A stretch of 64,000 nucleotides of DNA from Candidatus Aminicenantes bacterium (GCA_963754085.1 CAVWFA010000012.1:38638-102637), one strand, 5' to 3'; positions 1 through 64,000 are shown, counted from the stretch's first letter. Translations and numbers: made by a program. Notes: generated from the letters alone by a model not told the origin.

Positions 1-188
1 TTCTTATCCGTCACATGGACCTGGAGGAGCTTCAGGACGACGTTGACCTCGTACTGGAGCGGCTTGGCCGGCGCCTGGGCGGCTTGGGCCTGGGATGAGG
101 GCCTCGGGCCGCCGGCTGTGGCGGACGCGCCGGAAACGGCGAACAGGAGGGCTAGGATCCCGGCGAGCGTTCCGAAGCGCTTTTTCAT
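1..188 (-). CDS. Partial secreted protein; only the N-terminus lies in the window (MKKRFGTLAGILALLFAVSGASA...YEVNVVLKLLQVHVTDK). It resembles the N-terminus of Acidobacterial VWA-domain proteins.
   Basis: Translated by hand from the reverse strand. An ATG start (complement of 186-188) is followed by a signal-peptide-like segment. The gene runs off the 5' edge of the window. Confidence 0.4.
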   Translation of the reverse strand, partial: MKKRFGTLAGILALLFAVSGASATAGGPRPSSQAQAAQAPAKPLQYEVNVVLKLLQVHVTDK

Positions 189-253
189 CGCATAACGTCC
201 CTTCTAAGCATGTGTCCCGGCCGCCCCTTTGTCAAGGTCGCGGAAGACAAGAG

Positions 254-345
254 GGGGTCAAACCTAAATTCTTATAATTTTCCGGCGGTGCTGCGACACC
301 TGAATATGGGGAGCTCGAAAATAATAAGAATTTAGGTTTGACCCC
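254..345. repeat. Foldback element family A, copy A1. Arms are GGGGGTCAAACCTAAATTCTTATAATTTTC and GAAAATAATAAGAATTTAGGTTTGACCCC, around a unique 34-nt GC-rich core.
   Basis: An inverted repeat of about 29 bp read directly from the sequence, with one mismatch. The conserved AAGA-G-GGGG lead-in lies at 249-257. Confidence 0.85.
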
Positions 346-381
346 GGGAGGATTGCGGCCTAGAATGGCCGTGAAGGGCGA

Positions 382-573
382 ATGACAATGATCAGCCGGT
401 TCGCGGTCCCGTTCGTGATACTGGCCGTCCTCTTCCTGCCCCTGCCCTTCGCCCTTGGCTCGATCGTCTTCGGCATCCTTCTCGCGGTCCGGCCGCGAGG
501 CGAGCTCTGCGTCGACCGGGCCCCCTCCTCAGGCCTCGCCGGTCCGACCCTCCTCCGCAGTCCGCCTCGCTGA
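382..573 (+). CDS. Possible small two-helix membrane protein of 63 aa.
   Basis: An ORF with two hydrophobic stretches. No homology is recognised, and it could be spurious. Confidence 0.2.
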   Translation: MTMISRFAVPFVILAVLFLPLPFALGSIVFGILLAVRPRGELCVDRAPSSGLAGPTLLRSPPR

Positions 574-631
574 CCTCCTCCATCTCCCCGCCTGCCGCGC
601 TGAGATCCCTGTCTAGAGAGGAGGACCCCCG

Positions 632-3153
632 ATGAGTGAAACGACGACCGCTGCCCCCGACGGGCGCAGCCCTGTCATGAAACGTCCGCCTTCGGCCTTG
701 TCGGCCAAGCTCAAGACCGCCTTCAACCGCTTTCGCGGCGTTCCCGTCGAAACCGACCTTGCGGCGTATGCGAGGACGGTCCGATCGATCCGCGCGGCGC
801 ACGAGGGCGGGGAGATCGCGGCGATCGCCGACGCCGAGATCGCCCGGCGGGCCGCGGCGCTCCGCCGGCCGCCGGCGGACGGGGCCTCCGTTCCGCCGTC
901 GCGGGAAGACGAGCGCGTGCGCGTCGCCATCTTCGCCCTGGCGCTCGAAGCCGCCCGCCGCGCGACCGGGCTCGACGCCCACGACGTCCAGATCATCGCC
1001 GGTCTGGCCATGACCGACGGCCGGATCGCCGAGCTCCCGACGGGGGAGGGCAAGACGCTGGCGGCGGTGTTCTCCGCCTCTTACTTCGCGCTACTCGGCC
1101 GGCCCGTCCACGTCCTGACCTTCAACGATTACCTGGCCCGCCGCGACGCGGTCTGGATGGGCCCGGCCTACCGCCTCCTCGGCCTGTCCGTCGGCGCCGT
1201 CCAGGAGGCCCCGGACAAGGCCGCCAAGAAGGCCGCCTACGCCTGCGATATCACGTATGCCACCGCCAAGGAGGCCGGCTTCGACTACCTGCGGGATCGG
1301 CTGGCTTACGAGCCCGGCGAACTCGTCCACCGGCCTTTCGCCGTGGCCCTCGTCGATGAGGCCGACTCCATCCTCATCGACGAAGCCCGTATCCCGCTCG
1401 TCATCTCCGGGACCTCCGGAGCGACCGGACCCGATGTCTCGCGGCTGGCCGCCGTCGTCCGGGACCTCGAGCGGGGCCGCGACTTCGTGACGGACGCCGA
1501 GAACGCCAACGTCTTCCCGACCGACGCGGGCATCCGCCGCGTCGAGTCGGCCCTCGGCTGCGGCAACCTGTTCACGCCGGAGAACGAGACGCTCCTGGCC
1601 GCGGTCCACTGCGCCCTCCACGCCGGGCTCCTGCTCGAGCGCGACGTCGATTACATCGTCCGCGACGGCCGCATCGAGATCGTCGACGAGTTCACCGGCC
1701 GGGTCATGGACAAGCGGCATTGGCCCGACGGCCTCCAGGCCGCCGTCGAGGCCAAGGAGGGGGTGCGGCGCGGCTCCGAGGGGCGCATCCTCGGGTCGAT
1801 CACGCTCCAGCACTTCTTCCGGCTCTATCCGACGCTCTGCGGCATGACGGCCACGGCCGAGCCCTCGGCGCGAGAGCTCAAGGAATTCTACGGCCTCGGC
1901 GTCGTCGTCGTGCCGTCCCACCGGCCGTGCGTGCGCCGGGACCTGCCCGACGTCGTTTTCACGCATCGGGAGGCCCGGCGAACGGCCCTCGTCCGGGAGA
2001 TCGCCGCGTGTCGGGCCGCGGGCCGTCCCGTGCTCGTCGGGACGTCGAGCGTCCGGGAATCGGAAGAGCTCGCCGCGGCCCTGACCGGGCGGGCGTCCCC
2101 GTGCGAGGTCCTCAACGCCAAGAACGACGAGCTCGAAGCCGGGATCATCGCCCGGGCCGGCGTCCCGGGCGCCGTGACCATATCGACCAACATGGCCGGG
2201 CGCGGCACGGACATCAAGCTCGGCGGGCCGAACAACCCGGTTGTCGCGGACGAAGAAGAGCACGACCGGGTGGCCGGCCTCGGGGGGCTCATTGTCATCG
2301 GTACGAACCGGCACGAGAGCCTGCGCATCGACAGCCAGCTCCGCGGCCGGGCCGGCCGCCAGGGCGATCCCGGCTCGTCCGGTTCTTCATCAGCCTCGAG
2401 GACGATATCTTCGAGCGCTACGGGCTCACCCGCCGGCTGTTTTCCCGTTACAGGCTCGCGCGAAGCGCCGCTCCCGTCGACAACGAGCTCCTGCGCAAGG
2501 AGATCGTCCACGGCCAGCGTGTCATCGAGGGCCGCAATCTGGACATCCGCCGGGCGCTCTGGGATTATTCGACGCTCGTCGAAACGCAGAGGCGGATCGT
2601 CGCCGGCTGGCGCGACGCGGTCTTCGCTCCCGACGGGGGAGAGGCCGGTTCGCCTTTCCGAGTGGCGCCGGAGCTCGCGGAGGCGGGAACCGCCAAGCTG
2701 GGGCGGGATGCGTTCGAGCGGCTCGTCCGGCGGGCCGCGCTCTACCACATCGACGACGCCTGGACCGACCACCTGGCCTGGCTGGCCGACCTCCGCGAGG
2801 GGATCCACCTCGTCTCCATCGGGCGGAAGGAGCCGCTCCAGGAATTTCAAAAGGCCGCGACCGACGCCTTCCTCGAGCTCGAGGACAGGATCGGGGGCGC
2901 GATCGATGGCACGCTCCGTTCCCTCGTCGCCCGTGAGGGCCCGATCGACCTCGAGGCGGCTGGCCTGAAGGGGCCGTCGTCGACCTGGACCTACCTCGTC
3001 AACGAGGACCAGTTCGGCTGGGGCGTCGAGCTGCTCAAGGGGACGAACATCGGCGTCGCCGCGGGGGCCGCGGCGTTTTACGGCCCCCTGTTCCTCCTGG
3101 CCCTCATCGCCAATCGCTTTAAAAGGAAAGATAAAGAAGGGGTCAAACCTTAA
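632..3153 (+). CDS. secA: Preprotein translocase ATPase SecA. The reading frame is interrupted by a 1-bp deletion near 2378-2383, within GDPGSS|RFFISLEDD. The stop codon lies inside foldback element A2.
   Basis: The N-terminal motor motifs (GEGKTLAAVFSASYFALLGRPVHVLTFNDYLA, DEADSILIDEARIPLVISG) and the downstream GRAGRQGDPGSS...RFFISLEDD segment are in two different frames, which can be joined by adding a single C. A GAGGAGG RBS lies upstream of the ATG at 632. Confidence 0.85.
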
Positions 3154-3233
3154 TTCTTATAATATTTCCACGCAATTGGGACGAGCAAGGCCGTAGGGAT
3201 TTTCGAAAATTATAAGAATTAAGGTTTGACCCC
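3139..3233. repeat. Foldback element family A, copy A2. Its arm type is the same as A1 and A4.
   Basis: GGGGTCAAACCTTAATTCTTATAATATTTCC ... GAAAATTATAAGAATTAAGGTTTGACCCC. The secA stop codon TAA (3151-3153) lies inside the left arm. Confidence 0.85.
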
Positions 3234-3299
3234 TTCCGAATTGACAGGGCCGGCGGGGGCGGATAGAGTAAGAACTCCGTCGCTCCGGAGGAAGGACCG

Positions 3300-4727
3300 A
3301 TGACGAACGAGCCGACCAAGGCCCCGGCCGCACCCGCCAGCGGGCTCGAGCGCAAGCTCGGGCTCTTCCCGCTGACCAACATCGTCATCGCCAACATGGT
3401 CGGCGCCGGCATCTTCACGACCTCGGGCCTGCTGATGGCGGACCTCCACAGCCCCCTGATCATGCTCGGCCTCTGGCTCGTCGGCGGCCTCGTCGCCCTG
3501 TGCGGCGCCCTGAGCTACGGCGAGCTCGGCGCCGCTTTCCCGCAGGCCGGCGGGGAGTATGCGTTCCTGTCGCGCCTCTACCATCCCGTCCTCGGCTTCC
3601 TGTCCGGCTGGGTCTCGTTCTTCGTCGGTTTCTCCGCCCCCATCGCCGCTTCGGCCATCGGCTTTTCCGAGTACCTGACCCGGGCTTTCCCCGGCCTGCT
3701 CCATCCCGGCCTCTTCCCCGGCCCTCACGAAGCCGCGGCCATGAAGAAGCTCTACGCCATCCTCATCATCGCCGCCTTCACTTTCCTCCATACCCGCGGC
3801 CTCGAAGCCGGGGCCCGCGTCCAGAACGCCCTGACCGGACTGAAGATCCTCCTCATCGTCGGTCTCGTCGCCGCGGGCTTCGCCTTCGGAAAAGGGAGCC
3901 TGGCCCATCTCACCTCCGCGGCGCCGTTCCGCTTCGACTTCGCCGGCATCAAGACGATGGGCCTGTCGCTGATGTGGATCATGTTCGCCTACAGCGGCTG
4001 GAACGCCTCGGCCTACGTCGGCTCCGAGGTCCGCGACCCCTCGCGCAACCTGCCCCGGTCGCTCCTCCTCGGGACGGCCGTGGTCATGATCCTCTATGTC
4101 GCCCTCAACCTCTTCTACATCTACGCCATCCCGCCGGCCCAGATGGAAGGCGTCATCTCCGTCGGAGGCCTGGCCGCCGGGAATCTGTTCGGCAGGTCCG
4201 CCGAGACCGTCCTGTCCCTCCTCATTTCGTTCGCCCTCTTCTCCTCCCTCAGCGCCTACCTCATTCTCGGCCCGCGCGTCTACTACTCGATGGCCCGGGA
4301 CGGCATCTTCTTCAAATCCATCGCCTATGTCGACCCGAAGTGCAGCGTGCCGACCCGGTCGATCGTCTTGCAGGGGGGGATCGCCGCGGTCATGGTTCTC
4401 TTCGGGACCTTCGAGCAGCTCCTGACCTACATGGGCTTCTCCCTGGGCTTGTTCCCGCTCCTGGCCGTGTTCGGCGTCTTCAAGCTGCGCCGGACGGGCC
4501 GAAGCGCCGTGAAGCTCCCGGGCTATCCGGTCGCCCCCGCCGTCTATCTCCTCGTTGGCACGGCCATCCTGGTCCTGTCGTTCCTGCACAAGCCCGTTCC
4601 GTCCCTGGTCGCGATCGCTACCGCCCTGGTCGGCCTCCCCGTGTACCTCCTGTTCAAGTGGCGAGGGAGCCGGGCTGGCCGAGCCCCCGGGAGCCCCCCG
4701 CCCCCCGCTTCCCGCCGACTTGACTAA
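3300..4727 (+). CDS. APC-family amino acid permease.
   Basis: A 475-aa polytopic membrane protein. The N-terminal amino-acid-permease signature LFPLTNIVIANMVGAGIFTTSG is present. Confidence 0.75.
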   Translation: MTNEPTKAPAAPASGLERKLGLFPLTNIVIANMVGAGIFTTSGLLMADLHSPLIMLGLWLVGGLVALCGALSYGELGAAFPQAGGEYAFLSRLYHPVLGFLSGWVSFFVGFSAPIAASAIGFSEYLTRAFPGLLHPGLFPGPHEAAAMKKLYAILIIAAFTFLHTRGLEAGARVQNALTGLKILLIVGLVAAGFAFGKGSLAHLTSAAPFRFDFAGIKTMGLSLMWIMFAYSGWNASAYVGSEVRDPSRNLPRSLLLGTAVVMILYVALNLFYIYAIPPAQMEGVISVGGLAAGNLFGRSAETVLSLLISFALFSSLSAYLILGPRVYYSMARDGIFFKSIAYVDPKCSVPTRSIVLQGGIAAVMVLFGTFEQLLTYMGFSLGLFPLLAVFGVFKLRRTGRSAVKLPGYPVAPAVYLLVGTAILVLSFLHKPVPSLVAIATALVGLPVYLLFKWRGSRAGRAPGSPPPPASRRLD

Positions 4728-4801
4728 TAGGGGGCATCCGCCTATCCTTGTTGCCGTAGGAATGGGGCGAATTTTCCAGGCTTGGTTAGCGGGAGTGCTG
4801 C

Positions 4802-5770
4802 ATGCAGAGCGTTGAGACCGGACCGGGGACGCTGACGAGAAGGACAGCCGCTCCAGCGGCCGCGTTCCTCCTCCTGGCCGTCCTGGCCGGCGGTTGCTCC
4901 ATCGAAAAGATGGCCCTGAACAAGGCCGCCGGGATGCTCTCCGGCTCGGGCTCGGCCGACGTCTTCAGCTCGGACAACGACCCCGACCTCGTCGGCGAGG
5001 CCCTGCCTTTCGCCATCAAGTTCTACGAGTCGCTCCTGGCCTCGGTGCCCGACCACGCCGGCCTGCGACTCCGTACGGGCAGCCTTTACATCATGTACGC
5101 CAACGCCTTCGTCGAGACGCCCGCCGACATGATCCCCCGCAGCCGGACCGAAGAGAAGGAGTACCTCATGGCCCGGGCCAAGAACCTCTATCTCCGCGGC
5201 CGGGACATGCTCTTTGTCTCTGTGGAAAAGAAGAATCCTGTGATCCGGCGGCAGCTCAAGGACCGGAAATACAAGGAGGCCATGGCCCCGTTCGGCAAGG
5301 GCGACACCCAGCTGCTCTACTGGACGGCGCTCGGCTGGCTGGCCGCCTTTTCCGTCGATCCCTTCGACATGACCCTCGGCCAGACCGTGCCTCAGACCCG
5401 GGCCATGATCGAGCGGATCGAGGCCCTCGAGCCCGGCTACGGCAACGGCGCCCTCGATGGCTTTTATGTCGGCTATTACGGCTCGCTCCCCGACTATCTC
5501 GGGGGCGACCCGGCCAAGGCCCGGGAGCACTTCGCCCGGGCCCAGGAGCGGGCCGGGAAGACGGACACGTCGTCCCTGCTGTCCCTGGCCACGACCGTCT
5601 GCGTCAAGGAGCAGAACGCGGCCGAGTTCAAGGACCTGCTCGGACGGGTCCTGGCCTTCGATCCGGACAGCAGCCCGTCGACCCGGCTGGTCAACATCCT
5701 CAACCAGCGCAAGGCCCGCTGGCTCCTGGCCCACATCGACGATTATTTCATCGAAATGGAACGCCCATGA
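4802..5770 (+). CDS. TRAP transporter TatT-component-family lipoprotein (TPR-like).
   Basis: A signal peptide carries the lipobox LAGGCS. The protein sits directly upstream of a DctP/DctQM TRAP system, which is the TPAT arrangement. Confidence 0.6.
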   Translation: MQSVETGPGTLTRRTAAPAAAFLLLAVLAGGCSIEKMALNKAAGMLSGSGSADVFSSDNDPDLVGEALPFAIKFYESLLASVPDHAGLRLRTGSLYIMYANAFVETPADMIPRSRTEEKEYLMARAKNLYLRGRDMLFVSVEKKNPVIRRQLKDRKYKEAMAPFGKGDTQLLYWTALGWLAAFSVDPFDMTLGQTVPQTRAMIERIEALEPGYGNGALDGFYVGYYGSLPDYLGGDPAKAREHFARAQERAGKTDTSSLLSLATTVCVKEQNAAEFKDLLGRVLAFDPDSSPSTRLVNILNQRKARWLLAHIDDYFIEMERP

Positions 5771-6777
5771 TCAAGAAGGTTTTCGCAGCGCTCGTCCTCG
5801 CCGGGCTGCTTCAGGCCGGCCCCGCCGCCTCGTCCGGCCCGATCGTGATCAAGATCGGCAGCATCGCCCCCAGCCGCTCGCCCTGGGACAAGGCCCTCCA
5901 GCAGGTGGCCAATGATTGGGAGAAGCTCTCGAACGGGGCCGTGCAGGTCAAGATCTATCCCGGCGGCATCGCCGGGGGCGAGCAGGACATGATCCGGAAG
6001 ATGCGCCTGGGCGTTCTCCAGGGCGGCGTTTTCTCGAGCATGGGCATGGCCAAGATCGATCACTCCCTGATCGTCCTGGCCATCCCCTTCCTGTTTCATT
6101 CCCGCGAAGAGTTCAACGCCGTCTTCGATCAGATAAAGCCGACGCTCGAGAAGCTCATCGAGGCGAAGGGCTTCAAGCCGGTGTTGTGGACGCTCGCCGG
6201 CTGGATCAACTTCTTCTCTAAGGTCCCGGTCGTCGAGCCCGACGACCTCAAGAAGCTCAAGATCAGCACGACGGCCGATTTCCCCGAGGTCGAGCAGGTC
6301 TGGAAGCGCATGGGCTACGAGGCCGTCGCCGGCGACCAGAGCGACCTGATGATCCAGCTCCAGAGCGGCGCGGTCACGGCCCTGTACCTGCCCGCGCTCG
6401 TCGCGGGGTCGGGCCAGTTCTTCGCCCTGGCCCCCCACATGCTCGCGCCGTCCCTGGCCCCTCTCTTCGGGGGGCTCATGCTCAGCGACAAGGCCTGGTC
6501 GTCCATCCCCACCGAGCTGCGCCAGCCTTTCCTCGACGCGGTCGTCGCCGCCTCCCGGGGGCTCTATGAAGAGACCATGGGGCTCGAGGCGGACGCCATC
6601 AAGATGATGAAGGACAACGGGCTGGTCGTCCATGATCCTCCGCCGGCCGCGCTGGTCCGGTGGCGGGAATCGACGGACCGGGCCGTGGCGGGCCTTCTTG
6701 GCACGGTCTTCCCGAAGGAGCTCTACGACCAGGTCATGGGCTATCTCCTGGAATACCGAAAGACCCATGGCCAGTAG
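5767..6777 (+). CDS. TRAP transporter periplasmic solute-binding protein (DctP family).
   Basis: Signal peptide MIKKVFAALVLAGLLQAGPAASS followed by a DctP-like fold. It overlaps the upstream gene by 4 bp. Confidence 0.75.
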   Translation: MIKKVFAALVLAGLLQAGPAASSGPIVIKIGSIAPSRSPWDKALQQVANDWEKLSNGAVQVKIYPGGIAGGEQDMIRKMRLGVLQGGVFSSMGMAKIDHSLIVLAIPFLFHSREEFNAVFDQIKPTLEKLIEAKGFKPVLWTLAGWINFFSKVPVVEPDDLKKLKISTTADFPEVEQVWKRMGYEAVAGDQSDLMIQLQSGAVTALYLPALVAGSGQFFALAPHMLAPSLAPLFGGLMLSDKAWSSIPTELRQPFLDAVVAASRGLYEETMGLEADAIKMMKDNGLVVHDPPPAALVRWRESTDRAVAGLLGTVFPKELYDQVMGYLLEYRKTHGQ

Positions 6778-8623
6778 GTTCGGCCGCGCCGTCCGCGCCG
6801 TCGAGGACAGTCTCGCCATTGCGGCCATCTTCGCCCTCGCGGCGATGCTGCTCGCGGAGGTCGTCGCCCGCAAGGTGTTCAACACCGGGATCCGGGATTC
6901 GGGGGCTTACGTCGAACACCTCGTCCTGGCGGCCACGTTCCTTGCCGGGGCGGTCACGTCGCGCGAGAAGAAGCACCTCGCCCTGGCCACCGGCATGTTC
7001 CTGCCCGAGCGCTTCAAGGCCTATGCCGAGACGGTCACGGCGGTCCTGGCCTCGGCCCTGACGTTCGCCTTCGGGGTGAGCGCCTTGTCATTCGTATGGA
7101 CCGCGTTCGGCCCGGCCGACAGGGTCGGCTTCCTGCCCAAGCGGGCCGTCGTGCTGGTCATGGCGGCCGGCTTCCTGGTCATGAGCGCGCGCTTCGTCAC
7201 GACGATCAGGACGAAGAAGGCCAGGGTCTGGGCGGGGGCCGGGGCCCTCGTCCTGGGCCTCCTTCTCGGCTTCGATCCGCTCGTCCAGCTGTTGACCGCC
7301 GGCGGGACGGCCTCCCGGCCGGTCCTCATCGCGGCCGCGGGGTTCATCAAGCCGCTGGTCGGGGGGGCCGCCGGGCCGCTCATCCTCCTTCTCATCGCGG
7401 CCGCCTTCCTCGGCCTGCCCATCTTCACCGTGCTCGGCGGGATCGGTTTCCTCCTCTTCGCCAAGACCGGGCAGCCCCTCGAGATCATCCCCAACCAGGC
7501 CTACGGGGTCCTGACGGGGAGCGCCATCCCGGCCATCCCGCTGTTCGCGGCGGTCGGCTTTTTCCTGTCCGAGAGCAAAGCGGCGGAGCGAATGGTCCGG
7601 TTCTTCCAGGCCGTGTTCGGCTGGTTCCCGGGCGGGCCGACCGTGATGGCCGTCCTCGTCTGCGCCTTTTTTACGACGTTCACGGGCGCCTCGGGCGTGA
7701 CCATCCTGGCCCTCGGCGGGCTCCTGGCCCTGATCCTGGAGAAATCCGGCTATGCCAAGCGTTTCACGGTCGGCATCCTGACCGCCTCGGGCAGCATCGG
7801 TTTGCTCTTCCCGCCCAGCCTTCCGGTCATCATCTACGGGGTGATCGCCCAGACGAGCATCAAGGACATGTTCGTCGGGGGGTTCCTGCCGGGGGTCTTC
7901 CTGGTCGTCTCCGTCGTCGCCGTCGGTATCGTCTACTCCTTCAAGCACCGGGTTCCGCGCCAGCCGTTCAAGGTCCGGGAGGCGGCGGCCGCGTTCCTGT
8001 CCTCTTTCTGGGAGCTCCTGCTGCCGCTCATCGTCTTCGGCCTCTATTTCGGCGGGATCGTCAGCCTGCAGGAGAGCGCGGCGGCGGCCCTGGTCTACGT
8101 CTGGATCGTCGAGACCTTCGTCAAGAAGGACGTGAAGATCCGCGACCTGCGCCGCATCTTCCTCCACGCCGTGCCCATCATCGGCGGCGTGCTGATCATC
8201 CTGGCCCTGGCCAACGGCCTGTCCTATTACATCATCGACGCCCAGATCCCCCAGAAGCTGAGCGAGTGGGTGGCGGCCAAGATCTCCTCTCCCTACGTGT
8301 TCCTGCTCCTGCTCAACCTGGCCCTGCTCGTCGTCGGCTGCTTCATGGACATCTACTCGGCCATTCTCGTCGTCGTGCCGCTCATCATCCCGCTGGGGAA
8401 CTACTTCCACATCCACCCGGTCCACCTGGGCATCATCTTCCTGGCCAACCTGGAGCTCGGATACCTGACGCCGCCGGTCGGGTTGAACCTGTATCTCGCC
8501 TCCTACCGCTTCAACGAGCCCCTGCCCCGGGTCTACAAGGACGTGCTGATCTTCCTCGGCATCGGGCTGGTGGCGGTGCTGCTCATCACCTACGTGCCCT
8601 TCCTGACCATGGCGCTGCTATAA
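6767..8623 (+). CDS. TRAP transporter fused small/large permease (DctQM).
   Basis: A 618-aa polytopic protein with a DctQ-like N-terminus and a DctM-like C-terminus. It overlaps the dctP stop. Confidence 0.75.
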   Translation: MASRFGRAVRAVEDSLAIAAIFALAAMLLAEVVARKVFNTGIRDSGAYVEHLVLAATFLAGAVTSREKKHLALATGMFLPERFKAYAETVTAVLASALTFAFGVSALSFVWTAFGPADRVGFLPKRAVVLVMAAGFLVMSARFVTTIRTKKARVWAGAGALVLGLLLGFDPLVQLLTAGGTASRPVLIAAAGFIKPLVGGAAGPLILLLIAAAFLGLPIFTVLGGIGFLLFAKTGQPLEIIPNQAYGVLTGSAIPAIPLFAAVGFFLSESKAAERMVRFFQAVFGWFPGGPTVMAVLVCAFFTTFTGASGVTILALGGLLALILEKSGYAKRFTVGILTASGSIGLLFPPSLPVIIYGVIAQTSIKDMFVGGFLPGVFLVVSVVAVGIVYSFKHRVPRQPFKVREAAAAFLSSFWELLLPLIVFGLYFGGIVSLQESAAAALVYVWIVETFVKKDVKIRDLRRIFLHAVPIIGGVLIILALANGLSYYIIDAQIPQKLSEWVAAKISSPYVFLLLLNLALLVVGCFMDIYSAILVVVPLIIPLGNYFHIHPVHLGIIFLANLELGYLTPPVGLNLYLASYRFNEPLPRVYKDVLIFLGIGLVAVLLITYVPFLTMALL

Positions 8624-8625
8624 GA

Positions 8626-8712
8626 GGGGGTCAAACCTATACCTTTTTAATTTCATTCTTTGGCGAAGGTCGGGGCTAAGTCGCGAAATTAAAAAGGTAT
8701 AGGTTTGACCCC
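8626..8712. repeat. Foldback element family A, copy A3 (arm type 2, CTATACCTTTTTAATTT).
   Basis: GGGGGTCAAACCTATACCTTTTTAATTTC ... GAAATTAAAAAGGTATAGGTTTGACCCC around a unique 30-nt core. It starts 3 nt after the dctQM stop codon. Confidence 0.85.
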
Positions 8713-8715
8713 ATC

Positions 8716-9063
8716 CTATTTATCCCTATTGAAGTGGGGCAGGTCCCAGGGGATCTCGAGGGAGAGCTCGACGAAGCCGGCGTAAACGCCGTCCCGGAAC
8801 CAGGGCGCCTGGTAGATCAGCTTCTTCTTGCCGTTCTTCTGAATGGTGTAAACGTTCGTCCGCCGTTCCGCCATCATCCCCGCGAGCTGCGTGCGGCTCG
8901 GCTCGGGATGGCAGTCGAAGACGTTCGTGCCGATGAGGGCCGCTCCGCCGTCGGCCGCGAAGACCTCGCGCGCCCGCCCGTTCAGTTCGAGGATCCGGCC
9001 CTCGGTGTCGCAGACCGTGACCGCGCCCGGGAATTCCCGGACCCACGCCTGGTCGCTCATGAC
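8716..9063 (-). CDS. PAS-domain protein of 115 aa.
   Basis: MSDQAWVREFPGAVTVCDTEGRILELNGRAREVF... is a PAS-like sequence. Confidence 0.5.
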   Translation of the reverse strand, partial: VMSDQAWVREFPGAVTVCDTEGRILELNGRAREVFAADGGAALIGTNVFDCHPEPSRTQLAGMMAERRTNVYTIQKNGKKKLIYQAPWFRDGVYAGFVELSLEIPWDLPHFNRDK

Positions 9064-9419
9064 CTCTCCTTTTTCGCCCGCCCCTTGAACAGGGCCCGTA
9101 CGGCGTACCCCGCGTAGCCGGCCAAGCCGGCCGAGAGCGCCGCGACGAGCGCCGTGGCCGCGAGGACCGTCCAAGGCCGGTCCAGACCGAACATCCGGGC
9201 CATCCTGTCCGCGATGAGCTCGCTCCCGGTGAGATAGAAATAGGTCCCGGCCCCGAGCCACAGGAGCCCCGCCGCGAAGAGGCCGGTGCGGATCGCCCTC
9301 CAGCCGCTCGTCGCCGCGGCCGCGCCGTAGGCGAAGGGGACGATCATGATCCACCACCAGTAAGGGGCCACGAGCTGGAGGGCCAGCAAAGCCAGAAGGC
9401 ACACGAGCGTCGCGATCAT
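9057..9419 (-). CDS. Small hydrophobic membrane protein of 120 aa.
   Basis: Three to four predicted TM helices. It overlaps both flanking genes by a few bp, which suggests an operon. Confidence 0.4.
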   Translation of the reverse strand: MIATLVCLLALLALQLVAPYWWWIMIVPFAYGAAAATSGWRAIRTGLFAAGLLWLGAGTYFYLTGSELIADRMARMFGLDRPWTVLAATALVAALSAGLAGYAGYAVRALFKGRAKKERS

Positions 9420-11898
9420 CGTTCCCCTCTCATCACGGTCCGTCCGACGATCCTCGGATCCGGATCGTCCGCCGACTTCAGGAACACCAGCTCGTACGGC
9501 TTTCCGGCGGCCCAGTCGCCGACGCGGTCGTCGTAGAACCTCGAGCCCGGATTCCCCGACTGCCCGCCGGGGTAATTCCCCCAGGCCTTGACCTCCGGGC
9601 CGAGCTCGACGACCATGCGCCAGGATGGCGCCCAGACGGAGCCGATGGCGTTGATGACCTGGCCGGCCCCGTCCGTCTCGATCTTCCGGCCGAAGGCCGG
9701 GATCCTGGCCAGATGCCTTATCTGGGTCCCCTTGGCCTTGCCCCACATCCAGGCCTCGCCGAACGGCCCCAGCCGCTTCTCGAGGTTGGCCGCCGCCGAT
9801 CGCAAAGCCCGTTCGGCGATCTCGGCCAGCGACTCCCGCTCCGGCGTCGATCGGTCGTCGAACCACGGCGCGTCGGGCTCGTTGAGCGCGAGGTCGGTCA
9901 TGACCTGGCTGGCCGGCCTGGACATCCGGCCCGTCGCCTCCGGCGTCTCGTCGTCCCAGGTCAGACGGTTGAGCTCGTCCCAGAGCTCGCGGAAGATCGT
10001 CGGCGCCGCCGAGGCCGCCCGGGCCTCGAGATCCCAGCCCTCGAGCTCCCGGAGGCAGGCTTTCTCGGCGCCCGTCACGGCCTTGTCCCGGACGAGGCGG
10101 AGCAGGCGCGGCAGGACCGCCCGGGCCCGGATGTCCAGAACGTCGGCCTGCATCAGGATCATGTCCTCCGCCGTGACCTGCCGGGCCGACCGCAGGATCT
10201 CGTTGATCCGGGCCCCCCGCTCGAACGACGCGTAGTCCCAGCCGAGATAATAGGGATAGCTCGCGTCGACGGCGGCCTGGTTCGCCGAGCTGACGAAACC
10301 CCGCTCCGGGTCCCGGACGTGCGGGACCTGCTCTCGCGGCACCCAGCCGTGCCACTCGTCGGCCGGATCGGCGCCGTCGAGGACGAAGCGGCCCTGTCCC
10401 TTCCGGCGCAGCGGGAACCGGCCGTTGTGCCAGATGGCGATCGTTCCCTCGCGGTCGGCGTAGACGAAATTCTGGGCCGGGCAGGCCCAGGGCTTGAGCG
10501 CCTCGACGAATTCATCGTAGTTCCCGGCCCTGTCCAGGGCATCGAGGGCCGCGAATTCGTTCGACGGCTCATGCGCGATCCACCGCAAGGCCGCGCCCGC
10601 GGGGACGTCCATGCCGGGGAAGGCCGGTTCGTCCTTCCAGCGGACGATCGGGCCGTAGTGGGTGGTGACCACCCGGTCGATGACGGTCTCGCCGTCCCGG
10701 ACCTCGATCCTCTCCTCGAGCACCCCGGCCTTGCGCCACTCGCCTCCGTACCGGTATTCGGCGTGGGTGTCATCCTTGAACGCGATGTCGTACCAGTCGA
10801 CGGCGTCGTCCGTGCCGTTGGTGAAGCCCCAGGCGATGTTCTCGTTGTAGCCCGCGATGACGAGCGGGGCCGCGGGGAAGGCGACGCCGCGGACGTTGAT
10901 CCCGGGGGCGGCGAGCTGCACCTCGTACCAGACCGCCGGCAGCGACAGCTCCAGGTGCATGTCGTTGCAGAGGATGGGCCGGCCGGTCCGGGTAAGTTTG
11001 CCGCTCACGGCCCAATTGTTGCTGCCGAGGCCCGGTCCGGTCCGGTAGCCGGGCGACGCGAACGCGTCGGCCGGCGCTTCCGGGCCGGCCTCGGGGTCCG
11101 CCCCCGTCCCGCCTTTCCGGGGCTCTGACGCGCCTGGGGGACCGGTCACGGCCTCCGGAGCGAAGTCCCAGGGCGTGCCCGGCGGGATGACGGCTCCACC
11201 AGAGGCGAGGCGAACGGGAAGAGCCTCTCGAGGGCCTTTTCCCACTCGCCGCCCCAGCCCTTCATCCGGGTCATGGCCGCGTCCTGGTTGTAGGAGGACA
11301 GGGAATAGGCCATGGCCTTGACGAGGAGGACGCATTTAAATTCCGACCAAGGCTCCGGCCGGTAGTCCAGGATCTTGTATTCGACGGGCAGGCCCTGACG
11401 GCCAAGGTCCCGAATGCGGGCGTTGACGCCGGCCGTGAAGGCCTCCAGGGCCTCCCGGGTCTTCGGATCGCCGCGCAAGGCCGCGAGGGCCTTCTCCGCG
11501 GCCCAGGGCATCCCGAAGCGCCGGGTGAAGATGTCCTGGCGCAGGCCGGCTTTCCCGACGATCTCGGAGATGCGGCCGGCCGTGTACTGCGCCTGGAAGT
11601 CCATCTGCCAGAGCCTGAGCGTAGCGGCCACGTAGCCCTGGGCGAGGAAGAGGTCGTGGTCGTTCCCGGCGAAGATGTGAGGGACGCGGCGATCGTCCCA
11701 GACGACCCGGACCTCCTGGCGCAGGCCGGGGACCTCGAGCGTCTCCGGGATGTCGTCCGACCGGGCGCCGTTCTGCCAGAATCCCGCGAACGGATCGAGC
11801 AGCCGGCCGAGGGCGGGGAACGTGCCGTGGCGGTTGTCGAGCGCCCAGAACGCCGCGGCCGCGAGGACGAGGGAAACGATGGCCCGGACCCGCTTCAT
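9416..11898 (-). CDS. Penicillin acylase family (S45, Ntn hydrolase), with the alpha and beta subunit regions both present. The frame is interrupted by a 1-bp indel near 11185.
   Basis: The N-terminal ORF (signal peptide, QGYVAATLRLWQMDF) and the C-terminal ORF (SNNWAVSG nucleophile motif) are in different frames. They can be joined across LVEPS|IPPGTPWDF. Confidence 0.7.
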
Positions 11899-11977
11899 GG
11901 GCTCCTCCTTCGCCCCTCTCTATACCATAGCGACTTCGGCGCTGGCAATCTGCTAGAATGGCCCGCGGGAGGGCGAC

Positions 11978-12667
11978 ATGACCGACGCGCCCGTCTTTAC
12001 CGGTTTCAGCAAGGAGACCGTGCGCTTCTACGCCGAGCTCCGGAAGAACAACAACAAGCCGTGGTTCGAGGACCATCGCGGGATCTTCGAGGGCCACGCC
12101 ATGGCCGAGGCCAAGCTCTTCGTCGTGGCCATGGGGGAGAGGCTGAAAAAGATCGCGCCGGGCCTCGTCGCCGTCCCCGCGGTCAACAAGTCCATCTTCC
12201 GCATCTACCGCGACACCCGCTTCAGCCTGGACCCGACGCCCTACAAAACGCACCTGGGCATCTACTTCTGGGACGGCTCCAGGCCGAAGATGGAATCGGC
12301 CGGCTTTTATTTCCAGCTCGAGCCGCCCGACCTCTACATGGGCGGCGGCATGTACATGATCCCCGACAACCTGCTCGACCGCTACCGGAGGGCCGTCGTC
12401 GACAGGACCCGCGGCCCGCAGATCGGGAAGATCGTGGCCGCGCTGCGGGCCCGGCCGGGCTTCACGGTGGAGGGCGTCCACTACAAGCGCGTTCCGGCGG
12501 GCTTCGACCCCGGCCACCCCAACGCGGAGCTGCTCAAGCACAAAGGGCTCTACGCGGGGATCGAGGAGAAGATCCCCGGGGAGTTCTATTCGGCCAAGCT
12601 CATCGATCATTGTCTCGAGCGCTTCGAGCCGATCGTCCCGCTGAACCGCTGGCTGATGAAGCTCTGA
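11978..12667 (+). CDS. DUF2461 (TIGR02453) family protein.
   Basis: A 229-aa protein containing the characteristic NNNKPWFEDHR...IYRDTRFS motifs. Confidence 0.6.
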   Translation: MTDAPVFTGFSKETVRFYAELRKNNNKPWFEDHRGIFEGHAMAEAKLFVVAMGERLKKIAPGLVAVPAVNKSIFRIYRDTRFSLDPTPYKTHLGIYFWDGSRPKMESAGFYFQLEPPDLYMGGGMYMIPDNLLDRYRRAVVDRTRGPQIGKIVAALRARPGFTVEGVHYKRVPAGFDPGHPNAELLKHKGLYAGIEEKIPGEFYSAKLIDHCLERFEPIVPLNRWLMKL

Positions 12668-12671
12668 AATA

Positions 12672-12695
12672 GGGGGACATGATACCCGTTTCCCA
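12672..12695. repeat. Family B repeat, solo half-copy (GGGGGACATGATACCCGTTTCCCA).
   Basis: Identical to the left arm of the 15448-15505 palindrome. It lies 4 nt after the DUF2461 stop codon. Confidence 0.8.
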
Positions 12696-12751
12696 TTTAT
12701 TCGTACCTCACGGTTTCTCCTGAGCTGATGCGGGAACATGAAGAGGGGTTC

Positions 12752-13925
12752 ATGAAAAGAAGAACACTGGTCGCCGCCCTGGCGTATCGCCATGGCCGCC
12801 GCCGAGCCGGCCTGCGCCAGGAAGGCCGGGCCGCTCCCGGTCCGGTTTCGCGCGGCTACACGATCCCGCTCATCGACTTGGCCGCCGATGCGTCGCGCCG
12901 GACCGTCGTCGACCGCGAGCCCGGGCAGTACCTGGGGCATCCGACGACCGTTCTGCTCGAGGACGGCCGGACGATGTCGCCGTCTATCCCCAGGGCCACG
13001 GCCGCGGCGCCGATCGTCCTGAAGCGGAGCGGCGACGGCGGCCTGACCTGGAGCGGGCGCCTGCCCGTGCCGGAGAACTGGGCCACCTCGCTCGAGACGC
13101 CGACCATCCACCGCGTCGTCGGGCCGGACGGGACGAAGCGGCTCATCGTCTGGTCGGGGCTCTACCCGGCCCGCCTGGCGGTCTCCGAGCGACGACGCGG
13201 CGACATGGACGCCGCTCGCGCCGGCCGGGGACTGGGGCGGCATCGTGGTCATGTCGGCGCTCGTCGAGCTGCAGGCCGTTCGGCCGCGGCCGCTACATGG
13301 CCATGTTCCACGACGACGGCCGCTTTTTCGCCAAAGAGGCCCGCGCAGGAGAAGCCGCCGCGTCTTCACCCTCTATGCGACGTTCTCCGAGGACGGGGGC
13401 CTGACCTGGTCCTTCCCGCGGGCGGTCCACGCGGCGTCCGAGGTCCATCTCTGCGAGCCGGGGATCGTCCGCTCGCCCGACGGCCGGACGCTGGCCGCGC
13501 TCCTGCGCGAGAACAGCCGGACCCGCAACTCGTTACGTCATCTTCTCGAAAGACGAGGGCCAGACCTGGACTGCGCCGCGCGAGCTGCCGGGCTCGCTCA
13601 CCGGGGACCGCCACACCGGCGAAGTACGCTCCGGACGGACGGCTCTTCATCTCCTTCCGCGACATGACCCACGACAGCCCGACGCACGGCGATTGGGTGG
13701 CCTGGGTCGGCACGTTCGACGACATCGTCAAGGGCCGCGAGGGCCAGTACCGCGTCCGGCTCATGGACAACACCAAGGACGCCGATTGCGCCTATCCCGG
13801 CGTGGAGGTCCTGCCGGACGGCACGTTCGTCGCTGACGACCTACGGTCACTGGACGTCCGGCGAACCGCCCTACATCGTCAGCGTGCGGCTCAAGCTCGA
13901 CGAGCTCGACCGCCTCGCCCGCTGA
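12752..13925 (+). pseudogene. BNR/exo-alpha-sialidase-like gene disrupted by at least 8 separate 1-bp indels.
   Basis: Recognisable sialidase-like segments (SGDGGLTWS, SDDAATWTPLAPAGDWGGIVVMSALVELQ, GRYMAMFHDDGRFFAKE, TLYATFSEDGGLTWS, RNSYVIFSKDEGQTWTAPREL, KYAPDGRLFISFRDMTHD, TTYGHWTSGEPPYIVSVRLKLDEL) appear alternately in all three forward frames. Confidence 0.6.
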
Positions 13926-13991
13926 TTCCGGGGGGCGCCGGAATTGGACGGCCGGTCCCGTTCCGTTTACAATGGAGACGAAGGTCCCGTG

Positions 13992-15484
13992 ATGAGACCC
14001 GAACGCCTTCCTCTTCCCCTTCTCGTGAGCATGGCCGTCGCCGCGGGCGCGCTGTTCGTCGGCGTTTCGCGGGCCCAGGAATTCGCGACAGGCGACGCTC
14101 GTCGAGCGGGCCGTCTGTCTGAAGGACCCCGGACAGAGCTACGCGCCTCTATCTGCCGTCTTCGTTCGACCCGGCGAGGACGTGGCCCGTCCTTTTCCTC
14201 TTCGATTCGGGCGCGCGCGGATCGTTGGCGGTCGCGGCGTTCAGGGAGGCGGCCGAGACCTACGGGTGGATCCTCATCGGCTCCAACAATTCGCACAACG
14301 GTCCCCAGCGGGACAACGCCCTGGCCGCCCAGGCCGTCTGGGCGGACGCTCTGACGCGGCTGCCGATCGACGCCCGGCGCGTCTACGCCTCCGGCTTTTC
14401 CGGCGGGGCCCGCGCCGCGTCGGCCTTTCCGCAATACGTCGGCCGCGCCATCGCGGGAGTCGTCGGCTGCGGCGCCGGGATCGCCACGGGCCTCGATCCC
14501 GGGAGCCTGGACGCGGCGGCCTATTTCGGCCTGGCGGGATTGGCGGACTTCAACTACGGCGAAATGAAGGGCCTCGACCGGGCCCTCGATCCCTCCGGCC
14601 TCCCGCACGCGTTTTACTATTTCGAAGGAACGCACGATTGGCCGGACCCGTCTTCGTGCGCCCGGGCCGCCGGCTGGATGGAAGTCATGGCCATGCAGCA
14701 GGGGCTTCGTCCGACGGACCCCGCGCTGGCCGCAATCGTGATCGAGCGCGAGCTCGAGGAAGCCCGGACGCTCGAGGACGCGGGCCGGATCTATTGGGCC
14801 GGCGAACGGCTCGAGGCCGCGGCGCTCCTGGCCCGGGGACTGGACCTCGACCTGGCGGGCCTGCAGGACCTGCCTTCGCGCGTCGCGAAGCTGAAAGCCC
14901 GGACGGAATACCGGCAATTCCTCGACGCCGAAAAGGCCAGGGACCGGAAGGAGGCGGAATTCCGGACGAGTTTCGGCCGGGCCTTCGGCGCTGTCGAAGA
15001 CCCGGATACGGGCGGCTCGTCAGCCGTGCCGAAGGTGCTTCAGGAGATGCGGATCGGGTTCTTCAAAAAGGACGCGAAAACCGCCAAGACGGTCGAAGAG
15101 CGGAGCCTGGCGTCACGGCTCCTCTTCGAGTTCAGCCTGGCCGCTCAGGCCCGGGCCGTCGCCCTCTATGACCGGCGCGATTTCGGCCGGTCCGCGGCCT
15201 ATGGGGACCTCGCGATCGCCGCATGCGAGGAGGGGCTACCCCGGGAAAAGGGTCTTTATTACAGCAGGGCGAGCGTCGCCGCGGTTTCGGGCGACAGGAA
15301 AACGGCGCTGAAATGCCTGTCCACCGCCGTGGACAAGGGCTTCGTCGATCTCGGGCTCCTCGAAAGGGACGGCGATTTCGATCCGATCAGGGACACGGCA
15401 GGGTTCCGTGAGATCCTGGAACGGGTCAGGCAGGCCCGGGAGAAAAAGGGGGACATGATACCCGTTTCCCAATTCATTAAATAG
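13992..15484 (+). CDS. Secreted alpha/beta-hydrolase (esterase/depolymerase-like) with a C-terminal TPR-like region. Two frameshifts lie near 14095 and 14150.
   Basis: A signal peptide (MRPERLPLPLLVSMAVAAGALFVGVSRAQEF) is followed by ATLVERAVCLKDPGQSYA in the +1 frame, then LYLPSSFDPARTWPVLFLFDSGARGSLAVAAF...GFSGGARAA (nucleophile elbow) in a third frame. Confidence 0.55.
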
Positions 15485-15511
15485 GAAACGGGTATCATGT
15501 CCCCCTTTTTT
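15448..15511. terminator. Family B perfect palindrome (22-bp stem, 14-nt loop) followed by TTTTTT and preceded by an A-run. It probably acts as a bidirectional intrinsic terminator between convergent genes.
   Basis: GGGGGACATGATACCCGTTTCC-caattcattaaata-GGAAACGGGTATCATGTCCCCC-TTTTTT. The left arm also encodes the last 8 codons of the esterase. Confidence 0.7.
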
Positions 15512-18500
15512 CAGCGGAGGACCAGCAGCCGGCCCTGGCCGGGCTCGACGCGGATCGGGTCGCCGGGCTTGAATTCGGCCGCGTCCTGGAACTTGTCGAT
15601 GGCCGGGGCGGTCAGCACGGCCTTCTTCGGATCGAGGCCGAGCTTCTTCCAATCGATCGCCAGGCGGACGTCGACGGCGCCCTTGGCCCAGGAGGCGAGG
15701 GTGATCATCGCCGTGTTGCCGGCCCCCGCGCCCTTCCGGACGAACGTCGTCGCCAGCACCTCCCGGTTCCCCGTCTTGACCGGATTCGCGTCGACCCACC
15801 AGCCGATCATCTCGCTGGCCGTGATCCCGAACTCGTCCCAAACCTTCCAGAGCGGCCGCGGGTCGCCCGCCCAGGGTAGGCGCGCCGTCATCCCGAAGAC
15901 CATGCCGCGCCAGGCGTTGCCGCCGTCCTGGAGCATCTCGCCCATGAGACCGAAGGGCAGCCCCGACACCTCGACCAGCCAGTAGTCCGGGCCGCTCCCG
16001 TTGTAGTCGAAATATTCGCCGAACCAGAGGCGGTTCAGATAGGGGAAATGCTCGAGGTAGAGGTTGGCGCTCGAGGCGAAGCCGTCGCGGACGTTGTACT
16101 GGTTGGCGCTGTGGAGGTCGATGAGGGCCCCGGGCCGGTTGCGGTCGAGGACCTTGCGGACCCGTTTCATGGTCGTCCGGTCGAAGGCGACGTCGTCGAG
16201 GTAGAGGCCGTCGATGCCGACGTTCTTGGCCACCCAGTCGAGCCCCTCGATGTAGTAGTTGTGCCAGCGCGACATGCCGCTGTTGATGACCGCGGCGTCC
16301 TTGAGCTCGGGCACGAACCAGGCGGCGATGTAGTCGCCCCCGAGGTGCTCCTGGAGCCAGGAATAGCCGCCGCCCGGCCCCGGCGTGAAGATCTCGTGGC
16401 CGAGGCTGCGCAGGGCGAAGAGCTCCGGAGCGCGGTTGGAGAGCTCGCGCACGGTGTCGTAGATCTTGACCCTGAAGCCGCGCCGGTGGGCGTCGTCGAT
16501 GTAGGCCTTCATCTCGGCGACGCGCAGGAAGGGGTAGTTGATGTAGGGATTGACGGCGTTGGCGTGGTGGACGTTGATGACGTTGGCCCCGGTCGCGGCG
16601 ATCTTGTCGAGGGGCTCGAAGGCGTGGAAGTAGCGCTCCTTGAAATGAGCGGGCGGATCGAGGGGCTTGAACGGGGTGAGGAGAAGGGTGAAGTCGAAGC
16701 GGAGGGTCTCGCCCCGGCGGATCGTCCGGGCCCCGGACGCGGCGCACATGACGACGGCGCGGGCCTTGGCGCCGGCCTGGCCCGGTCCCGCCGTCCGCAC
16801 GGTCACCGTGCCCTTGCCGCCGTTCCACCAGGACGGCGGCATGTTCAGGGGCTTCGACAGGTAGAAATTCGTGTTGAGCGGCCGCGAATAGTTCTCGGCC
16901 CGCAGTCCGACCTGGAGCCCGGCGTTGACCGATCCGATCCAGAGCGCGTCCTGGTTCTTTTTCTGGTCCCAGGCCCAGTCGAACGTCTCGGGACGGGCGC
17001 CGCCCTTGTAGCCGAGGCCCATCATGTACCCGGCGGCCTCCGGACTCCAGGGCACTTCGAGCCGGATGTCCGCGACGGACGCGTCGCTCTGGGCGGAGAC
17101 GGCGACCTTGTACTCGACGAACCCGTCGAATTCCATGCGGGCCTCGACCCGCATGAGGAAGCCGCCGTTGCAGTTGTCGGCTTCCCAGACGACCGCCCCG
17201 GGACCGCGCCGGCCCACCCGCGGACCGGTGACGCTCGGCGTCCAGACGTGCTCCTTCCCGTCCTTGCCGATGACCCGGAGCCGGATCGGGCCGGCCGTCA
17301 CGGGAACGGGCTTGGACTGCAGGCGGGTCATCTCGGGCGCGAAGTAGCTCTGGATGAGGGCCGGGAAGCCGTCCCGGCCGATGGTCAAAGAGCGCCCGAG
17401 GCAGCGGACCGTGAACGTGTCGACCGTAAGAGGCGTATAAGGCCGGACGATGTCGTCGTCCTGGGCCAGCCGTCGAATCGAGCCAATGCAGCCGGGACAT
17501 GCGGTAGGGATCGTCGTCGGCCGAGCATCGGGGAGAGGGGCTCCGTCGTGACGTACGGCGCGATTCGAGGATCGTCGCGGCCAGTCCGTTGGGCGCGACG
17601 GTGACCGTCCCGTCGTAGACGCCGAAACGGGCATCGGGAGCGGCATCTGGATGCCGCACCAGAGGGCCTGGACCTTGCCTTTGTCGATGGAGACTTTCTT
17701 CCGGAAGGCCTTCCCGTCCCAGCCGATCCCGCCGGTGTTGATGCAGGTCAGGGCCGAGGCGGGGATGACCGCCGGCTTGGCGGGATCGCCCGTTTCGTTT
17801 CCGAAAGGACGCCACACATAGTCCGAAAACCTCACCTCGAGGTCCTCGACGGCCTGCCGGGCGGCCCAAACCCCGATCTGGAAGGTCGCAAAGTCTCCGT
17901 AATGCCCATCCACTTGATGTCCCCCCGACCACGTCGGGTCGGCCCAATGCCGAGGCAGGTCGTCCGTCATCCGGATGGACATCGTCCGATCTTCGGGAAA
18001 GAGAAGATAGGCCGTGTCGGGATTGCGGGCAAGGAGCGCCCGCACCTCCGCGGCCGTGGCGATCTCCTCCATCATCGTGAACATGTTGAAATCGTCGACG
18101 GACTCGATCCTGACGAACGCGGCTTCGGGGATCGATCCGGAGACAGGGAGCGGGGCCGAGCTGCCGGCCGCCGGGAGCCCGTTGGCGAGGAGCCAGGCAG
18201 GCTCGGCCGTCTCCTTCGGCGGGTCGTATTTGACGTTCGGATAGTTCTTGCGGCCTTCGGACTTGTAGGGCATGTAATAGAAATAGTATTCGCCGGGCAC
18301 GGTGCGGGGCTCGAAGACGAAGTCGCCGGATTCGCGGTCGACGGCGAGAGCGAGGACGTTGCCGACGCGCTCGCCCGTGGCCGCGTCGACGACGATGACG
18401 GCCTTCTTGCCGGGTTCCGCGTCGCGGCGCCGCCAGGGAATGACGACCCGGACGGCGGCGGGCTTGGCGATCTTCGGTGCGGTCGGGGCCTCGACGCGGA

Positions 18501-18675
18501 CGACCGCTCGATGATTACCCAATCCCGTCTCAGAGTCCCAACTCGCGTCGCCGGACTTGCCGGTCTCTCCCTGAGGCGTGCAGGCCGCGAAGAGGGGCGG
18601 CACAATGAGCAGAACGACCAGCATGGCCATTGTTCCAGGGGTCATCGTTCTTTTCGAGGCTTCCGGATCTTTCAT
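15511..18675 (-). CDS. Large secreted lipoprotein, DUF4091/glycoside-hydrolase-like, of about 1050 aa. There are probably two compensating frameshifts near 17540-17660.
   Basis: A long ORF with a signal peptide and lipobox (LFAAC). The segment ARFGVYDGTVTVAPNGLAATILE appears in a second frame within the weak region. Confidence 0.5.
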   Translation of the reverse strand: MKDPEASKRTMTPGTMAMLVVLLIVPPLFAACTPQGETGKSGDASWDSETGLGNHRAVVRVEAPTAPKIAKPAAVRVVIPWRRRDAEPGKKAVIVVDAATGERVGNVLALAVDRESGDFVFEPRTVPGEYYFYYMPYKSEGRKNYPNVKYDPPKETAEPAWLLANGLPAAGSSAPLPVSGSIPEAAFVRIESVDDFNMFTMMEEIATAAEVRALLARNPDTAYLLFPEDRTMSIRMTDDLPRHWADPTWSGGHQVDGHYGDFATFQIGVWAARQAVEDLEVRFSDYVWRPFGNETGDPAKPAVIPASALTCINTGGIGWDGKAFRKKVSIDKGKVQALWCGIQMPLPMPVSASTTGRSPSRPTDWPRRSSNRAVRHDGAPLPDARPTTIPTACPGCIGSIRRLAQDDDIVRPYTPLTVDTFTVRCLGRSLTIGRDGFPALIQSYFAPEMTRLQSKPVPVTAGPIRLRVIGKDGKEHVWTPSVTGPRVGRRGPGAVVWEADNCNGGFLMRVEARMEFDGFVEYKVAVSAQSDASVADIRLEVPWSPEAAGYMMGLGYKGGARPETFDWAWDQKKNQDALWIGSVNAGLQVGLRAENYSRPLNTNFYLSKPLNMPPSWWNGGKGTVTVRTAGPGQAGAKARAVVMCAASGARTIRRGETLRFDFTLLLTPFKPLDPPAHFKERYFHAFEPLDKIAATGANVINVHHANAVNPYINYPFLRVAEMKAYIDDAHRRGFRVKIYDTVRELSNRAPELFALRSLGHEIFTPGPGGGYSWLQEHLGGDYIAAWFVPELKDAAVINSGMSRWHNYYIEGLDWVAKNVGIDGLYLDDVAFDRTTMKRVRKVLDRNRPGALIDLHSANQYNVRDGFASSANLYLEHFPYLNRLWFGEYFDYNGSGPDYWLVEVSGLPFGLMGEMLQDGGNAWRGMVFGMTARLPWAGDPRPLWKVWDEFGITASEMIGWWVDANPVKTGNREVLATTFVRKGAGAGNTAMITLASWAKGAVDVRLAIDWKKLGLDPKKAVLTAPAIDKFQDAAEFKPGDPIRVEPGQGRLLVLR

Positions 18676-18787
18676 TTTCGCCGCCTTGCCAAGAATCGGG
18701 ACCGGGAAGACACTTAAGGGCCCCCAATTTATAAGGGCGGACGGGGGATGTCAAGTTACCGGGTTTTTGGGCTGGAAAATTAATAAC

Positions 18788-18831
18788 TTGACAAACATAC
18801 TACTATGTATTACATTGTATATGGTTATGAA
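18788..18831 (+). promoter_or_regulatory. Putative sigma70 promoter (-35 TTGACA, 17-nt spacer, -10 TACATT) overlapping a palindrome ATGTATTACAT. This is a likely PadR autoregulatory operator.
   Basis: The motifs are read directly from the AT-rich region upstream of the PadR gene. Confidence 0.3.
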
Positions 18832-19221
18832 ATGGAAAACAAAACGACACAGCTGAGAAAAGGGATCCTGGAGCTGGCCATCTTGGGGTGTCTCTCGAGG
18901 GGTCGCCACTACGGCTATTCCCTCGTCAGGACGATCGCCGGGCAGTCCGAGATCGACCTGACCGAAGGCACGATCTACCCCATCCTCGGGCGGCTGGCCA
19001 AGGAAGGGCTCGTCCGGTCCGAATGGGTCGAATCGAGCCAGGGTCCGCCCCGCAAGTACTACACGCTGACCCCCAAGGGGGAAGATGCTTTTCACGTTCT
19101 CGACGGGGAATTCCGGAAGCTGGCCGCGATCGTGGCCAATTCCCGGACCGCCGCCGTTCCCGACGAACGGGACGGAAGCCTCGGCGTTATTGACGTCATC
19201 AAGGAGTCGAACAATGGCTAA
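18832..19221 (+). CDS. PadR-family transcriptional regulator.
   Basis: The winged-helix motifs LRKGILELAILGCL...YGYSL...EGTIYPILGRLAKEGLV are present. Confidence 0.75.
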   Translation: MENKTTQLRKGILELAILGCLSRGRHYGYSLVRTIAGQSEIDLTEGTIYPILGRLAKEGLVRSEWVESSQGPPRKYYTLTPKGEDAFHVLDGEFRKLAAIVANSRTAAVPDERDGSLGVIDVIKESNNG

Positions 19222-19891
19222 CGGTTTCAGCGGCCCGGTCGCCCAGATCGTCGACAACTATCTCGAGCGTTTGAAGAAGGGGCTCAAAGGCATCCCCGCC
19301 CAGGACCAGGAGGAGCTGGTCAAGGAGATCAACTCCCACATCTACGAGTCTTTCCGCGCCGATCCCGCGCCCGACGAGGTCGCCCGCATCCTCAGGGTCC
19401 TCGACAAGCTCGGCGAGCCGGCCGCCGTCATCGCGGCCCGCATGCCCGAAGCCATGGTCACGCTCGGCAAAAAGAAGAAGCTGCCCTTCCTGATCCTGGC
19501 CGGCCTCCTCATCGCGTTCTTCGGCGTCCCGCTCGGCCTGGGCGGCCTGAGCGCGGCTGTCGGTGTGCTCCTTGGCGTGCTGGCCCTCGTCCTGGCCTTC
19601 TACATCGTCGCGTTCAGCCTCATCCTGACGGGTTGGTTGAGCGCCGTGATCATGATCGTCCGCATCTTCAGCCCCGGGTTCCTCGATCCCTGGATCGACA
19701 TCTATCCCCTCGTTTCCGATCCGACGTTCAACACGGTCATTTATATCGTCGGGGCCCTCCTGATCGCGGCCCTCGGATTCGGGCTTCTCTGGCTGGGGTC
19801 CCGGATGATGAGGGGGATCCGGTTCGTCTTCCGGTTCCTCTTCCAAAAAGTGAAGAACTGGCGCAAGAAGGGGCCAGCGCAGGCCCAATAG
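19215..19891 (+). CDS. DUF1700-like membrane protein, the usual partner of PadR.
   Basis: It overlaps the padR stop codon. The N-terminal soluble domain is followed by 3-4 TM helices. Confidence 0.55.
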
Positions 19892-19905
19892 TCTGGGGAA
19901 AAAAA

Positions 19906-19934
19906 GGGGACACGTCCCGAAGGGACATGTCCCC
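19906..19934. terminator. Hairpin GGGGACACGTCCC-gaa-GGGACATGTCCCC between convergent genes, preceded by an A-run. It is a probable terminator for the minus-strand hppA.
   Basis: The palindrome is read directly from the sequence. Confidence 0.45.
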
Positions 19935-19954
19935 GAGTCAGCGTCCTGAGAAGC

Positions 19955-22285
19955 CTATTTTTTCGGGGCCTCCGTGATCTCCACGAAGAGGGACTTGGCC
20001 TCGCGCTTGCTCTTCCAGATGGCCCAGACGGTGGCGGCCAGGAGCACCGCAACGACCGCGGCCAGGCCGGGCGTCATCTTATTGTACTTGACGATGATCG
20101 GCGCCGCGATCAGGCTGACCAGATTGGTGACCTTGATCATCGGGTTGAGGGCCGGGCCGGCCGTGTCCTTGAGCGGGTCGCCGACCGTGTCGCCGACGAC
20201 GCCGGCCTTGTGGCGGTCCGAACCCTTGCCCGTGCAGGCGATAATATCTTTGGGCTCGTCCTCGATCGACTTCTTGGCGTTGTCCCACGCGCCGCCCGCG
20301 TTGGCCATGAAGACGGCCAGGAGCTGGCCGCTCAGGATGATCCCTGCGAGGAAGCCGCCCAGGGCCTCGACCTGGAGGACCAGGCCGACGATGAGCGGAA
20401 GGAAGACCGAGATCAGGGCCAGCGGCACGAGCTCCTTCTGGGCCGCCGCCGTCGAGATCTTGATGACCCCGGCGTAATCCGGCTTGACCTTGCCCTCCAT
20501 GATGCCGGGGATCTTGAACTGGCGCCGGACCTCCTCGACGATGAGGCCGGCCGCCCGGGTGACGGCCCGGAGCGACAGCGAGCTGAAGAGCCAGGGGAAG
20601 GCCCCCCCGAGGAGCAGCCCGACGAAGACCTTGGTCTCGGACAGGCGGATGGAGGTCATGACATTCTGGATGCCGAGCTGGATCTGGACCCGGCCGACAT
20701 CCGTGATATAGGACGCGAACAAGCTGACGGCGGCGATGACCGCCGAGGCGATGGCCACCCCCTTGGTGATGGCCTTGGTCGTGTTCCCGACGGCGTCGAG
20801 GTCGGCCATGATCTGGCGGGCCTTGATCGTCTCCTCGTCGCACTGGTCGTGCCAGGACATCTCGGCGATGCCGTTGGCGTTGTCGGAGATCGGGCCGTAG
20901 GAGTCCATGGCCACGTTGTTGCCCGTGTGGCTGAGCATGCCGATGCCGATCATGGCCACGGCGTACAGGACGTAAAGCGCCCCGGCCGAGCTGTAGAGGG
21001 CCAGGGCGATGATGAAGCTGATGGCGATGATGACGACGGCCCAGACGCTCGACTCCATCCCGACGGCCAGGCCGGAGAGGATGGTCGTCGCCGGCCCGGT
21101 CTTGGTCGACTTGACGATCTCCTTGACCGGGCTCTTGCGGGTCGAGGTGAAGTAGGAGGTCAGGGGGTTGAAGGCCACGGCCAGGCCGACGCCGACCGAG
21201 GTCAGCATGGCCAGCCGCCAGTCATGGGCGTAATTGACGGCCACGACGAAGGACCAGATGATGGTGTTGACGCTCGAGACCTCGTAGGACCGGAACATGG
21301 CCTCCTCGGCGTCCTTGGCCCGCATGAACTTGATCGGGAAGCGCTCCCAGATCGGGACGGTGAACGTCCCCAGGATCGAGGAGATGACGCCGATGGCCCG
21401 GATGATCAGGGGATAGACGATCCACTTCAGGGAGTGGGTCGGGTCGATGGCCATCAGGGCCAGCCCCAGGATCAGCCCGGAGACGATGGTCACTTCGTAG
21501 GACTCGAAGATGTCGGCGGCCATGCCGGCGCAGTCGCCGACGTTGTCGCCGACGAGGTCGGCGATGACCGCGGCGTTGCGCGGATCGTCCTCGGGGATGT
21601 CCTTCTCGACCTTGCCGACGAGGTCGGCGCCGACGTCGGCGGCCTTGGTGAAGATGCCGCCGCCGACCCGCATGAACAGGGCCAGGAGCGTGCCGCCGAA
21701 GCCGAAGCCGAGCAGGGCGTCCGGCGCCGCGGTGCCGAAGACGATGAAGATCAGGGTGCCGCCGAACAGGCCCAGGCCGTCGGTCAGCATGCCCGTGATC
21801 GTTCCGGCGTAATAGGCGATGGACAGGGCCTCGTTGAAGCCGCGCCGCGCCGCCGCCGCGGCCCGCACGTTGGCCTGGATGGCCATGCGCATGCCGAGCT
21901 GGCCGACGAGGAGCGAGAACGTCGCGCCCATGATGAAGGCGATCGTCCGGCCGATGGCCACGATGATCTGGGCGTTCTTCTGGCCGAACTCGGCCACCGC
22001 CTCGCGGCTGGCCGGCACGACGTAGACGCTCAGGAACAGGGCGACCGTCAGGCCGCCGATGATGGGCAGGATCTTGCGCAGCTGCGTCTTGAGGTAGCTG
22101 TCCGCGCCGATGCGGATGGCGTTCCAGACCTCCTGCATCTTGGCCGTGCCCTTGTCCTTCTTGAGCACGACCTTGCGCAGCATCCAGGCGTACCAGAGGC
22201 TGATGAAGGCCGTCAGCATGACGCCGCAGATGGCGATCTGCTCGAACGAGTTCAGCCCGTGGCGGGCGAGACCCAGGATGTTCAT
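19955..22285 (-). CDS. hppA: Membrane-bound proton/sodium-translocating pyrophosphatase (V-PPase).
   Basis: 776 aa with the canonical motifs GGGIFTKAADVGADLVGKVE and DNVGDCAGMAADIFESY. Confidence 0.9.
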   Translation of the reverse strand: MNILGLARHGLNSFEQIAICGVMLTAFISLWYAWMLRKVVLKKDKGTAKMQEVWNAIRIGADSYLKTQLRKILPIIGGLTVALFLSVYVVPASREAVAEFGQKNAQIIVAIGRTIAFIMGATFSLLVGQLGMRMAIQANVRAAAAARRGFNEALSIAYYAGTITGMLTDGLGLFGGTLIFIVFGTAAPDALLGFGFGGTLLALFMRVGGGIFTKAADVGADLVGKVEKDIPEDDPRNAAVIADLVGDNVGDCAGMAADIFESYEVTIVSGLILGLALMAIDPTHSLKWIVYPLIIRAIGVISSILGTFTVPIWERFPIKFMRAKDAEEAMFRSYEVSSVNTIIWSFVVAVNYAHDWRLAMLTSVGVGLAVAFNPLTSYFTSTRKSPVKEIVKSTKTGPATTILSGLAVGMESSVWAVVIIAISFIIALALYSSAGALYVLYAVAMIGIGMLSHTGNNVAMDSYGPISDNANGIAEMSWHDQCDEETIKARQIMADLDAVGNTTKAITKGVAIASAVIAAVSLFASYITDVGRVQIQLGIQNVMTSIRLSETKVFVGLLLGGAFPWLFSSLSLRAVTRAAGLIVEEVRRQFKIPGIMEGKVKPDYAGVIKISTAAAQKELVPLALISVFLPLIVGLVLQVEALGGFLAGIILSGQLLAVFMANAGGAWDNAKKSIEDEPKDIIACTGKGSDRHKAGVVGDTVGDPLKDTAGPALNPMIKVTNLVSLIAAPIIVKYNKMTPGLAAVVAVLLAATVWAIWKSKREAKSLFVEITEAPKK

Positions 22286-22440
22286 GCGTGTCTCCTCAAA
22301 CCGGAATGGGACCGCGCCGGGGACTGTCGGACCCGCCCCCTGACGCCCGGGAAAGTGCTTATTTTACACAAGTCGGGCCAAAAATCAACCCCGGTTTTAT
22401 GCTATAATACCGCTTCTGTCCCCGGGGGACGGATGAACCC

Positions 22441-24369
22441 ATGAGCGAATACGGATTCCTCTTCAAGCCGTTCGCCGAGATGACCGAGGCGGACTACGCC
22501 GAGGTCGGCTTCCGCTCCGGCCTGGAGATCCATCAGCAGCTCCTGACCGAGAAAAAGCTCTTCTGCCGCTGCCCGGCCGGCCGTTACAGCGACAAGTACG
22601 ATGCCGAGATCCTCCGCCACATGCGGCCGACCCTGTCCGAGCTGGGCGAGTACGACGGCACGGCCCTCATGGAGTTCAAGACCAGGAAGGAGATCATCTA
22701 CCGGATCAACCGGGAGACGGTCTGCACCTACGAGATGGACGACACGCCGCCGTTCATGATCGACGAGCACGCCCTCGACATCGCCCTCGGCGTGGCCATG
22801 CTCTACAGCCTCGCCCTTGTCGACGAGCTCCACATCGCCCGCAAGCAGTACCTCGACGGCAGCATCCCGACCGGCTTCCAGCGGACGACCATCGTCGGCG
22901 TCACCGGCTGGGTCCCGTACAAAGATCGCCGCATCTCCATCGTCCAGCTCGGCCTCGAGGAGGACGCCTGCCGCGAGGTCAGCGACGTCGGGCACCGCCG
23001 CGTCTACCGGACCGACCGCCTGGGCATGCCCCTCATCGAGACCGTGACCGGCCCCGATATGCGCATGCCCCGGGAGGTCGCCGAGGTCGCCCAGATCCTC
23101 CGGCGCCTGGTGCGGAGCACCGGGCAGGTCCGGACCGGGATGGGCGCCGCCCGCGAGGACGTCAACGTCAGCGTCCGCGGCGGCACCCGCGTCGAGATCA
23201 AGGGCGTGCCCCGCATCCCCCGCATCCCGCTCCTGACCTATCACGAGGCCATGCGCCAGTGGAACCTGCTGCGCCTGCGCGAGGAGCTCCGCGGCCGCGG
23301 CATCACTCCGGAGACCTTCAAGTCCGAATCCGAGGACGTCACCCGGATCCTCGTCAAGACGAGCTACGAGCCCATCCGCGACGCGATCGGCGCCGGCGCG
23401 GTCGCCGCGGCCGTCGCGCTGCGCGGCTTCCGCGATCTCCTGGGCTGGCAGACGCAGACCAACACCCGCTTCTCCCGCGAGATCTCCGACCGCGTCCGGG
23501 TCGTCGCCTGCCTGACCAAGCTCCCCAACATCATCCACTCCGACAGTCTCTCGGAGACCCTCTCGAGCTCCCGCTGGGATTCCGTGCGCAAGGCCGTCCG
23601 GGCCGCCGCGGACGACACCGTGGTCGTCGTCTGGGGGCCGGCCGAGGATGTCAGGACGGCCGTCCAGGAGATCGCGATCCGGGCCAGGGAAGCCACGGTC
23701 GGCATCCCGTCCGAGACGCGCCAGGCCCTGCGCGACGGCACGAACGGCTTCGAGCGCATCCTGCCCGGGCCGGACCGGATGTACCCCGACACCGACCTGC
23801 CGCCCAAGCAGGTCACCGAGGAGCGCCTGGCGGCCATCCGCCGGCGCCTGCCCGTTCCGGTCTGGACGCGCGAAGCCTGGTACCGCGAGCTCGGCCTGCC
23901 CGCGGACGTCGTCGAGGTCCTCTCAGTCTCCCGGCTGGCCGGCCTCTTCGAGATCCTGGTCAAGGACTGGCGGATCGATCCCGTGGCCGCGGCCGTGGCC
24001 CTCGTCCAATTCCCCAAGCGGCTGAAAAGAAAGGGGCTCGACCCGGCCGTGCTCACCGAGGAGACCCTCCGCCGCATCTTCGCCCTGTTCCGCGACCGGA
24101 GGATCTCCCGCGACGGCGTGTGGGCCCTGATGGACCGGGCCGCCCGGGGCGGGCCTCTGCCCGAGGCGGGCGAGGTCCGGCCGGCGACCGAAGAGGAGAT
24201 CTACGCCCAGGTCGTCGAGTCGAACGGCCGGCTCCGGACGATGAAGGTCCACAACGCCGACAGGAAGACCCATGTCCTGATGGGCCTGGTCATGACCGCC
24301 CTGCGCGGCCGCGTCGAAGGCGGGGCCATCGTCGAGCGCGTCCGGGCGGCCGCCGAAGGGACATGCTGA
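22441..24369 (+). CDS. gatE: Glutamyl-tRNA(Gln) amidotransferase subunit E (archaeal-type GatE).
   Basis: GLEIHQQL...KLFCRCP and the AspRS-like insertion are characteristic of GatE rather than GatB. The protein is 642 aa. Confidence 0.75.
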   Translation: MSEYGFLFKPFAEMTEADYAEVGFRSGLEIHQQLLTEKKLFCRCPAGRYSDKYDAEILRHMRPTLSELGEYDGTALMEFKTRKEIIYRINRETVCTYEMDDTPPFMIDEHALDIALGVAMLYSLALVDELHIARKQYLDGSIPTGFQRTTIVGVTGWVPYKDRRISIVQLGLEEDACREVSDVGHRRVYRTDRLGMPLIETVTGPDMRMPREVAEVAQILRRLVRSTGQVRTGMGAAREDVNVSVRGGTRVEIKGVPRIPRIPLLTYHEAMRQWNLLRLREELRGRGITPETFKSESEDVTRILVKTSYEPIRDAIGAGAVAAAVALRGFRDLLGWQTQTNTRFSREISDRVRVVACLTKLPNIIHSDSLSETLSSSRWDSVRKAVRAAADDTVVVVWGPAEDVRTAVQEIAIRAREATVGIPSETRQALRDGTNGFERILPGPDRMYPDTDLPPKQVTEERLAAIRRRLPVPVWTREAWYRELGLPADVVEVLSVSRLAGLFEILVKDWRIDPVAAAVALVQFPKRLKRKGLDPAVLTEETLRRIFALFRDRRISRDGVWALMDRAARGGPLPEAGEVRPATEEEIYAQVVESNGRLRTMKVHNADRKTHVLMGLVMTALRGRVEGGAIVERVRAAAEGTC

Positions 24370-25826
24370 TGGCCGGGAACGACGACTACAAAGGCTACCG
24401 GGGCGAGGCCCTCGAGACGCTCAAGAATTTCGGGGCCCTGGTCTGGAGCGACGTCGAGATCCGGACCTCCCGCGGCACCTACACCGGCATCATCCTGCCG
24501 CGCTCCGAGACGGCCGACCCCCACCACATCGTCGTCAAGCTCCGCTCGGGCTACAACATCGGTTTGGCGTCCCGGTCGATCGAGGCCGTCGCCATCAGCG
24601 GCCGCAAGGAAGCCCACTACAAGATCCCCGAGAAGGAGTTCCCCTTCGATCCGGCCAAGCCCAAGGTCAAGCTCCTGGGCACGGGCGGGACGATCGCCAG
24701 CCGCCTCGATTACCGGACCGGGGCCGTCATCCCGGCCTTTTCGCCGGGAGAGCTGTACGGGTCCGTGCCGGAGCTGGCCGACATCTGCAACCTCGAGACC
24801 GAGAAGCTCTTCGGCGTCTTCAGCGAGAACATGGGCCCCGAACAATATATCGCCACGGCCCAGGCCATCGGCCGGGAGATCGAAAAGGGGGTCCAGGGGA
24901 TCGTCATCGGCCACGGCACGGACACCATGCACCACACCGCGGCCATCCTGTCGTTCATGGTCCAGGATTCGCCGGTGCCCATCGTCATGGTCGGGTCCCA
25001 GCGCTCCTCGGACCGGCCGTCCTCCGACGCCGCGCTCAACCTCATGCACAGCGTCAAGACGGCGGCCGAAAGCGACATCGCCGAGGTCATGGTCTGCATG
25101 TTCGGGCCGACCTCGGACACCTACGGCCTCCTCCACCGGGGGACGCGGGTCCGGAAGATGCACTCGAGCTACCGGTCGACCTTCCGGACGATCGGCGACA
25201 TCCCCATCGCCATGGTCAGCCGGGACCGGATCACGCCTCTCCGGCAGGATTACAAGCGCCGCCGGCCGGACCGGTCGGTCAAGATCGACACGGCTTTCGA
25301 GGAGCGCGTGTCCATCGTCTATTACTACCCGAATATGAAGCCGGACATCGTCGACTCGCTCATCGACAACGGCTACCGCGGCATCGTCATCGCCGGGACG
25401 GGACTGGGCCACGTCAACAAACCTCTCTATCCCGCGCTGAAGCGGGCCCGGGACAAGGGCATCGCCGTTTTCATGACCGTCCAGACGCTCTGGGGCTACG
25501 TCCAGATGTACGTCTATGATACGGGGCGCGACATGATGGAGCTCGGCGTCATCCCGGCCGCGAACATGCTGCCCGAGGTGGCCTACGTCAAGCTGGCCTG
25601 GGCGCTCGGAAAGACCGCCGATCTCGAGGAGGTCCGTCGGATCATGCTGACGCCGATCGCCGGCGAGACCACGGAACGGGAGCCGTCCAACGGCTACCTC
25701 ATCTTCCAGGGCGGCATTCCCGAGGTCGAGGAGTTCATCTCGACCATCAAGAAGTGGGACATCCCTCCTCAGAACTCGAAGCGCAGCCCCAGCCGCATGA
25801 CCCGCGGGTTGAGGATCTCGTTGTAG
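24366..25826 (+). CDS. gatD: Glutamyl-tRNA(Gln) amidotransferase subunit D (GatD, asparaginase-like). The C-terminal approx. 20 aa may be artefactual read-through into the convergent gene.
   Basis: Asparaginase motifs LLGTGGTIAS and GIVIGHGTDTM are present. Its start overlaps the gatE stop (ATGCTGA), indicating translational coupling. Confidence 0.75.
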   Translation: MMAGNDDYKGYRGEALETLKNFGALVWSDVEIRTSRGTYTGIILPRSETADPHHIVVKLRSGYNIGLASRSIEAVAISGRKEAHYKIPEKEFPFDPAKPKVKLLGTGGTIASRLDYRTGAVIPAFSPGELYGSVPELADICNLETEKLFGVFSENMGPEQYIATAQAIGREIEKGVQGIVIGHGTDTMHHTAAILSFMVQDSPVPIVMVGSQRSSDRPSSDAALNLMHSVKTAAESDIAEVMVCMFGPTSDTYGLLHRGTRVRKMHSSYRSTFRTIGDIPIAMVSRDRITPLRQDYKRRRPDRSVKIDTAFEERVSIVYYYPNMKPDIVDSLIDNGYRGIVIAGTGLGHVNKPLYPALKRARDKGIAVFMTVQTLWGYVQMYVYDTGRDMMELGVIPAANMLPEVAYVKLAWALGKTADLEEVRRIMLTPIAGETTEREPSNGYLIFQGGIPEVEEFISTIKKWDIPPQNSKRSPSRMTRGLRISL

Positions 25827-28800
25827 AGCCGGTTGGAGGGGTTGGCCGACGACTCTTCCGTGTCCACGTAATAGACGCCGTAGTAGGCGTCGTAGGCCCT
25901 GTTGACGACCGCCGAATTCAGGACGTTGAAGACGTCGATCATCGCGTACAGGCGGCCGCTGCCCACGTTGAACTTCTTCTCGAGCCGGAGCGACAGGTTG
26001 CTGAAGACGGGGAGGCTGTCTTTCGTCGCCGTCTGCAGGTAGACCGTGTTCGACCCGTACAGGCCGGGCCACAATTCGCTGTCGGCGTAGGCCAGCGTGA
26101 CGTAGTTCGGGATCTTCCAGCCCTCCCGGGCGACCAGCGTGGCCGAGGCGTCGAAGCCCCAAGGCAGCTGGTAGAGGGCGCTGATCTTGGTCATCCACCG
26201 CGCGTACATCTGGGCCGGGATCTTGCCGCCGGACGAGCCGCCCCAGTTGCCGTAGGACTTGCCGTCGATGGCCCACACGTTCGTCGGGTCGAGATAGGAA
26301 TCGCCCCAGTGGACGCGCTGGTCCTGGAGCGTCACCGAGGCGTTCAGGAACCAGCGGTTGGCGAGGCGCTTGGTCACGGCCAGGTCGAGGCCGAGATAGG
26401 TCCGGGAGGCCGAGCTCTTGTCGACCAGCCGGTAGGGTGTGTCTCCCGGGAAGGCCGCGGACGGCAGGTACCAGGTCCGGCCGGCGGCCGCGCCCATGGC
26501 GACGGTCTCCTCGCCGATCTCGACGGTGTCCGGGATGGTCCCGGCCTCGACGTACCAGGGGCCGGTGGTGTTGTCGATGACCAGGTCCGGCGTCGACGGA
26601 TAGATGTCGGCCGGGTAGAAGTACTTGGCCCAGTCGAAGTTGTCGTAACGCCGATAGGTCGCGGCGATGGACGCGGCCAGGTCGGGCCGCAGCTCCTTCT
26701 CGAGGCTGAGCATGATCTCGCGCGTCCGGGGCGAGGTCTTGACGTTCTTGGCGTTGGGATCGATATCGCTGCGGAAGAACGTCGTCTGGCTGTCGTAGTT
26801 GACGGTCGAGCTGTGGGTGAAGTCGTAGTCGCTGTAGTTCCCGGCGAGATAGGCGTCGCCTTCGAAGCCGCCCGCGAGCGCGGCCGAGGTTTCGGCGGTG
26901 AGGGCGCTGTTCTCGTCGAGCAGGGCGTAGAGCTGGTTCGGCGTTTCGGGGTGGACCGCGGAATACTGCCAGAACATCTCCAAGACATCGACCCTCTTGT
27001 CGGCGTCCAGGTCCTTCCACCAGAAGGCCATGCTGCCGGTCACGCCCAGCGGCCGGGGGGTGTTGGCGCCGGCGGCCAGGACGTCCCCGTACTGGGCCAG
27101 GGAGAGCTTGAGCATGGTCCGGCCGTCGCCCTTGAGGTCCCAGCTGATGCCGATGCGGGGCGACCAGGTGCTCCATTCGTAGCGGGGGTCGATCGGATCG
27201 ACGGTGAGGGCCGGGATGTAGTTGGCCAGGGCCGTCATCGCATCGTTCGTATAGACGTTCGACCAGCTCGAGACGACCGTGGAGATGCCGACGGCGTCGG
27301 TCGAGGGCTGCTGGTAGTCGTAGCGGAGGCCGAGCTGGAACGTGAACCGGTCCTTGGAGAACGTGTCCTGGATGAAGGCGGAGGTCCGCTTGGCCAGGTT
27401 GGCCTGCCAGTTCGACCGGGTGACGACGAACCGCTGCCATTCCGGCGGCGGGACGACCAGGCCCTCGCCGAGATCGATGAGCGGGTCGGTGAAGTTCCGG
27501 GTGATCTCGTAGTTCTGGGGCATCCCGGAAATGCTTCGGGCTTCCCTGTCCGAGAACAGGAGCCCGCCCTTGATCTCGTGGGCCAGGCCGAGGAAGGCGT
27601 CCTTGTAGAGGGTGCCCGTGAGCTCGATGTCCCGGCCGGACCGGAGGATCTCGCTGGCGTCCCAGGACCGTCCGAACGAGGCCGAGAAGGGGACATACGT
27701 GCCCTCGGCGACGTCGGTGACGACCGGGTACGCCATGGCCTCGTCGATCATGGGCTTGGTCACGGCCCCCGTGTTCGTCGAAGTCAGCTTGACCGAGAGA
27801 TAGAAGGAGTTGCCGAAGACCTGCTCGTCCTGGAATTTGAAGATCGGGCTGCCCAGGTCGTAGCGGCCCCGGCGGTGGTCGCCCTCCGGCTTGGCGAAGC
27901 TGGCGTTGGCGCCGTACTTTTCGTTCTGGCTGGTCGTGGACAGGATCTCGATCCGGTTCCCGCGGATGGGTTGGGCGTTGAGCTTGAAGGTGAAGTTGTT
28001 GAAGAGGGTCCGGTCCGGCTGGTCGTAGATGGTGTAATTGAACAGGTCCTGGACGCCGTAAGCGCCCCAGAACCAGACCCTGTTCTTGATGATGGGGCCG
28101 CCGAAGCCGGCGCCGAAGTCGCTGATCCGCTCGATCCGGTTCGTGTTGGTGACGCCTTGGGACCGCAGCTCCGCGGTCATGTTGGAGGCCTGGAAGGCGC
28201 TGTCGGTCAGGTAGAACCGGGCCGTCGCCGAGAGCTTGTTGCCGCCGCGGCGGGTGACCATGTTCATGGACAGGCCGCCCGTCGGCTGGGTCACGTCGGC
28301 GGCGCCGCCCGTCGTGACCGAGATCGTCTCGATCGCGTCGAAATCGAAATTGACGTCGGACATGCCGAGAACGTAGGGATCGGTGACGTCGATGCCGTCG
28401 ACCGACCAGGTGTTCTGGGCGCCGTTGGTGTTATCGCCCCTGGCCACGAGCCCGGACTGCTGGGCCGACTCGTTGCCGCCGACGTTCTCGCGGTCGATCA
28501 TGACCGCGGGGACGAGCTGGGCGATGACCCAGGGGTCCCGGGCCGTCGGCAGGCTCTGGAGCTCCGTCCAGCCGAGCTCCGCGCCCGTCGTGAATTTCTT
28601 CCCGTCGACCGGCGCGGAGGGGCCGGCCGCGGTCACCTCTTCCCCCGGCTTGCCGGGCTCGAGGACGAAGTCGACCGTGACGTGACCGCCGACCGCGATC
28701 GCCAGGCCGGACCGGACGGCCGCCTTGTACTCGTCCAGCTCCGCCCTGACGACGTAATCCGGGCCCGGGAAGACCGCGGGGAAGCGGAACACGCCGGACG

Positions 28801-28981
28801 AGGCTGTGACGGCCTTCAGATCGGCGGCTTGCGGGCAGGACAGGGTGACCTTGACGCGGGCCAGGGGTTTGCCCTGTTTGTCCACGATCCGGCCCTGCAC
28901 CTGGCCGGTCCGGAGCTGTGCCGACAGGGACAGGGATAGGGCGAGCAGGAGAAGGGGGGCGATGAGCACAGCTTTTTTCAA
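25769..28981 (-). CDS. TonB-dependent receptor with an N-terminal carboxypeptidase-regulatory-like domain.
   Basis: 1070 aa with a signal peptide, a CarbopepD_reg-like N-terminus and a C-terminal ...RLGLRFEF. This is a typical Acidobacterial TBDR architecture. Confidence 0.8.
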   Translation of the reverse strand: MKKAVLIAPLLLLALSLSLSAQLRTGQVQGRIVDKQGKPLARVKVTLSCPQAADLKAVTASSGVFRFPAVFPGPDYVVRAELDEYKAAVRSGLAIAVGGHVTVDFVLEPGKPGEEVTAAGPSAPVDGKKFTTGAELGWTELQSLPTARDPWVIAQLVPAVMIDRENVGGNESAQQSGLVARGDNTNGAQNTWSVDGIDVTDPYVLGMSDVNFDFDAIETISVTTGGAADVTQPTGGLSMNMVTRRGGNKLSATARFYLTDSAFQASNMTAELRSQGVTNTNRIERISDFGAGFGGPIIKNRVWFWGAYGVQDLFNYTIYDQPDRTLFNNFTFKLNAQPIRGNRIEILSTTSQNEKYGANASFAKPEGDHRRGRYDLGSPIFKFQDEQVFGNSFYLSVKLTSTNTGAVTKPMIDEAMAYPVVTDVAEGTYVPFSASFGRSWDASEILRSGRDIELTGTLYKDAFLGLAHEIKGGLLFSDREARSISGMPQNYEITRNFTDPLIDLGEGLVVPPPEWQRFVVTRSNWQANLAKRTSAFIQDTFSKDRFTFQLGLRYDYQQPSTDAVGISTVVSSWSNVYTNDAMTALANYIPALTVDPIDPRYEWSTWSPRIGISWDLKGDGRTMLKLSLAQYGDVLAAGANTPRPLGVTGSMAFWWKDLDADKRVDVLEMFWQYSAVHPETPNQLYALLDENSALTAETSAALAGGFEGDAYLAGNYSDYDFTHSSTVNYDSQTTFFRSDIDPNAKNVKTSPRTREIMLSLEKELRPDLAASIAATYRRYDNFDWAKYFYPADIYPSTPDLVIDNTTGPWYVEAGTIPDTVEIGEETVAMGAAAGRTWYLPSAAFPGDTPYRLVDKSSASRTYLGLDLAVTKRLANRWFLNASVTLQDQRVHWGDSYLDPTNVWAIDGKSYGNWGGSSGGKIPAQMYARWMTKISALYQLPWGFDASATLVAREGWKIPNYVTLAYADSELWPGLYGSNTVYLQTATKDSLPVFSNLSLRLEKKFNVGSGRLYAMIDVFNVLNSAVVNRAYDAYYGVYYVDTEESSANPSNRLYNEILNPRVMRLGLRFEF

Positions 28982-29066
28982 TGAAGCCTCCTAGGTCGAA
29001 ACGGGACCGCGATCATAAAACCGTCCGATGGCCGGAATTGTTCCACCCGATTATAGCAAATCGGGC

Positions 29067-29801
29067 TCACTTCGTCTTGAGGAAATGCAGGCTCCGGGGC
29101 TCCCGCTCCATATGGTAGACGATCATGGCCTGGAGGGACCTGCGGATGGCGGCCGTCTCCCCGGGCGGGAACGGCGGGGCGCAGACCCCGGTCGGCGGGT
29201 TTTTGCGGATCCAGCGGAGGAACTCCCGGATCGCGGGCGGGATCTCGTCCTTCCTGGCGGGCGTGCAATCGGGGCAGTAGGCGCCGTCCTTCTTGAGGGC
29301 CAGCCAGCTCGCGACGAGGGGTTTACGGCAATTCCGGCAGCCGGAGAGGTCCGGCATTAGCCCGTTGGACTGGAGGAACCAGGCCTCGAAGTAGGCCGCC
29401 GTGAACTCCCGGTCGCCGCCGCTCTTGAGGCAGCGGAGGACGGAGAGGAGGAGCCGGTAAAGGACCTCCTCTCGGGCCCGGGCCGGGGCGAACTCCTCGA
29501 TGAGCTCGGCGAAATAGGTCAGCAGGAAGGCCGTCGCGGGCTCGGCCTGGATCTCGAAGAAGGACTCGATGAGGTCGCAGCCGGAGACGGTGACGAGCTC
29601 GCGGCGTTCCTTCTCGTAGTAGAACACGCGGACGACGGACATGGGCTCCAGGCTGCTGCCGAAGCGGTTGCCGAACTTGCGGGCGCCCTTGGCCACTCCC
29701 CGGAGGACGCCCTTTTCGCGGCAGAAGAAGACGGCGATCTTGTCCTGGTCGCCGACGTTCGAGGTTCGCAGGACGACGGCTTCGGCCTGGTCGGTGGGCA
29801 T
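29067..29801 (-). CDS. recO: DNA repair protein RecO.
   Basis: A 244-aa protein with an OB-fold N-terminus and a CxxC...CxxC zinc motif (CRNC...CPDC). Confidence 0.75.
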   Translation of the reverse strand: MPTDQAEAVVLRTSNVGDQDKIAVFFCREKGVLRGVAKGARKFGNRFGSSLEPMSVVRVFYYEKERRELVTVSGCDLIESFFEIQAEPATAFLLTYFAELIEEFAPARAREEVLYRLLLSVLRCLKSGGDREFTAAYFEAWFLQSNGLMPDLSGCRNCRKPLVASWLALKKDGAYCPDCTPARKDEIPPAIREFLRWIRKNPPTGVCAPPFPPGETAAIRRSLQAMIVYHMEREPRSLHFLKTK

Positions 29802-29833
29802 GATTCAGGCGCTCGGGAGCATGGGGCGGGACG

Positions 29834-30883
29834 TCACCCCGTCGGCAGGCCGGAGGACGGGCTCTCGAGGAAGTCCTTGATATTCTCCAGCGTGATCTTG
29901 ATGTCCGTCAGGACCTGCCCCGATCGGCCGAGGGGTTTGGCCGGCTGGCCGTTCAGCCGGAGCGTGAAGCCTCCGGCGTTGCCGGTGTGGATGAGGAGAC
30001 GTTCGTCGGCCTGGGCCCGGGCTGTGGAGCCGGGAGGGAAAAGGCCGTCGATCTTGAGCTCGCCGTCCGTACGGACCTGGATCCAGGTCTCGGCCTGGAA
30101 GGTGATCTCGACCGTGAGGCCCTTCCAGGCCTTCTCGGCGGCCGGGGCCAACCCGGTCGACCCGGTCGGCGCGGCTGTCGCGGACGGCGCGGACGGCGCG
30201 GGCTCGGCCTGGGCGGCGGGAGCGGTCACCGTCTCCGAGCGCGGCGCGGATGAGGGGGTCGTTTCCGGCGTGTTCGTCGTCGTCGGCGGGACGACGGCTT
30301 CGGCGGCGGTCTTCCCGGGTTGGGGCTCGTCGGCCTTGTGCCGCCGGGACGGCCAGACGACGATGATCACGGCCACGAGGAGAACGGCCGCGAGGCTGCG
30401 CCAGGTCCAGGCCAGGATGCGCTTGCGGGCCGCTTCCGAGAGCCTGGGCTTGGGGGCTTCTTCGAAGTGGACCGTGGGGGCGGCTTTCTCGATATCCGGG
30501 GGGGCTTCGGGCTCTGCGGCCGGGGCCGGTTCGATCGCCGGCGCGGGTTCGGCGGGGACGACGGGGGTGATGGTCTCGGCAGGCTCGGCCCGCGGCGCGG
30601 CTTTTGGAGCGAACCTCGGAAAGGGCTTCCTTTCCGGCGCGTCGGCTTCGAGAAGTCCGGCCGCCTTGTAGCGGTTCAGGACCTCCTCGGGATCGAGCCC
30701 GACCGATTTGGCGTAGGTGCGGATGATCCCCCGGATGAAGAACCCGCCGGGCATCTGGTCCAGGCGGTCGGCCTCCAGGGCCTCGAGATAGCGAGGGACG
30801 ATCTTGGTGGCCGAGGCGATCTCCTCGATGGAGATGTTGCGCGCCTCGCGCTCCTCCCGTAAGGCCTGACCCAGAGATGCCAT
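29834..30883 (-). CDS. rodZ: RodZ-like cytoskeleton protein, with HTH, TM and DUF4115 regions.
   Basis: An N-terminal XRE HTH (ISIEEIASATKIVPRYLEALE) is followed by a Pro/Ala-rich linker, a TM segment and a DUF4115-like C-terminus. Confidence 0.65.
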   Translation of the reverse strand: MASLGQALREEREARNISIEEIASATKIVPRYLEALEADRLDQMPGGFFIRGIIRTYAKSVGLDPEEVLNRYKAAGLLEADAPERKPFPRFAPKAAPRAEPAETITPVVPAEPAPAIEPAPAAEPEAPPDIEKAAPTVHFEEAPKPRLSEAARKRILAWTWRSLAAVLLVAVIIVVWPSRRHKADEPQPGKTAAEAVVPPTTTNTPETTPSSAPRSETVTAPAAQAEPAPSAPSATAAPTGSTGLAPAAEKAWKGLTVEITFQAETWIQVRTDGELKIDGLFPPGSTARAQADERLLIHTGNAGGFTLRLNGQPAKPLGRSGQVLTDIKITLENIKDFLESPSSGLPTG

Positions 30884-30912
30884 TTGCGTTGATTCTAGGA
30901 TAAAAGAGAGAA

Positions 30913-31008
30913 GGGGTCAAACCTAAATTCTTACAATTTTCGATTCCCTGGGCGCAAGAGGCGACCCTGCCTAGGCGACGAAAATTATAAGAATTTAGGT
31001 TTGACCCC
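30913..31008. repeat. Foldback element family A, copy A4 (arm type 1).
   Basis: GGGGTCAAACCTAAATTCTTACAATTTTCG ... CGAAAATTATAAGAATTTAGGTTTGACCCC around a unique 37-nt core. It lies between the rodZ start and the ftsX stop. Confidence 0.85.
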
Positions 31009-31011
31009 CTC

Positions 31012-31908
31012 CTAGACCTTCAGGAACTTCGAGACCGAGGTGGCGCTGCCGATGAAGCCGGTGGCCGCCCCGCCGACGAGCAGGGCGACGGCCTGGGTCA
31101 GGTCGGGATAGCGGAAGCGCAGGAGCTCCTGGAGCGCCCCGAGGGACGCCCCGAGATAGACGGGGAAGAGCTGGATGACGATGAAAAGAAGGCCCAGCGA
31201 GAGCAGGCTCCCGAGGAGCCCCAGCGTGATGCCCTCGAGCCAGAAGGGGATGCGGATGAACAGGTTCGTCCCGCCGACGAGCCGGAGGATCTCGATCTCG
31301 TTCCTGCGGGCGAAGACGTTGAGCTTGACGACGTTGGAGATGATGAAGAACGAGGTCAGGATAAGGATACCGCCCAGGAACGCCCCGATGGCCCCGGCCA
31401 GGCGGCTGAAGCCCTGCATCTTCTCGACCCAATCCTGATTGAACAGGACATCGGTGACGCCCGGGCGCTTCTTCATGCCCTCGACGAAGGCGACGACCTC
31501 CTTCGAGGCGGAGGCCCTGGCGTTGACCCGGACTTCGAGCGCCGGCGGAAACGGATTGGCCTTGAGGCCGGCCACGACGTCGGCGAGCTCGGGAAAATTC
31601 AGGCGGAACCTCTCCAACGCTTCGTCGGCCGAGACCAGCTTGACGCTCTCGACGAAGGCCGGCCGGGCGATCTCCTGGCGAACGGCCTCCACGGCGCCGG
31701 CCGAGAGCTTGGCATCGAGATAGAAGGCGATGCTCATGTTGCTCGACAACTCGCGGGCCGTGTCCCGGAGATTGTTGGTCAGCGACACGAAGATGCCGAC
31801 CGTGAGGAAGGACAGGCAGATGATGGTCACGGAGAAGAGGTTCCGCGTCCGGAACTGCCACAGGTTGTTGCCCGTGACCCGGAAGAAGAACTTCACCTTC
31901 TCGATCAC
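31012..31908 (-). CDS. ftsX: Cell division permease FtsX, with a probable GTG start.
   Basis: The FtsX topology and the C-terminal TM bundle are present. The start overlaps the ftsE stop (GTGA). Confidence 0.75.
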   Translation of the reverse strand: MIEKVKFFFRVTGNNLWQFRTRNLFSVTIICLSFLTVGIFVSLTNNLRDTARELSSNMSIAFYLDAKLSAGAVEAVRQEIARPAFVESVKLVSADEALERFRLNFPELADVVAGLKANPFPPALEVRVNARASASKEVVAFVEGMKKRPGVTDVLFNQDWVEKMQGFSRLAGAIGAFLGGILILTSFFIISNVVKLNVFARRNEIEILRLVGGTNLFIRIPFWLEGITLGLLGSLLSLGLLFIVIQLFPVYLGASLGALQELLRFRYPDLTQAVALLVGGAATGFIGSATSVSKFLKV

Positions 31909-32573
31909 CGGTGCGCTTCCTTCCCGACGATCTTGCCCTTCTGGAGGAACAGGATGTTGTCGCCGAAATGCCGGATGAGCTCCCGGTCGTGGCTGCCGAT
32001 GATGACCGTGGCCCCCTGCTTGCTGATCTCCTTGAAAAGGGTGATGATCTCGAAGGCCAGCTCCGGGTCGAGGTTGCCGGTCGGCTCGTCGGCCAGGATG
32101 ATCTCGGGGTTGTTGACGACAGCCCGGGCGATGGCCACGCGCTGCTGCTCGCCGTAGGACAGGCGGCCGGGCAGCTCCCACATCTTCTGGTGGAGGTTGA
32201 CCTTCTGGAGCGTGGCGAAGACGCGCCGCCGGATCTCCTTGCGGCCGACGCCGATGACCTGGAGGGGCACGGCCACGTTGTCGAAGACCGTCCGGTGGAA
32301 CATGAGCCGGAAGTCCTGGAAGACGAGGCCCATGGTCCGTCGCAGCGTGTAGATCCGGCTGTCGCGGACCTTGAGGATATTGATGCCGTTGATGAGGATC
32401 TGGCCCTCGGTCGGCAGGATCTCGCGGAAGATCGTCTTGAGGAGCGTCGTCTTGCCCGAGCCGCTCGGCCCGGTGATGAAGTAGAAGTCGCCGTCGTTGA
32501 TCTGGAGGGTGACGTCCGACAGGGCCCAGTACGGCTTCTGGTACTGCTTCCAGATGTGAAAGAGCTCGATCAC
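31905..32573 (-). CDS. ftsE: Cell division ATP-binding protein FtsE.
   Basis: Walker A (GPSGSGKTT), the ABC signature (LSYGEQQR) and Walker B (ILADEPTGNLD) are all present. Confidence 0.9.
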   Translation of the reverse strand: MIELFHIWKQYQKPYWALSDVTLQINDGDFYFITGPSGSGKTTLLKTIFREILPTEGQILINGINILKVRDSRIYTLRRTMGLVFQDFRLMFHRTVFDNVAVPLQVIGVGRKEIRRRVFATLQKVNLHQKMWELPGRLSYGEQQRVAIARAVVNNPEIILADEPTGNLDPELAFEIITLFKEISKQGATVIIGSHDRELIRHFGDNILFLQKGKIVGKEAHR

Positions 32574-32574
32574 T

Positions 32575-32757
32575 CTATTTCTTGATGAACAGGAACATGA
32601 GCCAGCCGAAGAGCAGGGCCCCGGCCGTCATGACGGCGAACAGGAGCAGGCCGTAGCGGAGCCGGCTCTTGAGGTCGGGCCGGCGGATGAGGGCCAGGAC
32701 GAGCGCGACGAAGGCGGCGTATACGACCATCGACAGAAGGTGGCTCTCGAAGATCAT
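32575..32757 (-). CDS. Small 60-aa membrane protein upstream of ftsE.
   Basis: A short hydrophobic ORF in operon position. It overlaps its neighbours by 1-4 bp. Confidence 0.35.
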   Translation of the reverse strand: MIFESHLLSMVVYAAFVALVLALIRRPDLKSRLRYGLLLFAVMTAGALLFGWLMFLFIKK

Positions 32758-33131
32758 GGTTTCTTCCCGGCTCCGATGTCGTAAGCGTCGAGGGCGATGA
32801 GGAAATTGAGCAGCCCGGCCCCGGCGATGTAAGCGGTCCCGAACTCGAACGTGGCCCGCTCGAGCGATCCGCCGCCCCAGTGGAAGTAGTGCGACAGGCC
32901 GTAGAAGAGCCCGTTGCCCAGGTCGGCGAAGAAGGCCAGGATGGTCAGCGGGTTGTCGGTCTGGAAAGGATAGACGCGGCCGCCCATGGCCAGGCCGAGG
33001 CCGGTCATGGCGAAGATCGAGACGAAGAAGAGGGCGGCCCTCGCGTACTTCTTCTGGATCGCGTGGCCGAGGCCGGGGACGGCCCAACCCAGGATCATGG
33101 CCAAAATGCCTTTGATTTTCATCAAGGGCAT
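32754..33131 (-). CDS. Hypothetical 125-aa membrane protein.
   Basis: An ORF with 3-4 TM helices at the head of the ftsEX operon. Confidence 0.4.
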   Translation of the reverse strand: MPLMKIKGILAMILGWAVPGLGHAIQKKYARAALFFVSIFAMTGLGLAMGGRVYPFQTDNPLTILAFFADLGNGLFYGLSHYFHWGGGSLERATFEFGTAYIAGAGLLNFLIALDAYDIGAGKKP

Positions 33132-33203
33132 CTTAATGGAATCCCGGGGGCAAATCAATAGGGGACAGGTCCCCGATTTCCCGCCGCGTGCTAGAATATC
33201 CCC

Positions 33204-34060
33204 ATGCCCGAGCTGCCCGAGGTCGAAACGATCGCCCGGTCGCTCCAGCCGCGCGTCAAAGGCCGGGCCATCGCCGCGGTCGAACTCCTCTATCGTCCGC
33301 TCCTCCGGACCGGCGGGCGGAGGGCGCTCGAGGCCTTGCGCGGCCGTCGCATCCTCCGGGTCCGGCGTCGCGGCAAGCTGCTCCTCATCGAGTGCGAGGG
33401 CGCCCGGACGCTCGTCTTCCATCTCAAGATGACCGGCCAGTTCCTGTTCGCCGGGGAGGGCGCGCCGCGCGACAAGCACGTCCGGCTCGCCATCCGCTTC
33501 GAGGACGGACGGGACGAGGTCCGGTTCCGCGACGTCCGGAAGTTCGGATTCCTGCTCTGCCTCGAAGGCGAGCCGGAGCGGGCCTGCGCCGAGCTCGCCG
33601 GCCTGGGTCCCGAGCCGCTCGACGTCGGACTTGCGGAGTTCCGGGCCATCCTCGAAGGCGCGCAAGGGCCGCGTCAAGAGCCTGCTCCTCGACCAAACCC
33701 GGATCGCCGGCGTCGGCAATATCTACGCCGACGAGACGCTCTTCGATGGCCCGCATCCACCCGGAGACGCCGGCTTCGTCGCTGAAGCCCGGCGAGGTCG
33801 AGCGGCTTTACCTGTCCATGCGGAAGATCCTCGCCGCGGCCGTCGAGGCCGGCGGCTCGACGCTCACGGATGCCGGGTATCACGACGCGGACGGCAACGC
33901 CGGCGACTTCCAGTTCTCCCACAAGGTCTACGGCCGGAAGGGGGAGCCGTGCCTCGCCTGCGGCACCCCTGTCGCCATGAAGCGCGTCGGCGGCCGCTCG
34001 AGCCATTTCTGCCCCAGGTGTCAGAGGAAGCGGGCGCGCCGCCGCACAAAGTCCTTGTAA
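33204..34060 (+). CDS. mutM: Formamidopyrimidine-DNA glycosylase (Fpg/MutM). The frame is interrupted by two 1-bp indels near 33662 and 33742.
   Basis: MPELPEVE (the N-terminal Pro nucleophile), the H2TH segment KSLLLDQTRIAGVGNIYADE and the C-terminal zinc finger CLACGTP...CPRCQ are found in three different frames. Confidence 0.75.
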
Positions 34061-34124
34061 GTGGAGCCCGGCCGCATTGAAAACCCATCCCCGTTCGGCT
34101 ATAGTAAGGGCGCTTCCTCAGAAT

Positions 34125-34199
34125 GCCCCTGTAGCTCAGTATGGATAGAGCAGCAGATTCCTAATCTGTTTGTCGCCTGTTCGAGTCAGGCCAGGGGCA
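34125..34199 (+). tRNA. tRNA-Arg (anticodon CCT).
   Basis: A hand-folded cloverleaf: 7-bp acceptor stem GCCCCTG/CAGGGGC, D-arm GCTC/GAGC, anticodon stem GCAGA/TCTGT with loop TTCCTAA, T-arm GCCTG-TTCGAGT-CAGGC and discriminator A. Confidence 0.8.
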
Positions 34200-34311
34200 T
34201 TTCCTTTATCCCCCCCAAGGCCGCCGCCCTCCGGAACAGCCCCCGCATGGTGGAACCTATCGACATCGCTGTTCGTCCTTCAAGATGGAAGTCCTTACCA
34301 AGGAGGTCCTC

Positions 34312-36552
34312 ATGCTCCCCGGATCCCGTCGCTTCCTCGGCCGAACCGCCGGACTTCTCGCGGTCCTATTCCTCCTCCCGGGCCGCCCGTTTCTGCAGGA
34401 CAAGCCGGACGACGTCGCGATCAAGTACCCCGAGATCGCGGGCGTCTACGAGCTGCCCGTGCCCGGAGAGGGGACGCTCGTCCTCCAAGTGTATTTCAAG
34501 GACGGAACGCTCCGGACCGTCAAGGCCGGCGACGCCGAATCGACGACGTGGGATCCGGTCGAAGGGAAAGAGCTGGAATTCGCGAAGGTTTCCCAAAAAC
34601 AGGGGACCTTTCATCTCGTTTTCGCGAAAGACGAGCAGGGGCGCTACACGAGATTCCGGGTCGTCAACGAGGCGGCGAAGATGGACTCGACGGGCGTCAA
34701 AATAGCGGACCTGGACGACGCCAAGTCCGATCCCGCCTCGCCCAGCGACCGCCAGGGCTATTTCGAGAGGCATTACCGGAAATCCGAGCATCGGATCCCC
34801 ATGCGGGACGGCGTCCGTCTCTTCACCCAGGTCTACAGTCCGCTCGACCGGTCCGAGCTCCATCCCATCGTTCTTTTCCGGACGCCCTACGGGATCTCGC
34901 CTTACGGCGAGGCCTTCCAGAACATGACCTTCCCCTCTCTTTTCTTCGCCAAGGAGAATTATATCCTCGTCTGCCAGGACGTCCGGGGCACGACCATGTC
35001 CGAAGGGACGTTCGTATACAACACCCCTTATATCAAGGACAAGAAGACCCCCGCCGACGTCGACGAGAGCAGTGACGCTTACGACACGATCGAATGGCTG
35101 CTCAAGACGGTCCCCGGCCATAACGGCAAGGTCGGGGTTTGGGGCATCTCTTATCCCGGCTTCACCGCGGCGATGGCCGCCATCTCCGCGCATCCGGCCG
35201 TGCGGGCCGTCTCGCCCCAGGCTCCCATGGCCGATCTCTTCCTGGGCGATGACGGCCACCACAACGGAGCCCTGTACCTCGCTCACTACGTGAATTACCT
35301 GTATTCCATGGGGCAGCCCCGCAAAGGACCCTCGGCGGACCCGGTTCCCAGGCTTCGCTTCCCCACGCCGGACGGGTATTCGTTCTTCCTCCGATCAGGC
35401 CCCCTGAAGAGCATCACCGAGAAGGTCCTGACGGTCGACAACAAGCCTTGGGCCGACTTGATGGCGCACGAAACCTACGATGCGTACTGGAAGACGCATT
35501 CGATCTACCCGCACCTGCAAGGCATCAAGCCGGCGATCCTGACGGTCGGGGGCTGGTACGACGCCGAAGACCTCCTCGGCACGCTGCTGACGTATAAAAC
35601 GGTCGAAAAGCGGAACCCCGGCCTGCAGAACACGATCGTCATGGGTCCCTGGGCCCACAGCCGATGGAATCTGCTGGCGGGCGGGACGGAGGACAGGGGC
35701 GTTTTCGCCTTCAGCGGGACCAGGGCCTATTTTCAAGAGAAGATCGAGCTCCCGTTCTTCAATCACTACCTGAAGGGCGGAGGGCCCTTGGACATCCCCG
35801 AGGCCGTCGTCTTCGAAACCGGCACCGATCAGTGGCGGTCCTATGACACCTGGCCTCCCGCGGCCGCGAAGGAGCGGAAGCTGTTCTTCGCGGATGGCGG
35901 CCGGCTGTCCTTCGGCCAGGCCGCGGGCCCGTCGAGCGCGGAATTCGATGAATACGTCAGCGACCCGTCCAAACCCGTGCCCTATACCATGCGGACCACG
36001 GCCACATATTACCGGGATTATTTCGTCGAGGACCAGCGGTTCGCGGCCTCGCGGCCGGACGTTCTCGTGTTCTCCAGCGAGGCGCTCGCGGAGGACCTCA
36101 CGATCACGGGGCCGATCAAGGCCGAACTCTATGTCTCGACGACCGGGACGGACGCGGATTGGGTCGTCAAGGTGATCGACGTCTACCCCGACGATTCCCC
36201 CGACCCGAAGACCAATCCCGGGAATATCCGCATGGGCGGCTACCAAAGGCTCATCCGCGGGGACATCATCCGCGGGAAATTCCGCAACAGCTTCGAAAAG
36301 CCGGAGCCGTTCGTTCCGGGCCGCGTGACCGAGGTCGAATTCGAGCTGCCCGATATTCAGCACGCCTTTCTCAAAGGGCACCGGATCATGGTCCAGGTCC
36401 AAAGCTCGTGGTTCCCCCTCTTCGACCGCAATCCCCAGACGTTCTGTGACATCCGGACGGCCCGCGAAACGGATTTCCGAAAGGCGACTCACCGTCTCTA
36501 TCATACGCGCCGCCATCCGTCGGGCCTGGTGTTCAAGGTTCTCGCCAACTGA
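34312..36552 (+). CDS. CocE/NonD-family hydrolase (S15 X-Pro dipeptidyl-peptidase-like) with an N-terminal extra domain.
   Basis: The GISYPG nucleophile elbow, an AAGGAGG RBS 7 nt upstream of the ATG at 34312 and a C-terminal beta-sandwich domain are present. Confidence 0.7.
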   Translation: MLPGSRRFLGRTAGLLAVLFLLPGRPFLQDKPDDVAIKYPEIAGVYELPVPGEGTLVLQVYFKDGTLRTVKAGDAESTTWDPVEGKELEFAKVSQKQGTFHLVFAKDEQGRYTRFRVVNEAAKMDSTGVKIADLDDAKSDPASPSDRQGYFERHYRKSEHRIPMRDGVRLFTQVYSPLDRSELHPIVLFRTPYGISPYGEAFQNMTFPSLFFAKENYILVCQDVRGTTMSEGTFVYNTPYIKDKKTPADVDESSDAYDTIEWLLKTVPGHNGKVGVWGISYPGFTAAMAAISAHPAVRAVSPQAPMADLFLGDDGHHNGALYLAHYVNYLYSMGQPRKGPSADPVPRLRFPTPDGYSFFLRSGPLKSITEKVLTVDNKPWADLMAHETYDAYWKTHSIYPHLQGIKPAILTVGGWYDAEDLLGTLLTYKTVEKRNPGLQNTIVMGPWAHSRWNLLAGGTEDRGVFAFSGTRAYFQEKIELPFFNHYLKGGGPLDIPEAVVFETGTDQWRSYDTWPPAAAKERKLFFADGGRLSFGQAAGPSSAEFDEYVSDPSKPVPYTMRTTATYYRDYFVEDQRFAASRPDVLVFSSEALAEDLTITGPIKAELYVSTTGTDADWVVKVIDVYPDDSPDPKTNPGNIRMGGYQRLIRGDIIRGKFRNSFEKPEPFVPGRVTEVEFELPDIQHAFLKGHRIMVQVQSSWFPLFDRNPQTFCDIRTARETDFRKATHRLYHTRRHPSGLVFKVLAN

Positions 36553-36652
36553 TCGGAGACCTTGCGCTGGGCGTGAGGGCTTATTGACAAATAAACGGTG
36601 TGTGGCAGATATTAATGATCGGGAAAACCGGGGCACCTGGAGCGTGAATCAA

Positions 36653-37051
36653 ATGAAGAAGATCATTGTGATAGGCGTTATCATCCTTGTCCTGGTCGGC
36701 GGAGGCCTTTTCTGGTGGCGGCATTATTTCGTCTTCGGCGAGGGCGTCAAGGCGGGGACGCTCAACTACATCGTCAAGAAGGGCTATGTCTTCAAGACCT
36801 GGGAGGGCAAGCTGATCCAATCGGGTTTCAAAACCCCGACTCCCGGAGCCATCCAGAGCAACGAGTTCCAGTTCAGCATCGTGAACGACAGCGTCGCCAT
36901 GGCCCTCGAGAGGGCGAGCGGCAAGTTCGTCGAGCTGCGTTATAAAGAGTATCTTTCGACGCTGCCCTGGAGAGGGATGAGCAAATATGTTGTCATCGAA
37001 ATATTGAACATCAAAGATCTCGATCCGGCGACCGGACTGCCCTATCGCTGA
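36653..37051 (+). CDS. Hypothetical protein with an N-terminal TM anchor (132 aa).
   Basis: An ORF whose N-terminal hydrophobic segment is MKKIIVIGVIILVLVGGGLFWW. Confidence 0.4.
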   Translation: MKKIIVIGVIILVLVGGGLFWWRHYFVFGEGVKAGTLNYIVKKGYVFKTWEGKLIQSGFKTPTPGAIQSNEFQFSIVNDSVAMALERASGKFVELRYKEYLSTLPWRGMSKYVVIEILNIKDLDPATGLPYR

Positions 37052-37135
37052 GCGGCCCGCCGGCGCGAATGACGCGAACGACTTTTTCGCATTTCTGATC
37101 TCATTTCTCCGACCGCTGAGGGAGGGCTCCCGCCG

Positions 37136-37504
37136 ATGAAGCCGCGCTATCGGAGCATGATCCGGAAGATGGAGGTCCGGGAAGGCCGGGCCCCGGCCCC
37201 CGCGGACGGGGCCAACTGGTCGCTCTACATCTTGAAGTGCAGCGACGGGAGCTTCTACACGGGGGTCACCAACGATATCGACAGACGCTTCCGGGCGCAC
37301 CAGGAGGGCAAGGCCTCCCGGTTCACCCGCACGCGCCGGCCCGTCGCCCTCGTCCATCAGGAACCGTGCGGCACCCGTTCCCAGGCGCTGACCCGGGAGT
37401 GCGCCGTCAAGTCCCTGAGCCGGCAGAAGAAGGAAGATCTCGTCGCCGGCGGGCCGTCAGCGGGCCCGTCGAGGAAGCGGGATAATCAGCGCGATCGGGG
37501 CTAG
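37136..37504 (+). CDS. GIY-YIG nuclease family protein (UPF0213-like).
   Basis: The GIY-YIG core WSLYILKCSDGSFYTGVTNDIDRRFRAHQ is present. The start may instead be an internal Met. Confidence 0.6.
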   Translation: MKPRYRSMIRKMEVREGRAPAPADGANWSLYILKCSDGSFYTGVTNDIDRRFRAHQEGKASRFTRTRRPVALVHQEPCGTRSQALTRECAVKSLSRQKKEDLVAGGPSAGPSRKRDNQRDRG

Positions 37505-37708
37505 TCTGCCGGCCGGACCCGCCTTTTCCGGCTGAAGGGACCCGCCATGGGCTTAACGGTCATATGGGGACAATCCGCTTTTGGTGGCTTTTTGGCCGGA
37601 ATCCTGATATAAATACCCCTGGGCAACGACCTCCCGGCCGAGGAAAGACGGCTTTCCCCACTGGTGGCTATGCCGGGCCAACATCGTTCGATCGAAGAGG
37701 AGACACAA

Positions 37709-38140
37709 ATGGGATTCATGCGGAAACAAATGCTCCTGCAGCAAAGAGCGTCTTTCGAGCAGACTCTCCAGGAACGCATGTCCTCGCTATCCAAGAAGGG
37801 GATCCAACCTCCCAAGACCGACAAGGACCCGATCGTCAAGAAGCTGAAGGCCGACATCAAAGCGGTCAACAAGAGGCTTCGGGCGGTCGCCGAAAACGAT
37901 AAGAAGACGGAAGAGAATACGAAGAGGAAAGCCGATAGGGCCGCCGCCCCCAAGGTGGAGGAAGCCCCTAAGAGCGAGAAGCCGAAGAAAGCCTCCGAAG
38001 AGGGCAAGGTCAAGAAGGCCAAGCCCGAAGGCGGCAAGAGCCCGAAGCCTGCCGGAGAAGGCAAGGCCGAGAAGAAAAAGGGCGCCGCGGGGCCAGCGGA
38101 GGCGCCGGCCGGCCCCGTCAAGACCCCCGAAACATCCTGA
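37709..38140 (+). CDS. Lys/Ala/Pro/Glu-rich basic protein, histone-H1-like.
   Basis: A GAGGAG RBS precedes the gene. The low-complexity C-terminal tail is KAPE-rich. Confidence 0.4.
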   Translation: MGFMRKQMLLQQRASFEQTLQERMSSLSKKGIQPPKTDKDPIVKKLKADIKAVNKRLRAVAENDKKTEENTKRKADRAAAPKVEEAPKSEKPKKASEEGKVKKAKPEGGKSPKPAGEGKAEKKKGAAGPAEAPAGPVKTPETS

Positions 38141-38220
38141 GGTCTTGAAAAAGGAGGGAACGGAGCCCGACGCGTCGCCGCCTCCGGGCGCCGCCCCCTC
38201 TTCGTGTCAACGTTTCCGGC

Positions 38221-39543
38221 CTACTTCTTCTCGACCTTTTTCTCGACGGCCTGCTTTTCCACACCCGGGGACGCGTTGCGGACGAACTCGGCTTTCTTGA
38301 GGTAGTCGTCGGCCTCGGCCTTGAGCTGGGCCAGCTTCTTCTCGAGATCGGCCTTCTTCGCCGCATCGGTCTCCTTCGACATCGCGAACTCGACCTTCTT
38401 CATCTGCAGCATGCGCTCCTTCGCGCCGATCTCCAGGGACAAGACCTTTTGGCTCTTTAGCTCGGCCTGGATCTTCTCCCGCTCGGCGGCATCGGTCGTC
38501 TCGTCGAGCCGCGCCTTGAGCTTGGCCATCTCCTCCGCGTTCTGCTGCTTCATCTGCTCGAGCTTGAGCATCTTGTCCTGGAAAGCCTTGGCCATCTCCT
38601 CCTCGGACTGCTTCGCGGGCGCTCCGCCGACTTTCGCCGCGCCCTCCTGCCCGCTCTGCACCGACGCGCCCGGGGCCGCTTTGACGATCGTCCTGGACTC
38701 GGCGAAGGCCAGAACGAGGGCCAGCGCCAAGGGCAGCGCGAGCAGCGGTTTCCACCGGGCCAATCCTCTTGTTTCCTGTCGGGATAGCATGACGATTCTC
38801 CTTTTGATTTGGGATGTCCGGAAGCTGCTCGCCAATTCGAGCAGCTGTCCGCCCACATGCTGCTCGACGATGAGCAGCTGATACCGGGCCAGACCGCAGC
38901 CCTGCGCGATGACGGCGCGGTCGGCCAGGTATTCGTGGGTTTCGCGCAGCGAACTTTTGTACGGCCATACAAAAGGATTGAACCATTGGATGACGGTCAA
39001 CAATTCCGAAAAGATGATATCGAACGAATGGAGCTGCCGGACGTGGGCCAGCTCGTGGGTCAGGACCCGGTCCATGTCCGCCTCGGGGATGTGCGACTTG
39101 TTGAGAAAGACGAATTTGAAGAACGAGAAGGACTCGCCGGGGTGGCCGCAGAGGACGACCTTCAAGCCATGGTGGCGGACGCAGCCGCAGCGGCCGACCA
39201 GGAGCGCCAGACGCCCCAGGCGGACGAGGAAGAGGAGGAGGAACAGTCCGGCGCCGGCGAGATAGGCGACAGACAGGATGTCGGGAAGGCCGATGCTTTG
39301 GGCCGGCGCTGCGGCGGCCGCCGTGTCCACAGAGACCGGCAGGGCCCGGGAATAGACCACGGTCCTGACGAAAGGCGACGGGACCCGGAGCAAGGGCAGG
39401 CCCAGCGAGAGGACGGCCCCCCCCAGGAGGAACGCGCGGTTGAGGGCGAAGAACGTCTCCCGCCTCAGGACGAGCCAGTAGAAGGCGTAGAAAAGGGCGA
39501 GGTACGCGCCGGAACGGATGAGATAGGCGGCGGGGTCAGCCAT
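38221..39543 (-). CDS. blaR1: BlaR1/MecR1-family M56 peptidase sensor-transducer.
   Basis: The zinc-peptidase motif HELAHVRQLH is embedded in a TM region, and the extracellular C-terminal domain is coiled-coil-rich. The start overlaps blaI. Confidence 0.7.
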   Translation of the reverse strand: MADPAAYLIRSGAYLALFYAFYWLVLRRETFFALNRAFLLGGAVLSLGLPLLRVPSPFVRTVVYSRALPVSVDTAAAAAPAQSIGLPDILSVAYLAGAGLFLLLFLVRLGRLALLVGRCGCVRHHGLKVVLCGHPGESFSFFKFVFLNKSHIPEADMDRVLTHELAHVRQLHSFDIIFSELLTVIQWFNPFVWPYKSSLRETHEYLADRAVIAQGCGLARYQLLIVEQHVGGQLLELASSFRTSQIKRRIVMLSRQETRGLARWKPLLALPLALALVLAFAESRTIVKAAPGASVQSGQEGAAKVGGAPAKQSEEEMAKAFQDKMLKLEQMKQQNAEEMAKLKARLDETTDAAEREKIQAELKSQKVLSLEIGAKERMLQMKKVEFAMSKETDAAKKADLEKKLAQLKAEADDYLKKAEFVRNASPGVEKQAVEKKVEKK

Positions 39544-39922
39544 GTGTTTCCGCTTTCTGCTTCTTGATCTCTTCGCGGAGGGCGGTCAGGATCTCCTCGA
39601 GCTCGGCCAGGGTCAGGGTCCTGTCCTTGGCGAAGAAAGACACCAGCTCCTGGTAGGAGTCGCCGAAATAGTCCTTGACGAAGTTTTTGAGGAAGGCCTG
39701 AGTGTAGTCCTCCTTGGCGACGATCGGCCGGTAAAGGTGGGTCTTGCCGAACGCCTCGTGGTCGACGAAGCCCTTCTTCTCCAGGATCCGGACGACGGTC
39801 GAGACCGTGTTGTACGCGGGCTTGGGCGAGGGCAGGCGCTCGATGATGTCCTTGACGTAGGCCTTTTCGAGGGCCCACAGGACGTGCATGATCTGCTCTT
39901 CGGCTCGGGTGAGTTCTTTCAT
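39536..39922 (-). CDS. blaI: BlaI/MecI/CopY-family transcriptional repressor.
   Basis: A 128-aa winged-helix protein (HVLWALEKAYVKDIIERL...NTVSTVVRILEKKGFV). Confidence 0.8.
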   Translation of the reverse strand: MKELTRAEEQIMHVLWALEKAYVKDIIERLPSPKPAYNTVSTVVRILEKKGFVDHEAFGKTHLYRPIVAKEDYTQAFLKNFVKDYFGDSYQELVSFFAKDRTLTLAELEEILTALREEIKKQKAETHG

Positions 39923-39931
39923 GGCGCTCCT

Positions 39932-39960
39932 AATATAAAACTAAATCGTTAGTTTGTCAA
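39932..39960 (-). promoter_or_regulatory. blaI promoter on the minus strand (-35 TTGACA, 17-nt spacer, -10 TATATT) with a perfect dyad AAACTAA-cgat-TTAGTTT in the spacer. The dyad is a likely BlaI operator.
   Basis: The motifs are read directly from the sequence. An AGGAG RBS and the ATG follow. Confidence 0.5.
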
Positions 39961-40234
39961 CTATTAATTTAGTTAATAATGATGCTGCATGTAAAATTCT
40001 TTAGCTTGGAGCGTCGGCCCAGATTCCCCGGCCCGGCCGACCTGAGGGGAGCTCCCCCGTAGAGGTCCGCTTGACACGGCATTTCAACCGGTATGCAGCA
40101 ACCGGTATGCCAAATGAGGGGGAGAGAGCGGGAAATCCCCGCCGCCGGACGGACCTCCGGCGAGCGGGGATTAACGGACAGGATCCCGGCTGACGCCCCG
40201 GGGCCGGGACGTCAGCGGGGGGATGAGCCAGTCG

Positions 40235-40822
40235 TTACTTGACCTTGGCGACGTCTTTCAGCCAGACCTTGACGGCGCCGTAATCGTCGATGACGATGGA
40301 ACCCGACGCGGCGTCGACTTTGATCTTGGCCGCGGGATCGATCTCACCGTCGCCCTTGTCGCTCGAGTCGAGGATCAGCATCGCCAGCCCGAGCACGAAA
40401 TCTTCCTTGGGCTTGCTGCCGGACATGCCGGCCATCACGTAATGGATCGGCTTGGCGGTGACGACGGTCACGATCCGGCCGGCGCCGGGACCCATCGAAC
40501 GGGACCAGGCGTACTTGATCGGCGTGCTTTTGCCAAGAACGTCGAGAGTGCCGAGGTCCGGCATCTTCTCGAGGACATCGCGGGCGGCCAGGCTGCCCCC
40601 CTTGGACAGGGCGTCCATGACGGACATGCGCTCGGCATCCGTCAAGTACCGGTCGATGACGATCTTGACGGGCTCAGCGGCTTTCTGGCTCCCCGTCTTC
40701 GCTGTGGCCGTGGCCGTGAACGTTTCCGCCGTTCCCTGGGCCGACAGGACGGACGGCAGCAGGAAGAGACCCGCCAATACCAGCGCCCCGACGTATGTCA
40801 AACCGAAGATCCTACGCTTCAT
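40235..40822 (-). CDS. Hypothetical secreted protein of 195 aa.
   Basis: An ORF with a signal peptide. Confidence 0.45.
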   Translation of the reverse strand: MKRRIFGLTYVGALVLAGLFLLPSVLSAQGTAETFTATATAKTGSQKAAEPVKIVIDRYLTDAERMSVMDALSKGGSLAARDVLEKMPDLGTLDVLGKSTPIKYAWSRSMGPGAGRIVTVVTAKPIHYVMAGMSGSKPKEDFVLGLAMLILDSSDKGDGEIDPAAKIKVDAASGSIVIDDYGAVKVWLKDVAKVK

Positions 40823-41034
40823 CTCGACTCTCCTTTCTTCGGCAGGGATTTCATGGCCCGTCTCCCGGGCGGCCCCTGCGAGCTTCGTACGTTATTCCGT
40901 ATTCTACCGTCGGGCGGCGTCGGCGTCAATGGGACCTAAGTCCAGAGGTCCGAGACCCGGCGCTTGACAGCCCGCTTCGTCCGGGCCAATCTATAGGGAA
41001 GCTGTGCCATTCTCCCGTGCGAAAGGACGCCCTC

Positions 41035-41946
41035 ATGCCATCGTCCCATGAATTCCAGGCCCGGACCCTCCCTGCCTTTCTCGTGCTGGCCGCCGTTTTC
41101 GCCGGCGGGCTCCAGGCGGCCCCCCAGACAGTCTCCGGAAAGGATGAGAAGCCTTCCTACTTCACCCGGCTCTGGCAGCTCGATGAGCAGGCCCGCGCCG
41201 GCCGGCCCTGGGTCACCTTCCACCGGTCCAACTACGCCTTGGCCTTCTCCTACAACTTCTGGCCCAACCCCGAGCCCCTGCAGGAAGTCGATCCGGCGAA
41301 GACCCTGGTCAAGCCCGAGGTCACGTTCCAGCTGAGCTTCAAGGCCAAGCTCTGGCAGGACATCTTCGGCAAGAAGATCGACCTCTGGTTCGCCTACACC
41401 CAGCGGTCCTTCTGGCAGCTCTACAATTTCGCCGACAGCTCGCCCTTCCGGGAGACGAATTACGAGCCCGAGGTTCTTTTTAATTTCCGGACCAACTTCG
41501 GCATCCTCGGATTGAAGACCCGCTTCATCCAGGTCGGCTTGAACCACCAGTCGAACGGCCAGTCGGAGCCCCTGTCCCGGAGCTGGAACCGGCTGGTGGC
41601 CAACGTCGGCCTCGAGCGGGGGAGCTTCTCGCTCCTCCTGAAAGGCTGGTACCACTTCCCGGAAAGCCCCGAGGAGGACGACAATCCCGGGATCAATTCG
41701 TACATGGGTTACGGGGAGGTCTGGGGCTACTATTTCATCAAGTCCCACCGGCTGGGTCTCATGCTCCGCAATAATCTGGACTTCGACGAGAACCACGGCG
41801 CCATCCAGCTCGAGTGGAGCTTTCCGTTGTTCGCCCAGATGGCCGGCTACGTCCAGTACTACCTCGGCTACGGCGAGTGCCTGCTCGACTACGACCACCG
41901 CGTCAACCGGATCGGGATCGGGTTCATCTTCGCCGATTGGAAGTAG
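41035..41946 (+). CDS. pldA: Outer-membrane phospholipase A1 (OMPLA/PldA family).
   Basis: A signal peptide is followed by the OMPLA beta-barrel motifs (YTQRSFWQLYN, HQSNGQS). Confidence 0.7.
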   Translation: MPSSHEFQARTLPAFLVLAAVFAGGLQAAPQTVSGKDEKPSYFTRLWQLDEQARAGRPWVTFHRSNYALAFSYNFWPNPEPLQEVDPAKTLVKPEVTFQLSFKAKLWQDIFGKKIDLWFAYTQRSFWQLYNFADSSPFRETNYEPEVLFNFRTNFGILGLKTRFIQVGLNHQSNGQSEPLSRSWNRLVANVGLERGSFSLLLKGWYHFPESPEEDDNPGINSYMGYGEVWGYYFIKSHRLGLMLRNNLDFDENHGAIQLEWSFPLFAQMAGYVQYYLGYGECLLDYDHRVNRIGIGFIFADWK

Positions 41947-42035
41947 CGGCCCTTCTCGGAAACCCAGGTTCACCTGCACGCCGCATTTCCATCCTCAGGG
42001 TAAGCCGGGCGGGCAGGGGAGTCGTCAGGAAGCTG

Positions 42036-42911
42036 TCAAGAATTTGTCAGCATTTCCGTGTAGGTGGCGTTCTGGCGGATCTGGTCGACGGCGTTCTCGG
42101 CGTAGATGCCGACGCAGACGCCGTCCTTGCGCCGGATGTGGTTGAACGCGTATTCGAACCCTTCGGCGGCCGTGAGCCGGCCGGCCGCGAGGATCTTGTA
42201 GGCGATGACCGGCTTCCCCAGCCGGGTGATCGTCGCCGCGGCCTTGTCCCGTTCGGCGGCGCTGTAATCGCTCGTCTTGGAAGCGTTATACATGCACTGA
42301 TAGTAGAAATCCGTCGGGAAGCCCCGCCGCTCGAGCTCCGGATGGATCTCCGGCCAGTGGGCGGCGGCCCCGGCCGGCAGCCCGGCCTTCTTGATGTGCT
42401 CGATCCAGGTCCTCAGGCTGTCGAAGGCACCCTTGGCGAACTGTTCCTCGACCCGGGCGCCCTGGATGAAGACCGCCGCCGCGCCGGCCTCGACGGACCG
42501 GTCGATCTCCTGGAGCATCTGCTCCGGGGCGCCGTGGCACTGCGAGATCCAGTTCTCGAGCTTGCCGCCGCCGGCCCTGTAACGCGTCCAGAGCTTCCGC
42601 CAGCGCTCGTCCGGGGGACTGGCCAGGGCGGTCAGCCCGCACGAAGCCGCTTCGTCGAGGATGCGCATGATCCTCTCGTCCGTATGGAACCGCCGCATCT
42701 CCTCGTCGAGCCGGGCCGACTTGTGGGAATACCCCCAGAACGGGTTCGAGCCCAGGATGAGGCGCGAAACCTCGAGCGTCCCCAGGCGCACGGTCGGGAG
42801 CACGGCTTTATCCCCCGGCCGTCGGGCCGCTCCCGACAAAGCGTTCCGGCCGGCCGCCGCGCCGCTCGCCGCAAGGGCCGCGCCCGCCACCAGGAATTCG
42901 CGCCGTTTCAT
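42036..42911 (-). CDS. Hypothetical Tat-signal periplasmic protein of 291 aa.
   Basis: The N-terminus MKRREFLVAGAALAASGAAAG is Tat-signal-like. Confidence 0.45.
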   Translation of the reverse strand: MKRREFLVAGAALAASGAAAGRNALSGAARRPGDKAVLPTVRLGTLEVSRLILGSNPFWGYSHKSARLDEEMRRFHTDERIMRILDEAASCGLTALASPPDERWRKLWTRYRAGGGKLENWISQCHGAPEQMLQEIDRSVEAGAAAVFIQGARVEEQFAKGAFDSLRTWIEHIKKAGLPAGAAAHWPEIHPELERRGFPTDFYYQCMYNASKTSDYSAAERDKAAATITRLGKPVIAYKILAAGRLTAAEGFEYAFNHIRRKDGVCVGIYAENAVDQIRQNATYTEMLTNS

Positions 42912-42915
42912 GGGC

Positions 42916-43806
42916 CTACTTCCCGTTCTTTTCGAGGCTCCGGAAGACGAGCTCCAGCCATTGGGCCGGCTTCAGGAAGCCCTTGGCCCAGGCCTCCAGG
43001 TCCGGAGGCAGGCCCGCGGCCTTGATCTCGTCGAGAGTCTTGCCCGCCTTCATCTGTTTCCGGACGAGGTCGGCCGAAGAGACGAGCATGCCGCGGAAGG
43101 CCTTGAGCTCGGCCACGCCGGCGAGCGGGCCGTGGCCGGGGATGATCTTCGCGTCCGCCGGCAGGCCGGCCAGGATCGTGTCCAGGTCGCGGACCCAGTT
43201 GTCGATGTCGCCGCCGTTAGCCACGTCGAGGAAGGGGAACATGCCGTTGAAGAACATGTCGCCCATGTGGACGACCTTCAGCCCGTCGATGAAGACGACC
43301 GTGTCCCCGCCCGTGTGGGCGCGGGGAAAATGGACCAGCCGGACGACCTGGCCGCCCGCATACAGCGTCAGTTTGTCGGAAAAGGTGATCACGGGGAGGG
43401 CCGCCGCCGGAAGGGCCTTGGTCGTGCCGCCCATGAGGGACTGGTCCTTCTCGACGAGCGCCCGGACGTTCTCGTGAGAGATGATGACCGCGGCGGGCCC
43501 GAACGCCTTGTTCCCGTCCGTGTGGTCGGAGTGCCAGTGGGTGTTGACCAGGAAACGGACGCGGTCGCCGCCGGGAAGGGCCTTGACGGCGTCCCGGATC
43601 CCGGCCGCCACGCGCTCGAACATGGCGTCGATCATGACCAGCCCGGCCTCATCGGCCACGATGCCGATATTGCCGCCTCCGCCTTGGACCATATAGACCG
43701 GCCCGGCGACCGGGATGAGCTCGATCTTCGGCGGGGCCTGCTGGGCTTGGGCGAAAAGGGCCAGGCAGGGGACCAGGATCAGGATGTCGAGGACTTTTTT
43801 TCTCAT
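42916..43806 (-). CDS. MBL-fold metallo-hydrolase with a signal peptide (B3 beta-lactamase-like or a related family).
   Basis: The HWHSDH metal-binding motif, a later H and DH ligands are present in a secreted protein. Confidence 0.65.
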   Translation of the reverse strand: MRKKVLDILILVPCLALFAQAQQAPPKIELIPVAGPVYMVQGGGGNIGIVADEAGLVMIDAMFERVAAGIRDAVKALPGGDRVRFLVNTHWHSDHTDGNKAFGPAAVIISHENVRALVEKDQSLMGGTTKALPAAALPVITFSDKLTLYAGGQVVRLVHFPRAHTGGDTVVFIDGLKVVHMGDMFFNGMFPFLDVANGGDIDNWVRDLDTILAGLPADAKIIPGHGPLAGVAELKAFRGMLVSSADLVRKQMKAGKTLDEIKAAGLPPDLEAWAKGFLKPAQWLELVFRSLEKNGK

Positions 43807-43853
43807 TTCGAACTCTCCTTCAGATCAAGAGGGATAGTCCCTATCGGGAGTCC

Positions 43854-44717
43854 CTATCGGGCGCCGATCACGTCTTTGAGACCCTCGAGATTGGCCGCGG
43901 CGATCTGCTCGCCCTTCAAGGCGATCCGTCCCGGTTCGGAAAAGCTCAGCAGCCCCAGGTCGACGGGGATCCTCAGGACGAAATCGGCGTGGCGCGTCCG
44001 TTCCTCGAACGACGCCGCGGTGGCCACCTCGACCGTCCTCTGGATGATCTGGAACGTGCTCTTGAGCTTTTCCCGGGGCAGTCTTTTCAACGGACGGTGG
44101 ACGTCGACGAGGACGGCGACCTCGGCTCCCGCCGCCCGGGCCGCCTCGACGGGGGCGTTGTTGAGGACGCCGCCGTCGAGAAGGAGCATTCCGCCCATCC
44201 GGACGGGTTCGAAGACGAGGGGCACCGACATGGTCGCCCTGAGGGCCCGGCTGAGCCGGCCCCGGGTGAACAGCACCTCCCGCCCGGAAACGAGATCGAC
44301 GGCGTTGCAGACGAACTTCACCGGCAGGTCCTCGATGCGGACCGGGCCGACGCACTTCTTCAGAAAAGCCTCGATCGAGTCGCCCTTGTCCCCGCTGATC
44401 TTGTTGATGAACCTGTTCTTATAGTCGGCGAGCAGAAGGTCCTCGAACAGGTTCCGCGGCCGCTTTTTGAGGAGGCCGGGGCGGGCCGCCTTTCCGGCGG
44501 GAACGCCCAAGCCCATGCCGTCGAAGAGCATCTCGGTCAGCTGTGTCCCGGACATGCCGGCCGCATAGAGCCCGCCGACCAGCGCCCCCATGGACGTGCC
44601 GGCGACGACGTCCGGGACGAGCCCGTGCTTCTCGAGGACCCGGATGACGCCCACGTGGGCCAGCCCGCGGGCGCCGCCGCCCATGAGGACCAGGGCCCAT
44701 TTCTTTGAGGATGTCAT
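43854..44717 (-). CDS. Patatin-like phospholipase.
   Basis: The motifs GGGARG and GTSMGA (the catalytic Ser in GxSxG) are present. Confidence 0.75.
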   Translation of the reverse strand: MTSSKKWALVLMGGGARGLAHVGVIRVLEKHGLVPDVVAGTSMGALVGGLYAAGMSGTQLTEMLFDGMGLGVPAGKAARPGLLKKRPRNLFEDLLLADYKNRFINKISGDKGDSIEAFLKKCVGPVRIEDLPVKFVCNAVDLVSGREVLFTRGRLSRALRATMSVPLVFEPVRMGGMLLLDGGVLNNAPVEAARAAGAEVAVLVDVHRPLKRLPREKLKSTFQIIQRTVEVATAASFEERTRHADFVLRIPVDLGLLSFSEPGRIALKGEQIAAANLEGLKDVIGAR

Positions 44718-44880
44718 CGAATGCGCCCCAAGGATAACACTGCAACGGAGGCCCGTCAACGGAGGTTCCCGGGGGTGGGAAATCACCGCCCGAATCACCT
44801 CCCGGGGGGATTCCCCCGCGTCTCGCTCCGCCGGAGAATGGGGAACGAAGAGCGGACAACGCACGCCCCAGGAGCCGGAC

Positions 44881-45243
44881 ATGTACGAGAGACGCAAGAG
44901 ACACCGGTTCATCGAACGGAACGACGTCCTCATCCGGACCGCCGTCGACCGGTACCAGGGCGCGGGCATCGCCGCCCATACCTTCGATCTGTCCACCGGC
45001 GGGGCGAGGATCGTCACGTCAAAGAGCTACACCATCGGAACGGCCATCCGGATCCGACTCTGCCTCAACGGGACCGACCATCCGGTCAACCTCGACGGGG
45101 TCGTCCGGTGGGTCAAAGAAAGGGACGGCGAGGACCTCTACGAGATCGGCGTGGAGTTCGAGCGCCTGACGTCCCAGGCCGTCCTGACGCTGATCCGGCA
45201 TCTCTACGGCCGGCAGGAAGGCATCCCCTCGACCGTCGCCTAG
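44881..45243 (+). CDS. PilZ-domain protein.
   Basis: The RxxxR motif (RHRFIERNDV) and DLSTGGARI are present. Confidence 0.55.
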   Translation: MYERRKRHRFIERNDVLIRTAVDRYQGAGIAAHTFDLSTGGARIVTSKSYTIGTAIRIRLCLNGTDHPVNLDGVVRWVKERDGEDLYEIGVEFERLTSQAVLTLIRHLYGRQEGIPSTVA

Positions 45244-46365
45244 CTAGTTCCCGCCTTTTAAGAAGAACCCGGCCACCTTGAGGGCCATGTCCGTGGCCTC
45301 GGCGTCGGACCGGTTGGCCAGGACGATGACCGTGAGGCCGTCGGCCGTGAAGCGGTGGATGGCCGTCCGGAATCCCGCCGTTTCCCCGTAGTGCCACATC
45401 CGCGGATGCCCCTCCCAGCCGTTGAGGAACCAGCCGAATCCGTAGTCGGCCGGCTCGCCGTCGGGTCCGCTCGGACCCTTGCCCGGCACGCGCACCGGGG
45501 TCAGGGCCGGCTTCATGTCCGCCTCGCCGAGCAGGCGGTGGCTGCGGAGCGCTTCGTCCCACAGAGAGAGATCGTAGAGCGAGGAATAGACTCCGCCGTC
45601 CCCGAGGGTCGCCGAGGTCGGGCTCTGGTCGGTGAAGCGCCAGCGGCCGCCCTCCTTCGTGTAGCCGAACGCGCGGTCGGGGACGGCGGTCCGGCCGCGG
45701 ACGAAGGCCACGGTGTTGGACATCCTCAGAGGCTCGAAGATCCGCTCGCGCAGGAACGTGGGAAAGGACCGGCCCGAGACCTTGGCGACGATGAGGCCGA
45801 GCAGGACGTAGCCGGAGTTGCTGTAGCGCCAGAGCGCCCCGGGCTTGAACCACCCGGCCGGCTGGCCTTTCAGGAGCTCGAGGACCCCGGCGTCGTCGAT
45901 CTGCGTCTCCTCGACCGGCCCGGCCGGACCGGCGGCCGGCATGAGGCCCTCGTAATCGGGCAGGCCCGAGGTGTGATCGAGGAGGTGGCGCACGCGGATG
46001 CCGCGGCCGTATTCCGGGAAGTCCGGGAAGAGATCGGTCAGGCTGTCCTCGTAGCGGAGCTTGCCGTCGCGCACCAGGAGCATCACGGCCATGGCGGTGA
46101 ACTGTTTCGTGACCGAGGCCAGGCGGAACGACGTCCGGCCGTCGATCGGCCGCATCCCCTGGAGCTCCGCGACGCCGCGCGTGCCGAGGTAGACGACCTT
46201 TCCGTCCCGCAGCACCAGGATGCCTGCGCCGGGCTCGCGTTCCGAGCCGAGGCCCGCGAGGATCGCGTCGGCGAGCTGGTGGGGCTTGTCGGCGGCCCCG
46301 GCCGGGCGGCCGGCGGAAGCGAACGGCAGGGCCAGGACGAGGAGAAAGAGCGCGGCGATCTTCAT
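45244..46365 (-). CDS. Secreted serine hydrolase of the beta-lactamase (class C/PBP4-like) family.
   Basis: A signal peptide is followed by the SxxK motif (SVTKQF) and YSN. Confidence 0.7.
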   Translation of the reverse strand: MKIAALFLLVLALPFASAGRPAGAADKPHQLADAILAGLGSEREPGAGILVLRDGKVVYLGTRGVAELQGMRPIDGRTSFRLASVTKQFTAMAVMLLVRDGKLRYEDSLTDLFPDFPEYGRGIRVRHLLDHTSGLPDYEGLMPAAGPAGPVEETQIDDAGVLELLKGQPAGWFKPGALWRYSNSGYVLLGLIVAKVSGRSFPTFLRERIFEPLRMSNTVAFVRGRTAVPDRAFGYTKEGGRWRFTDQSPTSATLGDGGVYSSLYDLSLWDEALRSHRLLGEADMKPALTPVRVPGKGPSGPDGEPADYGFGWFLNGWEGHPRMWHYGETAGFRTAIHRFTADGLTVIVLANRSDAEATDMALKVAGFFLKGGN

Positions 46366-46444
46366 GGCGGGTCCCCCGGCGGAATTCCTCTCGAGCGCAT
46401 CGTAGACCATGGGCCCGGGGAATTCAAGGGCCGGGCGGAGGTGG

Positions 46445-48839
46445 TCAGTCGAACTTGAACTGCTTGTCGCGGAACAGGCGCAGGCAGGCGTCGACGACCT
46501 CACGGTCGTAGAGGATGCCCCGCTTCAGCGAGATCTCTTCGAGGGCGGCCCCGACGCCCAGGGCCGGGCGGTAGGGACGGTGGGAGGACATGGCTTCGAC
46601 GACGTCCGCGACGCACAGGATCCGGGCCTCGAGGAGGATGTCCTTGCCGGCCAGGCCCTGAGGGTAGCCGGAGCCGTTGACGAGCTCGTGGTGTTCGTGG
46701 ACGATCCTGGCGATGGGCCAGGGGAAGTCGATCTTGCTCAGGATGGTAAAGCCGGCCTGGGAGTGCATCTTGATCAGGGCGTACTCGAGGTCCGTCAGCT
46801 TGGTCGGCTTGCTCAGGATCTCGGCGGGCACATAGAGCTTGCCGATGTCGTGGATGACCCCGGCGATCTCGATGGCCTCCACGCTTTCCTCGGGGAGGCC
46901 CATCTCGCAGGCGATGGCCCGGGCCAGGCGGGTGGTGCGCTCCTGGTGGCCGGCCGTGTAGGGGTCCCGCATCTCGATGGCCGATGACAGCGAATCGATC
47001 GAGGCCTTCAGGGTCGACCGCAGCTTGGTCAGGCCTTCCCGGAGGTCCGTCTCGGCCCGCTTGCGCTCGGTGATGTTCCGGCAAAGATAGACGATGCTGT
47101 AGGGGGCCCCCCCCGCGTCGCGGAGGATGGCGCCGTCGATCTCGAACGGGATCCGGCCCCCGGACTTGAAGACCAGGCCGATCTCCTGGGGCCCGATCTT
47201 CTTGTCGAACATGAGCCGCGAGGCGAAGACGGCCTTCTCCCGGTCCTCGGGAGCGACGAAATCGAAGACGTTCAGGCCGGACAGGCCCTCCGGGCCGGCG
47301 TCCCCGTACATCCGGTTGGCGACTTCGTTGGCGAACAGGACGTTCCCGGACAGGTCTGTCCGGATGATGAGGTCCGGGATCGAGGCGACGAGCCGGCGGT
47401 AGAGCTCCTCGCTGTCGCGCAGCGCCGTCTCCGTCCGGAAGCGCTCCGTGACGTCCTCGACGAGAGAGGCCACGCCGATGACCTTGCCCGACCCGTCGAC
47501 GAGCGAGGTGTTGTACCACTCGCAGAAGATGGCCCGGCCGTCCTTGGTGACGTTCTCATTGGTGCTCCGCTCGCCGCCCCGGTTGGCCATGAGGTCGGAC
47601 CAGGTGCGTTCCACCTGGCCCTTGAACTTCTCGGGGACGATGAACTCGGCGTGCCGCCCGACGGCCTCCGCCGCCGAGTGAGCCGAAGATGCGCTCGGCG
47701 GCGTGGTTCCATTGGAGGATGCAGAAGCTGGTGTCCCACTCGATGACCGCCAGGGGCGTCTTCTGGATGTGGAGGGAGAGCCTCTGCTCGCTCCGGCGGA
47801 GGGCTTCTTCGGCCCCGACGCGCTCGATCGAGCGGGCGACTTGGGAGGAGACGAACTCGAGCATGCGCTGTTCGACCGGGCCGTAGGCGCTCGGGTTGCC
47901 GTAGTGCTGCACGACCATGGCCCCCTTCGTCTTGCCGTCGACGATGAGCGGGACGCCGAGCCAGACCGTGGACGGGGCTCCGACGATCTCGACCTCGCCG
48001 CGGCTGCGCAGGATCCGGTCCGTCATCTCGTCGCAGAGGAGGGACCGTCCCGTCCGGATGACGTACTCCGTCAGCCCCTTGCCGGGCTTGATCGGCGGCG
48101 GGGGAGGATCGATCTCGTCGACGAAATAGGGGAAACGGATGAGGTCCTTCTCCTTGTCGTAGAGGGCGATGTAGAAGTTCGAGGCCGGCATGACGGTGCC
48201 GATGATGCCGTGGACCGACCGGAACAGGCTGTCCAGCCCGGACGACAGATCGGCGGCCTGGGCGATCTTGTAGACGGCGTTCTGGAGCAGCTCCCCCTGC
48301 TTCCGGTGATGGATGTCCTGCATCATGCCGATCATGCGCCGGAGGTCTTTGTCGTCCTCGATGAGGAAGAAGCCGCGGTCGTGGAGCCAGCGGTAGCTTC
48401 CGTTCTTGTGCCGGAACCGGTAGTCGACGTCGTAGGTCTGGCGGTCCCGTTCCGCGGCCTCGAGGAGCCGGACGGCCTCCTCCCTGTCGTCGGGATGGAT
48501 GCGCGCCGTCCACTCGTCGATGCCGCCCATCTCGTGGGGCTCGTAGCCGAGGACCTCTTCGACGCGGCCGCTCCACTTGATCTCGCCCGTCGGCAGGTCG
48601 TAATCGTAGACGACCTGGCCCGAGGCGGCGATGATGAGCTCGTACTTCTTGCGCTCGTTGATGTAGGGCGCCTTGTAGGTCCGGGCCTCGGACTTGACGA
48701 TCGGAACGGCCGGCTCGATCGCGCCGTCCCAGGCGTCGGCGGAGGGGGGGGCCGCATCGGCCAGGATCGTATAGTTCTTGCCGAAGATCCGCATCTTATC
48801 CTCGGCGGGAGTTTCGCTCAGGGGGCTCCCCCCGTCCAT
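46445..48839 (-). CDS. Multidomain signalling protein with PAS, GAF, PAS and HD-GYP regions. A 1-bp frameshift lies near 47675-47685.
   Basis: The HD-GYP motifs (HHE...GSGYP) lie in the C-terminal ORF and the PAS/GAF regions in the N-terminal ORF. The two ORFs join across ERIFG|YSAAEAVGRHAEFIVPEKFKGQ. Confidence 0.6.
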
Positions 48840-48904
48840 CCCCTTGGGGTGCTATTCGGGGGGTGATATTCGGCCCGCCCGCCTCACCCTCAGGGAGGGG
48901 GCGC

Positions 48905-51091
48905 TCAAATGCGGAGCAGGTAGGAGACCTTAAGGGTGGCGGAATATCCGCTCAGCCGGCCCAGAAGATCGTTCCGCTCGTTCTTCTTGAGCGCCAGCTG
49001 GATGATGTTCCCGGCCCCGAAATAGTAGCCGACGAGGAAATCGAGGCTGTACTGCTTTTCGATGGTCTCGCCGAACAGGCGCGCATTGAGGAACAGGCTC
49101 CGGGTCAGCTGGTAGTGGAGCGCGGTCTGGTAGGTGAGGCCGTCGAATAATGCGCCCTCCGTGCCGTCGACCGTCTGGCGGATCCATCCGCCCTCGAGGG
49201 ACCATTCCAGGAAAGACTTCGGCCGCAGGACGATCTGGCCCTCGACGTTCAGCTCGGAACCCGGGGCGACGGTGGACCACTCCTCCAGATCGACATAGAC
49301 GCCGCGCTTCTCCCAGCCGCCTTCGATGCCGATCTCCTTGAGGAAGCCGCCGCGCTCCCAGCTGATGTCGACGTCCGTGCCGTAGGTCTGGATGTAGTCG
49401 GGTGTCCAGACGAGCGCGCCCTCGGGATCGAGGATCTGGTACTTGCTCCGGCCGAGGCTGAAGCTGATGTGGCCGTCCATCCGGTTGAACAGTTCGGCCA
49501 TGGCGAACACCTCCAACCCCTGGCCCGTGTCGGTGCCGCGGGTGTCCTGGCGGGCTTCGCCGCCGAGGTCGAAGCTCAGGCGCTTGAACACGCCCTTGTT
49601 GTACCGCCAGGCGTAGCCGGCCATGAGGTCGAACGATTGGACGTCGATCTGGTCGACGTAGCCCGACTCGATGTTGACGTTCTCCTCGATCCTCTGGAAT
49701 CCCGACATGATCTGCAGGCCCGCGTCCGGCTCGCGCTGGAAGTTGAGCTGGTAGATGCCGTTATGACCGCCTTCGGCGTTCTCGTTGAACGTGTACGCGC
49801 CCATGCCCCGGATATAGTAGATATCGCTGAAATTGAAGTTGAAGTCGACGGCGGCGTTCTGGTTCCGGACGTCCCCGTCGCGGATGCCGGCGTAATAGAA
49901 ACCGATCTGCGAGTTCTTGAGGATGTCCTTCTGGACGCGGAAGACGCCGAAATACGAGTCGCGGGGGTCTTCGCCGGGCTCGACGCCCACCTTGTTGATG
50001 GCGCCGAGGACACCGAAGCCCCAGCCGCCGGTCTTTCCGGTGACCTTGGCCGCGAATCTCGGATTGCGGATGCGCCGGGAGTAGAACAGGCTGACACCTC
50101 CGCCGTGGTAATCTTCTTCGCCCGTCGACAGGTTGAAATAGCGGGCCCCCTCGGTGAAGAACGGCCGGTTCTCTTGGAGGTAATTCTCGTAGGGGGAAAG
50201 CTGGAAAATGAAGGGATCCGACTCGACTTCGCTGAAGTCCGGGCTGGCCGTGACGTCGAGATAGAGGTTGGGCTGGATGCCCCACTTGGCGTCCAGGCCG
50301 CCGGCGGCTTTGCTGTCCTTGTTCGTGGCGCCCGCCTCGTCCTCCCACTGCGAGGCCCGCACGCCCGCGTAGGGGAAGAACTCGAGGTTGTAGCCCGGGC
50401 GGAGCCCGGCCAGGCCGCGCAGCTCGCCGCTCTGCTGGAGCTCGGGCAGGTCGCGGTCGACGTCCGTCCAGTAGTCCGTCTCGTTGAGCCGGTGGATGTA
50501 GCGCTCGAAGTTGATGCCCCAGACCTCGAGCTTTTTCGCCGAGAAGCGGAGCGACTTGAAGGGGATGGCCATCTCGACGCTCCAGCCGTCGGAGCGCATG
50601 ACCGCTTCGGACTTCCAGATCGTCTCGACGGAGTTCTTCTGGACGCCGCGCGGATTGACCGTGAAGGAGATGCTCGTCCGCTTGTCGTTGTAGGCGTCGA
50701 GGATGAGCTTGATCGAATCGTTGTTCTCGAACTCGTTGCGCGGGGTCAGCTCGGCCCAGATCTTGCCGGGCTGGGCGTCCTTCATCAGGAAGGCGAAATA
50801 GAGATTGTCCCTGTCGTAGGCGGCCCAGATGAAGGTCTCTTCTGAGGCCGGCACGCCGTTGATGGGATCGTGCTGGTAGAAACCGGAAACCGGCTCGACG
50901 GCCTTCCAGCAGGCGTCGTCGATGAGGCCGTCGATCTTCGGCGGCGTCGCCGCGACCGGATTCACGCCGAGGCGCTTGACCGGCCCCTGCGCGGCGAGCG
51001 ACAGGGCGAGCAGGGGAAGGAGGGCGGCGGCGGTCCGCCAAGGGGAGGGGCGATGTCGGCGCTTCGGCATCCGGGACTCTCCAGTAGGCAT
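48905..51091 (-). CDS. DUF5916/CBM9-like secreted beta-barrel protein.
   Basis: A 728-aa protein with a signal peptide and a carbohydrate-binding-family-9-like N-terminus (KIDGLIDDACW). Confidence 0.5.
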   Translation of the reverse strand: MPTGESRMPKRRHRPSPWRTAAALLPLLALSLAAQGPVKRLGVNPVAATPPKIDGLIDDACWKAVEPVSGFYQHDPINGVPASEETFIWAAYDRDNLYFAFLMKDAQPGKIWAELTPRNEFENNDSIKLILDAYNDKRTSISFTVNPRGVQKNSVETIWKSEAVMRSDGWSVEMAIPFKSLRFSAKKLEVWGINFERYIHRLNETDYWTDVDRDLPELQQSGELRGLAGLRPGYNLEFFPYAGVRASQWEDEAGATNKDSKAAGGLDAKWGIQPNLYLDVTASPDFSEVESDPFIFQLSPYENYLQENRPFFTEGARYFNLSTGEEDYHGGGVSLFYSRRIRNPRFAAKVTGKTGGWGFGVLGAINKVGVEPGEDPRDSYFGVFRVQKDILKNSQIGFYYAGIRDGDVRNQNAAVDFNFNFSDIYYIRGMGAYTFNENAEGGHNGIYQLNFQREPDAGLQIMSGFQRIEENVNIESGYVDQIDVQSFDLMAGYAWRYNKGVFKRLSFDLGGEARQDTRGTDTGQGLEVFAMAELFNRMDGHISFSLGRSKYQILDPEGALVWTPDYIQTYGTDVDISWERGGFLKEIGIEGGWEKRGVYVDLEEWSTVAPGSELNVEGQIVLRPKSFLEWSLEGGWIRQTVDGTEGALFDGLTYQTALHYQLTRSLFLNARLFGETIEKQYSLDFLVGYYFGAGNIIQLALKKNERNDLLGRLSGYSATLKVSYLLRI

Positions 51092-51224
51092 AGATTGACC
51101 ATAGACGCCCGTTTAGACGTCGCGGACAGGGGTTTCTTCCCCGGGCCGGGGCCGTCGGGCGCGCCGCTTGAAAGGACCTTCCCGGAAACGGGACGATCCC
51201 TCTCGGGCCTGTCGCGAGGGGAGA

Positions 51225-52262
51225 TCACCACAGAGAGGACGGGTGTGTCGCCGGCGCGGCCTGACCGTTCGGGTGGCAGGCGTAGCAGGCCTGCGAATTG
51301 TACGCGTATCCCGTGACGTCGTCGTGCCTGGAGTTCGTACTCGACTGTTCGTGACAGCCGAGGCAATTGAAGACGCGGTAGTCGCTCGTCGTGTGACACT
51401 CGGAACAGGCGACGCCGGAGTGCCGGCCGGACGTGATCGGGAAGGGGTGGTCGAAGTCCGCGCCCGACCAGCCGCTCGCGGAGGTCCCGTGGCACTCCTC
51501 GCAGTTGAGCGGGAAGCCCGCGGCCCGGTGGTCGGGATCGGTCGTGCCGTTGTAATCGTCGAGGTGGCAGGACGCGCACTCCGTCGAGGTGCCCTGGTAG
51601 ACGCCGTTCTTGTGGCATTCCACGCACGAGGCCGAGGCGTGTTGTCCTTGGAGCGTGAAGCCCGTGTGGTTGAAGGACGCGCTCTCCCAGGCCCGCTGAT
51701 CATGGCAGGACGGGCAGCTCGTCGGGAAGCCGGCCTGGAGGTGGTTCGGATCGTCCGCCCCCCGGTAATCGGATTCGTGGCAGGCGTAGCAGTCCGTCGG
51801 CTGGGGGGTGAAGCCGCCGGTGCCGTGGCAGGCCTCGCAGTCAAGCGTCCGGTGGGTCCCCTCGAGGGCATAGCCCACGTCCGTTTCGTGGCTCCACAGG
51901 GCGGGGTCGACCTTTTTCCAGGACTGGGGCGTGTGGCAGTCTGAGCAGCGCATCCCCAGGCGCAGCGAGTAGCGGTCGTCCTGTCGGCGCTGCCAGTGAC
52001 AGGCCTCGCAGTCGGTCGGCGTGCCTTCGAAGACCAGGTTGAGATGGCATTCCCGGCATGACAGCGTCCGGTGTTTCCCGGTGAGCGGGAAGCTGGTCCG
52101 GTCGTGGGACTCGACCGTCCAGTCCTGTCCCGTGCGGGGGGGGGTGGGAGGGGCCGCCTTTTCCTGTCCCGGGCTCGATCGAGCGGCGAGGATCAGGAGG
52201 AGAGGGATGATGAACGCCCCGGCCAGGGCGATCGCCGGCGTGGATTTCATTCGAAGGATCAT
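51225..52262 (-). CDS. Dodecaheme c-type cytochrome with 12 CxxCH motifs.
   Basis: The CxxCH motifs were counted by eye from the translation. A signal peptide is present. Confidence 0.8.
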   Translation of the reverse strand: MILRMKSTPAIALAGAFIIPLLLILAARSSPGQEKAAPPTPPRTGQDWTVESHDRTSFPLTGKHRTLSCRECHLNLVFEGTPTDCEACHWQRRQDDRYSLRLGMRCSDCHTPQSWKKVDPALWSHETDVGYALEGTHRTLDCEACHGTGGFTPQPTDCYACHESDYRGADDPNHLQAGFPTSCPSCHDQRAWESASFNHTGFTLQGQHASASCVECHKNGVYQGTSTECASCHLDDYNGTTDPDHRAAGFPLNCEECHGTSASGWSGADFDHPFPITSGRHSGVACSECHTTSDYRVFNCLGCHEQSSTNSRHDDVTGYAYNSQACYACHPNGQAAPATHPSSLW

Positions 52263-52269
52263 GGCGTCC

Positions 52270-53571
52270 TCATCGGCTCCTGTAGATCAATCGGACGAAC
52301 AGGAAGTGCTCGTCGTTGCCGGACTGGAGGAACCCCCCGTATTCGACCTGGGCCGAGAGCCCGCGGCTGATCCGGACGAGGGTCCCGAGGGTGACGTTCC
52401 GGTGATCGTCCAGGGCGATCGGCACGGGCTCCCCCGAAGCCTGGTCGAAGCGGATCCCCTTGAAGGTGTTGGAGAAGCTGGCGTTCAGGGAGAACCGTCC
52501 GAAATCCTTGGTCAGAGAGGCGTAATAGGAATCGTTCTCGGACAGGTCGCCCCGATTGAGAGCGTAGTTCGCGACGAAGGAGAAGCCCTGGCCGAAGAGA
52601 TCCGAGGCGGAGGCCCCGAAGCGCCAGGTGTGGTTGACGTAGCCGAGGTCTTTCTGCTCGCTTTCCTGGCGGGCGACCGACAGGCGCAGGGTGCGCACGG
52701 GCTTGACGCTGAGCCGGACGCCGTAATAGCTCGAGTAATAGAAGCGCTCGACGTCCTGGTTGAAGATCGTCGGGTCCTGGGACGCTTCCAGGAGGTACTG
52801 GTGGAAATCGAGCCCCTTGCCCGAGCTGTAGCTCGCCGTCACGTCGGCCATGCGACCGAGGTCCAGTCGGACGTTCCCGAACAGCCGCGACAGGCGGTTC
52901 TCGCCGGCGACGTGGTCGCCCAGCTCGTATTCGGCGTCGCCGTAGACGACGAGCACTTTCTGGACGGGGAGGAAGACGTTCGCATAGGCGAACTGCCTCT
53001 CGACGCTGCCGCCATACCGGAGCTGGCTGAAGGTCAGGCCGGCCGTCCGGCCCTGCGTGCCGAGCCAGCGGACGAAAGCGCCGGCCTTGAGATAGTTCGT
53101 TTCGAGCCGGGCGATATACGGCGTCGACTGGAGGCCGCCGAAAGCGCCGACCAGGAAGTCGCGGCCGAGCTTGAAACCGGCGACCCCTCCGAGGAGAGAG
53201 CCGATCCCCGCGGTGTCGTAGAGATTCATCTGGCCGAGCGACAGATAGAACCGCGAGCCGGGCCTATCGTAGGTCAGGCGGGCGCTGTAGAGGATGAGCT
53301 GGTTGGTCAGGTCCTCCCGGATGCCGAGCCGGTCCCGGGCGTCGATGCTCAGGGTCCAGCCCTGTCCGGCCGGACGGATGAGATCGAACTTGAACCTGGC
53401 CGAGACCTGGTTGAAGACGACGCCGTCGGCGTAGCGCGAGCCGCTCCAGTCGAAGTAGATCGTGCCTCTCTGATAGAAGCCGGGCCCCGAGGACTGCGAG
53501 GCGAGGGGAAGACCGGCGAGGACGAGCCCCGCGGCCACGAACAGCAACAGCGGACCCGTCGAGCGGCGCAC
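52270..53571 (-). CDS. Outer-membrane beta-barrel (porin-like) protein sitting between two multiheme cytochromes.
   Basis: A signal peptide is followed by alternating amphipathic beta-strands, and the C-terminal residue is aromatic (…IYRSR is near the end). Confidence 0.6.
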   Translation of the reverse strand: MRRSTGPLLLFVAAGLVLAGLPLASQSSGPGFYQRGTIYFDWSGSRYADGVVFNQVSARFKFDLIRPAGQGWTLSIDARDRLGIREDLTNQLILYSARLTYDRPGSRFYLSLGQMNLYDTAGIGSLLGGVAGFKLGRDFLVGAFGGLQSTPYIARLETNYLKAGAFVRWLGTQGRTAGLTFSQLRYGGSVERQFAYANVFLPVQKVLVVYGDAEYELGDHVAGENRLSRLFGNVRLDLGRMADVTASYSSGKGLDFHQYLLEASQDPTIFNQDVERFYYSSYYGVRLSVKPVRTLRLSVARQESEQKDLGYVNHTWRFGASASDLFGQGFSFVANYALNRGDLSENDSYYASLTKDFGRFSLNASFSNTFKGIRFDQASGEPVPIALDDHRNVTLGTLVRISRGLSAQVEYGGFLQSGNDEHFLFVRLIYRSR

Positions 53572-53574
53572 GGC

Positions 53575-54156
53575 TCAGTCCTCCTCCGGCATCCGTCCGA
53601 CGCCCCAATGGCCTTGTTGATGACAAGCCAGGCATTCGTCCTGTCGGCCCGGATGCGGCGCATTATGGCAGCCCCGGCAGCCCGGGACCTTGAAAAGGTA
53701 GGACCGGCCCTGGCTTCTCGCCAGGGTCCTGGCCGGCGTGTGGCACGTGTCACAGGCCTTGACCTTCAAGTGGGCGCCCTGGAGGTCGGCGCCGGTCTCG
53801 GCATGATCGAAATCGGCGGGGTCCAGCGGCACGAGATCGGCCTGGCGGCCCTGATGTTCGGCGTGGCAGACGGCGCAGTCGTCGGCCTTGTCCCGGTGAT
53901 AGCCCTTGTTGGCCGCGATCCGGGTGCCGATCTCGGTGTGGCAGGCCAGGCACTTGGCCGGGGCGATTTTGCCGGGAGCGACGTGACAGGCCGCGCAATC
54001 GGCTTCGCCGGGCTTGACCGCGTGGGCCGCGCTCAGAGGGCCGGGGATCTCCTGGCCGGAACCCGGCCGGCCGGCGGCCGGGGTCAAGACCAGGGCCAGC
54101 CAGAGGCCTAGGCCGAGGAGCGGGAGAAGACGTCGTATCGCTTCCATTATTCCCAC
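53575..54156 (-). CDS. Hexaheme c-type cytochrome with 6 CxxCH motifs.
   Basis: A 193-aa protein with a signal peptide. It is the first gene of the probable cytochrome-porin-cytochrome operon. Confidence 0.8.
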   Translation of the reverse strand: MGIMEAIRRLLPLLGLGLWLALVLTPAAGRPGSGQEIPGPLSAAHAVKPGEADCAACHVAPGKIAPAKCLACHTEIGTRIAANKGYHRDKADDCAVCHAEHQGRQADLVPLDPADFDHAETGADLQGAHLKVKACDTCHTPARTLARSQGRSYLFKVPGCRGCHNAPHPGRQDECLACHQQGHWGVGRMPEED

Positions 54157-54263
54157 TGTTCCTATGTATCCTATATATATGATATGAAGTTGTCAAACGG
54201 CTCCCGGGACGTCTGCCCCGGCCGGGAGGGGAATTTCCTCCCGGGGTTCACCTTTAGGGGTGA

Positions 54264-54296
54264 TTGACGGTGGTCACGGCTAATCCGATGATAAAC
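54264..54296 (+). promoter_or_regulatory. Putative promoter for the 54322 gene (-35 TTGACG; -10 region GATGATAAAC). A dyad CCGGGAGG-N7-CCTCCCGG lies just upstream.
   Basis: The motifs are read directly from the divergent intergenic region. Confidence 0.3.
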
Positions 54297-54321
54297 CTGA
54301 ATTTACCCAAGGAGTAGGCCT

Positions 54322-55641
54322 ATGGCCAAGATACTGCTGGTCGATTTCAGCCCGGCCGACCGGGATCGTCTTATTGCCGAAAAGTACGATGTCGATGCGC
54401 GCTCGACCGGCTGGACCACCGGCCTCGACGAGCCCCTGGATCTCTCGGGCGAACATGACGTCGTCTTTTACCAGGTCGGCGGCGAGGCCGCGGCCGGCCG
54501 CCCTGATCTTCACGCCGATGCGCACGAGGCGCTCCTGGAGCGCGCGCGCGAAGGCGCCCGGATCGTCTGCTTCATCGGCGGCGGGGAGACGTTCCAGCTG
54601 ACGAACATCGTCGGGCCCCTGGACGGGCTTCAGATCAAGGATAGCGCCCGGGCCGAGGCCGTCGTCTTCAGCCCGCGGGCCCTGTTCCACGTCCCTTTCG
54701 AGAGGTTCCGGCCGTACATCGCCAGCGCCTTCCGCCTCCTGCCCGAAACGTTCGGCGACGGGATCTGGGAGACGGAATCGTCCGCGAACGGCAAGTTCGA
54801 GTTCCTGGCCAAGACGACCGACGGCGCGCCCGTGGCCATGGTCGTCCGGAAAGGGAAGGGCGAGCTCCTGCTCCTGCCCTCGTTCGGGCCCAAGACGATC
54901 GAGGTCGTCGATTACATCCTCAAGGATAAGCTGCCGCTCACGCCCGAGCCTCCCGGCGAGGCGGGCGCCGGCTGGCTCGAAGGCGAAGACTACGTCTTCC
55001 CCGAGCTCCGGGCCCTGGTGGCCAAGCGCGACGAGGAGAAAAAGAAGCTCGAGGAGGCCTTGGCCGACTACGACCGCCAGATCAAGGACCTCAAGGCCGG
55101 CGGCCAGGAGGAGTTCCACCGCCTGCTCAGCGGCGAAGGAGCGGTCCTCAAGAACGCCGTCGTCCACGCCCTCCGCTACCTCGGCTGGGGCCGCGTCGTC
55201 GACGTCGACCAGTACTGGAAGAAGACCATCCGGAACAAGGAGGAGGACGCCTGGGTCATCGATCCCCCCGATATGCCCGTGGAGGCCGGCCTGCGCAAGG
55301 GCGAGCTGGTCATCGTCCTCGCCCGGGGCGGCAAGAACTGGGCCACGGACGACGAGTGCGCCCTGCTTCAGAAGTTCAAGGGCCGGCGGATGCAGGAGTT
55401 CGACAACACCCGGATGAAAGCGGTCCTCGTCGGCAACTACTTCTCGGCGGCCGAGGCCAAAAGCCGGCCCAATCCGTTCTCGGCCGCGCAGATCGAGGAG
55501 ACCCAGAAGGACGGCAACGGCCTGGTCACGACCTACGAGCTGTTCCGGGCCATCAAGGCCGAGAAGGAGGGCCGCGTTTCCAAGGACGCCATCCGCGAGC
55601 AGATCAGGCGCAAGACCGGACTGATCACTTTCGATATTTGA
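54322..55641 (+). CDS. Hypothetical 439-aa cytoplasmic protein of unknown family.
   Basis: A clean ORF with a good RBS (AAGGAG). No family is recognised from the sequence. Confidence 0.5.
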   Translation: MAKILLVDFSPADRDRLIAEKYDVDARSTGWTTGLDEPLDLSGEHDVVFYQVGGEAAAGRPDLHADAHEALLERAREGARIVCFIGGGETFQLTNIVGPLDGLQIKDSARAEAVVFSPRALFHVPFERFRPYIASAFRLLPETFGDGIWETESSANGKFEFLAKTTDGAPVAMVVRKGKGELLLLPSFGPKTIEVVDYILKDKLPLTPEPPGEAGAGWLEGEDYVFPELRALVAKRDEEKKKLEEALADYDRQIKDLKAGGQEEFHRLLSGEGAVLKNAVVHALRYLGWGRVVDVDQYWKKTIRNKEEDAWVIDPPDMPVEAGLRKGELVIVLARGGKNWATDDECALLQKFKGRRMQEFDNTRMKAVLVGNYFSAAEAKSRPNPFSAAQIEETQKDGNGLVTTYELFRAIKAEKEGRVSKDAIREQIRRKTGLITFDI

Positions 55642-55648
55642 GAAAGAT

Positions 55649-55735
55649 GGGGTCAAACCTATACCTTTTTAATTTTTGCCAGATGTGACTCGACCTATGA
55701 GGCAAAAAAACTAAAAAGGTATAGGTTTGACCCCC
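55649..55735. repeat. Foldback element family A, copy A5 (arm type 2).
   Basis: GGGGTCAAACCTATACCTTTTTAATTTTTGCC ... GGCAAAAAAACTAAAAAGGTATAGGTTTGACCCCC around a unique 21-nt core. It lies 7 nt after the upstream gene's stop codon. Confidence 0.85.
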
Positions 55736-55818
55736 TTTGCCAGCCGTCTTGCTATTCGCTCCCTCCCCATATAGAATTCTTTTCCGCGTGACCCCGTGAG
55801 CAACGGAGGAGGAGAGCG

Positions 55819-57757
55819 TTGAACCTGACCTGGATCGATTGGGGGATCGTCCTCGCCGTCTTCGCCTTCATCATCGCCGTCGTCATCCTCAGCAAGCCGC
55901 TCATGCGCAGCGTCTCCGACTTCCTGGCCGCCGGCCGGACCGGCGGGCGCTACCTCATCAGCCTGTCCCAGGGCACGGCCTCCCTCGGCGCCATCACCAT
56001 CGTCGGCATGCTCGAGATGAACTACATCGCCGGCTTCAATATGCGCTGGTGGGAGATGGTCATGGCCGTCGTGGTCGTCGGGATCAGCGTCTCGGGCTGG
56101 GTCCTCTACCGGTTCCGCCAGACCCGGGCCCTGACCATGGCCCAGTTCTTCGAGATCCGCTACAGCCGGCAGCTTCCGCATCTTCGCCGGGACCATGGCC
56201 TTCCTGTCCGGGATCATCAATTTCGGCATCTTCCCGGCCGTGAGCGCCCGCTTCTTCATCTACTTCTGCGGCCTGCCGCAGACGGTCGACCTCCTCGGCC
56301 TTCACGTCTCGACCTTCGCCCTGATCATGATCGTCATCCTCTGGATCCCGCTCTACTTCGTCTTCAGCGGCGGCCAGATCGCGGTCATGATCACCGACTT
56401 CATCCAGGGCATCTTCGTCAACGTCGTCTTCATCGTCATCGTCGTCGTCCTGATGCTCAAGATCGACTGGGGCCAGATCTTCCAGGCCCTGTCCCAGGCT
56501 CCGGCGAGCGCCTCGCTGGTCAACCCGTTCCATACGGGCAGCACCAAGGACTACAACTTCTGGTACTTCTTCATCGGCATGATCGGGGTCATCTACGGCA
56601 AGCTCTCCTGGCAGGGGACCCAGGCCTATAACGCCTCGGCCAAGAGCGCCCACGAAGCCAAGATGGGCGATGTCCTGGCCAACTGGCGCGGCATCCCGCA
56701 GTGGGGCCTGTTCCTCGTGTTCGTGCCCATCGTGGCCTACACGTTCTGGCATGGGCAGGCGTTCACGGCCGCGGCCGCCTCGGTCCGGCCCGTCCTCGAC
56801 GGGCTGGCCTCGGACGCCCTGAGAAGCCAGCTGACCGTGCCGATCGCCCTGACCAAGCTCCTGCCGGTCGGGCTGATGGGCGCGTTCGCGGCGGTCATGC
56901 TGGCCGCGGCCATCGGCTGCAACGAGACCTACCTCCACTCCTGGGGCAGCATCTTCATCCAGGACGTGATCATGCCTCTGCGGAAGAAGCCCTTCGCGCC
57001 GGAGCAGCACCTCAAGGCCCTCAAGCTCTCCATCCTGGCCGTCGCGGCCTTCTCGTTCGTCTTCAGCCTGCTCTTCCAGCAGAGCGAGTACATCTTCCTC
57101 TTCTTCGCCATCACCGGCGCCATCTTCGCCGGCGGGAGCGGCGCGGTCATCATCGGCGGCCTGTACTGGAAGCGGGGCACGACGGCCGCGGCCTGGTCGG
57201 CCATGATCGTCGGCTCCGTCGTCGCCGTCGGCGGCATCGCCGTCAAGCAGCTCGTGCCCGGCTTCCCCGTCAACGGCCAGATGTTCTGGGGCCTGGCCAT
57301 GGCCGGGTCGAGCGTCGTCTACATCGTCGTCTCGCTCCTCACGGGCGGCCGGAAGACCTTCGACATGGACAAGATGCTCCATCGGGGGAAGTACCTGGTC
57401 AAGGAGGAATACGCCGTCGTCGATACGGTCCCGGTCAAGGGCTGGAAGGTCCTGGGCATGGGCCGGGAGTTCACCCGCTGGGACAAGGTCATCTACGTCG
57501 CGACCTACGCCTGGACGGCCAGCTGGGTCGTCGTCTTCGTCGTCGGGACGGTCCTCAACCTGACCCGCGAGGTCTCGACGGCCGCCTGGCTCGGCTTCTG
57601 GCGGACCTACACGATGATCTTCCTGGCCGTCTCCGTCTTCGTCATCGTCTGGTTCTCGATCGGCGGCATCATCAACCTCAAAGAGATGGTCCGGACGCTC
57701 AAGGTCATGAAGCGCGACCACTCCGATCAGGGCTTCGTCGAGCGGGACCGCGGCTGA
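55819..57757 (+). CDS. Sodium:solute symporter (SSS family) with a TTG start. A 1-bp insertion lies near 56168.
   Basis: FFEIRYSR|SFRIFAGTMAFLSGIINFG becomes continuous after removing one C. The protein has about 13 TM helices. Confidence 0.65.
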
Positions 57758-57765
57758 GGGCGGCC

Positions 57766-60159
57766 ATGGCGACGTTCGGGAATTTCTCCGAAGACGGCCG
57801 GGAGTTCCTCGTCACCGACGTCCGCACGCCCAGTCCCTGGATCAACTACCTCCAGAACGGCCGCTATTTCGCGACCATCTCCGCCAACGGCGGCGGCATC
57901 TCCTACGACCGTTCGCCGCTCCACGGCCGGATCACGCGCTACCGCATCAACGACGTCCCGCCCGACCGGCCGGGGAAGTACATCTACGTCAAGGACCGCG
58001 ACACGGGGGACGTGTGGAGCCTGACCTGGCAGCCGGTCGGGCACGAGCCCGCGTCGGACTACCGCGCGGCCCACGGCTTCGGCTACACGAGGGTCGAAGC
58101 CGGGGTCGGGGACATCGCCTCGTCGGTCGTGTTCTTCGTCCCGGCCGGCGACGACCGGGAGATCTGGAAGGCGACGCTGCGGAACGCGTCGGGGCGGCGG
58201 CGGCGGCTCACGGTCGTCGGCTATGTCGAGTTCGCGCTGGGCCACGCCCTGGTCGACCTCATCAACCAGTGCGACGATCAGCACTTCAACCGGGTCCGTT
58301 TCGAGAAGGATCTCGACGCGCTCTTCGCCACCAAGACCTATTGGGTGACGGAGACGCGGGGCACCCAGCACCAGGAGAACAAGGAGTGGGACCGCTGGGC
58401 CTTCTTCTCGGTCAACAGGCCCGTCGCGGCCTACGAGACGGTGCGGGAGCGGTTCATCGGGCCGTTCCGCAGCGAGTCCGACCCGGAAGGGCTGGAGAAG
58501 GGCCTCTCGTCGAAGGACATGGACTGCGGCAACGCGGTCGGCGCGCTCCAGGTCGACCTCGAGCTCGGGGCCGGGGAGTCGGCCGACGTCATCTTCTCGC
58601 TCGGGGTCATCGCCAAGCCGGAGTTCGAGCGGACGAAGGCGGAGGTCGTCGGAAAATACCGCGACGCCGGGTCGGTCGACGCGGCCCTGGCCCGCGTCGA
58701 GGCCGAGTGGGACCGCTTCCTCGGGCACACCCGGGCCGCGACGCCGGACCCCGAGGCCGATGTCTTCCTGAACTATTGGATCCCCTATCAGGCCAAGGTC
58801 GCGTTCGACGTCGGCCGCGTGGCCAGCTTCTATTACTGGGGCATCGGGCGCGGCTACGGCTATCGCGACACGGCCCAGGACACGATCGCCATCGTCATCG
58901 CCGACGCGGCCGGGGCCCGGGCGCGAGTGGGGCTCCTGGCCCGGCAGATGCGGCGGGACGGCCAGGTCTATCATCATTTCTACGGCGACGGACAGGGCGA
59001 ATTCACCGGGCACTGCGACGACCCGCTCTGGTTCATCCTGGCCGTTACCGAATACCTCAAGGAGACGGGCGACTTCGGGCTCCTCGACGCGAAGGAGCCG
59101 TTCCTCGACGGGGGCGAGGGGACCGTTCTGGACCACCTCCTGGCGGTGGTTCGCTTCGCCGGGGCGGATCCGGGCCCCCACGGCCTCCCGAAGTTCGGCC
59201 GCGGCGATTGGAACGACACGCTCGATTACATCGGCGGCCGGGACGGCGGCGAGAGCGTCTGGGGCGCCATGTTCTATGTCGCCATGCTCAACCGGCTCAT
59301 CGAGCTGCTGGAGGTCCTGAAGGCGCCGGAGAAGGTCCCCGACGTCTGTGCGCTGAGGGACCGGCTGGTCACGGCGATCGAGACCCACGCCTGGGACGGC
59401 GAGTGGTACGTGAGGGCCTTCGGCGAGGCCGGCCGGAAGATCGGTTCGAAGCCGAACCGGTACGGGCAGATCTTCATCAACACCCAGAGCTGGGCCGTCA
59501 TCGCCGGGCTGCCGGACCGGGACCGGCTGGCCGCGGCCATGGGCAGCCTCCGCGACCGGCTCGATACGCCCTACGGGCCGAAGATCTGCGCCCCGGCTTT
59601 CCGCGAGATCGACCCGACGATCGGCCTCATCACCCGGTGCATTTGGGGCAAGAAGGAGAACGGGGCCGTCTTCTGCCATCCGGCGGCGTGGGTCGTCCAG
59701 GCGTGGTGCCTCCTGGGGTCGGGGGATGCGGCCTTCGAGACATTCAAAAAGCTCTTGCCGGGCCGGATCGACCAAACGACCTTCTCGGCCGAGCCCTACG
59801 TCTACTCGCAATACATCACGAGCGACGAGCACGAAACGGCCGGAAAGGCCAGCCATTCCTGGCAGACCGGCACGGCCGCGTGGATGTACCGGGTGGCCTA
59901 CGACCACATCCTGGGCCTGCGGCCGTCGTATGAGGGGTTGGTCATCGATCCCGTCATCCCGGCGTCGTGGCCGGGGTTCAAGGCCGAGCGGGTCTTCCGC
60001 GGGGCGCGCTACCTCGTCGAAGTCGAGAACCCCGAAGGCGTCATGTCGGGGGTCGCGTCGATCGACGTCGACGGCAGGCCGATCGACGGCAAGATCATCG
60101 CGCCCCGGCCGGCCGGCACGGTCTGCCGGGTCTCCGTCAAAATGGGGAGGACCGCATGA
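57766..60159 (+). CDS. GH94-family glycoside phosphorylase (cellobiose/chitobiose/cellobionate-phosphorylase-like).
   Basis: A 797-aa protein with GDWNDTLD and the (alpha/alpha)6 catalytic region. Confidence 0.7.
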   Translation: MATFGNFSEDGREFLVTDVRTPSPWINYLQNGRYFATISANGGGISYDRSPLHGRITRYRINDVPPDRPGKYIYVKDRDTGDVWSLTWQPVGHEPASDYRAAHGFGYTRVEAGVGDIASSVVFFVPAGDDREIWKATLRNASGRRRRLTVVGYVEFALGHALVDLINQCDDQHFNRVRFEKDLDALFATKTYWVTETRGTQHQENKEWDRWAFFSVNRPVAAYETVRERFIGPFRSESDPEGLEKGLSSKDMDCGNAVGALQVDLELGAGESADVIFSLGVIAKPEFERTKAEVVGKYRDAGSVDAALARVEAEWDRFLGHTRAATPDPEADVFLNYWIPYQAKVAFDVGRVASFYYWGIGRGYGYRDTAQDTIAIVIADAAGARARVGLLARQMRRDGQVYHHFYGDGQGEFTGHCDDPLWFILAVTEYLKETGDFGLLDAKEPFLDGGEGTVLDHLLAVVRFAGADPGPHGLPKFGRGDWNDTLDYIGGRDGGESVWGAMFYVAMLNRLIELLEVLKAPEKVPDVCALRDRLVTAIETHAWDGEWYVRAFGEAGRKIGSKPNRYGQIFINTQSWAVIAGLPDRDRLAAAMGSLRDRLDTPYGPKICAPAFREIDPTIGLITRCIWGKKENGAVFCHPAAWVVQAWCLLGSGDAAFETFKKLLPGRIDQTTFSAEPYVYSQYITSDEHETAGKASHSWQTGTAAWMYRVAYDHILGLRPSYEGLVIDPVIPASWPGFKAERVFRGARYLVEVENPEGVMSGVASIDVDGRPIDGKIIAPRPAGTVCRVSVKMGRTA

Positions 60160-61172
60160 ACAACAAAAAGGGAGGGACCCTGCGCCGGGATCCGTCCAAT
60201 CCGATCCTGACCCGGGCGGACCTGCCGGACATCCCGCCTGGTCTCATGGACGCCACTTCGGTGTTCAACCCGGGCGCGGTCAAGGCCGCCGGGATCACCT
60301 ATCTCGTCCTCCGCGTCCAGGCCCGGTCGCGCGAGACCTTCATGGTCATGGCCGAGAGCGCCGACGGCGTCCGTTTCGTCGTCCGCCCGGAGATCGTGGA
60401 CCTCAAGGGGATCGAACAGGTCCGGGAGAGGATCTATCACGTCTATGACGGCCGCATCACCCGGCTCGAGGGGGTCCATTACGTCATGTTCGCCATGGAC
60501 ATGGACGGCGGCTGCCGGCTGGGACTGGCCCGGACGGACGACCTCCGGGAGTTCCGGTTCATGGGCGTCACGTCGACCGACGACGTCCGCAACGGCGTCC
60601 TGTTCCCGGAGAAGATCGGAGGCCTGTACCTCAGGCTCGAGCGGCCCAACAAGGCCAAGCTCGAAGGCGGCCCGACCACGGGCTCGGAGATCTGGCTGGC
60701 CGGCTCGGACGATCTGCTCACCTGGCGGCGGCTCGGCCCGGTCATGGGCGGGCGCTTCCACTACTGGGACGAGTTCATCGGCTCGGGGCCGCCGCCGGTC
60801 AAGACCCGGAGCGGCTGGCTGCATGTCTATCACGGCGTGGCGACGCATTTCGGCAGCGCCAACATCTACCAGGCCGGGGTCTCCCTGCTCGACCTTCGCG
60901 ATCCGGCCAAGGTCCTGGGCCGCTCCCGGGGCAACATCCTCGAGCCGCGGGAGCCCTACGAGCTCTGCGGCCAGGTCCCCAACGTGGTCTTCCCCTCGGG
61001 CCTGGTGGTCGAGGACTTCGACGCCGAGGGCTTCGCCCTGCCCTCGAGCCCGGTCAAGGTCTACTACGGCGCCGCCGACACCGTGGTGGGCCTGGCCGTG
61101 ACGACGGTCGGCGAGCTCCTCGACGCCTGCGGCGATCCCGGATGGGGTCAAACCCGGGAGCAAGCTTCTTAA
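60156..61172 (+). CDS. GH130-family glycoside phosphorylase (beta-mannoside phosphorylase-like).
   Basis: A 338-aa five-bladed beta-propeller-like sequence. Its start overlaps the GH94 stop (ATGA). Confidence 0.65.
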   Translation: MNNKKGGTLRRDPSNPILTRADLPDIPPGLMDATSVFNPGAVKAAGITYLVLRVQARSRETFMVMAESADGVRFVVRPEIVDLKGIEQVRERIYHVYDGRITRLEGVHYVMFAMDMDGGCRLGLARTDDLREFRFMGVTSTDDVRNGVLFPEKIGGLYLRLERPNKAKLEGGPTTGSEIWLAGSDDLLTWRRLGPVMGGRFHYWDEFIGSGPPPVKTRSGWLHVYHGVATHFGSANIYQAGVSLLDLRDPAKVLGRSRGNILEPREPYELCGQVPNVVFPSGLVVEDFDAEGFALPSSPVKVYYGAADTVVGLAVTTVGELLDACGDPGWGQTREQAS

Positions 61173-61175
61173 GAC

Positions 61176-61268
61176 GGGGTCAAACCTCCATTTTTACAGT
61201 TTCCCGCCGTATCGCCCCGAGCGCCTGGCAACGCGTTCGGGAAACTGTAAAAATGGAGGTTTGACCCC
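61176..61268. repeat. Foldback element family A, copy A6 (arm type 3). It is nested inside an outer 21-22-bp inverted repeat that itself starts GGGGTCAAACC (61144-61165 and 61285-61305).
   Basis: GGGGTCAAACCTCCATTTTTACAGTTTCCCG ... CGGGAAACTGTAAAAATGGAGGTTTGACCCC. The outer repeat is GGGGTCAAACCCGGGAGCAAGC ... GCTTGCTCCCGGTTTGACCCC. Confidence 0.85.
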
Positions 61269-61356
61269 GTCTGAAAATCCCCGGCTTGCTCCCGGTTTGA
61301 CCCCTTCTTATTTATATGCTAAAAAAGAGGTTCGATCCGGCCGTTTGGAGAGAACC

Positions 61357-62013
61357 ATGAAGAGAACGGAGAGGCATCACCTCAAAGAAGACGAGATGGC
61401 CACCGGCGTCCATTGGCTCGTCGAGCTCTATCAGACCTACAAGCGCGAGATCACCCTCGTCGCCGGGGCGCTCGTCCTCGCCGCCGTCGTCTTCAGCGGG
61501 CTCCTGATCATCCGCTCCCAAACCCGGAGCGTCCGGAGCCGGGCCATTGGCGAGGTCATGGACCTGGCCGCCGAAGTCGCCCAGAAGCCCGAGAAGCTGG
61601 CCGATCTCGAGAAGCTGGCTGCCAAGGGGCGGACATCGCGCCTGGCCAATATGGAGCTGGCCAAGTATTGGGCCGAGAAGAGCGATTGGGCCAAGGCCGA
61701 ATCCTATCTGGGCAAGCTCCCGGCCGGACCCAAGGACCTCCTCTATTACCAGGCCGAGGACCTCAAAGCCCAGATCGCGATGGGCCGCAAGGACTACGAC
61801 AAGGCCATCGCCATCTACACGAAGATCGGCGACGAGAAGCCCGAGACCTACCCCCTCGACGCCGCCCGGTTCCGCCTGGCCGAATGCCACGAGCTCAAGG
61901 GCGACGCCGCGACGGCCCTGGAGCTCTACAAGAAGCTCCAGACGGAGTTCCCCCAGTCCTATTTCGGCTACGAGGCCTCCCTCAAGCTCAGCAAGCTCGA
62001 GGCCCGGAGATAG
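61357..62013 (+). CDS. TPR-like membrane-anchored protein (YfgM-like).
   Basis: An N-terminal TM segment is followed by TPR-like repeats. Confidence 0.5.
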   Translation: MKRTERHHLKEDEMATGVHWLVELYQTYKREITLVAGALVLAAVVFSGLLIIRSQTRSVRSRAIGEVMDLAAEVAQKPEKLADLEKLAAKGRTSRLANMELAKYWAEKSDWAKAESYLGKLPAGPKDLLYYQAEDLKAQIAMGRKDYDKAIAIYTKIGDEKPETYPLDAARFRLAECHELKGDAATALELYKKLQTEFPQSYFGYEASLKLSKLEARR

Positions 62014-62049
62014 GAGCGGACGTTGCCATTTTGACCGGAAGGGATATAA

Positions 62050-62328
<279 letters not shown>

Positions 62329-62353
62329 TCCCGCGTCACTGAGCCTTCACCGG

Positions 62354-62388
62354 AAGAGGAGTGAACCCGTTTCACTCCTCTTTTTTTT
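62354..62388 (+). terminator. Rho-independent terminator.
   Basis: AAGAGGAGTGAA-cccgt-TTCACTCCTCTT followed by TTTTTT. Confidence 0.8.
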
Positions 62389-62397
62389 CGGCCGGCC

Positions 62398-63354
62398 ATG
62401 AGCGAAGCGACGTCCGAACAGAAAACCTGGCTGAACGGGCTGCTGTTCGTCCTGACCGTCGTCACGGTCTGTTACGCCGGGCTCTCTTGGAGCGCGAGCT
62501 TCATCCAAGCCGGCGATGCCGCGGGGGCGGACCTGCTCGTCTCACCCGACCGGGTGCTTCACGACCCCCGGCTCTTCCCCTTGAGCGCCCTTTATGCGGC
62601 CTTCCTGATGACCATCCTCGTCGGCCACGAGCTCGGCCATTACCTGACCTGCCGCCGCTACGGCGTCCGGGCCACCCTGCCCTTCTTCATGCCCGGACCG
62701 CCTTTCCTGGGGACCTTCGGGGCTTTCATCCGCATCAAGTCGCCCCTGTACTTCAAGCGGCAGGTCTTCGATATTGGCGCCAACGGCCCGCTCGCCGGAT
62801 TCGCGCTGGCCTTGCCGACGCTGGCTGTCGGGATGTCGCTGTCCAAATGGGCCCCGTTCGTCCCGTCGGAGAATGTCCTCTTCTTCGGGGAGCCGCTTCT
62901 CTTCAAGATCCTGAGCCGTCTCTTTCTCGGCCCCATCCCGCAGGGTTCGGAGCTCATCCTCCACCCGATCGGCTGGGCCGGCTGGGTCGGGCTTCTGATG
63001 ACCGCCCTCAACCTGCTGCCGATCGGCCAGCTGGACGGCGGGCACATCGCCTACGCTCTGCTCGGCCGCCGGGCCGGCCGGCTTTCCGTGTTCATGGTCG
63101 GTCTGCTGGTCGTCATGGGCGTCTTTTTTCACATGACTTGGCTTTTCCTGGCCGTCCTCATCCTCGTCCTGGAGTTCCGATCGAAGACGGGCCTCCGCCA
63201 CCCGCCCGTTCTCGACGAGGACGCGCCGCTCGGCCGGAAAAGAGCGGTCCTCAGCGCCGTTGTCATCGCCATTTTCATTCTGTCGTTCGTGCCCGACCCG
63301 GTCCGGGGCTTCGGCCTCTTGGACCTGCTCAAGGGCCGTGCGGGCGGGTTCTGA
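62398..63354 (+). CDS. Site-2 protease family (M50) membrane metalloprotease.
   Basis: HELGHY (HExxH) lies within a TM helix. The second motif is LNLLPIGQLDGGH. Confidence 0.75.
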   Translation: MSEATSEQKTWLNGLLFVLTVVTVCYAGLSWSASFIQAGDAAGADLLVSPDRVLHDPRLFPLSALYAAFLMTILVGHELGHYLTCRRYGVRATLPFFMPGPPFLGTFGAFIRIKSPLYFKRQVFDIGANGPLAGFALALPTLAVGMSLSKWAPFVPSENVLFFGEPLLFKILSRLFLGPIPQGSELILHPIGWAGWVGLLMTALNLLPIGQLDGGHIAYALLGRRAGRLSVFMVGLLVVMGVFFHMTWLFLAVLILVLEFRSKTGLRHPPVLDEDAPLGRKRAVLSAVVIAIFILSFVPDPVRGFGLLDLLKGRAGGF

Positions 63355-63593
63355 TGCCCGGCATCGAACGCTCCGCGAGCCTCGTATTTATTCACAGGTT
63401 CTGTGGAAATGCTGTGGATAAGACCCGCTTTGGCCGTGGCAAGGTCCACTCCTGCATGCACATAGCTCGGACTGCACAAAAATCCGTCAGCCGCGCATTC
63501 TTTGTCTTTTCAACGGGTTAATAACTCATTGAAAAGACAGACGTTGTGGCGTTAAGATGAAGGCACGATGAAGGACGGCCGAAGGAGGCATTG

Positions 63594-64000
63594 ATGGCCG
63601 ACCAGTTCCGCGAAGCCGAGGCGACGTTCTCGCACCTGCGCGAGAAATTCAAGGAAAAAAGGATCTCTCCCCAGGAGTTCGCCGATTCCCTGAAGCAGCT
63701 CCGCATCAAGGACGACGAAGGCCGCTTCTGGGTGATCGGCGCCCAGAGCGGCAAGTGGTACGCCTTCGAGAGCGGCGAATGGGTCGAGGCCAAGCCCCCG
63801 TCCCAGCTGGAAAAGAAGGCCATCTGCATCGCCTGCGGCTTCGAGAACGACCTCGAGGCCGAATCTTGCGCCCGCTGCGGCAACACGTCCGACGAAGCCG
63901 CCCCGGAGGCCGTGGCGGAAGCGGCCGGAACGGCCGCGGGGGCCGCCGCCGAGGCCGTCCCCGCCGGACAGGATCCGGTCCTCACGGTCCGCTCCCTGGA
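63594..64000 (+). CDS. Zinc-ribbon domain protein, partial at the 3' edge of the window.
   Basis: The CIACG...CARCG motif follows a GGAGG RBS. The gene continues past the window. Confidence 0.4.
   Translation, partial: MADQFREAEATFSHLREKFKEKRISPQEFADSLKQLRIKDDEGRFWVIGAQSGKWYAFESGEWVEAKPPSQLEKKAICIACGFENDLEAESCARCGNTSDEAAPEAVAEAAGTAAGAAAEAVPAGQDPVLTVRSL

Follow-up and report, generated by a model that had tools for sequence, protein, structure and literature searches.

The stretch of DNA analysed here, referred to as the window, covers 64,000 nt (64 kb) of a Candidatus Aminicenantes genome. In it, a GH130 gene is followed on the same strand by a gene for a TPR-repeat protein, and at the junction of the two one pair of inverted repeats lies inside another. 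Relatives found with the GH130 protein, which also place the organism in Candidatus Aminicenantes, share the gene order GH94-GH130-[element]-TPR-ferredoxin-M50. The GH130 product matches Pfam PF04041 with E = 1.2e-42 over residues 9-325 of 338. The features of the region are the following:

60156-61172, + strand: GH130 gene (beta-1,4-mannooligosaccharide phosphorylase family, Pfam PF04041)
61144-61154, + strand: outer left terminus, GGGGTCAAACC, orthologous to the left terminus at loci L001, L002 and L005
61155-61165, + strand: outer left arm, CGGGAGCAAGC, pairing with 61284-61293
61166-61170, + strand: spacer TTCTT, whose T at 61170 opens the GH130 stop codon TAA
61171-61273, + strand: the inner element, A6, including the extended inverted repeat
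61274-61283, + strand: spacer AAAATCCCCG, homologous to the right shell of locus L133
61284-61293, + strand: outer right arm, GCTTGCTCCC
61294-61304, + strand: outer right terminus, GGTTTGACCCC, which includes TTGACC (61297-61302), the candidate -35 hexamer of the TPR gene
61317-61325, + strand: candidate extended -10, TGC-TAAAAA, 17 nt downstream of TTGACC
61357-62013, + strand: TPR-repeat protein gene (Pfam TPR_6, TPR_19 and TPR_21), syntenic in all relatives

Direct reading of the sequence places GGGGTCAAACC-CGGGAGCAAGC (61144-61165) and its complement on either side of a complete hairpin, A6. The bracketing pair reported in a preliminary description of this DNA is therefore real and does enclose a complete A6, except that its right arm lies at 61284-61304 and not at 61285-61305. 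The outer arms are complementary save for one 1-nt indel, a missing G/C (22 versus 21 nt), because of which the repeat search reports them as two pairs, I5 and I6. A6 has 38-nt arms (61169-61206 and 61238-61275) that are 97% complementary and enclose a loop of 31 nt, and it is laid out as AAGAC, GGGGTCAAACC, a 20-nt arm, the 31-nt loop, a second 20-nt arm, GGTTTGACCCC and GTCTG. The whole 181-nt region is predicted to fold as a single two-tier hairpin (-116.9 kcal/mol, z = -15.1), while A6 alone gives -46.2 kcal/mol (z = -12.5) in a DNA fold. When 61171-61273 is taken out, the remainder would still fold into a short and plausible hairpin (-26 kcal/mol, z = -8.6), similar to a stand-alone short element with a G+C-rich stem at locus L008.

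Both the inner and the outer ends belong to a repeat that is abundant in the window. The 11-nt terminus occurs 14 times against 1.35 expected, a number reached in none of 100 shuffles, and six full copies of the family plus the outer pair are found within the 64 kb, the copies sharing termini and arms. Besides A6, the full copies (given without strand) are:

254-345: A1
3139-3233: A2
8627-8712: A3, starting 4 nt past the stop codon of a + strand gene
30913-31008: A4
55649-55734: A5, starting 8 nt past a stop codon

From 31 copies at Aminicenantes loci we derived the consensus (T)AAGA-N-GGGGTCAAACC-T, an A+T-rich arm of ~17 nt, loop, complementary arm and A-GGTTTGACCCC-N'-TCTT, with median values of 92 nt for the length, 28 bp for the stem and 32 nt for the loop. 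The flanks of A6, AAGAC and GTCTG, fit this AAGA-N / N'-TCTT pattern. The family was found in many Candidatus Aminicenantes MAGs, and its arms are A+T-rich although the genome has 66% G+C. Copies of one subfamily have their arms in common, stretches of 27-30 nt reaching 100% identity across unrelated loci and also across species with ~84% identity in their genes, and their loops are unrelated, which is not what a simple copy-and-paste of whole elements predicts. No direct target-site duplication was detected; the flanks are inverted instead, and the N positions are complementary in many copies. A stand-alone copy of the A6 type was not found elsewhere: a blastn-short search with the A6 interior against the collected loci matched only A6 itself, the A6 arm pattern had no match in viral contigs, and the only other A6-type copies, L205 and L206, occupy the GH130-TPR locus too. 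L006 and L010 contain hairpins of a second family (GGGACC.GGT..), which does not exceed chance in the window. A full-text literature search for the terminus sequence returned unrelated primer matches only.

The terminus is also associated with transposase genes. Among the metagenome contigs containing the terminus pattern, GGGGTCAAACC...GGTTTGACCCC with terminal inverted repeats of 25-30 nt bound units of 1.03-1.15 kb that encode proteins of 310-335 aa matching Pfam Y1_Tnp (E = 1e-10 to 1e-15). Such terminus-bounded genes are present in at least 14 metagenome contigs and are typically flanked by duplicated termini, and their products show a weak Bac_DnaA_C match at the C-terminus. Against the NCBIfam model NF047646 (REP-associated tyrosine transposase) the proteins of L193, L181 and L161 scored 88.8, 77.6 and 48.7 bits respectively, L193 exceeding the curated cut-off of 80 bits. 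A tblastn search of the window and of ~0.6 Mb of Aminicenantes loci detected no gene for such a transposase. The named homologues of the L181 transposase come from Synergistales, Thermovirgaceae and one Methanomethylovorans MAG, all of other phyla, and none is labelled as Aminicenantes. The sole link of these transposases to the Aminicenantes repeats is the similarity of arm sequences, the terminal-repeat arm of L181 (TACGCTTTTGAC) differing from the arm of the Aminicenantes locus L018 (TACACTTTTCAC) at 2 of 12 positions.

This organization resembles that of the TIRtrons. Di Nocera et al. (2013, PMC3733652) give these elements and their transposases (TIRYT) the terminal motif GGGGWSAS and describe an acidobacterial TIRYT group. 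TIRYT were placed in the TnpA-REP subclass 2.1, with a DnaA-like C-terminal domain, by Quentin et al. (2018, PMC6006769). The likeness extends to transposase genes of this size bounded by long terminal inverted repeats beginning GGGG(T)(C)A, to the weak DnaA-like C-terminus and to terminal-repeat families occurring as singles, dimers and groups. The terminus GGGGTCAA agrees with the published motif at 7 of 8 positions and departs from it at the last, where it has A instead of G/C. Since the termini flank Y1 transposase genes in the TIRtron arrangement, the hairpins of the window would be non-autonomous, REPIN-like dimers, and by these sequence comparisons they appear to be a REPIN-like or TIRtron-type repeat family, that is, a known kind. 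Two other assignments were discarded. A MITE derived from a DDE insertion sequence is ruled out by the inverted flanks and by the associated transposase, which is of the Y1 HUH and not of the DDE type. A classical GTAG-tagged REP, which in the definition quoted in PMC3733652 has GTAG (or CGTC) at one end of an imperfect palindrome of 20-40 nt, is ruled out by ends of the form AAGA-N-GGGGTCAAACC without a GTAG tag.

The history of the nested structure was approached by comparing ~20 related genomes that have the GH130-TPR locus. In the closest relative, L001, which is 96-97% identical in nucleotides to the window in both flanking genes, there is a single element whose two ends coincide exactly with the outer termini of the window, and its interior is unrelated. 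The left terminus was found also at L002 and L005 and, in a degenerate form, at L014, L070, L207 and L213. The contents of the site are:

L001 and L005: a single element of another subfamily
L005, L207 and L070: an interior of the L001 type in various degrees of decay
L002: one left arm followed by three tandem units of loop plus right arm
L004, L008 and L016: other single elements just past the ancestral stop (...EPP[LI]*), that of L008 with a short GC-rich stem
L006: an A2-type element whose loop holds a nested hairpin of another family, with an additional right terminus
L205 and L206: an A6-type element with AAGAC/GTCTG flanks, a degenerate outer left terminus before it and a single right terminus after it
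L007, L012 and L019: the right terminus alone retained
L213: a degenerate left terminus and the right terminus alone retained

The orthologous site, whose comparison had been proposed in the preliminary description, thus holds interiors that are single, tandem, nested or deleted and that differ in almost every species. That the outer pair is a second member of the family, as suggested there, holds for its termini, which match the ends of single elements in L001 and other species, and does not extend to its arms, as CGGGAGCAAGC is absent from every orthologous locus examined. From this absence, together with the unrelated interior of L001, the outer element is ancient only at its 11-nt termini. 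These are the ends of an old resident element with a highly variable interior, and since the outer and not the inner termini are common to the relatives, the outer pair is the older one. Two other readings of L001 were considered, its interior as an orthologue of A6, based on similar right arms, and a deleted inner terminus hidden in its left arm. Both were dropped after comparison with L002, L005 and L207, by which L001 simply carries another subfamily.

An A6-type element is present in L205 and L206 and missing from the much closer L001, which implies that the type arrived twice or was replaced in L001. Its arrival would be old or repeated, given that the type is already there in L205 and L206, and is thus not demonstrably recent. 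Of the 134 nt of the element region, 6 differ between these two loci, against 3 of 978 nt in the upstream and 1 of 239 nt in the downstream flank, a divergence inside the element ~13-fold above that of the flanks. A second locus could be compared as well, at the stop codon of a 447-aa ORF and before the promoter of an SSF transporter, where the window has A5, a copy of the TATACC type, L001 a copy of a different subfamily, the TCAAATTC type, and L004 none. The window and L001 therefore have unrelated interiors at both of the loci that they share. The mobility attributed to the family in the preliminary description is in this way backed by site contents that differ between genomes 96-97% identical, and also by the RAYT/TIRYT genes flanked by its termini.

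The two outer ends coincide with parts of the neighbouring genes. On the left, the GH130 ORF ends ...GDPGWGQTREQAS*, its stop codon TAA (61170-61172) standing directly before A6, and the last 10 codons (GWGQTREQAS*) come from the outer left arm and the spacer, as the preliminary description had proposed when it assigned the last residues of the protein to this arm. GH130 homologues end ...EPP[LI] or ...GWGQT, and others use another frame of the terminus (...GVKS). The ancestral stop appears to have been removed by a small frame change in one clade, the terminus being now read as GWGQT....

On the right, the promoter motif was compared over 21 orthologous loci. A -35-like TTGACC precedes the TPR gene in all of them (TTGGCA in the most distant), followed by a spacer that diverges in sequence and measures 17 nt in 19 of the 21 (range 16-18 nt), and by a -10-like TA[AC]A[AT]N that has TG at -15/-14, again in 21 of 21. 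The motif is kept even in the loci without a hairpin, L007, L012, L019 and L213. A strict sigma-70 consensus scan calls no promoter, the -10 TAAAAA being without T at position 6, and we have kept the promoter reading because of the comparative pattern in the 21 loci. The outer right terminus would thus provide the -35 of a putative extended -10 promoter of the TPR gene.

Such features might suggest that the whole structure is a host hairpin, a terminator or mRNA-stabilising stem-loop joined to a promoter and kept by selection, with the likeness among copies due to shared function. The elements do follow stop codons directly and precede the candidate promoter of the next gene, a stem base rich in G+C between A-rich and T-rich flanks (AAGA-N / N'-TCTT) recalls a bidirectional terminator, and the right terminus is the putative -35 box. 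However, the one candidate in a scan for Rho-independent terminators is a mini-hairpin of 5 bp within the terminus, and the long stems, whose flank is TTCTT, are not followed by a T-tract. Nor would shared function account for arms up to 100% identical across unrelated loci and species, for the same termini flanking transposase genes or for a structure that is not conserved among orthologous loci. We consider this explanation scarcely credible by itself, and a regulatory side-effect is compatible with nested insertion rather than an alternative to it.

Nesting is not restricted to the window. A scan of metagenome contigs for two like-oriented termini 10-40 nt apart found doubled termini in at least 120 contigs, many of them plain tandem duplications of the terminus and its flank. 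Clean left-left...right-right nests among the matches listed are those of L120, L133, L136, L157, L166 and L176, and L109 is a seventh among these matches with a decayed outer end. In these recurrent nests the outer arms are unrelated and G+C-rich, and the inner elements occur also in other contexts. The nest of L166 is actually the GH130-TPR locus of another species with a different inner element. The nested arrangements noticed in the window thus recur, with other inner and outer parts, in at least seven other contigs. Furthermore, at L096 and L203 the outer right terminus retains 8 nt of arm sequence from another subfamily, the remnant of a replaced occupant.

The preliminary description had set against nesting a compound unit of two tiers, in which shell and inner hairpin make up a single larger element, conserved or mobile in its entirety. 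Halves of the shell of the window do recur at unrelated loci, the right half (GAAA..CCCCGGCTTGC.CCCGGTTTGACCCCTTCTTATTT) in L133 and the left half (GGGGTCAAACC..GGGGGCAAGCCTCTTAAGAG) in L176, each around an inner element. But each of the two has one half only and the inner elements are different. Other copies of the outer arm, empty or filled, were not found where they were looked for: the 22-mer has no second copy in the window with up to 3 mismatches allowed, and the exact arm has no match in metagenome contigs or in viral contigs (relaxed base). No unfilled shell was seen in the collections or the collected loci, both half-shells being filled. In addition, the ~160-nt structure of shell and A6 is at no orthologous locus examined, these loci all looking different, and the Rfam scan of the window gave only a tRNA, without a match to the two-tier structure. 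By these searches and comparisons a conserved two-tier unit is refuted, and a composite of this kind is very improbable.

More deserving of attention is the possibility that the outer tier represents the ends of the element itself, duplicated on both sides by replication slippage at the hairpin or by a 'stutter' of the transposase and then diverged, so that the structure would have grown out of a single element. Doubled termini are very common, as shown by the contigs counted above, among them plain tandem duplications of terminus and flank at L093, L099, L154, L175, L184, L192, L202 and others, and in L091, L116, L102 and L164 the 11-mer is repeated in tandem to the left and right of a hairpin. 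The duplicated termini that typically flank the transposase genes point in the same direction, and part of the outer left arm, GGGAGCAAGC, looks like a decayed terminus, which it resembles at 7 of 10 positions, the homologous segment of L176, GGGGGCAAGCC, doing so at 9 of 11. Against this, the flanks of the two tiers are unrelated, both on the left (outer GGAT|..|CGGGAG versus inner AGAC|..|TCCATT) and on the right (inner ATGGA|..|GTCTG versus outer CTCCC|..|TTCTT), a difference by which a simple tandem duplication as the source of the doubled termini of the window was rejected. The outer termini are moreover the older pair, common to relatives, and A6 has, in AAGAC/GTCTG, the complete extended repeat that an independent copy carries. 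With these observations we regard reiteration as unlikely.

The best reading of the ~160-nt structure is probably nested insertion into an old resident that is functionally pinned. The structure would combine two members of one REPIN-like hairpin family, the outer pair being the remains of the old resident of the GH130-TPR intergenic site. Its termini would have persisted because the left one is GH130 coding sequence and the right one the candidate -35 box of the TPR gene. Within these pinned ends the content would turn over, new family members inserting into or beside the resident. A probable target is the single-stranded loop of the extruded resident hairpin, as expected of a single-strand-specific HUH transposase, and slippage between the directly repeated termini may then trim the nested product. 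A6 would be one such insertion, and the window the untrimmed, doubly occupied state. The recurrent nests, the short stand-alone elements and the remnant at L096 and L203 favour insertion followed by trimming between direct termini.

A bolder version is that the fixed termini serve as landing pads, the interiors being swapped by the transposase or by terminus-primed recombination while the ends stay in place. It is suggested by the two out of two shared loci that differ between the window and L001, by the ~13-fold divergence of L205 and L206, and by identical arms around unrelated loops, and at present we find it quite unlikely. If true, turnover would far outpace the divergence of the flanking genes, inverted arm pairs could arise anew around unique sequence, and the process would differ from the slow, vertical duplication of whole REPINs described so far.

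Several known systems share parts of this picture. The BIMEs of Escherichia coli are mosaic clusters of REPs with alternating REP orientation and defined linkers. Like the structure described here, they are compounds of several palindromic units at one intergenic site, but the order here is left-left...right-right, i.e. nested. Insertion sequences and Correia elements, through their outward-facing -35 boxes, supply a -35 hexamer to the neighbouring gene. Rickettsia RPEs occur within ORFs, according to a mention in PMC3733652. In all these cases, as here, the end of an element gives a -35 hexamer or a translated part of a host protein; they concern, however, other families and transposition chemistries, and here both effects would be found at the ends of one old element. 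A close parallel is with the REPINs and their RAYTs (Bertels and Rainey 2011, PMC3116915), REPINs being likewise short hairpins outside genes in which a conserved sequence is present twice in inverted orientation, with many copies per genome, with the same sequence flanking a Y1 HUH transposase gene and with decay that leaves single remnants. Clusters of the nested-insertion kind have been noted for Pseudomonas REPINs. Unlike REPINs, the family of the window has no GTAG tag, its conserved part being the 11-nt terminus and the AAGA-N flank; its arms are A+T-rich and the loops of otherwise identical copies are unrelated. Compared with the slow, vertical dynamics of the Pseudomonas REPINs, the turnover of content looks faster here, judging from two loci only. 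Di Nocera et al. (2013) and Quentin et al. (2018) treat moderately abundant repeat families, and their passages on these make no mention of nesting, promoter use or coding use.

The locus does not represent a new kind of system, since nested REPIN insertions and families of terminal inverted repeats linked to tyrosine transposases are already in the literature. What it adds is an extension of the RAYT/TIRYT-associated hairpin repeats to the uncultivated Candidatus Aminicenantes, and a site followed through ~20 species in which a repeat seems to have been domesticated at both ends, as a protein tail and as a putative -35 box, while its interior was replaced. The main value lies in this unusually well-resolved comparative series, a convenient natural one for seeing how such elements may insert into one another, get trimmed and rewire the genes next to them.

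At the locus where an element separates the GH130 gene from the TPR gene, the left terminus of the element is translated, and the resulting GH130 tails, read in at least two frames, were found at the C-termini of the homologous proteins P0001-P0120. One frame gives ...GWGQT, ...GWGQA or ...QWGHT and another ...GVKS or ...GVKP, while the ancestral tail is ...EPP[LI]. The tail ...GWGQTREQAS was found only in the GH130 protein of the window and in none of these homologues. At the same locus, contig L002 (positions 10992-11208) carries a single left arm followed by the loop, the right arm and TTCTTTTC, these repeated three times in tandem with a period of 67 nt. This array is half an element amplified on one side only.

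Among A1-A5 in the window and the copies in L001, its closest relative, L006, L103 and L133, members of any one subfamily share arms of 27-30 nt that reach 100% identity across species, and their G+C-rich loops of 25-40 nt show no similarity to one another. In the short subfamilies of L176, L112 and L183 the loop is conserved. Between the near-identical genomes of L205 and L206 the element region (L205:1337-1470) differs at 6 of 134 nt and the flanks at 3 of 978 and 1 of 239 nt; the hairpin is here a local hot spot either of change or of assembly error.

The 11-mer terminus (GGGGTCAAACC / GGGGTCAGACC) is also found in other G+C-rich genomes as head-to-tail arrays of 3-9 copies, located as follows:

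L091, 2170-2310, head-to-tail 11-mer array
L116, 313-402, head-to-tail 11-mer array
L102, 4-100, head-to-tail 11-mer array
L164, 105-192, head-to-tail 11-mer array

In L091 and L116 the arrays are mirrored, one on each side of a hairpin. In L134 (5669-6063), GGTTTGACCCC plus caggtcacccagtatgtgaat is the unit of a tandem array that repeats about every 32 nt, with at least 12 units and the exact terminus in 8 of them. A second hairpin family, with ends AAGA-N-GGGACC(N)GGT... / ...ACC(N)GGTCCC-N-TCTT, occurs downstream of GH130 in L010 and L018 and also at L006:11030-11100, where a GGGGTCAAACC element carries it nested within its own loop. In the window no match to it was found above chance.

Two further features of the window are:

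15443-15510, unrelated hairpin of 32 bp, nearly perfect (AAAAAGGGGGACATGATACCCGTTTCCCAATT / complement), its loop 4 nt long and its flanks A5/T5
34125-34199, tRNA gene, the sole Rfam match of the window

The former resembles either a bidirectional terminator or a copy from some different repeat family.

Ahead of the SSF transporter gene, 3' of A5, a promoter-like motif (TTGCTA-18 nt-TAGAAT, within window positions 55735-55800) is kept in all relatives. Here A5 lies between the stop codon and a separate putative promoter. The SSF gene is called in two pieces in L004 (5651-9980), as is GH94 in L004 (same interval) and L001 (7609-10004), both genes being intact in the window and L002; the split calls are possibly frameshifts or assembly errors.

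The homologues (P0121-P0240) of the L181 protein, a RAYT-like Y1 tyrosine transposase (TIRYT) whose gene is bounded by the family's termini, include near-identical TIRYT proteins that recur across many contigs within a cluster, as many as 33, and are labelled Synergistales, Thermovirgaceae and a Methanomethylovorans MAG. This distribution suggests that the L181-type transposase clade behaves like a multi-copy insertion sequence and spreads horizontally.
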